Source: Synechocystis sp. PCC 6803 substr. PCC-P
Lineage (GTDB): Bacteria; Cyanobacteriota; Cyanobacteriia; Cyanobacteriales; Microcystaceae
Direction: 5' to 3'
Length of the DNA: 32,000 nucleotides
Assembly: GCF_000284455.1 (NCBI RefSeq)
Contig: NC_017039.1
Coordinates: 2,070,001 to 2,102,000 of the forward strand
Under the pieces are notes generated by a model. It was given only the letters and a program-made list of their open reading frames with translations, did no database searches and was not told the origin of the DNA. Position numbers and translations under genes: made by a program. Positions 1 to 32,000 of the stretch are shown one piece after another (positions within the stretch are counted from its first letter, which is position 1; the number at the start of each line of letters is the position of its first letter).

Positions 1-714
1 GCGATCGCCCTTTTGCAATGGCAGGGGCTAAATCTGACGGGGCAATTACTGTGGGCCGGGGGACGCACCATTTTGCAACTGATTGTGGTGGGCTATTTTC
101 TCGCAGTGGTTTTTTCCTTGGATAATCCCTGGGCAGTGTTGCTAGTGTTGGCGATTATGTTAACCATTGCCGCCGTGGTGGCCAGAAATCGCATTAATCC
201 CCGCAGTAAATCCCTGTTTGGTTGGCTATGGCTTTCCTTGGGGGCCAGTACTGCCATCAGTTTGGGTTACGCCCTGGTGGTGATTATCCAGCCGCCCCAA
301 TGGTATTCCCCTCAATATCTCATTCCCCTCACTGGCATGATTCTGGGACAAACCATGAACAGCGCTTCCTTAGCCGGTGAAAGATTAGCCAGTGCCATTC
401 AGCAAAATCCCCGGGAAATTGAAACCCACCTTTGCTTAGGAGCTACCCCCGGCCAGGCGATCGCCAGTTATCGTAGGGCCGCTATCCGAGCCAGTCTGAT
501 TCCCACTGTGAACCAAATGATGGTGGTGGGCTTGGTCAGTTTGCCGGGAATGTTAACCGGGCAAGTGTTAGCTGGGGGTGATCCCCTCAATGCCTCGGTC
601 TATCAAATTTTGATTATGTTCTTAATTTTATTGACCAACACCCTTAGTACCATTGCAGTCACCGCCACGGTTTACCGTCAGTATTTCAATCAACATCAAC
701 AACTTTTAGTGTAA
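1..714 (+). CDS. UPF0014 / FetB(YbbM)-like ABC-type transporter permease, 5'-partial (frame is open to the left window edge)
   Basis: The frame of ORF 13..714 has no stop back to nt 1. The protein is hydrophobic and multi-pass. Its C-terminal half shows GATPGQA...RRA..ASLIP.VN.M.VVGLVSLPGMLTGQVLAG, a pattern I associate with YbbM/FetB permeases. Confidence 0.7.
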   Translation, partial: AIALLQWQGLNLTGQLLWAGGRTILQLIVVGYFLAVVFSLDNPWAVLLVLAIMLTIAAVVARNRINPRSKSLFGWLWLSLGASTAISLGYALVVIIQPPQWYSPQYLIPLTGMILGQTMNSASLAGERLASAIQQNPREIETHLCLGATPGQAIASYRRAAIRASLIPTVNQMMVVGLVSLPGMLTGQVLAGGDPLNASVYQILIMFLILLTNTLSTIAVTATVYRQYFNQHQQLLV

Positions 715-987
715 CCACGAATAGCCAGCTTTTTAAAAGCCCAAACCGGGCATCGAAAAATTAACTATTTTGTCTTTTGATCGGTACTAGGTTTTATCCC
801 CAATTTGGGTCGTCATCATTCAAGGAATCCCCATTGTCCCCTGGGAAATTTTGCTATGATCTGCCTAGCTTTGCAGTCGAAAAACCCCAGTAATGTCTCT
901 ACTTTTGCTGGTGTTCCCCGGAAGCCCAACGTCTGTTAAGGCTGATTTTTCTGCCGTCATTTCCCACACAAATTTTTTCACCCCTCT

Positions 988-2430
988 ATGACCGCTACCC
1001 TCTCCCGGGCCGCTTGGGCCAGCAATTTCAGCCAAAACGCAGTGGAATTTGACCGCACTGGATTGGAGCTGATCTCAGGACAAATTCCGGCGGAATTAAA
1101 GGGGAGTTTGTATCGCAATGGGCCGGGCCGCCTCAGTCGGGGTTCGGAAAAAGTCGGCCATTGGTTTGATGGGGATGGGGCGATTCTGGCGGTGCATTTT
1201 GGCGAAGGGCAAGCCCAAGGACTTTATCGTTACGTGCAAACCCAAGGTTACGCAGAGGAAGAAAAAGCAGGACGTTATCTTTACGGTAACTACGGCATGG
1301 TTGATCCTCAAGGGGTTTGGCATTACTGGAAAAGTTTGTTGACCCAGACCGATGTACTCAAAAATGCTTCTAATACCTCGGTAATGGCTCTGCCCGATCG
1401 CCTATGGACCCTGTGGGAAGCGGGGCATCCCTACGCTTTGGATCTAGAGAATTTAGCTACGTTGGGCACGGAGGATTTTGGCGGGGCTTTTCAACCGGGG
1501 CAACCTTTTTCCGCCCATCCTCTGCGGGATCCGGTCACGGGGGAAATTTTTAGTATTGGGGTGGATTTCCAATTTAACCTCAACCTTTACCGTCTAGACC
1601 GCCAGGGCAACTTGCTCAAGCACCGTCGTTTGAAACTGAGCCGCACTCCCTTCTGCCATAGTTTTTGCATGGCGGGGCGTTATCTGGTCCTGTTTTTACC
1701 CCCTATCACCCTCAATCAATTTTCTTTACTGTTGGGTAATGTGGCCTATGCCGATGCTCTGGGTTGGGATGCCCAAGGGGGAACAAAGATTGTGGTGTTC
1801 GATCGCCAAACGTTGGAAATTGTCAGTAAAGGGGAAACGGAATCCTGGTTCCAATGGCACTACGGCAACGGCTGTGAGTTGGACGATGGCAATGTGCGGC
1901 TCGATTTTGTTCGGTTCAACGATTTCGCCCAAACCAATGAATATTTGCGTGAAGTACCCACCGGAGCGGTGAAAACCTCCACGGATGGTCAACTATGGCA
2001 AGCTATCCTCAATCCCCAAACGGCCAAAATAGTTGAGTTAACCAATGTGCTGAGCCGCAGTGGGGAATTTCCGGTGATTAATCCCCAACGGACTGGGCAA
2101 CCGTGGCGCTATACCTATATGGCTCTGCAACGACCGGCGGAAATCCTTGGTTCCCAATGGTTTGGGGAAATTGCCCGCATTGATTACCACACAGGGGATG
2201 TAACCACAGCTAAGCTAGGAGAGCATCAGTATCCCGTGGAACCCCTTTACATTCCCCACCCGGATGACGGCGGTCGGGGTTGGATTATCACTGTGGTCTA
2301 TGACGGCGATCGCCATGGCAGTGAGGTGTGGCTATGGGATGCGGATCGTTTGCAGGCAGAACCCATTTGTCGTTTAGCTTTACCCCAGGTAATTCCCTTT
2401 AGTTTCCATGGCACTTGGCGATCGGTTTAG
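988..2430 (+). CDS. Carotenoid/apocarotenoid cleavage oxygenase (RPE65 / lignostilbene dioxygenase family)
   Basis: 480-aa ORF with LYRNGPG and HWFDGDG near the N-terminus. Four His residues sit in the typical iron-ligand contexts (SAHP, FCHSF, WFQWHYGN, FSFHGTW). Confidence 0.9.
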   Translation: MTATLSRAAWASNFSQNAVEFDRTGLELISGQIPAELKGSLYRNGPGRLSRGSEKVGHWFDGDGAILAVHFGEGQAQGLYRYVQTQGYAEEEKAGRYLYGNYGMVDPQGVWHYWKSLLTQTDVLKNASNTSVMALPDRLWTLWEAGHPYALDLENLATLGTEDFGGAFQPGQPFSAHPLRDPVTGEIFSIGVDFQFNLNLYRLDRQGNLLKHRRLKLSRTPFCHSFCMAGRYLVLFLPPITLNQFSLLLGNVAYADALGWDAQGGTKIVVFDRQTLEIVSKGETESWFQWHYGNGCELDDGNVRLDFVRFNDFAQTNEYLREVPTGAVKTSTDGQLWQAILNPQTAKIVELTNVLSRSGEFPVINPQRTGQPWRYTYMALQRPAEILGSQWFGEIARIDYHTGDVTTAKLGEHQYPVEPLYIPHPDDGGRGWIITVVYDGDRHGSEVWLWDADRLQAEPICRLALPQVIPFSFHGTWRSV

Positions 2431-2520
2431 GAAAATTTTCCGTCAGCATAGTCAATTAAGGGCAACTTTCCTGGTCAAGGGACACAGTTACAATGGAGCA
2501 AAATCTCAATGGAGAGCTGA

Positions 2521-2784
2521 ATGAAAGCAATTACAACCACCCAAGCCAAAGATCATTTGGATGAATTAATTAATGCTGTCATTTCTGATCTAGAACCAAC
2601 CATCGTTAGCAACAATCAAGGTCAGCAGGCGGTATTAATATCATTGGATGAATTTAATTCTTGGCAAGAAACCCTTTACTTACTCTCTAATCCAACCAAC
2701 GCAGAACATTTAATGGCATCGATTAAGCAAGCTGAAACTGGACAGATCATTAAGCAAAAATTACCAGATTTATTGGAACTGTGA
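2521..2784 (+). CDS. yefM: Type II antitoxin, Phd/YefM family
   Basis: 87 aa with a YefM-like N-terminus (ITTTQAKDHLDELINAV) and the ETLYLLSNPTNAEHL motif. GGAG lies upstream of the ATG. The stop overlaps the GTG start of the downstream toxin (GTGA). Confidence 0.85.
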   Translation: MKAITTTQAKDHLDELINAVISDLEPTIVSNNQGQQAVLISLDEFNSWQETLYLLSNPTNAEHLMASIKQAETGQIIKQKLPDLLEL

Positions 2785-3041
2785 AAATCGCCTTTACCGA
2801 GCTATCTTGGCATGATTACCTCTGGTTTCAGCAAAATGATAAAAAACTTCTCAAAAGAATTAATTTACTCATTAAGGCAATTGCCAGGGATCCTTTTGAT
2901 GGTATAGGAAAACCAGAACCACTCAAAGCAAATCTTTCCGGTTACTGGTCGAGGCGCATCAATTCTGAGCATCGTTTGGTGTACACGATTGCTGATCGAG
3001 ATTTACTAATTATTTCCTGCCGATTCCATTATCAAAGGTAA
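2781..3041 (+). CDS. yoeB: Type II toxin, YoeB/Txe family mRNA interferase
   Basis: 86 aa with W.DYL.WQ..DKK..KRIN.LI near the N-terminus and the C-terminal RINSEHRLVY...CRFHY catalytic His-Tyr context. It has a 4-nt overlap with the antitoxin. Confidence 0.85.
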   Translation: MKIAFTELSWHDYLWFQQNDKKLLKRINLLIKAIARDPFDGIGKPEPLKANLSGYWSRRINSEHRLVYTIADRDLLIISCRFHYQR

Positions 3042-3207
3042 AACCACGCTTCGTACAGAGTTTTTAATGAATACTTGGCGTCAACTAATGCGGTAAAATT
3101 ACCTGAAACAAGATATTAGATGCCTTGAGAAGGCTTCCAATGTATTTTGTCTTTACTTAGACATTTTTTAAAAACCTTTTAAAGCAGTCATTATTCAATA
3201 ACTATTT

Positions 3208-3798
3208 ATGTCCCATTCCACTGATCTTTCCGCCCTAGCCCGTTGGATGGCCGCCGATTTTAGCAACCAGGCCCAAGCCTTTGAAAATCCCCCTTTTTAT
3301 GCCCATATCCGGGTGGCCATTCGTCCCCTCGACCAAGCAAAGTTTGGCGATCGCCTTTTATTTTTAGAACAGGCCTACGACTTTATGTTGCAGAGGCCCT
3401 ATCGCCTACGGGTGCTGAAATTAAAGGTGGTGGAAGATCATATTGAAATTGAAAACTTTAAAGTCAAAGATGAGGAAAAATTCTATGGTGCGGCCAGGGA
3501 TTTGGGCAAACTAGCTCAACTAACCCCCGCTGATCTCGAACCCATGCATGGCTGTGACATGATTGTGGAATGGACCGGCACTAGCTTTAAAGGGGAAGTG
3601 CAACCGGGACGGCAATGCCGAGTGATGCGGGACGGCAAGGAAACCTATCTGGAAAATAGTTTTGAAGTGAGCGAAACGGGATTAATTAGCCTCGACCGTG
3701 GTTACGATCCAGAAACCAACGAACGGGTTTGGGGCTCCGTGGCCGGTGCTTTTCATTTTGTCCGGTGGCAGAGTTTCGCCGATGAAGTTAGTTTTTAG
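3208..3798 (+). CDS. cpcT: CpcT/CpeT-family phycobiliprotein bilin lyase
   Basis: 196 aa. The N-terminal LARWMAADFSNQAQAFENPPFYAHIRV pattern is typical of CpcT lyases. Length fits the family. Confidence 0.85.
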   Translation: MSHSTDLSALARWMAADFSNQAQAFENPPFYAHIRVAIRPLDQAKFGDRLLFLEQAYDFMLQRPYRLRVLKLKVVEDHIEIENFKVKDEEKFYGAARDLGKLAQLTPADLEPMHGCDMIVEWTGTSFKGEVQPGRQCRVMRDGKETYLENSFEVSETGLISLDRGYDPETNERVWGSVAGAFHFVRWQSFADEVSF

Positions 3799-4334
3799 CC
3801 AGCCTCGACTTTGTTGTTTCCCGGAGGAAACAGGTAGATTGCCCCGGAAATGAGCGTTAAAACCACTGCTATCCAGAAGATGACCGTGCCAATTTGGCCA
3901 TAAATTTCTGGCAACGGTGCTAACAACAAGGCGATCGCCGTGATTTGGGTAACGGTTTTTACTTTGCCCCAGAGATTGGCCCCGGCAATTTCTGTTTGAC
4001 TGGCAAGCTGGGGATTAACCCGCCAACCGGCGATGACTAACTCTCTGGCCAAAATTAAACCCACTGCCCAGGGGGGAACTACCTGCCAAGTTAACAAAAT
4101 TAATAACGGGGCTAATACCAGTAATTTATCCACCAACGGATCAAGGAATTTGCCCAACTCCGTCACCTGATTTAACCGGCGGGCTAGGTAACCATCCAAC
4201 CAGTCAGTGCTGGCGGCCAGCAAAAAAATCCCCACTCCCCACCAACGGGTTTCGGCTTCTGGAGTCGGTAGCCAAAGAAATAGCAGGGGTAAAGCCAATA
4301 AACGGGAAACAGTTACCCAGTTGGGTATATTCAT
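3795..4334 (-). CDS. pgsA: CDP-diacylglycerol--glycerol-3-phosphate 3-phosphatidyltransferase
   Basis: 179-aa membrane protein with the CDP-alcohol phosphatidyltransferase motif DWLDGYLARRLNQVTELGKFLDPLVDK. Confidence 0.85.
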   Translation of the reverse strand: MNIPNWVTVSRLLALPLLFLWLPTPEAETRWWGVGIFLLAASTDWLDGYLARRLNQVTELGKFLDPLVDKLLVLAPLLILLTWQVVPPWAVGLILARELVIAGWRVNPQLASQTEIAGANLWGKVKTVTQITAIALLLAPLPEIYGQIGTVIFWIAVVLTLISGAIYLFPPGNNKVEAG

Positions 4335-4373
4335 CGAGAAAACGGTGTATTAGGACTAAATTTGCGCATTGAA

Positions 4374-6095
4374 CTAATAATGATCGCCAGATTTCCGGTG
4401 ATGCACCGCCGTTACCCCATCTTTGAGTAGGGCACCCCGGTCAGTCACGGCGTAAAGAACCCAATGGTCACCGCACTCCAGCCGTTGTTGTACCCGACAT
4501 TCCAAATAAGCCAGGGATTCCGTCAAAATTGGTGCGCCATTTTCCGCCGTTTCCGTGGCCACGTCTGCAAACCGATCGCCGCCGGGGGCAAAGGGTTTGA
4601 GAAAATGTTTCATCAGTCCCAGATGGTTGCCTTCCTGCAAAATATTCAACACAAAGCAACTGTTTTTGTGTAGCAAAGATTCGATCGCCCTTTCTTTGGC
4701 AACGGCAACGGTCAAACCAGGGGGGGAAAAGGTAGCTTGGGAAACCCAGGAAGCTAACATGGCACTGCTCAATTCCCCTTGCTGGGCGGTAACCACACAG
4801 AGGGAACCCACTAAACGGCCTAACGCTTGTTCGGTGCGGGCAGATTCCGACTCCGGCAGAGCAGATTTAGGTTGACGGCGTTTTTCTGCCTTTTTCAGAG
4901 CTTGGGCAAAATCCGTACCGGCCTCTTCGCACATTTTCAAAGTTTGGTCGGTGGGCTTAAATTTCACCCGGATGGTGTCAAAGCCAAAGCTAAAGCCCGC
5001 ATCCCGAAATTTGTTTTCCAGCATATCGATCGCCTCTCCACTCCAACCGAAGGAACCAAACACGCCGCACAGTTGGGTTTTGGACGCATTGGCCAGGGTG
5101 ATGCCCAGGGCCGTTTGAATGGGGGTGGGGGCATGGCCGCCCAGAGTAGGGGAACCAAAAATAAAGCCAGCGGATTTACCGATCGCCTCCTTAATTTCCT
5201 CTGCGTTGCTAGTTTCCGCATTGATGGCCGTTACCGCTACCCCAGCTTTAGTAATGCCTCTGGCGATCGCCTGGGCCAGGGTGCTGGTATTACCGTAGGC
5301 AGAAGCGTAAATTAAGGCCACGTTCAAAGCTTGGGCCTGTTGTTCACTGAGCCATTGCTGATAGTTACGGGTCAACTCCCGCAAACCGTAGCGCACCAGG
5401 GGGCCATGGCTGGGGGCATAGGTCTGGGCTGGATAGGCTTCTAACTTATTCAGGGCGGCACTAACCTGGGCGGCGGCGGGGGCCAACAGACAATCAAAGT
5501 AATAGCGGCGGTCTTCTTGGTAAATAGTCCAACCTTCATCGAACACTTGGTCACCACAAACGTGGGCCCCGAACAGTTTATCGGTGAATAAAATTTCGGT
5601 GCGGGGATCGTAGGTGCAGAGTTGCCCTGGGTACCGGGGGCTAGGGGTGGGGATAAAGGTCAATTCATGGCCCCGGCCCAAATCCAGGTGGTCATTACCT
5701 TTCATCACTTGGATAGGATTATTGACTTCAGCATCCGCCAGCAATTTTTCTAAATTTTGAGCGGCGGGGTTAGAGCAGATAATGGTTGCCTGGGGAGCTA
5801 GGCTCAACAAAAGCTTCAGGGTATGGGCCCGGTTGGCGTTGACGTGGCCCAAAATGACGTAATCCAGGCTGTTGAGGTCTAACCGTTGAATTAGGGTGCC
5901 GACAAAATTATCGGTGAAGGATTCCCCCGGCGGGTCAAAGAGGGCAATCTTATCAGCACTGATCAGGTAACTATTGGCAGTGGTGCCCCGTTGCAAACCA
6001 TACTCAATTTCAAACTTCAACCTGTCCCAGGTGCGGGAGCGAAACACAGTGGTGTCAACGGCGATCGGGCAGATTTGAACGTCTTTGGCAGGCAT
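4374..6095 (-). CDS. flv1: Flavodiiron protein, A-type (Flv1-like), with C-terminal flavin reductase domain
   Basis: Three-domain order: metallo-beta-lactamase-like, flavodoxin-like (ALIYASAYGNT) and a C-terminal flavin-reductase-like domain. I place the start at the internal ATG (MPAKDVQICPI..., 6095), not the ORF-track start at 6167. The diiron motif is non-canonical (H-V-N-A-N-R), as known for Flv1/FlvA types. Confidence 0.85.
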   Translation of the reverse strand: MPAKDVQICPIAVDTTVFRSRTWDRLKFEIEYGLQRGTTANSYLISADKIALFDPPGESFTDNFVGTLIQRLDLNSLDYVILGHVNANRAHTLKLLLSLAPQATIICSNPAAQNLEKLLADAEVNNPIQVMKGNDHLDLGRGHELTFIPTPSPRYPGQLCTYDPRTEILFTDKLFGAHVCGDQVFDEGWTIYQEDRRYYFDCLLAPAAAQVSAALNKLEAYPAQTYAPSHGPLVRYGLRELTRNYQQWLSEQQAQALNVALIYASAYGNTSTLAQAIARGITKAGVAVTAINAETSNAEEIKEAIGKSAGFIFGSPTLGGHAPTPIQTALGITLANASKTQLCGVFGSFGWSGEAIDMLENKFRDAGFSFGFDTIRVKFKPTDQTLKMCEEAGTDFAQALKKAEKRRQPKSALPESESARTEQALGRLVGSLCVVTAQQGELSSAMLASWVSQATFSPPGLTVAVAKERAIESLLHKNSCFVLNILQEGNHLGLMKHFLKPFAPGGDRFADVATETAENGAPILTESLAYLECRVQQRLECGDHWVLYAVTDRGALLKDGVTAVHHRKSGDHY

Positions 6096-6192
6096 GGTGA
6101 GGGGAGGGAAAAGACAACTGACCAACAACGGTAGTTGGACTGTCTCCAGTTTTGCATGGATTCCCACTGTTAACTAACCCTGCGGCTCGGGA

Positions 6193-7947
6193 TTAAACTT
6201 GGGAGGCTTGGCGACGGGCGGCGGATTTTTCCAATAAAGATTGGGCAAAGGCTAACGCTTCTTTGGCGGAATGGCCCCCGGTGAGTTGGGCTAATTCCTG
6301 TTGGCGATCGCCGTCGGATTGGAGGGGAGTAATGCGAATAACGGTGCGTAAATCTTCGTCAAGCTGGGGATTGGTGGGATCGGCAATATTTTCATTAATG
6401 ACCACTTTGTCCACATGGAAATGGGCATCGGCCAGGGCCGCCACCAAAGGTTGATGGGTGACACAGAGCAGTTGTTGGCGCTGACTGAGTTGGGCTAGCT
6501 TGTCGGCGATCGCCTGGGCTACTTTGCCGGATACTCCCACGTCGATTTCATCAAAAATTAAGGTTTGGCTGGGGGGAGCCAGTTCACTAAAACAGGCTTT
6601 GAGGGCCAGGAGGAATCGGCTCATTTCCCCACCGGAGGCAGTGGCGGCCAAGGGTTGAATTTTTTCCCCGGTGTTGGGGCTGAAATAAAACACCACCTGT
6701 TCTGCGCCGAAACTACTGGGGGCACTGGACTCCAATTGGCAAACAAAAATTACCTTTTCCATGGCCAGGGGCTTGAGTTCTTGTACCAACCTTTTTTCTA
6801 GTTTTTGCGCCGTTTTTTGGCGAATTAAAGTTAACTGACCACAATGTTTAATTAATTCTTGCTCTGCCTTGGTCAAAGATTCCTGCAACTGGGCGAGGGA
6901 TTGTTCTCCATCCGTCAACTGGTCATATTCAGCTTGGATTTTTTCTTGGTAGGCAATCGCTTCGGTTAAGCTAGGGCCATATTTACGACAAATCCTTTTC
7001 AGCACCTGCAATCTTGCTTCCACTTCCCCTAACCGCTCTGGATCAGCTTCCAAATTATCTCCATAGCGTTGCACTTGCCGTCCTGCTTCAATTACTTGGG
7101 TTAAAGCTGTTTGTACCAGTTCCAATAAGGGATTAAGGCTACTGTCAAATTCCGCCATGGTTTGCAACTGTCCTTCCGCATCCCCCAACAAATCGGCGAT
7201 CGCCGGGGTATCCCGTTCACTTTGGTACAAAAGCTGGGTGGCTTGATAGCTTAACTGTTGTAGTTCCACCACATGGGAAAGTTTTTCCTGTTCTTGGATT
7301 AACAATTCCCATTCATCGCCATCGGTTAATTCTGCTTCGGTCAATTCCTGTAACTGATAGGTTAAAAAATCCAGCCGTTGTAAACGATTTTGTTCCGATT
7401 GTTGCCTGGCTGTTAAAGCTTGTTTGGCTTGGGTAAATTCTTTATAAGTTATTTCCACCGCTTGACGTTTTTCTAATAAGTTTTGCCCGCCAAATAAATC
7501 CAGTAGTTGCCGTTGTTGCCCCGGATCTAATAGTTGTTGAGTTTGGCCCTGGGCTGTAATTTCCACCAATTGGCTCCGCAATTCTGCCAAAATTTGGCGA
7601 TTTACCAACACTCCATTCAGGCGGGAACGGGAATTTAATGAGCTTCCTTTTTTGCTAAATTCCCTCGTGCAGGCAATGGTGTTGTCTTCCAATGGTTCAA
7701 TGGCTTGGGTTGCTAACCAATCATTAAGCTCGGTACTGGTGGAAAAAATTCCTTCAATCACACCGCTGGAACACCCCTGGCGCAAAACCCTCGCTCCGGC
7801 CTTTCCTCCTAGTAATAAATCAATCGCATCAAGCAAAATTGATTTCCCGGCGCCGGTTTCCCCCGTCAATACATTCAAGCCTTGCCCAAAGTTAATTTCT
7901 AAGCAATCAATCAAAGCAAAGTTATTGATCCGCAGGGATAGTAGCAT
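6193..7947 (-). CDS. recN: DNA repair protein RecN
   Basis: 584 aa with N-terminal Walker A GETGAGKS, a long central coiled coil, the ABC/SMC signature ASGGEMSRF and Walker B LIFDEIDVG. Confidence 0.92.
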   Translation of the reverse strand: MLLSLRINNFALIDCLEINFGQGLNVLTGETGAGKSILLDAIDLLLGGKAGARVLRQGCSSGVIEGIFSTSTELNDWLATQAIEPLEDNTIACTREFSKKGSSLNSRSRLNGVLVNRQILAELRSQLVEITAQGQTQQLLDPGQQRQLLDLFGGQNLLEKRQAVEITYKEFTQAKQALTARQQSEQNRLQRLDFLTYQLQELTEAELTDGDEWELLIQEQEKLSHVVELQQLSYQATQLLYQSERDTPAIADLLGDAEGQLQTMAEFDSSLNPLLELVQTALTQVIEAGRQVQRYGDNLEADPERLGEVEARLQVLKRICRKYGPSLTEAIAYQEKIQAEYDQLTDGEQSLAQLQESLTKAEQELIKHCGQLTLIRQKTAQKLEKRLVQELKPLAMEKVIFVCQLESSAPSSFGAEQVVFYFSPNTGEKIQPLAATASGGEMSRFLLALKACFSELAPPSQTLIFDEIDVGVSGKVAQAIADKLAQLSQRQQLLCVTHQPLVAALADAHFHVDKVVINENIADPTNPQLDEDLRTVIRITPLQSDGDRQQELAQLTGGHSAKEALAFAQSLLEKSAARRQASQV

Positions 7948-8113
7948 GAAAAATTAGCCAATAATTTGAACGTTATGCTATGGGAAACTGTCGTTACGAT
8001 AACTAAGTCTAGAATATAAGTGCAAAATAAAGTACGTCAGCCTTTCATACCCGATTCGGCATGGATTTTGATTTTACCGATGTCCGCCCCGATAAGTCCA
8101 TTAAATAACCTTA

Positions 8114-8202
8114 TAAGAGCCTGTTCGAAAAGCTCCCCTAACCTCCCAAATTTGGGGGGAAACTGAATGAAAGTCCCCCAGTATTGGGGGATTTAGGGGG
8201 CG
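8114..8202. repeat. Small nested-palindrome dispersed repeat (MITE-like); a related copy lies at 30439-30555
   Basis: TAAGAGCCTGTTCG... is followed by CCCCTAA...CCCAAATTTGGG...CCCCCAGTATTGGGGG...TTAGGGG, giving nested inverted repeats. The 5' part (TAAGAGCCTGTT.G...AGCT..CCCTAA) recurs at 30439. Confidence 0.5.
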
Positions 8203-8359
8203 GAATAAAACTTTCCAAACATGTTCTGAAAAGTTTTTAAATTTGCTTGCTGTCCACTGATGTGGGGGCAGGGCAGGGCAGTAATTTACTTGGGCGAATT
8301 GATGGTTGGTCCTGTGATTGAACGGAAGATTCTTTTCGAGTTTAGTTACCAATTGGTTT

Positions 8360-8386
8360 ATGCCCCAGCAGGGCATTTTTGATTTT
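8360..8386 (+). terminator. Hairpin plus T-run (possible intrinsic terminator, + strand)
   Basis: ATGCCC-CAGCA-GGGCAT is followed by TTTTTGATTTT. No annotated + strand gene lies upstream. Confidence 0.3.
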
Positions 8387-8508
8387 GCCTAACTCCTTGA
8401 CTAGTAATGGTTTTGGGCTTTTAGCCAGATTTATCTCTAACTCCTCTGCTACTTTTTTGATTCTGTCTGGGTAGGTTAGGCTTAGGGTTTAATGAATGGT
8501 TGGAGGGC

Positions 8509-8524
8509 TGTGATCCAGATCACA
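8509..8524 (+). promoter_or_regulatory. Perfect CRP-family (SYCRP1-type) binding palindrome TGTGA-N6-TCACA
   Basis: TGTGATCCAGATCACA was read directly. Its centre at 8516.5 is 41.5 bp upstream of a start predicted from the TAAAAT -10-like hexamer at 8546-8551. The site lies ~190 bp upstream of the ATG at 8712. Confidence 0.6.
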
Positions 8525-8711
8525 TACGTGGGTTAACCGGGATAATAAAATACAGTTTGGTGAAATGAAGGGTGGTGGTAGAGAGTTGACCCAGCTTCAA
8601 ACAAGAACCAAAGTTCAGTGTTCCTAATGTAATTCGTTTGTTTTTATTTTCTTTTATTGATTGCTTTCCTATCTCGCTCACTTTATTTTTACTCACAGTT
8701 GAAGATCAATT

Positions 8712-10547
8712 ATGAATACTCGCTTTTTCCTCAATTTCCTCACTGCCCCCAAACGTAATGCCGGCTTTGCCATGCCCATGGTGATTATGGGCGGTTTGGT
8801 GATTACGGTGGCGGCCGCCGCTATTGCTATGAAGGGGATGAATGATCAAAATCAGGTCACAGCGAAGGCAGCTAAGTCCTCTAGTGACGCAGCAGCGGAG
8901 ACCGGCTTAGCGCGTGTTCAAGGTTTGCTTGCAAGCAGTAAATATGCAGCTCTTTTCGACGATTCTGATTGGGCAACCTTAATACAGTCGGATGGAACAC
9001 CAAACAGCGAAACTACCCTTGGAGCTGTTCTTGAAGAGCATCTAAATTCGGTATCAAGCAACAGTGGGTCTATCTGTAGTGAGGGGAGCTCTTCTGGCGT
9101 TGATTCGGCTAAACTTGCATCTCAAAAACAAGTCTTAGGCAAACTTCGTGAGTTAGCTACTGAAGCGTCTGCTGGTCAAGTAGAACCGATTAATAGCAAT
9201 AGCTCTTTTCGTATAGTAAGTTACAAAGTTGGAGTTGAAGAAGAGAACAAAGGCAAAATTCCCCAAGGTCAAGTTATTGGGCGTCTAGTTGTTGAGGGAG
9301 TGTCTAGCAAAGGAGCAACTGACGCCGTAACCCGTTTGATGGTGGATATTCCTATTTCTGGAAAACCAGGAACTTCCACTTTTGGTGGTTCGGATACGGT
9401 GCCTGCACTTTGGATATCAGAAGGCGGTGTTGATAAGGGTACTGCTGGTGACACTGTAGATACAACAGGTACTCCCGCTGTTCCTAAGACTGGTGAAATA
9501 AGAGGAAATATAGTCCTGGCAGGGTGTGGTTCCACAGATTTAACTGATGCTTATATTGATGATCTTAACTCAATACAGAACGCTGCTGGGGGATTTGCCG
9601 CTGTAAGGGCATCTACCCCAATGCCTTCCATCCCATTGTCGGCTTTAGCATCGGCAAGATCTCAGAATCGTGTATATACACTAAACGTGGGGAATAACGA
9701 TTCAATCTCTCTCCCCCGAAGTGGAGAACAGCCGGTTGACGGTTACTATTACTATGAATCTAGTAGTTTAGACAGAAAGTTTGAGCTTAACTTTGACAAT
9801 ACTGGAGGAAAGAAATACCGTCTGTATGTAACTGGTGACATTGGTAGAAATGCGGAAATCAACGGAACTTGTAATACAGCTGATGGTTGCCAGCCGACAG
9901 ATATCCAAATATTTGGTCTTTCGAGTAGTGGTTCAATTTGCATGAATGGAAACTCGAGCCGAACGACGAAAGCTTTTGTTCTTGCCCCCAATTACGATAT
10001 AGGTCGCACAGGAAATGGGAGTTATGAAGGAATGCTTTTGGGTAAGACTTATGCCAAAGGCAATTGTGCTGTAAATAATGGCAAATTGGCTGTTACCCAA
10101 ACCTCTCAAACCTGGGGATCGGTTCCTCCTGACCTACGTCCACTTACCGCTCCATCACCTACCCTTACATCATTTTCTAGCTGGTCTCAGATTGACTCCA
10201 GTTTAGCTGATGATGATGCTATAACTGAGCCCCCAATTTACACAGGTTCCTTCTTAACAGCTTCTTCTAGTCCATCTCCCAGTCCCAGTCCATCTCCTAG
10301 TCCCAGCCCGTCTCCCAGTCCCAGCCCATCTCCCAGTCCCAGTCCATCTCCCAGTCCCAGCCCGTCTCCCAGTCCCAGTCCATCTCCCAGTCCCAGTCCA
10401 TCTCCCAGTCCCAGCCCATCTCCCAGTCCCAGCCCATCTCCTACCCCAGTTACCGTAAATGTACAGAACAAGAAGGCTTGCGATGATCTAGGAGGGACGT
10501 ACTCTCAAAGCGGGAATAACAAAACCTGTACTTACATTCCTCGGTAG
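8712..10547 (+). CDS. PilX-N-like (type IV pilus minor-pilin / pseudopilin-like) secreted protein with a C-terminal (SP)n stalk and a terminal two-Cys mini-domain
   Basis: 611 aa. The N-terminus [27 protein letters not shown] followed by AAETGLARV resembles the PilX N-terminal hydrophobic segment. The central region is Gly/Ser/Thr/Asn-rich. It has 30 consecutive (S/T)-P dipeptides and ends in ...[25 protein letters not shown]. Confidence 0.65.
10269..10448 (+). repeat. Tandem repeat: 10 copies of an 18-bp unit (AGY CCR TCT CCY AGT CCC) encoding (SP)29-TP
   Basis: I counted units starting at 10269, 10287, 10305, 10323, 10341, 10359, 10377, 10395, 10413 and 10431. They are in frame with the CDS that starts at 8712. 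Confidence 0.95.
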
Positions 10548-10619
10548 CCCGTAGAGTGTTTTCCTCCCCCTTCATTAAGCCCAAAAATCTCTAGCAAAAC
10601 AATATCAAAATTACTTTAG

Positions 10620-10646
10620 GCAGACTCCAGCAGTTTGCTTTTTTTT
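10620..10646 (+). terminator. Intrinsic terminator candidate downstream of the PilX-like gene
   Basis: GCAGACT-CCAGC-AGTTTGC forms a 7-bp stem with one G-U pair, followed by T8 (10639-10646). Confidence 0.5.
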
Positions 10647-10690
10647 GCTTATTTTCCCAGAATTAAAGGCACAACCGTAAAGATAGAATT

Positions 10691-11743
10691 TTACTTCTTT
10701 CTCACCCAACCATTAATGGTAAATCGACTATCTGCAAAAGCTTGGGAAGGACAGTTTACTGGTAGAACTTCGTGCATATAGCGACTGAGAAAAAAGACAA
10801 TGCTGTTATTAACTGGCTGTACAGTTTTAAATGATTCAGCGGCTACATAAAAATTATTTTCGATTTTACTGTCATAAATGGCTAGCTCTCCACCAGAAAA
10901 GGCTTTAGGCTCTCGGTTAAAGTAATAAACATAGGTTAATTCACGGGTAGCAGAATCGGGGCTACCATTATCATTATGTACTTTGTAATAATTTCCATGG
11001 TTATGGGCAGTAAGTTGAGCTTCTACATAATCAATTTGAAAAGGTTGTATTTGTAGATCACTAATCAGTTGGGGTAAAATTGCCTTTACTCGTTCTATTA
11101 TTAATTCTGAAAACGGCGCAAAAATCGGCAAAAACATAGAGCGACGATAATCAGAATCATTAGCTGAATTGCTTGTAGGCAGGAAATTATTTTCATTCTG
11201 AATTACAAATTTAAACAACTGCTCTAACTCTGTAGCACTCAAAAAATCTTTCACCTGAATAAAATGGGATGGCAAAATTTCTGGTGAAGCTTGGGGAGTA
11301 GCTGAAGTAGACTGTCGCTCTATCTGAATTTGACCTATAGATGAATTATTAGATAAGTTTTTATAAAAGTTGTGATTAATTAGAAATGAAGGTGCGTAGG
11401 ATTCTTCAGCTTGGCTAACAGTTGATTGTGAAGAGGATTCGACTTGAGACTGGTTAATAATTTGCCAAAGTTTGTAATTACCCTGATGGCTAACTAAAGT
11501 GCAAACAAAATTTCGCCAAGCAAACTGAAATAATACCTCTTGAGTTTTCAACATATTTAAGGTGTCTGCATCAAACTCTAGCAAAATACACAATTCTTCC
11601 GTCGTTATCCAGAATTCGGAATCACTAACTTGCTTAACTAAGTTAAGTTGCTGAATTACCGCATGAAGTTTACTTTGCAATGGTTCTTGCATGATTCTGG
11701 TCATAGTAGTTAAAAGAGTATTGACAATCTCTTCAATAATCAT
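10691..11743 (-). CDS. 2OG/Fe(II)-dependent oxygenase, prolyl-4-hydroxylase-like C-terminal domain, with an uncharacterised N-terminal ~165 aa
   Basis: 350 aa. The C-terminal domain has HxD (KVHNDNG), a distal His (SRYMHEVLPV), the 2OG-binding Arg context (SRFTINGWV) and ELTYVYYFN...FSGGELAIYD, typical of the P4H / 2OG-FeII_Oxy_3-type fold. No signal peptide is visible. Confidence 0.75.
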   Translation of the reverse strand: MIIEEIVNTLLTTMTRIMQEPLQSKLHAVIQQLNLVKQVSDSEFWITTEELCILLEFDADTLNMLKTQEVLFQFAWRNFVCTLVSHQGNYKLWQIINQSQVESSSQSTVSQAEESYAPSFLINHNFYKNLSNNSSIGQIQIERQSTSATPQASPEILPSHFIQVKDFLSATELEQLFKFVIQNENNFLPTSNSANDSDYRRSMFLPIFAPFSELIIERVKAILPQLISDLQIQPFQIDYVEAQLTAHNHGNYYKVHNDNGSPDSATRELTYVYYFNREPKAFSGGELAIYDSKIENNFYVAAESFKTVQPVNNSIVFFLSRYMHEVLPVNCPSQAFADSRFTINGWVRKK

Positions 11744-11969
11744 TTTCTCATGATCAAAATCCTTTAGGCAGATCCCAGTGGTTTATCTTCTTTTTTGGCC
11801 GCTTTTTCTGTGGTGGCATTTCTGGTCTGAGGTTATTTGGCGGTCAAGAATAGGATAGCGCTTGGCGATCAGGGGGGAGAGGTTGACAGATGCCCAGCCC
11901 TATTGGCAGTGGGCTTGCTGAGCTTGTGTTAGCATAGAGCTATTATCGATTGATTAAGATGTCAAAACT

Positions 11970-12197
11970 ATGACCAAACCAACGATAGAACTATCAGAGA
12001 GTGTATTTAAAAAAATTCAGGTACTTTCTCCGGAAAACCAAAAACAAATTCTAGATTTTCTAGAATCTATAACAGCAAATTCCGATGAAACTCAAGAAAA
12101 AAAAGCAACTAGAATTTCAGGATTGTATCAAGGACAAGGCTGGATAAGTGATGATTTTAATGATCCTCTAACGGATGAGTTTTTTTCGGAAGTCTGA
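11970..12197 (+). CDS. Type II antitoxin, DUF2281/VapB-like
   Basis: 75 aa. The C-terminal G.GWISDDFNDPLTDEF motif is typical of DUF2281 antitoxins that pair with PIN toxins. Its stop is 3 nt before the ATG of the PIN gene. Confidence 0.7.
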   Translation: MTKPTIELSESVFKKIQVLSPENQKQILDFLESITANSDETQEKKATRISGLYQGQGWISDDFNDPLTDEFFSEV

Positions 12198-12200
12198 TTT

Positions 12201-12587
12201 ATGGAACTGCTGTTAGATACTCATGCCTTTGTTTGGTGATCAATTGCTCAGGAAAAACTATCTTCAAAAGTAAGTTCTTTATTGTCAAACACAAGTAACA
12301 AAATATTTTTGAGTACAGCAAGTGCATGGGAGATACAAATTAAACTGCAACTTGGAAAGTTACAACTTAACATTTCCCCAGAAGAATTAATCAAAAATCA
12401 AATGACCATCAATGGTTTGCAGGTTCTGTCTATTGACTTGGAGCATATCTGGAAACTGGCGGTTCTTGAACATCACCATAAAGATCCCTTTGATCGAATC
12501 TTAATTGCCCAATCTATGACCGAAGAAATTCCGATTTTAAGTATTGATAAAGTCTTCGATCTTTACCCGGTTCAAAAACTTTGGTAA
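12201..12587 (+). pseudogene. vapC: PIN-domain VapC toxin interrupted by an in-frame TGA at codon 13
   Basis: The ATG at 12201 gives MELLLDTHAFVW, then TGA at 12237-12239. The same frame continues SIAQEKLSS... into ORF 12282..12587. The joined protein has PIN hallmarks: LLLDTH, SAWEIQIK, DPFDRILIAQ and ILSID. Confidence 0.75.
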
Positions 12588-12688
12588 CTGTTCAGGCGGT
12601 CAGGGTTAACTGACGATCAAGGATCGGATTGTGCTTGGCGATCGGGTATTAACGGCGATCCACATTAACCATGGGCTTATTTCCACCA

Positions 12689-12697
12689 TGCTAGAAT
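12689..12697 (+). promoter_or_regulatory. Extended -10 element (TGcTAGAAT) upstream of brnT
   Basis: TG-C-TAGAAT was read at 12689-12697, ~50 bp upstream of the brnT ATG. No good -35 is visible. Confidence 0.35.
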
Positions 12698-12748
12698 AGG
12701 GGCACAACTGACTTAAAGCAGTGTCTCCCACAGATTAGCGACCTTAAA

Positions 12749-13033
12749 ATGAATTCACTTTCTTTTGAATGGGACGAAGAAAAGAATCGAACCAATCAGA
12801 AAAAACATGGTATTTCTTTTGAGGAAGCTGAGACTGTTTTCTACGATGACAATGCTATTCAGTTTTGGGATGATAATCATTCAGAAGTAGAAGATAGATT
12901 CCTAATGCTGGGTAGAAGTTCCAGAATGAGAATCCTGCTAATTGTTCACTGCTTCCAAGAGAATGAATCTATCATCAGAATTATTTCTGCTCGCAAGGCT
13001 ACTCCTAAAGAAACGAAACAATATAGAGGATAA
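12749..13033 (+). CDS. brnT: BrnT-family (DUF497) ribonuclease toxin
   Basis: 94 aa. FEWDEEKNRTNQKKHGISFEEAETVF and the later RIISARKATPKE are typical BrnT signatures. The toxin-first gene order fits this family. Confidence 0.8.
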   Translation: MNSLSFEWDEEKNRTNQKKHGISFEEAETVFYDDNAIQFWDDNHSEVEDRFLMLGRSSRMRILLIVHCFQENESIIRIISARKATPKETKQYRG

Positions 13034-13037
13034 TATT

Positions 13038-13244
13038 ATGAAGAAAGAGTATGATCTAGCCAACATGAAAAGCCGTCCTAATCCTTTTGCTCAAAAGCTT
13101 AAACAAAAAGTTACTTTACCTTTGGGAATTGATGTAGTTGATTTTTTTGAAAAGAAAGCACAAGAAAAAGGCATTTCTTATCAAGAAATAATTGAATTAT
13201 ATCTTCAAGATTGTGTTGTTAATAATCGAGAACTTTCATTTTAA
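13038..13244 (+). CDS. brnA: BrnA-family antitoxin
   Basis: I use the internal ATG at 13038 of ORF 12942..13244, 4 nt after the brnT stop. The 68-aa product ends in a ribbon-helix-helix-like segment (GISYQEIIELYLQD). The upstream extension would overlap brnT. Confidence 0.7.
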   Translation: MKKEYDLANMKSRPNPFAQKLKQKVTLPLGIDVVDFFEKKAQEKGISYQEIIELYLQDCVVNNRELSF

Positions 13245-13299
13245 ATGCTCAGCTGACGGACAGGTGTTTTTGTGTTTGTAACCAGAGTAGCTCTCAAAT

Positions 13300-13569
13300 A
13301 TGAAACCATCTATTTCAGAAACTACCAACTCCATATTCCCCAATGGGCAGGACTCAGCTTCGCCGGGATTACTTTCACGTTTGTGGTCTTGGATCAACTC
13401 CTACGGGGGTTTGTCCGACTTGAAGAAGTACAACGCCGAACTGAGGAAGAGCAACGCCGAATTAAGCAAACAGAACGAGAAACTCGCCGAGCTAGAATTG
13501 AAACTCGATAACGTATTGCAATCATCCAGCACCAACTTGACCCCAACAATCTCCACCGACAACAATTAG
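13300..13569 (+). CDS. Hypothetical small coiled-coil protein (coding status uncertain)
   Basis: 89-aa ORF with the heptad-like run YNAELRKSNAELSKQNEKLAELELKLDN. No obvious SD. A second frame (13272..13511) is open across the same DNA, so this may be a gene remnant. Confidence 0.3.
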   Translation: MKPSISETTNSIFPNGQDSASPGLLSRLWSWINSYGGLSDLKKYNAELRKSNAELSKQNEKLAELELKLDNVLQSSSTNLTPTISTDNN

Positions 13570-13685
13570 GGGATATTCAAGCACTTCTCGAAGAATATCT
13601 AGATACCCTTTAGCCAATTGGCTATCTGTGAGGTATTGGCAATCGGGCTAAAATGGGGGAAACTTTGCCCCAACAATTGCCAAAC

Positions 13686-13937
13686 ATGAACGCAGTCAGC
13701 CAAATTATTGCACAACAAAAACTTGCAGCTATCATGGAGCAAGTATGTAGTGATCATGTTCCAACAATTATCACCAGGGATACCCAACCATCTGTCGTCA
13801 TGATTTCCCTGGAAGACTATCAGTCATTAGAAGAAACAGCATATCTACTACGTAGCCCGAACAATGCTCAAAAATTGATGTCGGCGATCAAGCAATTAGA
13901 AAATGATCAAGGTGTCGAAAGGGAACTATTGGAGTGA
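13686..13937 (+). CDS. yefM: Type II antitoxin, Phd/YefM family (second copy)
   Basis: Starting at the internal ATG (MNAVSQIIAQQKLAAIMEQV...), it aligns with the antitoxin at 2521. It shares ISLEDYQSLEETAYLLRSPNNAQKLMSAIKQ. Its stop overlaps the GTG of the downstream yoeB remnant. Confidence 0.8.
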   Translation: MNAVSQIIAQQKLAAIMEQVCSDHVPTIITRDTQPSVVMISLEDYQSLEETAYLLRSPNNAQKLMSAIKQLENDQGVERELLE

Positions 13938-14038
13938 AGCTAATTTTCTCTGAGCAAGCCTGGAGCGATTATCTTTACTGGCAACAAAACGACAAGAAAA
14001 TACTTAAAAGAATCAATACCTTAGTTGAATTAATTTGA
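13934..14038 (+). pseudogene. yoeB: Truncated YoeB toxin remnant (34 codons)
   Basis: The GTG at 13934 gives VKLIFSEQAWSDYLYWQQNDKKILKRINTLVELI, then TGA at 14036-14038. This matches the first ~34 aa of the intact YoeB at 2781 but lacks the catalytic C-terminal half. Confidence 0.75.
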
Positions 14039-14131
14039 TAGAAAAAGACGACCACCTTAACGGCGATCGCCAAACTGTTCAGCTCGTCAAAGTAACTAAC
14101 TAAAAAGCCAGTCAGCTACCACAACAAAAAA

Positions 14132-14956
14132 TTAAACATCGGTGTCCACTCGACCGTAGAAAATGCCCCGGACTTTAACATCAAGGGGTTCTTTAGCACC
14201 CAAATCAGTGTCAGAGGGTTGCTCGCTTTCAAAAATACCGGCAATTTCCCCAGTGGAACCATCAACCTGGGTCACCTGCAAGGAAAGGGTTCCTTTACCC
14301 AAGGGGGTTTCCTTCTTGTTGGTACGGAATTTATCCGCCGCTGAAGGCAGAGCTACCGCATTGTCATAACCAGTGTATAGACCCCGGGCTTTGGGATCCA
14401 AGAAACCAGCCCCCCGGTAGGAAGGCACATTGAAATCCCCAACAAAATCGGTGGAACTATTGATGGAAGTAAAGCCAGGCTCCGTAGTGCCAGTAAAATT
14501 TTTCACCGTGAAAAAGAAGGGTACTTCTTCACCACCGGGAAGTAATACCGTAATCGGCTGGAAGTCAATGCCATCTTTTTCTTTAAAAGTCAACGTTCCA
14601 TCAGCACCCACTGCAATGCTGCCGCGGATCTGTTCTAGGCTAGTGGTTTGACGGGTCAGAACCTTACCTTTAACGTACTCAGCCTTTTGGCGCTTATTAA
14701 CGGGCTCTTCCTTAACAAAATACTCCTGGGGCTCCATACAGAAGTCAGAAACAAAATACTTAGTATTCGGTTCCACCTCAATGGTTCCTCTGGTGAAGGA
14801 AGAAATTTCAGGGCAAACGTTAGCTAGACCCGTATTTACAATGTCATCGTAGGTAAGCTGGCTCTTATCAACCGCAAAGGCACTGCCGCTATATAAAAAC
14901 GTTAGTAGTCCAAAGCAGACTGAAAGCAAAGCCACAATAGACGGACGAAACCTCAT
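14132..14956 (-). CDS. psbO: Photosystem II manganese-stabilising protein PsbO
   Basis: 274 aa with a signal peptide. The mature sequence is recognisable as PsbO (LTYDDIVNTGLANVCPE..., FLDPKARG, GEIAGIFESEQPSDTDLGAKEP). Confidence 0.95.
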   Translation of the reverse strand: MRFRPSIVALLSVCFGLLTFLYSGSAFAVDKSQLTYDDIVNTGLANVCPEISSFTRGTIEVEPNTKYFVSDFCMEPQEYFVKEEPVNKRQKAEYVKGKVLTRQTTSLEQIRGSIAVGADGTLTFKEKDGIDFQPITVLLPGGEEVPFFFTVKNFTGTTEPGFTSINSSTDFVGDFNVPSYRGAGFLDPKARGLYTGYDNAVALPSAADKFRTNKKETPLGKGTLSLQVTQVDGSTGEIAGIFESEQPSDTDLGAKEPLDVKVRGIFYGRVDTDV

Positions 14957-15233
14957 GGTTTAACCTCGCTTAAGTCAATCTCAAATTTTTTGTCTTTTTC
15001 AGGCCTTGTCCGGCTCCAGACTTACACGGATGCAACCCTAGGGATTATGGACAAAATAGGCATATTTTAACGAGATCCACTCTACCAAACTTTCGTTACC
15101 TTACCAGCCATATGGCCGGAAGGGGCATTTCCGCAACAGGTCAGAGCAAGGCTTTGGCCACAAACCACTATCATTTGGGTTGGTGTTTGTTTGCGAACAG
15201 CCCATCTGCCTAACTGAGCTTTATTTGGAATCA

Positions 15234-15560
15234 ATGGAATCGATCAACCAAAAATTATGTCTAACTCCCGAGTTAGAAGCCCTCATGACCACCACCGAAG
15301 CCCTGGCGGAAGATTACCAGGACGACCATGACCGTTTGCTACAGCTCCTAAGGGTTCTGGAATCTCTGCACCGTCACATTCGCATCGACTATTTTGAACC
15401 GGCCTTGCCCAATACCCGTCGGGGTCTATATGGCCTACTAAGGGATATCGAAGAAAGTGGCGGCTGGCCATACATTGAGCGGGGTAAGCTGAGTCATTTC
15501 ATCAAGAATTTGCAGGAAAGCCTGGAGCAGGAGGTGGAGTCCCTGGGGGAATTAGATTAG
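15234..15560 (+). CDS. Conserved hypothetical protein
   Basis: I use the ATG at 15234 (MESINQKL...) within ORF 15180..15560. The product is acidic and helical. I recognise no family. Confidence 0.55.
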   Translation: MESINQKLCLTPELEALMTTTEALAEDYQDDHDRLLQLLRVLESLHRHIRIDYFEPALPNTRRGLYGLLRDIEESGGWPYIERGKLSHFIKNLQESLEQEVESLGELD

Positions 15561-15630
15561 GACCATAACTATTCTCCCAAAAAGCAACGGCCGTGTGGGG
15601 AAAGGCTGAAAGGCTTATAGATTGACGAAA

Positions 15631-15702
15631 CTGGGGTGCTAGGATTCGAACCTAGGAATGGCGGGACCAAAACCCGCTGCCTTACCGCTTGGCTACACCC
15701 CA
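15631..15702 (-). tRNA. tRNA-Gln (anticodon UUG)
   Basis: The reverse complement reads TGGGGTGTAGCCAAGCGGTAAGGCAGCGGGTTTTGGTCCCGCCATTCCTAGGTTCGAATCCTAGCACCCCAG. It has a cloverleaf with anticodon stem GCGGG/CCCGC, loop TTTTGGT and a GTTCGAATC T-loop. CCA is not encoded. Confidence 0.9.
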
Positions 15703-15890
15703 TTGATTAACCTTTGTTATTCTACCAGCACCATTCCAAGTTCTGTCAAGCTCCCCTGAAAAATTTGCATCCGGGTCGGGAACAGGGATTTTGGCCGGGA
15801 GCCACAGGGTTAAGCACATCGCCCATTAATGAGCACTGTCACAGTGATTGGAGTTGACAAAAGGCAACGGTCATTAAAAATAAAGGAAAG

Positions 15891-15929
15891 AAAAAACTGT
15901 CTGCCTCCCAGAATCACGGGGAGACAGGG
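15891..15929 (-). terminator. Intrinsic terminator candidate for the 15957-16319 gene
   Basis: On the minus strand, CCCTGTCTCCCCGTGATTCTGGGAGGCAGACAG forms an imperfect ~10-bp stem followed by TTTTTT. Confidence 0.55.
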
Positions 15930-15956
15930 CCCTACCAAGACAAGCAAATTGATCAG

Positions 15957-16319
15957 CTAAAAAGTACCCAGGGGAAAACCGGAACCTGTTTGTTTGGGTT
16001 CCCCCGAAGAACTGCGTTGCCAATCATTTTCTTCTTTGATCTGGCTACTACGGTCATTGATACTGAGGGGAGGGGTATTGGTAGTGTTAATTTCCAATAG
16101 GGTTTGGGAATTAGTCCCCATATTTTGTTGGGGGAACCAATCTTCCACTTGACGTTCCTGGAGGCCATCGAGGTCGTTGATATTGCCCGTGGCCGGTAAG
16201 TCTTCTGGGAAAGGTTCCACTGGGTTATAGGATTGGGCTGTAACGGTAGTAGGGGTCCCGAGCACAAAAGCGGTGCCGGCAAGCAGAACTAATTTCCATG
16301 GGGAATAATGGTATTTCAT
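15957..16319 (-). CDS. Small secreted hypothetical protein
   Basis: I use the internal ATG at 16319 (MKYHYSPWKLVLLAGTAFVLGTPTTVTA-QS), which gives a Sec-type signal peptide. The mature part is polar and low-complexity. Confidence 0.5.
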   Translation of the reverse strand: MKYHYSPWKLVLLAGTAFVLGTPTTVTAQSYNPVEPFPEDLPATGNINDLDGLQERQVEDWFPQQNMGTNSQTLLEINTTNTPPLSINDRSSQIKEENDWQRSSSGEPKQTGSGFPLGTF

Positions 16320-16506
16320 TGGTTTGGCCTCTGGTCTGGCAATGGTTGCTAGGCGATCGCCTGTTGAAATTAACAAACTGTCGCCCTTCCACTGACCATG
16401 GTAACGATGTTTTTTACTTCCTTGACTAACCGAGGAAAATTTGGCGGGGGGCAGAAATGCCAATACAATTTAGCTTGGTCTTCCCTGCCCCTAATTTGTC
16501 CCCTCC

Positions 16507-17850
16507 ATGGCCTTGCTTTCCCTCAACAATCATCAATCCCATCAACGCTTAACTGTTAATCCCCCTGCCCAAGGGGTCGCTTTGACTGGCCGCCTAAGGG
16601 TGCCGGGGGATAAATCCATTTCCCATCGGGCCTTGATGTTGGGGGCGATCGCCACCGGGGAAACCATTATCGAAGGGCTACTGTTGGGGGAAGATCCCCG
16701 TAGTACGGCCCATTGCTTTCGGGCCATGGGAGCAGAAATCAGCGAACTAAATTCAGAAAAAATCATCGTTCAGGGTCGGGGTCTGGGACAGTTGCAGGAA
16801 CCCAGTACCGTTTTGGATGCGGGGAACTCTGGCACCACCATGCGCTTAATGTTGGGCTTGCTAGCCGGGCAAAAAGATTGTTTATTCACCGTCACCGGCG
16901 ATGATTCCCTCCGTCACCGCCCCATGTCCCGGGTAATTCAACCCTTGCAACAAATGGGGGCAAAAATTTGGGCCCGGAGTAACGGCAAGTTTGCGCCGCT
17001 GGCAGTCCAGGGTAGCCAATTAAAACCGATCCATTACCATTCCCCCATTGCTTCAGCCCAGGTAAAGTCCTGCCTGTTGCTAGCGGGGTTAACCACCGAG
17101 GGGGACACCACGGTTACAGAACCAGCTCTATCCCGGGATCATAGCGAACGCATGTTGCAGGCCTTTGGAGCCAAATTAACCATTGATCCAGTAACCCATA
17201 GCGTCACTGTCCATGGCCCGGCCCATTTAACGGGGCAACGGGTGGTGGTGCCAGGGGACATCAGCTCGGCGGCCTTTTGGTTAGTGGCGGCATCCATTTT
17301 GCCTGGATCAGAATTGTTGGTGGAAAATGTAGGCATTAACCCCACCAGGACAGGGGTGTTGGAAGTGTTGGCCCAGATGGGGGCGGACATTACCCCGGAG
17401 AATGAACGATTGGTAACGGGGGAACCGGTAGCAGATCTGCGGGTTAGGGCAAGCCATCTCCAGGGTTGCACCTTCGGCGGCGAAATTATTCCCCGACTGA
17501 TTGATGAAATTCCCATTTTGGCAGTGGCGGCGGCCTTTGCAGAGGGCACTACCCGCATTGAAGATGCCGCAGAACTGAGGGTTAAAGAAAGCGATCGCCT
17601 GGCGGCCATTGCTTCGGAGTTGGGCAAAATGGGGGCCAAAGTCACCGAATTTGATGATGGCCTGGAAATTCAAGGGGGAAGCCCGTTACAAGGGGCCGAG
17701 GTGGATAGCTTGACGGATCATCGCATTGCCATGGCGTTGGCGATCGCCGCTTTAGGTAGTGGGGGGCAAACAATTATTAACCGGGCGGAAGCGGCCGCCA
17801 TTTCCTATCCAGAATTTTTTGGCACGCTAGGGCAAGTTGCCCAAGGATAA
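16507..17850 (+). CDS. aroA: 3-phosphoshikimate 1-carboxyvinyltransferase (EPSP synthase)
   Basis: 447 aa with [24 protein letters not shown] and KESDRL motifs. The [14 protein letters not shown] pattern resembles Bacillus/CP4-type (class II-like) EPSPS. Confidence 0.92.
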
Positions 17851-17852
17851 AG

Positions 17853-19457
17853 TTAGAAAAACTCCTGGGCGGTTTGTAAATGTTTTACCAAGGTAGTTTG
17901 GGGTAAAGGCCCCAGCAAGTGCTGCCAGGGTAATTTATCCGCAATTGACCAATCGGCATGGACCGTATCGTTCAAACTGGGTAATTCTCCCTTTAATTCC
18001 TTAAAAGCTCGCTTAAAACTGCCCAACGTATCTCCGTAATGGCGAGTGAGTAGAAGTAATGGGGCCAAACGGCGATCGCCACGGGAAATTAAAGCCTGCA
18101 TCACTGACCAGTTATAACTTTCGGGACGAAAATCAACACCCAGGGGCCGCAGTTTTTTTTGCAAAAATTGTAGACGCTGTTTGGCTTCCGGATTGACCCC
18201 ATACCATTGGAACGGGGTGTGGGCCTTGGGGACAAAGGTGCTACAGCCAAAGGTGAGACGTAAACCGGGGGCGACTTTTTTGACCTGTTTTAATAAATCT
18301 ACCGTTGCTTCCACATCTGACCTTGTTTCCCCTGGCACGCCGACCATGCCATAAAGCTTCAATCCCTGTAATCCCCCCGCCTGGGCCTGTTGGGCAGCGG
18401 TGAGAATTTCCTCGTTAGTCAGTTTTTTATTGATAATTTGCCGGAGTTTTTCCGAACCGCTTTCAATGGCAATGGTGAGGGATTTAGTGCCCCGTTTAGC
18501 TAAGGTTTGGGCCAATTTTTCGTCCACTGTGTTGGTACGCACTGAAGCAATGCTGAGCCGCACATGGTCAAATTCTGGTTTTCCCAGGTAATCCAACAAC
18601 TCGTTAAATTCCGGATGTTGGGTTACGGAAGCTCCTAACAATCCCAGGCGATCGCTCACTTGCAATCCCCGTTCAATGGCGGGCAGTAGGGATTTTTCCG
18701 TATCCGCTGGCCGAAAAGGTAACGTCAGGTAACTAGCTAGGCAAAATCGACACATTTCCGGGCAACTGCGTACCACTTCCACCATGAAAATATTTTCCCA
18801 TGCGGCCTTTTCCGTCACTACTGTGGAGGCAGACAGAACATTACCCCGGTAGGTTTGCTTACTAACTTGGGCGGGAATGGCGGTGGTACTGGGTTGGATG
18901 TGACTAATTTTGCCCTCAGCGGCTTCGTAACTTATTTCGTACAAACTAGGCACATAAATGCCGGGAATTTGGGCTAGTTTTTCTAGTTTTTCATTCCTAG
19001 AACAAGACCGCACGCTTTGGTAACCATCAATAAATTCCGGCAGTAGATTTTCCCCGTCCCCCAACAAAATTAGGTCAAAAAAGTCTGCAAAAGGTTCTGG
19101 ATTAGCGGTCAGCACCGGGCCGCCACCGAATATTAAAGGATCTTCAGCAGCCCGCTCTTTCGCCAGCAGGGGAATTTGTAATTGCTCCAACAGGGTCAAA
19201 ATATTGCTGTAGTCCAACTCCCAGGAAAAGGAAAAGCCTACCAATTCTGGCGATCGGGGTAACGTTTCTTGGGCGTCGGTGAAAAGACGACTAACCTGCA
19301 CATCGGAGCGTTGGGCTAAGGTTGACCAAATTACTTGATACCCCAAACTGGTAATGCCCACACTGTAGATGTTGGGAAAGGCAAAAATTAACGGCACCGC
19401 ATCGGCTTGGGGAGACGCAGGGGTAAACAGCAGCCTTTCGGCCTGGGCTTGGTGCAT
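17853..19457 (-). CDS. Radical SAM enzyme of unknown substrate
   Basis: 534 aa with the CxxxCxxC cluster motif in VRSCPEMCRFCLASY. The N-terminal region resembles the uncharacterised radical-SAM family with a B12-binding-like lobe. Confidence 0.75.
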   Translation of the reverse strand: MHQAQAERLLFTPASPQADAVPLIFAFPNIYSVGITSLGYQVIWSTLAQRSDVQVSRLFTDAQETLPRSPELVGFSFSWELDYSNILTLLEQLQIPLLAKERAAEDPLIFGGGPVLTANPEPFADFFDLILLGDGENLLPEFIDGYQSVRSCSRNEKLEKLAQIPGIYVPSLYEISYEAAEGKISHIQPSTTAIPAQVSKQTYRGNVLSASTVVTEKAAWENIFMVEVVRSCPEMCRFCLASYLTLPFRPADTEKSLLPAIERGLQVSDRLGLLGASVTQHPEFNELLDYLGKPEFDHVRLSIASVRTNTVDEKLAQTLAKRGTKSLTIAIESGSEKLRQIINKKLTNEEILTAAQQAQAGGLQGLKLYGMVGVPGETRSDVEATVDLLKQVKKVAPGLRLTFGCSTFVPKAHTPFQWYGVNPEAKQRLQFLQKKLRPLGVDFRPESYNWSVMQALISRGDRRLAPLLLLTRHYGDTLGSFKRAFKELKGELPSLNDTVHADWSIADKLPWQHLLGPLPQTTLVKHLQTAQEFF

Positions 19458-19537
19458 AAAGTCAGAATACTTAGTTAAATCAATGGCAGATCAAACGGAT
19501 CAACAATAAAACAACGGCGATCGCCAGGGAGTTGGGG

Positions 19538-20005
19538 TTAATGGTAAATTTCCAAATGCAACACATAATGACCCAAACATTCCTGGGCTGCCCAGAGTTC
19601 ATATTCCACCCGCAAAAATTCCGGCAAGGGAGACCCCTGCAAGGTAATGTCCCTGGTGTAATTCCGTAACTGGAAGGAGTCGCTCAGATGTCTTTCCTGT
19701 TCATTGAGCCAATAGCGGCTAATGCCATAAACTCCCTGTTCCCAAAAATGACGGTAGGAAAATTGACTATTACCCTGGCGAGTCAGCACAATGCGTCGGG
19801 GAGACAGTTCTAACCACAATAGTTGAGAGGAGGGTAATACCTGTTGATCGCCGTTGGGAACTTGCTCCTGTTCTTGGTGGAGTAGGAGGTGAAAGCGATG
19901 CAAATCCTTTTGGTAGAGGGTAGCGGCGGTCTCCAGGGTGGAAAGAATGGGCAAATCGGTGGAAATGAGCGATAGGCAAACCGGACGACGGTGGTGGGTC
20001 AACAT
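19538..20005 (-). CDS. Conserved hypothetical protein
   Basis: I use the ATG at 20005 (MLTHHRRPV...) within ORF 19538..20032. It lies 80 bp upstream of the radical SAM gene on the same strand. I recognise no family. Confidence 0.5.
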   Translation of the reverse strand: MLTHHRRPVCLSLISTDLPILSTLETAATLYQKDLHRFHLLLHQEQEQVPNGDQQVLPSSQLLWLELSPRRIVLTRQGNSQFSYRHFWEQGVYGISRYWLNEQERHLSDSFQLRNYTRDITLQGSPLPEFLRVEYELWAAQECLGHYVLHLEIYH

Positions 20006-20226
20006 AAAAACTTGACGGGTGAGGAAAAGCAAATCAGCCTATCTATCCAGGGGATGACAAACAGGATTCTGTTTCAGCATAACGGTCAACATTGGCCCCC
20101 TGCCATAGGGCCCTGGGAGCAAATTGGCCCCAAGCTGGGAACCGGCCTAAGAATTTAGTAATTTTTTTAGCAAGGGGCTTGTGTAAAAGATCTTTTAGTT
20201 GCTATGATGTTGAATCGTTGAGTCAA

Positions 20227-20298
20227 TCCTCGGTAGCTCAGTGGTAGAGCGGTCGGCTGTTAACCGATTGGTCGTAGGTTCGAATCCTACCCGGGGAG
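20227..20298 (+). tRNA. tRNA-Asn (anticodon GUU)
   Basis: TCCTCGGTAGCTCAGTGGTAGAGCGGTCGGCTGTTAACCGATTGGTCGTAGGTTCGAATCCTACCCGGGGAG. The acceptor stem is TCCTCGG/CCGGGGA, the anticodon loop is CTGTTAA and the discriminator is G. CCA is not encoded. Confidence 0.9.
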
Positions 20299-20334
20299 TT
20301 CTAAAACTCGGATGTTTTTTACGGTTAGAAACCA

Positions 20335-20365
20335 GGGGAATCTGTTTATTTTCCCCGTGTTTTTG
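20335..20365 (+). terminator. Hairpin plus T-rich tract downstream of tRNA-Asn
   Basis: GGGGAA-(10 nt loop)-TTCCCC is followed by GTGTTTTTG and further T-runs. It may also serve the convergent peptidase gene. Confidence 0.45.
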
Positions 20366-20396
20366 TCTGTATTTTTTTAACTGTTTTTTGCAGTTT

Positions 20397-21335
20397 TTAT
20401 ATTGAGGCGTTGCCGTAGTGGTCGCCATCGGTTAATTCCAGCGTGTCTCCGATCGCCGTACCGGTGTGATAGGCCGCCAATAGGACAGGGCAGGTTTTTC
20501 CCCAGGCAATATGGCCTTGATGATCCAAGGCGATCGCCCCCAGGTCAGTGTTATTTTCCAAAGCTTCCGTGATGGATTTTGCCATGGCTTGAGCTAAATT
20601 TTGGCCATCCTTAACCCGGATTACCACCTTGGCGGCCAAACATTCATTGATAATGTCTTCCCCTACTCCAGTGCAACTAACCCCAGCAAAACGGGTGGCA
20701 TAGTTCCCCGCCGGCATAGCAGAATCACTCACCCGACCAATGCGCTCTAGCCCTTTGCCCCCAGTGGAAGTACCGGCCGCAATTTTGCCGTTAGCATCCA
20801 ACGCCACTACGCCGATGGTGCCTTTTCTGGCTTCAATGCCCACGGTGGGATCAGCAATTAGCCGAGCCATTTTTTTGCGCACATCTTCTCCCCGTTCCTC
20901 CATCCATTCCTGAATGCGAAAATCCGTGGCGGGATCGTAAATGGGCAGTTGCATTTCCCTGGCTAAATCCGCCGCCCCATAATCGGACAAAATCCGGTCT
21001 GTTTGCCCCTGCAAAAATTGGGCCATCTGGATCGGATTTTTAATGCGGGAAACGTTAATTACCCCACTAAAATTCTGGCGATCGCCGTCCATCAAAGAAG
21101 CACTCATGCGAACTTGTCCATCCGACTGGAGCACCGAACCAGTACCAGCGTTAAAACGAGGCTCATTTTCCAATAATTCACAACCTTGTACCACCGCATC
21201 CATGGCACTGCCCCCCGCTGTTAGGGTTTCATACACTGCGGCCACAATTTGATGTAGGGATTGGCGCACAGTGGCCAAGCCCCCCTTATCGTCGAGGGAA
21301 CTCGCACCACCATGGATGATTAATTTGGGGGTCAT
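20397..21335 (-). CDS. Isoaspartyl peptidase / plant-type L-asparaginase (Ntn hydrolase)
   Basis: 312 aa with an IIHGGA N-terminus, the autoproteolysis/nucleophile context KGTIGVVALD and GTSTGG. This fits the isoaspartyl dipeptidase family. Confidence 0.88.
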   Translation of the reverse strand: MTPKLIIHGGASSLDDKGGLATVRQSLHQIVAAVYETLTAGGSAMDAVVQGCELLENEPRFNAGTGSVLQSDGQVRMSASLMDGDRQNFSGVINVSRIKNPIQMAQFLQGQTDRILSDYGAADLAREMQLPIYDPATDFRIQEWMEERGEDVRKKMARLIADPTVGIEARKGTIGVVALDANGKIAAGTSTGGKGLERIGRVSDSAMPAGNYATRFAGVSCTGVGEDIINECLAAKVVIRVKDGQNLAQAMAKSITEALENNTDLGAIALDHQGHIAWGKTCPVLLAAYHTGTAIGDTLELTDGDHYGNASI

Positions 21336-21455
21336 AGAATTTTAGGTAAAGGCTTGGGTGAAGGATAGATCAGCACCAACGGATCGTAGATGGGAAAGGA
21401 AACCGTTAGTGATTATGGGTCGAAGTCAGAAGGGAAGGCAGATCCAAACTTTTAA

Positions 21456-22751
21456 CTAAATATCCAAACGGCTGTAAATTTCCGCCAGGTTAGTCAAATG
21501 TTGTTGGGGGTCAAAGCACTGGTCAATTTCTTCGGCAGAAAGTAGGGCCGTTACCTGGGCATCAGCTCGGACTAGCTCTTCAAAATTGCCCCCTTCCGTG
21601 TTCCAGGCTTGGTGGGCGGAACCCTGCACCACTCGGTAGGCATCTTCTCGATTCATGCCTTTTTCCACTAGGGCAAGCAGAACTTTTTGGCTGAAAATTA
21701 CCCCGCCGTAAACGTTCATATTGCGTTTCATATTTTCGGGATAGACCAACAGATTTTTCACCAAATCCGTGGTTTCCTTCAACATAAAATGGGTGAGAAT
21801 ACAGCAGTCGGGAAAAGCAACCCGCTCCACAGAACTGTGGGAAATATCCCGTTCATGCCAGAGAGCTACATTTTCCAACGCCGCCACTGCATGACCCCGA
21901 ACCAGCCGGGCCATTCCCGTTAATCGTTCTGAGCGGATGGGGTTACGTTTATGGGGCATAGCGGAAGAACCCTTTTGGCCCTTGGAAAAATATTCCTCCA
22001 CTTCCAAAACATCGGTGCGTTGCAGGTTGCGAATTTCCACTGCAAACCGTTCCAAAGAGGCGGCCAGCAAAGCCAACTGTTGCACGTATTCCGCATGGCG
22101 ATCTCGGGAAATGACCTGGGTGGAAGCCGTATCTGGTTCTAAGCCTAATTTCTGACAGGCGATCGCCTCCACTTTGGGGTCAATGTTGGCATAGGTGCCC
22201 ACGGCGCCGGAAATTTTACCCACGGCAATGGATTGGGCTACCCGCACCAGGCGATCGCGGTTTCTCAATACTTCCGCTAACCAACCAGCGAGTTTAAATC
22301 CGAATGTGATGGGTTCGGCATGGATACCATGGGAACGGCCCACCATGACGGTGTAACGATGCTGCTGAGCTTGGTAACGGATGGCCTGAATTAGTTTTTC
22401 CAACTGCTCCAAAATCAGGTCTAGGCTCGCCACCAATTGCAACGCCAGAGCGGTGTCCAGTACGTCGGAGCTTGTTAGTCCCAGGTGAATATAACGCCCC
22501 GCATCCCCCACATATTCATTAACGTTGGTTAAAAAGGCGATGACATCGTGACGCACTTCCGCCTCAATTTCCAGCACTCGTTGGGGATCGAACTTAGCTT
22601 TGGCCTTGATTTCGTCCACCGCTGCCTGGGGAATATAACCCAACTCCGCCTGGGCTTCACAAACGGCGATTTCCACGTCTAGCCAGGTTTGTAGCTTGTA
22701 GGTATCCGTCCAAATTTTGCCCATTTCAGGCAGGGTATAACGTTCGATCAC
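21456..22751 (-). CDS. purB: Adenylosuccinate lyase
   Basis: 431 aa with the fumarate-lyase signature GSSAMPHKRNP and an N-terminus MIERYTLPEMGKIW typical of PurB. Confidence 0.93.
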   Translation of the reverse strand: MIERYTLPEMGKIWTDTYKLQTWLDVEIAVCEAQAELGYIPQAAVDEIKAKAKFDPQRVLEIEAEVRHDVIAFLTNVNEYVGDAGRYIHLGLTSSDVLDTALALQLVASLDLILEQLEKLIQAIRYQAQQHRYTVMVGRSHGIHAEPITFGFKLAGWLAEVLRNRDRLVRVAQSIAVGKISGAVGTYANIDPKVEAIACQKLGLEPDTASTQVISRDRHAEYVQQLALLAASLERFAVEIRNLQRTDVLEVEEYFSKGQKGSSAMPHKRNPIRSERLTGMARLVRGHAVAALENVALWHERDISHSSVERVAFPDCCILTHFMLKETTDLVKNLLVYPENMKRNMNVYGGVIFSQKVLLALVEKGMNREDAYRVVQGSAHQAWNTEGGNFEELVRADAQVTALLSAEEIDQCFDPQQHLTNLAEIYSRLDI

Positions 22752-22905
22752 AGGGCCAGTTCTCCAAATAACCGCTTAATTTTACTATTTGGCGGCAACC
22801 ATCGTCAGATACTGGCATTCCAACTGCCAAGGCAATGGCGTTTTCCAGGTTTTTTGTAATATGGAAGATATTGCATTTATGCCACCCAGAGCAGGGTCTG
22901 TCCCC

Positions 22906-23493
22906 ATGACCATCACCAGTTCTGCGCCGATCCCTACCCAAGACCAAACCCTTGTGCTGCCCGGTCACCACAGTTGGGAGGCTTTTAAAGCCATTCAAGC
23001 GGTCATGGAACAACAGCCAGGGCTACGCATTACCTATCTAGATGGAGTAATTGAGTTCATGACCCTGGGGGAGTACCACGAATCAATTAGAAGTATGATT
23101 GCCATTTTGTTGGGTATCTACTTTTGGCAACGGGAAATTGAATTTATTCCGGTGGGCAGTGCCACCCGGGAATCGAAGGGAGAATCTGTTTCCTTTGAAC
23201 CCGATGAATCTTACTATCTTGGTGAGAAAAAGGCCCATCCCGACTTGGCCATTGAAGTCAATATCAGCAGTGGCAGTGCCAAAAAACTGGAAAAATATCA
23301 ACGACTTGGCATTGGTGAAGTCTGGATGTGGCAAGACAAAAAGTTTTCTATCTACTTTTTAAATGGCGATCATTACCAAATCATTTCCAAAAGCCAACTG
23401 CTTCCAGATTTGGATATTGCCCTGTTGGAAGAGTGCGTACTGATGTCTTCTGCTTTAGAAGCGATGCAAAGGTTTACCAGTCAACAAAAATAG
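22906..23493 (+). CDS. Uma2-family (DUF820) PD-(D/E)xK putative endonuclease
   Basis: Shows the pattern W..F.......PGLRITYLDGVIEFM, EPDESYY and PDLAIEV. The start is uncertain: ATGs at 22861, 22879 and 22906 sit within ORF 22789..23493. Confidence 0.75.
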   Translation: MTITSSAPIPTQDQTLVLPGHHSWEAFKAIQAVMEQQPGLRITYLDGVIEFMTLGEYHESIRSMIAILLGIYFWQREIEFIPVGSATRESKGESVSFEPDESYYLGEKKAHPDLAIEVNISSGSAKKLEKYQRLGIGEVWMWQDKKFSIYFLNGDHYQIISKSQLLPDLDIALLEECVLMSSALEAMQRFTSQQK

Positions 23494-23549
23494 GCGGCGA
23501 TCGCCTGATTTTAATGTGATCTAAACCTAATCTTTTGGGCAGATTCTCT

Positions 23550-23867
23550 TCACTCTAGAGGGCCGTTCACCAAGCCATTGAAGCCATAGATTTCCCGACT
23601 GCCAGCATAGGCCACTAAGTTAACGTTTTTTTCGTCCCCTGGCTCAAAGCGCACCGCCGTTCCCGCTGGAATATCCAACCGCATCCCCTTGGCCAAATCC
23701 CGGTCGAATTGCAGAGCGGCATTGACTTCGTAGAAATGGTAATGGGAACCCACTTGAATAGGGCGATCGCCAGTGTTGGCCACATTAATAGTGCAGGTGG
23801 AGCGGCCTACGTTTAGTTCTATGTCACCTTCGGGGGTAATGATTTCGCCAGGAATCATAGTTGCCAT
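23550..23867 (-). CDS. ureB: Urease subunit beta
   Basis: [19 protein letters not shown]...[15 protein letters not shown]...RFEPGD is a classic UreB sequence. The start is either the ATG at 23867 (MATMIPGE) or at 23858 (MIPGE). Confidence 0.92.
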
Positions 23868-23902
23868 ATGGTTAGTTGAGCTATGGGTATTAGTCGATTG
23901 GC

Positions 23903-24400
23903 TTAGGGCTGCCAAGCAAAAAACAAGATACCCCCCAACAGTAACCCCAAAAATAGATCCGTGGCCATGGCGTAGTTTTCTTTCGCATTGCGTTCGGGTT
24001 GCAAAATATGGTTAATGCCCGCCAAAAGATAAAAAATTCCCCCGGCCAGAGCGGCCCCCAGCACCCACGCGTTGACGAAGATACTCCCCAAAGCCACACT
24101 GGCGATCGCCAAATTGCCGATGCCCAACTCTTTGACCAAAATCAGAGAGTCTTGACTTTGAACACCTAGAATTTTCTCGGCAGTGAAACTTGGTTTAGTG
24201 ATTTGCACCACCCCAGCTAAAAATAGCCTCACCCCCACCCCCCAAAACACAAACCAGCGGGCCAGCACATCCACCAAAGCTTGGCTATTGCCGGAAGTGG
24301 TCCACTCCAAAGCAATAGAAAGTAGGGGAAAAACTAAAATTACCAGAGTTACAAGCAGAAAGTACATAATAGTTCTGGGAAATGCAGTCAAAAACCTCAA
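23903..24400 (-). CDS. Hypothetical integral membrane protein
   Basis: 165 aa with about 4-5 hydrophobic segments. I recognise no family. Confidence 0.55.
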
Positions 24401-24444
24401 ATATTCAGCTAAATTAAGAAATTAGCGAGTTCTTACGTGGCAAT

Positions 24445-25401
24445 TTAAGCTTGAGTGGCGTTTTTTCGCACTGCTTTGAACATACCGAAGCGACAAAGTC
24501 CTACCCCAAAGGCAAGGCGCATCAATAAAATAGTCGGTACTTCCCGCACGGATTTGATAAACCCACGAATGCCGTATTGTAACCAGCCCTGGGGCCGGAT
24601 AATGCCCTGCCAAATGGTATCCAACCAAGCGGGGAGGGTCGGTACAGTCCAATCAGCAGTAGTCACCTGGCCCTCCACCAAACCCGTGGCTTCCAAATTT
24701 TCCGCAAAACCTTCAATGCTGGCAAAGGCAGGGTGGGACCATTGATCCAACAGTTGTCGCATCACTGGTTTTTCCCAGAAGTTGAGGGGCACTTGGCGAT
24801 CGTCCCGTTGATTCCAATCCGCCACCACCAGAATGCCCCCTGGTTTCACGACCCGCAGTAATTCCTTGGCAAACACAGCTTTGTCAGGCATGTGGGGCCC
24901 TGCTTCCACCGACCAAACTACGTCGAAACTACCGTCAGGAAAAGACAAAGCCATAGCATCGTCCACCGCAAACTTGGCCGTCACATCGGGAGGAGTTAAT
25001 TCCGTCGCCCGTTTCACCTGTTGGGGACTAATGGTGATGCCGGTAACGTTAAAACCATAATCTTTGGCGAGAATGCGACTGCTACCGCCAATGCCGCAAC
25101 CCACATCCAATACCGTTGTGCCGGGGGGAAGTGTATCTAATCCGCCCCACTGGGCCATGGCATGGACAAAATCAATTTTCGATTGGATGAAATCCTTGGC
25201 CACTGGCGGATCGCCATAATGGCCGAGGTGGATATGGTCGCCCCAGTAATATTCCAAAATGCCGTCCTCTGTCCATTGGTCGTAGGCGTTGGCCACGGAA
25301 TCCGATGACTGATAGCCCCGGGCAGTTAGGAGATACAGTCCAGCGGCGATCGCCAGGGAGAGGGAAATTAGGCCAGCGGGCAGAAGCAAATACTCGGGCA
25401 T
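24445..25401 (-). CDS. SAM-dependent methyltransferase, MPBQ/MSBQ (tocopherol/plastoquinone pathway) type
   Basis: 318 aa with an N-terminal membrane anchor and SAM motif I VLDVGCGIGGSS. The overall sequence matches my recollection of the cyanobacterial 2-methyl-6-phytylbenzoquinone methyltransferase. Confidence 0.75.
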   Translation of the reverse strand: MPEYLLLPAGLISLSLAIAAGLYLLTARGYQSSDSVANAYDQWTEDGILEYYWGDHIHLGHYGDPPVAKDFIQSKIDFVHAMAQWGGLDTLPPGTTVLDVGCGIGGSSRILAKDYGFNVTGITISPQQVKRATELTPPDVTAKFAVDDAMALSFPDGSFDVVWSVEAGPHMPDKAVFAKELLRVVKPGGILVVADWNQRDDRQVPLNFWEKPVMRQLLDQWSHPAFASIEGFAENLEATGLVEGQVTTADWTVPTLPAWLDTIWQGIIRPQGWLQYGIRGFIKSVREVPTILLMRLAFGVGLCRFGMFKAVRKNATQA

Positions 25402-25469
25402 GGAATAGTTAAAACAGCAGGGAAAATTAAGTATTAATCTTGTTTAGGGTAACAAAGTTGGGCAGGGCC

Positions 25470-26429
25470 ATGAATCGCTTCCAATCTATCCTTGGTCAAG
25501 ACCAAGCCATTGCTCTACTCCAACAGGCGATCGCCCAGAAACGCATTGCTCCGGCCTATTTGCTAGTGGGGCCAGAGGGGGTGGGCAAAAGTTTAGCCGC
25601 CAAGGCCTTTGGGGAAACCTTGCTAATGGGCTTGGGTACTAAAAGCGATCGCCAGGAACGTTTTTTTGCCGGGAATCATCCCGATTTATTGAAAATAGAA
25701 CCCACTTTTCAACACCAGGGCAAACTGCTAACCGCCAGCGAAGCAGACCAGGCTGGACTTAAACGACGGGCGGCTCCATTAATCCGAGTGGAACAGGTGC
25801 GGGAAATCAACCGTTTCCTCAGTCGTCCCCCGTTGGAAGCAGACAGGGCTGTGATTCTGATCGAGGAAGCCCAAGCTATGAATGAAGGGGCCGCCAATGC
25901 CTTGCTCAAAACCTTGGAAGAACCAGGAAGGGCTACTTTAATCCTTTTGGCCCCCAGCGTTGATGTCCTGTTGCCCACCATTGTTTCCCGCTGTCAACGC
26001 ATCCCCTTTTATCGTTTAGGGGAAGGTGATATGACCAAAATTTTGCAGAGATTGGGCCGTCAGGAAATCCTCCACCACCCCGAACTGTTGGCGATCGCCC
26101 AGGGGAGTCCCGGTCTGTTATTTCAAGCTTGGGAGCAAATGCAGAGCATTCCGGCGGAACTGCGGCAAAAGTTAATGCAACCACCAACTAGTCCTCTAGC
26201 AGCCTTTGATTTGGCCAAGATGGTGGATGGCAACTTGGATAACAGTGCCCAACTCTGGTTAGTGGACTATCTCCAGTATCACTATTGGCATGGCCACCAC
26301 CAACGGCCATGGTTAGAAATTCTGGAAAAAGCCCGTAAATACCTGGCCGCCTACGTTCAACCTCGGCTAGTGTGGGAAACGACTTTCCTCGCCCTTTATC
26401 GTTTAGAAAACTCTGGCGATCGCCGATAA
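25470..26429 (+). CDS. holB: DNA polymerase III delta-prime subunit
   Basis: I use the ATG at 25470 (MNRFQSILGQDQAI). It has Walker A-like GPEGVGKS, ANALLKTLEEP and a SRC motif (VSRCQRIPF). Confidence 0.85.
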   Translation: MNRFQSILGQDQAIALLQQAIAQKRIAPAYLLVGPEGVGKSLAAKAFGETLLMGLGTKSDRQERFFAGNHPDLLKIEPTFQHQGKLLTASEADQAGLKRRAAPLIRVEQVREINRFLSRPPLEADRAVILIEEAQAMNEGAANALLKTLEEPGRATLILLAPSVDVLLPTIVSRCQRIPFYRLGEGDMTKILQRLGRQEILHHPELLAIAQGSPGLLFQAWEQMQSIPAELRQKLMQPPTSPLAAFDLAKMVDGNLDNSAQLWLVDYLQYHYWHGHHQRPWLEILEKARKYLAAYVQPRLVWETTFLALYRLENSGDRR

Positions 26430-26537
26430 TTCCCCAATAACTAGCCCCAAGATTGTTCTTGCTGAACGGTTCCAATGCTAAGCCTCCCTGACAATGGGGA
26501 CAAAACAGGCGCAAAAGGGGCTTAGTCGGACAAAACG

Positions 26538-26551
26538 GTATCCTATGCTAC
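26538..26551 (+). promoter_or_regulatory. NtcA-type binding site GTA-N8-TAC with a downstream -10 (TAGTAT at 26575-26580)
   Basis: GTATCCTATGCTAC was read directly. A 23-nt spacer leads to TAGTAT. The site is ~200 bp upstream of the urtA ATG. Confidence 0.55.
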
Positions 26552-26747
26552 ATAATTTTTTCTTAACCTACTCGTAGTATGGGGTCTTATTTGTTTCCGG
26601 CGGATTTACCCTGGAAATCCACTGCCTTGTTGACCAAAATAAACTGCGGATAAAAACTTTTTAAGAGCACTGTTTCCGCCCAATAAACTCCTCCCCACCA
26701 GCCAACAAGCATATTTAGAATCCTTACGAGGTAATAATTTTTCGCGT

Positions 26748-28088
26748 ATGACTAACCCTTTTGGAAGACGTAAATTTTTGCTGTATGGATCAGCAACCCT
26801 AGGCGCCAGTCTATTGCTCAAAGCCTGTGGCGGCGGCACGGAACCTACCACCGAACCCACTGCTGAACCGACTGAGTCCCCCACCACCGGTACTGCTCCC
26901 ACCGGGGAACCGATTAAAGTTGGTTTGCTCCACTCCCTCAGTGGCACCATGGCCATCAGTGAAACCACCGTGGTGGAAGCGGCGGAACTGGCGATCGAAG
27001 AGATCAATGCGGCCGGTGGAGTTTTGGGTAGACCCATTGAAGCCATCAAAGAAGATGGAGCTTCCGATTGGCCGACTTTTGCGGAAAAAGCGGCTAAGTT
27101 AATTGACCAAGATAAGGTACCCGTAGTCTTTGGTTGTTGGACTTCCGCCAGCCGGAAAGCGGTACTGCCGGTATTTGAAGCCAAAAATCATATGCTTTGG
27201 TACCCAGTACAGTACGAAGGTCAGGAATGTTCCAAAAACATTTTCTACACCGGTGCCGCCCCCAACCAACAAATTGAACCGGCGGTGGATTGGTTGCTGG
27301 AAAATAAAGGCAATAAGTTCTTCCTGGTGGGTTCCGATTACGTTTTCCCCCGCACTGCTAACACCATCATTAAAGAGCAGTTGAAAGCCAAAGGTGGCGA
27401 AACCCTTGGGGAAGATTACCTACCCCTGGGTAACACCGAAGTTACCCCTATCATCACCAAAATCCGGGAAGCCCTGCCCGATGGCGGCGTAATTTTCAAC
27501 ACCCTGAATGGGGACAGTAATGTTGCCTTCTTCAAGCAGATCCAAGCCGCTGGTTTGACCCCCGATAAATATCCGGTCATGTCCGTGAGTGTGGCGGAAG
27601 AGGAAGTACGTCAAATTGGTAAGGAGTATCTGCTCGGCCAGTTTGCTTCTTGGAACTATTTCCAGAGTGTGGATACCCCTGCCAACCAAAAATTTGTGGC
27701 AGCTTTTAAGGCTAAATACGGTGAAGACCGGGTGACCAACGACCCCATGGAAGCAGCTTATATTTCCGTTTACCTCTGGAAGGCGGCGGTGGAAGCGGCT
27801 GGAGATGTGGGTGAAACTCCCGAAGGCTTAGAAAAAGTCCGGGCGGCGGCGATTGGTAAAACCTTTGACGCTCCGGAAGGCATGGTGACCATGCAACCCA
27901 ACCACCACATTTCCAAAACTGTCCGCATTGGGGAAGTCAATGACGAAGGTCAGTTCACCATTGTTTGGTCCAGTGATGGCCCCGTGGACCCCATTCCCTG
28001 GAACCAGTTCGTACCGGAAACCAAAGGTTTCACCTGCGATTGGACCCGCACAGATGTGGAAAATCCTGGTAAGTTCAAGGCCAGCTAA
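26748..28088 (+). CDS. urtA: Urea ABC transporter substrate-binding lipoprotein UrtA
   Basis: 446 aa with a signal peptide and lipobox (LLLKAC), a Thr/Pro/Glu-rich linker, and a type I periplasmic binding fold ([17 protein letters not shown]...) characteristic of UrtA/AmiC-like proteins. Confidence 0.88.
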
Positions 28089-28094
28089 ATTGGC

Positions 28095-28113
28095 CTAGTT
28101 TTTACTAGTTTTT
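28095..28113 (+). terminator. Weak hairpin plus T5 after urtA
   Basis: CTAGT-TTTT-ACTAG is followed by TTTTT. The stem is short and AT-rich. Confidence 0.3.
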
Positions 28114-28289
28114 AACCGAGTAAAGAACTAAAACACTGCTCACTGATTGTTTGATGGTTTGAATTATTACGGCCATTGGCCCCATTGATTTCCCTAGAAC
28201 GGAATTTGAAGGGGCCAGTGGTTTTTTCTTGCTCCATTCGGCGTGATTAGGTGAAGATAGGGCCCTAAGTTTCTCCTCCATTGACAACC

Positions 28290-29807
28290 ATGGCTAAAGC
28301 CCGGACAAAGTTTGTTTGCTCTGCCTGTGGGGCGGATCATGCCCAATGGTTTGGCCGCTGCCCCAAATGCCATGAGTATGGAAGTTTGCAGGAGGAAATT
28401 GTCAATGCCGTTTCTAGTGGTACCAATCACCGTAGTTTAGGGGCGCAAAAATCCCGTTCTTCCAAGGTAAAAACCGGCCAGCCCCAGGCGGCTTTAACTT
28501 TTTCCCAGATTCGCCAGGAAAATCAAGGGCGTTTCCTCTCTGGTTACGGGGAGTTGGACCGGGTTTTGGGAGGGGGCATTGTGCCAGGGGCGTTAATTTT
28601 AATTGGCGGAGATCCGGGCATTGGCAAATCAACTTTGTTGCTCCAGGTGGCTTTCCAGTTGGCCACCCGTTTGCCCCGGATTTTATACGTTTCAGCGGAG
28701 GAATCAGGACAACAAATTAAGCTCCGAGCCACCCGCTTAGGCATTACCCAAACCGTTGAGCCAAGCCAAGCTCAAGATGGCATAAACAATCTTGCCCACG
28801 ATGGCAATTTATTTGTTTTACCGGAAACTAATTTGGACGATATTTTGCGGGAATTGGAAGCCTTGCAACCCCAGGTGGCCATCATTGACAGTATTCAAAA
28901 TTTATATTTTCCGGCCCTTAGTTCGGCCCCTGGTTCCGTTTCCCAAGTGCGGGAATGTACGGGTTTATTAATGCAATTGGCCAAGCGAGATCACATTAGT
29001 TTGTTTATTGTGGGGCACGTAACTAAAGAAGGGGCGATCGCCGGGCCGAAGGTTTTGGAGCATTTGGTGGATACGGTGTTGTATTTTCAGGGCGATCGAT
29101 TTGCATCCCATCGCTTGCTGAGATCCGTAAAAAATCGTTTTGGGGCCACCCAGGAAATCGGCATTTTTGAAATGGTGCAATCGGGGCTGCAGGAAGTGCT
29201 CAACCCGTCCCAATTATTTTTGGGCAGTCGGGAGGAATTTATGTCCGGCACCGCCATCACTGTGGCTTGTGAAGGTACCCGCCCCTTGGTGGTGGAATTG
29301 CAAGCTTTAGTGAGTCCCACCAGTTACGCTTCCCCTCGGCGATCGACTACTGGGGTGGACTACAATCGCCTTTTACAAGTTCTGGCTGTATTGGAAAAAC
29401 GCCTGGGGGTACCCCTCTCTAAATTGGATGCGTACCTATCGGTGGCGGGGGGTCTGGAGGTGGAAGAACCGGCGGTGGATTTGGCCATGGCGATCGCCTT
29501 GGTGGCTAGTTTCCGGGACCGGGTGGTGGACCCAACCATGATTATTCTGGGGGAAATCGGTTTAGGCGGCCAAATTCGTCCCGTTTCCCAGTTAGAAATT
29601 CGTTTAAAAGAAGCGGCAAAGTTAGGGTTCAAAAAGGCCATTGTGCCCAAAGGTCAAACGGGCATTGAATCCGCTGGCATCAAGCTGATCCCTGTAGGCA
29701 AGGTCTTTGCGGCGATCGCCGTTGCTCTACCAGCCAACGAAAATACAACGGATCAAGGCAATGGGTCAGAAGCCAAAATTGAGGAGGACTTAGGTAAAAA
29801 GGATTAG
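28290..29807 (+). CDS. radA: DNA repair protein RadA/Sms
   Basis: I use the ATG at 28290 (MAKARTKFVCSACG...CPKC zinc finger). It has Walker A GDPGIGKST, the KNRFG motif and a Lon-protease-like C-terminal domain. Confidence 0.92.
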   Translation: MAKARTKFVCSACGADHAQWFGRCPKCHEYGSLQEEIVNAVSSGTNHRSLGAQKSRSSKVKTGQPQAALTFSQIRQENQGRFLSGYGELDRVLGGGIVPGALILIGGDPGIGKSTLLLQVAFQLATRLPRILYVSAEESGQQIKLRATRLGITQTVEPSQAQDGINNLAHDGNLFVLPETNLDDILRELEALQPQVAIIDSIQNLYFPALSSAPGSVSQVRECTGLLMQLAKRDHISLFIVGHVTKEGAIAGPKVLEHLVDTVLYFQGDRFASHRLLRSVKNRFGATQEIGIFEMVQSGLQEVLNPSQLFLGSREEFMSGTAITVACEGTRPLVVELQALVSPTSYASPRRSTTGVDYNRLLQVLAVLEKRLGVPLSKLDAYLSVAGGLEVEEPAVDLAMAIALVASFRDRVVDPTMIILGEIGLGGQIRPVSQLEIRLKEAAKLGFKKAIVPKGQTGIESAGIKLIPVGKVFAAIAVALPANENTTDQGNGSEAKIEEDLGKKD

Positions 29808-30394
29808 GGACAAAATAGAGTCTCTTTTGTTTCTCGTCCTGTGACTGGATTGGTTCCCTTGGCTAGCCCACAAAGATAGTCCTCCGTGTCGGGCCGCAGA
29901 ATAATATCCGTCAAATCAGCCCCTTCGATGTCTACTTCCCCAAACTTGGTATTGGTGCCAAAGGAACCCTCCAAGCGAGCATTGCGAAGATTAGCATGGG
30001 TCAAACGAGCCGATTCAAAATCTACGCCCCGGGCATCGGCCCCCTCTAAAATAGCCCCATCCATGTTGGCAGAAAAGAATCGTGCTCCCTGCAGATTGGC
30101 TCCAGTGAAGTCCGCCCCCCGTAAATTGGCATGGTCAAAGATGGAGCCCCGCAGATCCTGATGGGAAAAATCTGCCCCCACTAAGTTACCCCGGTTATAG
30201 TCTAGGGCTAGGCTAGGGCTTGCGAGGCTCCCCAAAGCGAGGATAAAAGTAGCAACTAGAATGCCAGTCCGGACTACGAACTGCCATCGGCCAAGGGACT
30301 GGGGCTTTTCCCTCTGGACCCTGGCGATCGCCTTCCATGGGAATAGATTGGGGGTGAAAAATTTTTGACAAATTACTAAAAAATTCATTAACAT
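29804..30394 (-). CDS. Pentapeptide-repeat protein with signal peptide (lumenal/periplasmic type)
   Basis: Tandem A(D/N)LxG-type pentapeptides (ANLRGADFTGANLQGARFFSANMDGAILEGADARGVDFESARLTHANLRNARLEG). The N-terminal hydrophobic segment ends ASPSLA-LD. Confidence 0.8.
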   Translation of the reverse strand: MLMNFLVICQKFFTPNLFPWKAIARVQREKPQSLGRWQFVVRTGILVATFILALGSLASPSLALDYNRGNLVGADFSHQDLRGSIFDHANLRGADFTGANLQGARFFSANMDGAILEGADARGVDFESARLTHANLRNARLEGSFGTNTKFGEVDIEGADLTDIILRPDTEDYLCGLAKGTNPVTGRETKETLFCP

Positions 30395-30438
30395 TCAGCT
30401 CCCATAGCACTTACCTTTTTCCACTATACATCAGTGCC

Positions 30439-30555
30439 TAAGAGCCTGTTGGTCGAGTTTTAGCTTGTCCCTAAAACCGAGCCGTTAGAAATCCGATCAT
30501 GGGGGAGAAATTTTATTTAGTTTCCCCAAAAATTGGAGAGTCAGGAGAAATTTTA
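30439..30555. repeat. Second copy or relative of the MITE-like dispersed repeat
   Basis: TAAGAGCCTGTTGG...AGCTTGTCCCTAA... parallels 8114-8145. It is followed by GGGGAGAAATTTT...TTTCCCC...GGAGAAATTTT hairpin and direct-repeat motifs. Confidence 0.4.
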
Positions 30556-30595
30556 AAAGCGAACTAAATTGTGGTTACCTCTGCCGTTAAGTTCG

Positions 30596-32000
30596 TCAGT
30601 CATCCTGCAGGGCTAAAAGTTTTTCATTCAACACCTGTAAATATTCATCACTGATGTCATCGGCTAATATACCCTTTGCTAAGGCATCATTAATGGCACT
30701 TTTTTCTGCTATGTAGAGACGCCGATATAGGCCATCAATGTATTTCTTTTCCACTTCGCCCTCGGAAAAAATTAAATTTCTCTGGTTATAAAATTCTCTT
30801 AATTCTTGCTCAGAGTTGGCAATACGAGCTTGATAATCGGCGAATAGTTCTTCATATAAAAACTTAGGTAAACTTCCCGCTTCTAACAAATATTTTAACT
30901 CTCCTTGGGCGGCCTTAGCTGTGACCAAATTCAACTGGAGCATGGCAATTTTTTGAGCCAATGGAGAAGGTTTGCTTAGTTGCAATTTTTTCACCACCCA
31001 AGGCAAACTCAAACCCTGGCCAATTAGGGAAACCATCACGGTGCTGAATACCAGTGTCACCACCTGATCCCTTCCTGGTAGAGTCAGGGGCAAGGCTAAG
31101 GCCAGGGCCATCGAAAGGGAGCCTTTGACATTACCCGCAATTAAAACGTGTTGCCAACGCAGGGGCAGGGGGCGATCAAAAAAGCTGAGCAGATAAAGCA
31201 AGGGATAAATGGAGAAAACACGACCAATTTGATAGGCCACAATGGCAATCAGGGCTGCAGGAATGGTGGAGAGGAGAATACTCGGATAGACTTCAATGCC
31301 CACCAACAGAAAAATAAGAGTGTTAACTCCGAAACCGGCGTATTCCCAAAAACTTAACAGGGTGACCTTAATCGAGGCGGAGGTCTGTTTCAGAGCCAAA
31401 TTACCAATTACCAACCCTGCCACCACCACGGCGATCGCACTGGAAACCCCCAGCATTTGACCAATTTGGAAAGTTCCAAGGGAAACGGACACGGTGAGGA
31501 GAATATCACTCAGGTCATCGTTGAGTTGGCGAAAAAGACCCACACAGAGATAGCCCAGCCCCAGCCCCACCAAGCCGCCCCCCACAAAGGCAACAAAAAT
31601 TTGTCTAATGCCTTCCCCAGCGCTAAAGCCTCCTTGGATATGGATGGTGGTAATGACGCTGAGCAACACCATGGCCACCCCGTCATTGAGCATACTTTCC
31701 CCTTCCACAATGGTGGCTAAACGGCGGGGAACTGGCACACTCCGAAAAGCGGCAATGACGGAAACGGTGTCAGTGATAGTGAGGATAACACTAACCCCAG
31801 CGGCGGTAACCCAAGCCAAACCCAGGCCGATTTTTAACAACACAGCGGTGATAGCGGCCGATATTACGACCCCAGGGCCGGCCAACACAGTAATAGGTTT
31901 GATGGTGCTGCGTAAACGGCTGATGTCGGTGTTGATTGCCGCTTCAAAAATGAGAATGGGCAAAAAGAAATTCAGGATTAGTTCCGGATTTAGTCCAACC
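30596..32000 (-). CDS. Na+/H+ antiporter, CPA1 (NhaP-type), 5'-partial (N-terminus lies beyond the right window edge)
   Basis: The frame stays open upstream of the ORF-track start, reading ...GLNPELILNFFLPILIFEAA, the typical CPA1 TM4-5 motif. It has many TM segments and a long soluble C-terminal tail. Confidence 0.85.
   Translation of the reverse strand, partial: VGLNPELILNFFLPILIFEAAINTDISRLRSTIKPITVLAGPGVVISAAITAVLLKIGLGLAWVTAAGVSVILTITDTVSVIAAFRSVPVPRRLATIVEGESMLNDGVAMVLLSVITTIHIQGGFSAGEGIRQIFVAFVGGGLVGLGLGYLCVGLFRQLNDDLSDILLTVSVSLGTFQIGQMLGVSSAIAVVVAGLVIGNLALKQTSASIKVTLLSFWEYAGFGVNTLIFLLVGIEVYPSILLSTIPAALIAIVAYQIGRVFSIYPLLYLLSFFDRPLPLRWQHVLIAGNVKGSLSMALALALPLTLPGRDQVVTLVFSTVMVSLIGQGLSLPWVVKKLQLSKPSPLAQKIAMLQLNLVTAKAAQGELKYLLEAGSLPKFLYEELFADYQARIANSEQELREFYNQRNLIFSEGEVEKKYIDGLYRRLYIAEKSAINDALAKGILADDISDEYLQVLNEKLLALQDD

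Follow-up and report, generated by a model that had tools for sequence, protein, structure and literature searches.

The DNA stretch analyzed here, 32,000 nt of Synechocystis sp. PCC 6803 (the window), carries a well-supported but unproven enzyme/substrate module, consisting of PilX2, a minor pilin of type IV pili with a long Ser-Pro stalk, and Sll0428, a putative prolyl hydroxylase encoded by the gene facing it. We estimate at about 50% the probability that Sll0428 is a protein prolyl hydroxylase that, in PCC 6803, most likely acts on the (SP)29TP tract of PilX2. The gene identities, the fold, the catalytic residues, the adjacency statistics, and a block difference between strains were established directly.

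PilX2 and its Ser-Pro stalk

The ORF at 8712-10547 (+ strand; 611 aa) is slr0442, the gene of the minor pilin PilX2. The binding site of SyCRP1 (the cAMP receptor protein) given for slr0442 in Table 1 of PMC2633013, TGTGATCCAGATCACA, is identical to positions 8509-8524, 5' of the ORF, and the published slr0442 array probe matches exactly at 9505-9553, so that the ORF can be taken as the experimentally studied pilX2, whose deletion mutant is defined in the literature as slr0442::Km. The product had been described from the sequence as a secreted, PilX-like pilin with 30 (S/T)-P dipeptides, and the label "PilX-like" was correct because the ORF is slr0442. The prepilin leader ends in a glycine (...KRNAG|), followed by FAMPM and a hydrophobic alpha1N helix (Kyte-Doolittle 2.18 at aa 22), with a methionine and no glutamate at position +5, as in PilX-type proteins. 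Leader and alpha1N together (aa 1-53; 8712-8870, +) form the conserved 5' end of the gene and the left edge of a hypervariable region, blastn similarity to strains B12, CACIAM 05, PCC 7339, and S. salina stopping in all cases at 8860-8870. A PilX_N domain was reported in Slr0442 (Oeser et al.), and a Pfam-type profile search gave only a weak match to DUF7305. In the AF2 model, a long helix at the N terminus (aa 24-75) is followed by a body rich in beta-strands (pLDDT 72.6; beta-rich at aa 320-450). This body had no significant match in the PDB with Foldseek, the best being an ice-binding beta-solenoid (E 0.2), and the claim that PilX2 has a pilin fold with an inserted beta-solenoid therefore rests on a 2026 preprint.

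The stalk, which is the proposed hydroxylation substrate and tether, occupies aa 520-579 (10269-10448, +). Its (S/T)P run counts exactly 30 dipeptides (29 SP and 1 TP; 60 residues), the number read earlier, and shows at the DNA level an 18-nt period with 9.4 copies and 92% matches. No other tract of at least six XP dipeptides was found in any frame of the window, and among the ORFs of 1.39 Mb of cyanobacterial DNA that do not adjoin an oxygenase homolog, only 3 of about 1,200 carry one. If it adopts a polyproline-II helix, the tract would span about 18.6 nm (60 x 0.31 nm). The C-terminal end of 32 aa (10449-10547 with the stop codon, +) contains Cys590 and Cys606, which probably form a disulfide loop; a short two-Cys motif (C-x8-15-C) follows the stalk at the end of every syntenic pilX2 allele.

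Fold and enzyme class of Sll0428

The gene at 10691-11743 (- strand) lies 143 nt downstream of pilX2 and is convergent with it, as the earlier note had indicated, and the two genes are therefore not cotranscribed. Its 350-aa product matches exactly Sll0428 of PCC 6803; sll0428 is mentioned in no paper of the literature searched. Pfam places 2OG-FeII_Oxy_3 (PF13640) at aa 243-348 (E 6.5e-20; 72.3 bits versus a cut-off of 27), within a catalytic double-stranded beta-helix (DSBH) domain of aa ~155-350 (10694-11281, -). In an alignment of 22 diverse homologs, H256, D258 (of HND at 256-258), H324, and R340 are invariant, and so are the ELTYVYYF and GGEL stretches, which confirms the P4H-like signatures noted before; the four residues are consistent with an HxD...H iron triad and a basic residue for the C5 carboxylate of 2OG. 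The AF2 model (pLDDT 77.5 overall) is mostly at 85-97 in the catalytic domain, with beta-strands through aa 237-349. It also contains an N-terminal accessory domain (aa ~18-100; 11444-11692, -) made of helices and a three-stranded sheet (pLDDT ~90) and, after it, a disordered linker (aa 103-151). The accessory domain has no Pfam match; it is common to Pseudanabaena-type homologs, while an unrelated domain takes its place in Nostocales. Sll0428 has no hydrophobic segment (maximum Kyte-Doolittle value of a 19-mer, 1.23) and therefore no signal peptide, in agreement with the earlier reading, and many homologs begin at M18 with a polar N terminus.

A Foldseek search of the PDB with the model gave 295 matches at E ≤ 1e-3, led by DSBH hydroxylases. 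Ranks 1 to 11 are all protein prolyl hydroxylases: PPHD from Pseudomonas (4j25/4iw3, top match, E 2.5e-10), then DdPhyA (6t8m) and PHD2/EGLN1, with E values of 2.5e-10 to 1e-8 and TM to target of 0.6-0.73 for PPHD and PHD2. By sequence, only 6t8m in the PDB is matched significantly (E 1.2e-7 and 3.3e-8). The PHD/EGLN-PPHD-PhyA group thus comprises the nearest structural and sequence relatives of Sll0428, which is probably a soluble cytoplasmic 2OG/Fe(II) oxygenase and a putative protein prolyl hydroxylase of the PHD/P4H superfamily. The placement asked for at the outset, among P4H, Tpa1/Ofd1, or PiuC subfamilies, gave no clustering with the latter two. Tpa1/Ofd1/OGFOD1 was rejected, since these proteins have two tandem DSBH domains in about 500-600 aa versus a single one in 350 aa; Tpa1 and OGFOD1 match through one domain only (TM to target 0.26-0.29). 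The JGI label "Tpa1-like" for the family is an automatic COG name. PKHD/PiuC (YbiX) was rejected on the NCBIfam model PRK05467 (20.6 bits versus a cut-off of 143; E 2.5e-4).

PF13640 also takes in enzymes of unknown or nonprotein substrate, and the oxygenase could act on a small molecule (a free amino acid, a lipid, or a polysaccharide/sheath precursor), its neighbors then sharing no more than a common cell-surface theme. Consistent with this are the presence of PiuC, 3dkq, and PolD among the Foldseek matches (ranks 12, 31, and 44), the weak PRK05467 match, and two homologs (L096 and L097) encoded near sugar-nucleotide or glycosyltransferase genes. Yet 3dkq/PiuC rank below the 11 leading prolyl hydroxylases, the PKHD score falls far under its cut-off, and the alternation of Pro stalk with oxygenase and Ser stalk with another enzyme, described below, would be left unexplained, all of which makes a nonprotein substrate very unlikely.

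Stalk types and neighboring enzymes in cyanobacteria

An (SP)n stalk with an adjoining oxygenase was found in three Synechocystis lineages that have different PilX2 bodies: PCC 6803 (body A), CACIAM 05 (body B), and the metagenome contigs L094/L095 (body C, (SP)37). Four strains have a Ser-rich stalk that is almost Pro-free (4-5 Pro in the last 100 aa), and in all four, PCC 7339, S. salina, and B12 (all three with body B) and LEGE 06099 (body D), the same convergent slot holds a PMT gene. Its product has PF02366 (E 4.8e-30) and PF16192 (E 4.7e-16) domains at 9880-11379 of locus L085, and PMT and PMT_4TMC domains are likewise precomputed for the neighbors in L086, L098, and L099; this domain content suggests a PMT-family (GT39-like) protein O-mannosyltransferase. 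The type of stalk goes with the enzyme and not with the PilX2 body. CACIAM 05 and B12 have 91.6% DNA identity through recN and the whole pilX2 body, to about aa 526, and then diverge completely in one contiguous block that takes in stalk, C-terminal end, and enzyme gene, with similarity resuming 25 nt beyond the start codon of the enzyme gene. At the flanks of the locus, B12 is nearly isogenic to PCC 6803 (94-98% identical), with the PMT gene replacing the oxygenase. In window coordinates, blastn similarity restarts at 10598 for CACIAM 05 and at 11768-11781 for B12.

The setting of sll0428 is that of a cassette. Two copies of a 39-nt direct repeat (74% identity) bracket the gene: the left one (10608-10646, +), 3' of pilX2, holds a terminator-like hairpin (10618-10640) followed by the T-run TTTTTTGCTT, and the right one (11756-11794, +) lies 13 nt beyond the sll0428 start codon. 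The gene sits in a low-GC island of toxin-antitoxin cassettes, and an element at 11746-11880 recurs by blastn at the edges of cassettes that lie downstream of pilX2 in other strains of Synechocystis, its copies adjoining oxygenase, PMT, and toxin-antitoxin cassettes (L001, L085, L086, L094, L099, L100, and L101). The earlier note had taken the oxygenase for an independently inserted cassette. The flanking repeats are real, but this view calls for some refinement in light of the CACIAM 05/B12 comparison, where the enzyme gene and the 3' end of pilX2 coding for the stalk make up a single block of difference. The association has exceptions: in L101, a body-B PilX2 has an S/P/T-rich stalk and no adjoining oxygenase, and the blind prediction made for this locus failed; P0128 has a TP/VPA-rich PilX stalk and again no adjoining oxygenase. 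Moreover, stalk and enzyme genes are physically adjacent, so that some of the covariation could be due to coinheritance alone. The stalk and its enzyme change as a matched pair at this hypervariable locus, and comparative genomics supports a functional link between them.

The Sll0428 family is widespread: species-representative genomes contain 495 relatives. Of 32 Nostocales-type loci, 31 have the oxygenase homolog followed, on the same strand, by the gene of a PEP-CTERM protein, an adjacency that is kept more than either flanking one (26/33 and 22/28). These partners have an N-terminal signal peptide and a C-terminal PEP-CTERM domain (TIGR02595 above cut-off in three of four representatives, with XDD4 in addition in one of them, E 3.5e-44). 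A long (AP)n/(TP)n tract, reaching about 80 XP dipeptides, is present in 29 of the 31, X being A (1,217), T (204), V (27), or S (23). It is apparently the (AP)n/(TP)n linkers of these exosortase-sorted surface proteins that the enzymes of this family serve. The two partners without an XP tract (L044 and L052, both from Nostoc) share with all the others a YYQPPxPxPKKVPEPS motif just before the PEP-CTERM anchor, and the prolines of this motif by the sorting signal could be the target in Nostocales, perhaps generally, the Synechocystis adjacency being then unrelated. We give this little credence: it does not account for the prevalence of long XP tracts among the partners, inspection of the PilX2 sequence revealed no PEP-CTERM motif, and the Pro/Ser alternation in Synechocystis concerns the tract itself.

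Most clades are without an XP neighbor: none was found at the Pseudanabaena (sppA-OXY) and Microcoleus (purH-OXY-ankyrin) loci, in other clades, or in L006, L096, and L097, whose homologs are 68-71% identical. The catalytic domain is very strongly conserved across deep cyanobacterial lineages (60-68% identity across Synechocystis, Nostoc, and Microcoleus). Such conservation, with so many loci lacking an XP neighbor, fits a conserved housekeeping target. Sll0428 could then be a PPHD/PHD-like hydroxylase of a cytoplasmic protein (EF-Tu, a ribosomal protein, or a translation factor), perhaps sensing oxygen, that happens to sit in a hot spot for cassette insertion 3' of pilX2; the SP tract would then be a flexible linker that is unmodified or otherwise modified. 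The closeness to PPHD (the EF-Tu hydroxylase), DdPhyA, and PHD2, the wide distribution of the family, the repeats, toxin-antitoxin island, and recurring junctions around sll0428, and the P-rich stalks without an adjoining oxygenase all agree with such a role. However, its replacement by PMT in the nearly isogenic B12 would be unexpected for a gene of this kind, the variable accessory domain suggests lineage-specific partner recognition, and neither the Ser/Thr-modifying enzyme at every Ser-rich stalk (4/4) nor the Nostocales adjacency persisting across rearrangements (31/32, 29 with XP tracts) would be explained. We consider a housekeeping role unlikely, although it deserves some weight. The substrate/enzyme pair proposed in the earlier note finds partial support in adjacency and subfamily and is weakened by the many relatives without XP neighbors and the P-rich PilX stalks lacking an oxygenase. 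Neighboring beyond this strain, a check set beforehand, was found in the three Synechocystis lineages and in the Nostocales pairs, with PMT where the stalk is Ser-rich.

Proposed modification before export and known systems

From this context we infer the substrate, the site and timing of its modification, and the structural consequence. Because Sll0428 has no signal peptide and the candidate substrates are exported, modification has to take place before translocation. The XP tract, disordered and C-terminal, would be the last part of the preprotein to pass through Sec, and its prolines would be hydroxylated in the cytoplasm, although pilins are generally inserted cotranslationally, which counts against modification before export. 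Once outside, the hydroxyproline-rich tract may become a polyproline-II tether of about 15-20 nm that is stiffer, resists proteases, and is possibly glycosylated, and that holds the small two-Cys end out past the PilX2 beta-solenoid at the tip of the pilus. In the alternative matched pair, a PMT-family O-mannosyltransferase would go with a Ser-rich stalk. For cyanobacteria, we know of no chemical report of hydroxyproline in a pilin or in a PEP-CTERM protein.

PPHD and PHD2 are, like Sll0428, cytoplasmic single-DSBH enzymes, with 20-25% identity to it. The targets of the PHD/PPHD/PhyA group are defined ones (HIF LxxLAP, EF-Tu switch I, and Skp1): each enzyme hydroxylates a single specific proline in a cytoplasmic protein that is folded, and not repeats, which counts against the proposed substrate. 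In contrast to PPHD and PHD2, Sll0428 has an extra N-terminal domain and a disordered linker, is replaceable between strains, and is linked to XP-repeat genes; this genomic context points to XP repeats rather than one defined proline. DdPhyA hydroxylates Skp1 in the cytoplasm ahead of glycosylation, and the PhyA-Skp1 system of Dictyostelium and Toxoplasma is a precedent for cytoplasmic prolyl hydroxylation that makes a glycosylation site, but it concerns a single proline of a cytoplasmic protein and dedicated glycosyltransferases, none of which adjoin sll0428.

The analogy with secretory P4Hs of plants and algae, drawn in the earlier note, holds in part. Fold (2OG/Fe(II) DSBH) and HxD...H...R chemistry are alike, and the substrates, (SP)n/(XP)n tracts on extracellular structural proteins, are of the kind proposed for Sll0428. 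The algal enzyme Chlamydomonas Cr-P4H-1 binds (Ser-Pro)5 (PDB 3gze) and is in this respect a precedent. By structure, however, 3gze matches only distantly (rank 37, E 3e-7, 14% identity, rmsd 8.1), and it was not retrieved by a sequence search of the PDB with Sll0428, which is nearer the cytoplasmic PHD/PPHD type. Plant and algal P4Hs act inside the secretory pathway, whereas Sll0428 has neither a signal peptide nor an anchor, as a location of the collagen, plant, or algal type would entail, carries an unrelated N-terminal domain, and has no glycosyltransferase partner that we could find. The prolyl 4-hydroxylase of Chlorella virus PBCV-1 reportedly hydroxylates (PAPK)n-type repeats; small, soluble, and acting on X-Pro repeat peptides outside collagen, it resembles by description what the Nostocales (AP)n/(TP)n tracts would need, but in a viral/eukaryotic setting.

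In Pseudomonas aeruginosa, pilin alleles reportedly form groups, each with accessory or modification genes of its own (tfpO/pilO, tfpW, etc.). There, as here, the alternative alleles of a type IV pilin locus come with a matching modification gene downstream, which in the PMT-type strains is a glycosyltransferase gene, but the polymorphic protein is the major pilin, whereas in Synechocystis it is the tip minor pilin PilX2 and the enzymes are convergent. A hydroxylase as pilin modification gene would be, to our knowledge, new for any pilin. Actinobacterial Pmt O-mannosylates Ser/Thr-rich secreted proteins, and serine-rich repeat adhesins of Gram-positive bacteria are glycosylated before export, a precedent for cytoplasmic modification ahead of Sec. 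These are low-complexity surface stalks with dedicated modifying enzymes, as in Synechocystis, though of a different phylum and different proteins, and the Synechocystis PMT/Ser-stalk pairing is suggested by context. Our results suggest, short of proof, that bacteria may hydroxylate proline-rich surface tethers as plants do.

The PilX2 pilin and its serine-proline stalk

The window is part of the Synechocystis sp. PCC 6803 chromosome. The ORF at 8712-10547 on the forward strand is slr0442, since a SyCRP1 site, an array probe, and the gene name all agree. The SyCRP1 site given for slr0442 (PMC2633013), TGTGATCCAGATCACA, occurs once in the window (8509-8524), positions 9505-9553 match the published slr0442 array probe exactly, and pilX2 is the name in use for slr0442 in published pilin work. 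The product is a PilX-type minor pilin. A 2026 preprint describes a beta-solenoid inserted into its pilin fold and reports that, in Synechocystis, both cAMP-dependent surface sensing and the assembly of motility-type pili require PilX2. Using Foldseek, we found no significant match of the PilX2 body in the PDB, and DUF7305, below threshold, was the only Pfam hit.

The earlier note had described a tract of 30 dipeptides on a pilin-like protein, and this was accurate: PilX2 has 611 amino acids, and residues 520-579 (nucleotides 10269-10448), coded by an 18-nt repeat, comprise 29 SP and 1 TP. This stalk is followed by a C-terminal end of 32 amino acids with Cys590 and Cys606. The tract lies inside a tryptic peptide of 129 residues (amino acids 459-587), and its modification would therefore be invisible to standard tryptic proteomics. 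An antisense ORF of 77 amino acids with GLGD repeats (10238-10471, reverse strand) was rejected as a gene, being a reverse-strand reading of the SP repeat. The exact sequence of the 611-residue protein was absent from a collection of 15 billion proteins, where the best homologue reached at most 45% identity, unlike Sll0428, the product of the neighboring gene, which was matched exactly. Possible reasons are differences in SP tract length between substrains, another annotated start, or the filtering of low-complexity candidates. Some Microcystis-like PilX homologues (contig L090, 1241-2902, and P0151) carry a short C-terminal tail after a Cys, ending in PTPSPSPSP or ASPSPSP, which resembles a miniature Synechocystis stalk; no oxygenase gene is near them.

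Sll0428 and its oxygenase family

The convergent ORF at 10691-11743 on the reverse strand, separated from pilX2 by 143 nt, is an exact match to Sll0428. Its earlier description as a P4H-like oxygenase of 350 amino acids is borne out by Pfam (2OG-FeII_Oxy_3, E = 6.5e-20) and by H256, D258, H324, and R340, which are invariant in the alignment of homologues. The absence of a signal peptide was also read correctly, as no hydrophobic segment was found in the protein. We modeled Sll0428 with AlphaFold2 from 22 homologues (mean pLDDT of 77.5) and obtained three parts, an N-terminal alpha/beta domain (amino acids ~30-100), a disordered linker (103-151), and a double-stranded beta-helix (DSBH) domain, with both the small N-terminal domain and the DSBH predicted confidently. 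The N-terminal domain had no Pfam match. The Foldseek search against the PDB ranked the Pseudomonas EF-Tu prolyl hydroxylase PPHD first (4j25/4iw3, E = 2.5e-10), followed by Dictyostelium PhyA (6t8m) and human PHD2, with PKHD/PiuC-type enzymes, Tpa1/OGFOD1, and the algal P4H-(Ser-Pro)5 complex (3gze, rank 37) at lower ranks, and by sequence 6t8m was the only significant PDB match. The JGI automatic label of Tpa1/Ofd1 was rejected, Sll0428 having 350 amino acids and one DSBH, and so was a filing under PiuC/PKHD (20.6 bits for the PKHD equivalog, with a cutoff of 143). The structural and sequence ranking and the misfit to these two subfamilies therefore place Sll0428 in the PHD/P4H superfamily. 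It is of the cytoplasmic type, not the plant secretory type, and from sequence and model it is most plausibly a protein prolyl hydroxylase. Our literature search found no mention of sll0428, including in the supplements of two pilin papers.

Members of the family are numerous and come essentially from cyanobacteria, with 1,363 hits and, among species-representative genomes, 495 relatives. Identity in the catalytic domain is 60-68% between Synechocystis, Nostocales, and Oscillatoriales, and the N-terminal domain exists in at least two unrelated versions, of the Synechocystis/Pseudanabaena type versus the Nostocales type. We surveyed the neighborhoods of 84 oxygenase loci (1.39 Mb); apart from Synechocystis sp. 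CACIAM 05, none had a PilX2 homologue within 10 kb. No neighbor with X-Pro dipeptides (XP) was seen at the Pseudanabaena loci, where the oxygenase gene follows sppA, at the Microcoleus and Coleofasciculus loci, where it follows purH and is convergent with an ankyrin-repeat gene, or beside the homologues with 68-71% identity (L006, L096, and L097). These many loci without an XP neighbor, together with the very strong conservation of the catalytic domain, would fit an action of Sll0428 on a housekeeping target, an explanation that we regard as unlikely. In Microcoleus, Coleofasciculaceae, and Chroococcales (L051, L056, L074, L075, L078, L079, and L082), the convergent gene just downstream of the oxygenase encodes a conserved ankyrin-repeat protein of ~490 amino acids and is followed by a gene for a DUF4079-like membrane protein. 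FIH, a different 2OG oxygenase, is known to hydroxylate ankyrin repeats; this neighborhood may be a coincidence.

Covariation of stalk and enzyme at the pilX2 locus

PilX2 is hypervariable: its syntenic homologues are only ~40% identical to the PCC 6803 protein (39-45% for the bodies of PCC 6803, CACIAM 05, and the metagenomic locus L094), with flanking DNA that is 94-98% identical (CACIAM 05 and B12). The first 53 amino acids are kept in all alleles, followed by at least five types of body (A to E). From this comparison PilX2, as a tip protein exposed at the surface, seems to have been subject to recombination or diversifying selection. In every allele, the body is followed by a low-complexity stalk and a short terminal two-Cys motif, and the chemistry of the stalk varies by allele.

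An oxygenase occupies the convergent slot in PCC 6803 (body A, stalk (SP)29TP), in CACIAM 05 (L001; body B, (SP)22-24 followed by TP repeats; oxygenase 92% identical), and in the metagenomic L094/L095 (body C, (SP)37; 81% identical). In PCC 7339 (L085), Synechocystis salina (L098), and B12 (L086), all with body B, the stalk is rich in serine, and the slot is taken by a gene for an O-mannosyltransferase (PMT), as it is in S. salina LEGE 06099 (L099; body D, Ser-rich stalk), where an inserted toxin-antitoxin pair separates pilX2 from the PMT gene, which is split into two ORFs. Prolines are scarce in the Ser-rich stalks, at 4-5 within the last 100 amino acids, and the PMT genes encode PMT-family O-mannosyltransferases of 499 amino acids (PF02366, E = 4.8e-30; PF16192, E = 4.7e-16). 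At L099 (7508-9021), the two PMT ORFs have 174 and 331 amino acids, the pair lying between them and pilX2 contains HicA, and the PMT gene may be a pseudogene. No enzyme was found in the slot of L100 (body E, (GGGTT)n stalk), of L101 (body B, mixed S/P/T stalk), or of the P0128 contig (stalk rich in TP/VPA). Body B thus occurs with the oxygenase, with PMT, and without either, while the type of stalk tracks the type of enzyme in 7/7 cases. A blind prediction that an oxygenase would follow the S/P/T-rich body B allele P0133 (L101) failed: the 312-nt tail of this contig includes the junction element described below and neither an oxygenase nor a PMT 3' end. Downstream of their stalks, the P0147 and P0128 contigs carry small ORFs and lack an enzyme, and a metagenome scan with the PilX2 alignment gave 7 loci, mostly too short to include a neighbor, and no further pair of stalk and enzyme.

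CACIAM 05 and B12 offer the clearest comparison. Their DNA is 91.6% identical across recN and, within pilX2, across the body to roughly amino acid 526. Homology is then absent over the stalk and C-terminal end, over the intergenic region, and over the enzyme gene, and it returns 25 nt past the enzyme start codon. Between the window and B12, the difference spans 8870-11768, i.e., pilX2 beyond amino acid 53 and the entire sll0428. The earlier note had proposed that the oxygenase is an independently inserted cassette. The cassette structure holds, because the gene is flanked by a 39-nt direct repeat (10608-10646 and 11756-11794), the left copy of which forms a terminator-like hairpin 3' of pilX2, because a junction element (11746-11880) is found again in other strains, at the edges of their enzyme and toxin-antitoxin cassettes, and because the GC content falls to 37% across 11-13 kb of the window. 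The independence needs qualifying, as CACIAM 05 and B12 differ jointly in the enzyme gene and in the 3' part of pilX2 that codes for the stalk.

Between sll0428 and psbO lies a toxin-antitoxin island with 37% GC (11970-13937), which comprises DUF2281 and PIN genes (11970-12587), BrnT with a CopG-like antitoxin (12749-13244), and a Phd/YefM antitoxin (13653-13937). Its cassette content varies among Synechocystis strains, with recurring junction repeats between cassettes (e.g., 11831-11873 and 12604-12646). A small ORF whose product has a hydrophobic segment at the N-terminus and ends in a charged tail (...RLEE.QRR...ERETRR.RIETRYR) recurs beside pilX-like genes on several Synechocystis-like contigs (13272-13511 in the window; L085, 11589-11891; L087, 6-985, two copies; L088, 7938-8384; L092, 320-634).

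X-Pro surface proteins of Nostocales and a candidate enzyme/substrate relation

Unexpectedly, at 31/32 Nostocales-type loci, the gene immediately downstream of the oxygenase encodes a PEP-CTERM surface protein, always on the same strand and with a median gap of 489 nt; matches to TIGR02595 and XDD4 back this assignment. In Nostoc PCC 7107 (L002), the oxygenase homologue lies at 10001-10891 and its partner at 11400-12362, and further partners are found at L048 (11063-12673), L049 (11202-12044), L072 (11085-12164), and ~27 other Nostocales loci. Long XP tracts, of about 13 to ~80 dipeptides with mostly Ala and then Thr, Val, and Ser as X, were present in 29 of the 31 partners, the other two being Nostoc proteins. 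The globular domains of the partners fall into at least four unrelated types (clusters c13, c31, c34, and c130). Common to the partners are a signal peptide, the XP linker, the YYQPP motif, and the PEP-CTERM end. Their adjacency to the oxygenase is better kept than the flanks (hflX-oxygenase, 26/33; PEP-CTERM-grx, 22/28) and persists through rearrangements and one inversion (L046, L049, L062, L068, L072, and L076). The background was low: (XP)≥6 occurred in 32 of 1,255 other ORFs of the same 1.39 Mb, and 29/32 were at position +1 of the oxygenase.

The Pro stalk with a hydroxylase-like enzyme, the Ser stalk with PMT in the same slot, and the independent pairing with XP proteins in Nostocales therefore make an enzyme/substrate relation between Sll0428-type oxygenases and XP stalks the best explanation, to which we give a probability of about 0.5. 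Several points weigh against it. The enzyme is cytoplasmic whereas the substrates are exported, an awkward topology; the closest structural relatives act on single prolines of folded proteins; physical linkage alone could give co-inheritance without a functional link; and L101, P0128, and the two Nostoc partners without XP tracts are counterexamples to the pairing.

Under an enzyme/substrate relation, the disordered and mostly C-terminal XP tract would undergo hydroxylation in the cytoplasm, either ahead of Sec-dependent export or in the course of it. Once exported, it would form a stiffer polyproline-II tether, possibly glycosylated (60 residues, ~18.6 nm), displaying at the tip of the pilus the small C-terminal end with its two Cys. 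Somewhat more tentatively, a cytoplasmic PHD-type hydroxylase may modify X-Pro repeats before export to give extensin-like, hydroxyproline-rich, and perhaps glycosylated tethers on pilus-tip and exosortase-sorted proteins of cyanobacteria, with matched modules (Pro stalk and hydroxylase, or Ser stalk and O-mannosyltransferase) swapped at pilX2. Plants, green algae, and a chlorovirus are known to hydroxylate prolines of extracellular proteins with X-Pro repeats, P4H and PHD homologues from bacteria have already been described, and pilin alleles of Pseudomonas are linked to modification genes. Our literature search found no paper in which pilins or PEP-CTERM proteins are connected with a prolyl hydroxylase from cyanobacteria.

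Direct tests are feasible, since PCC 6803 is genetically tractable and ΔpilX2 strains exist. If the relation is true, it would be the first case of a pilin hydroxylated post-translationally and a bacterial counterpart to the biogenesis of plant hydroxyproline-rich glycoproteins; it would extend the modifications known for type IV pilus proteins and PEP-CTERM surface proteins by prolyl hydroxylation and offer a prokaryotic model for building hydroxyproline-rich extracellular proteins. Because PilX2 is needed for motility pili and cAMP-dependent surface sensing, stalk chemistry could influence adhesion, phototaxis, and phage or predator recognition. Low-complexity stalks would then not be passive linkers but would go with dedicated, exchangeable modifying enzymes, and X-Pro repeat tethers would be a physiological substrate class for a large uncharacterized family of cyanobacterial 2OG oxygenases.
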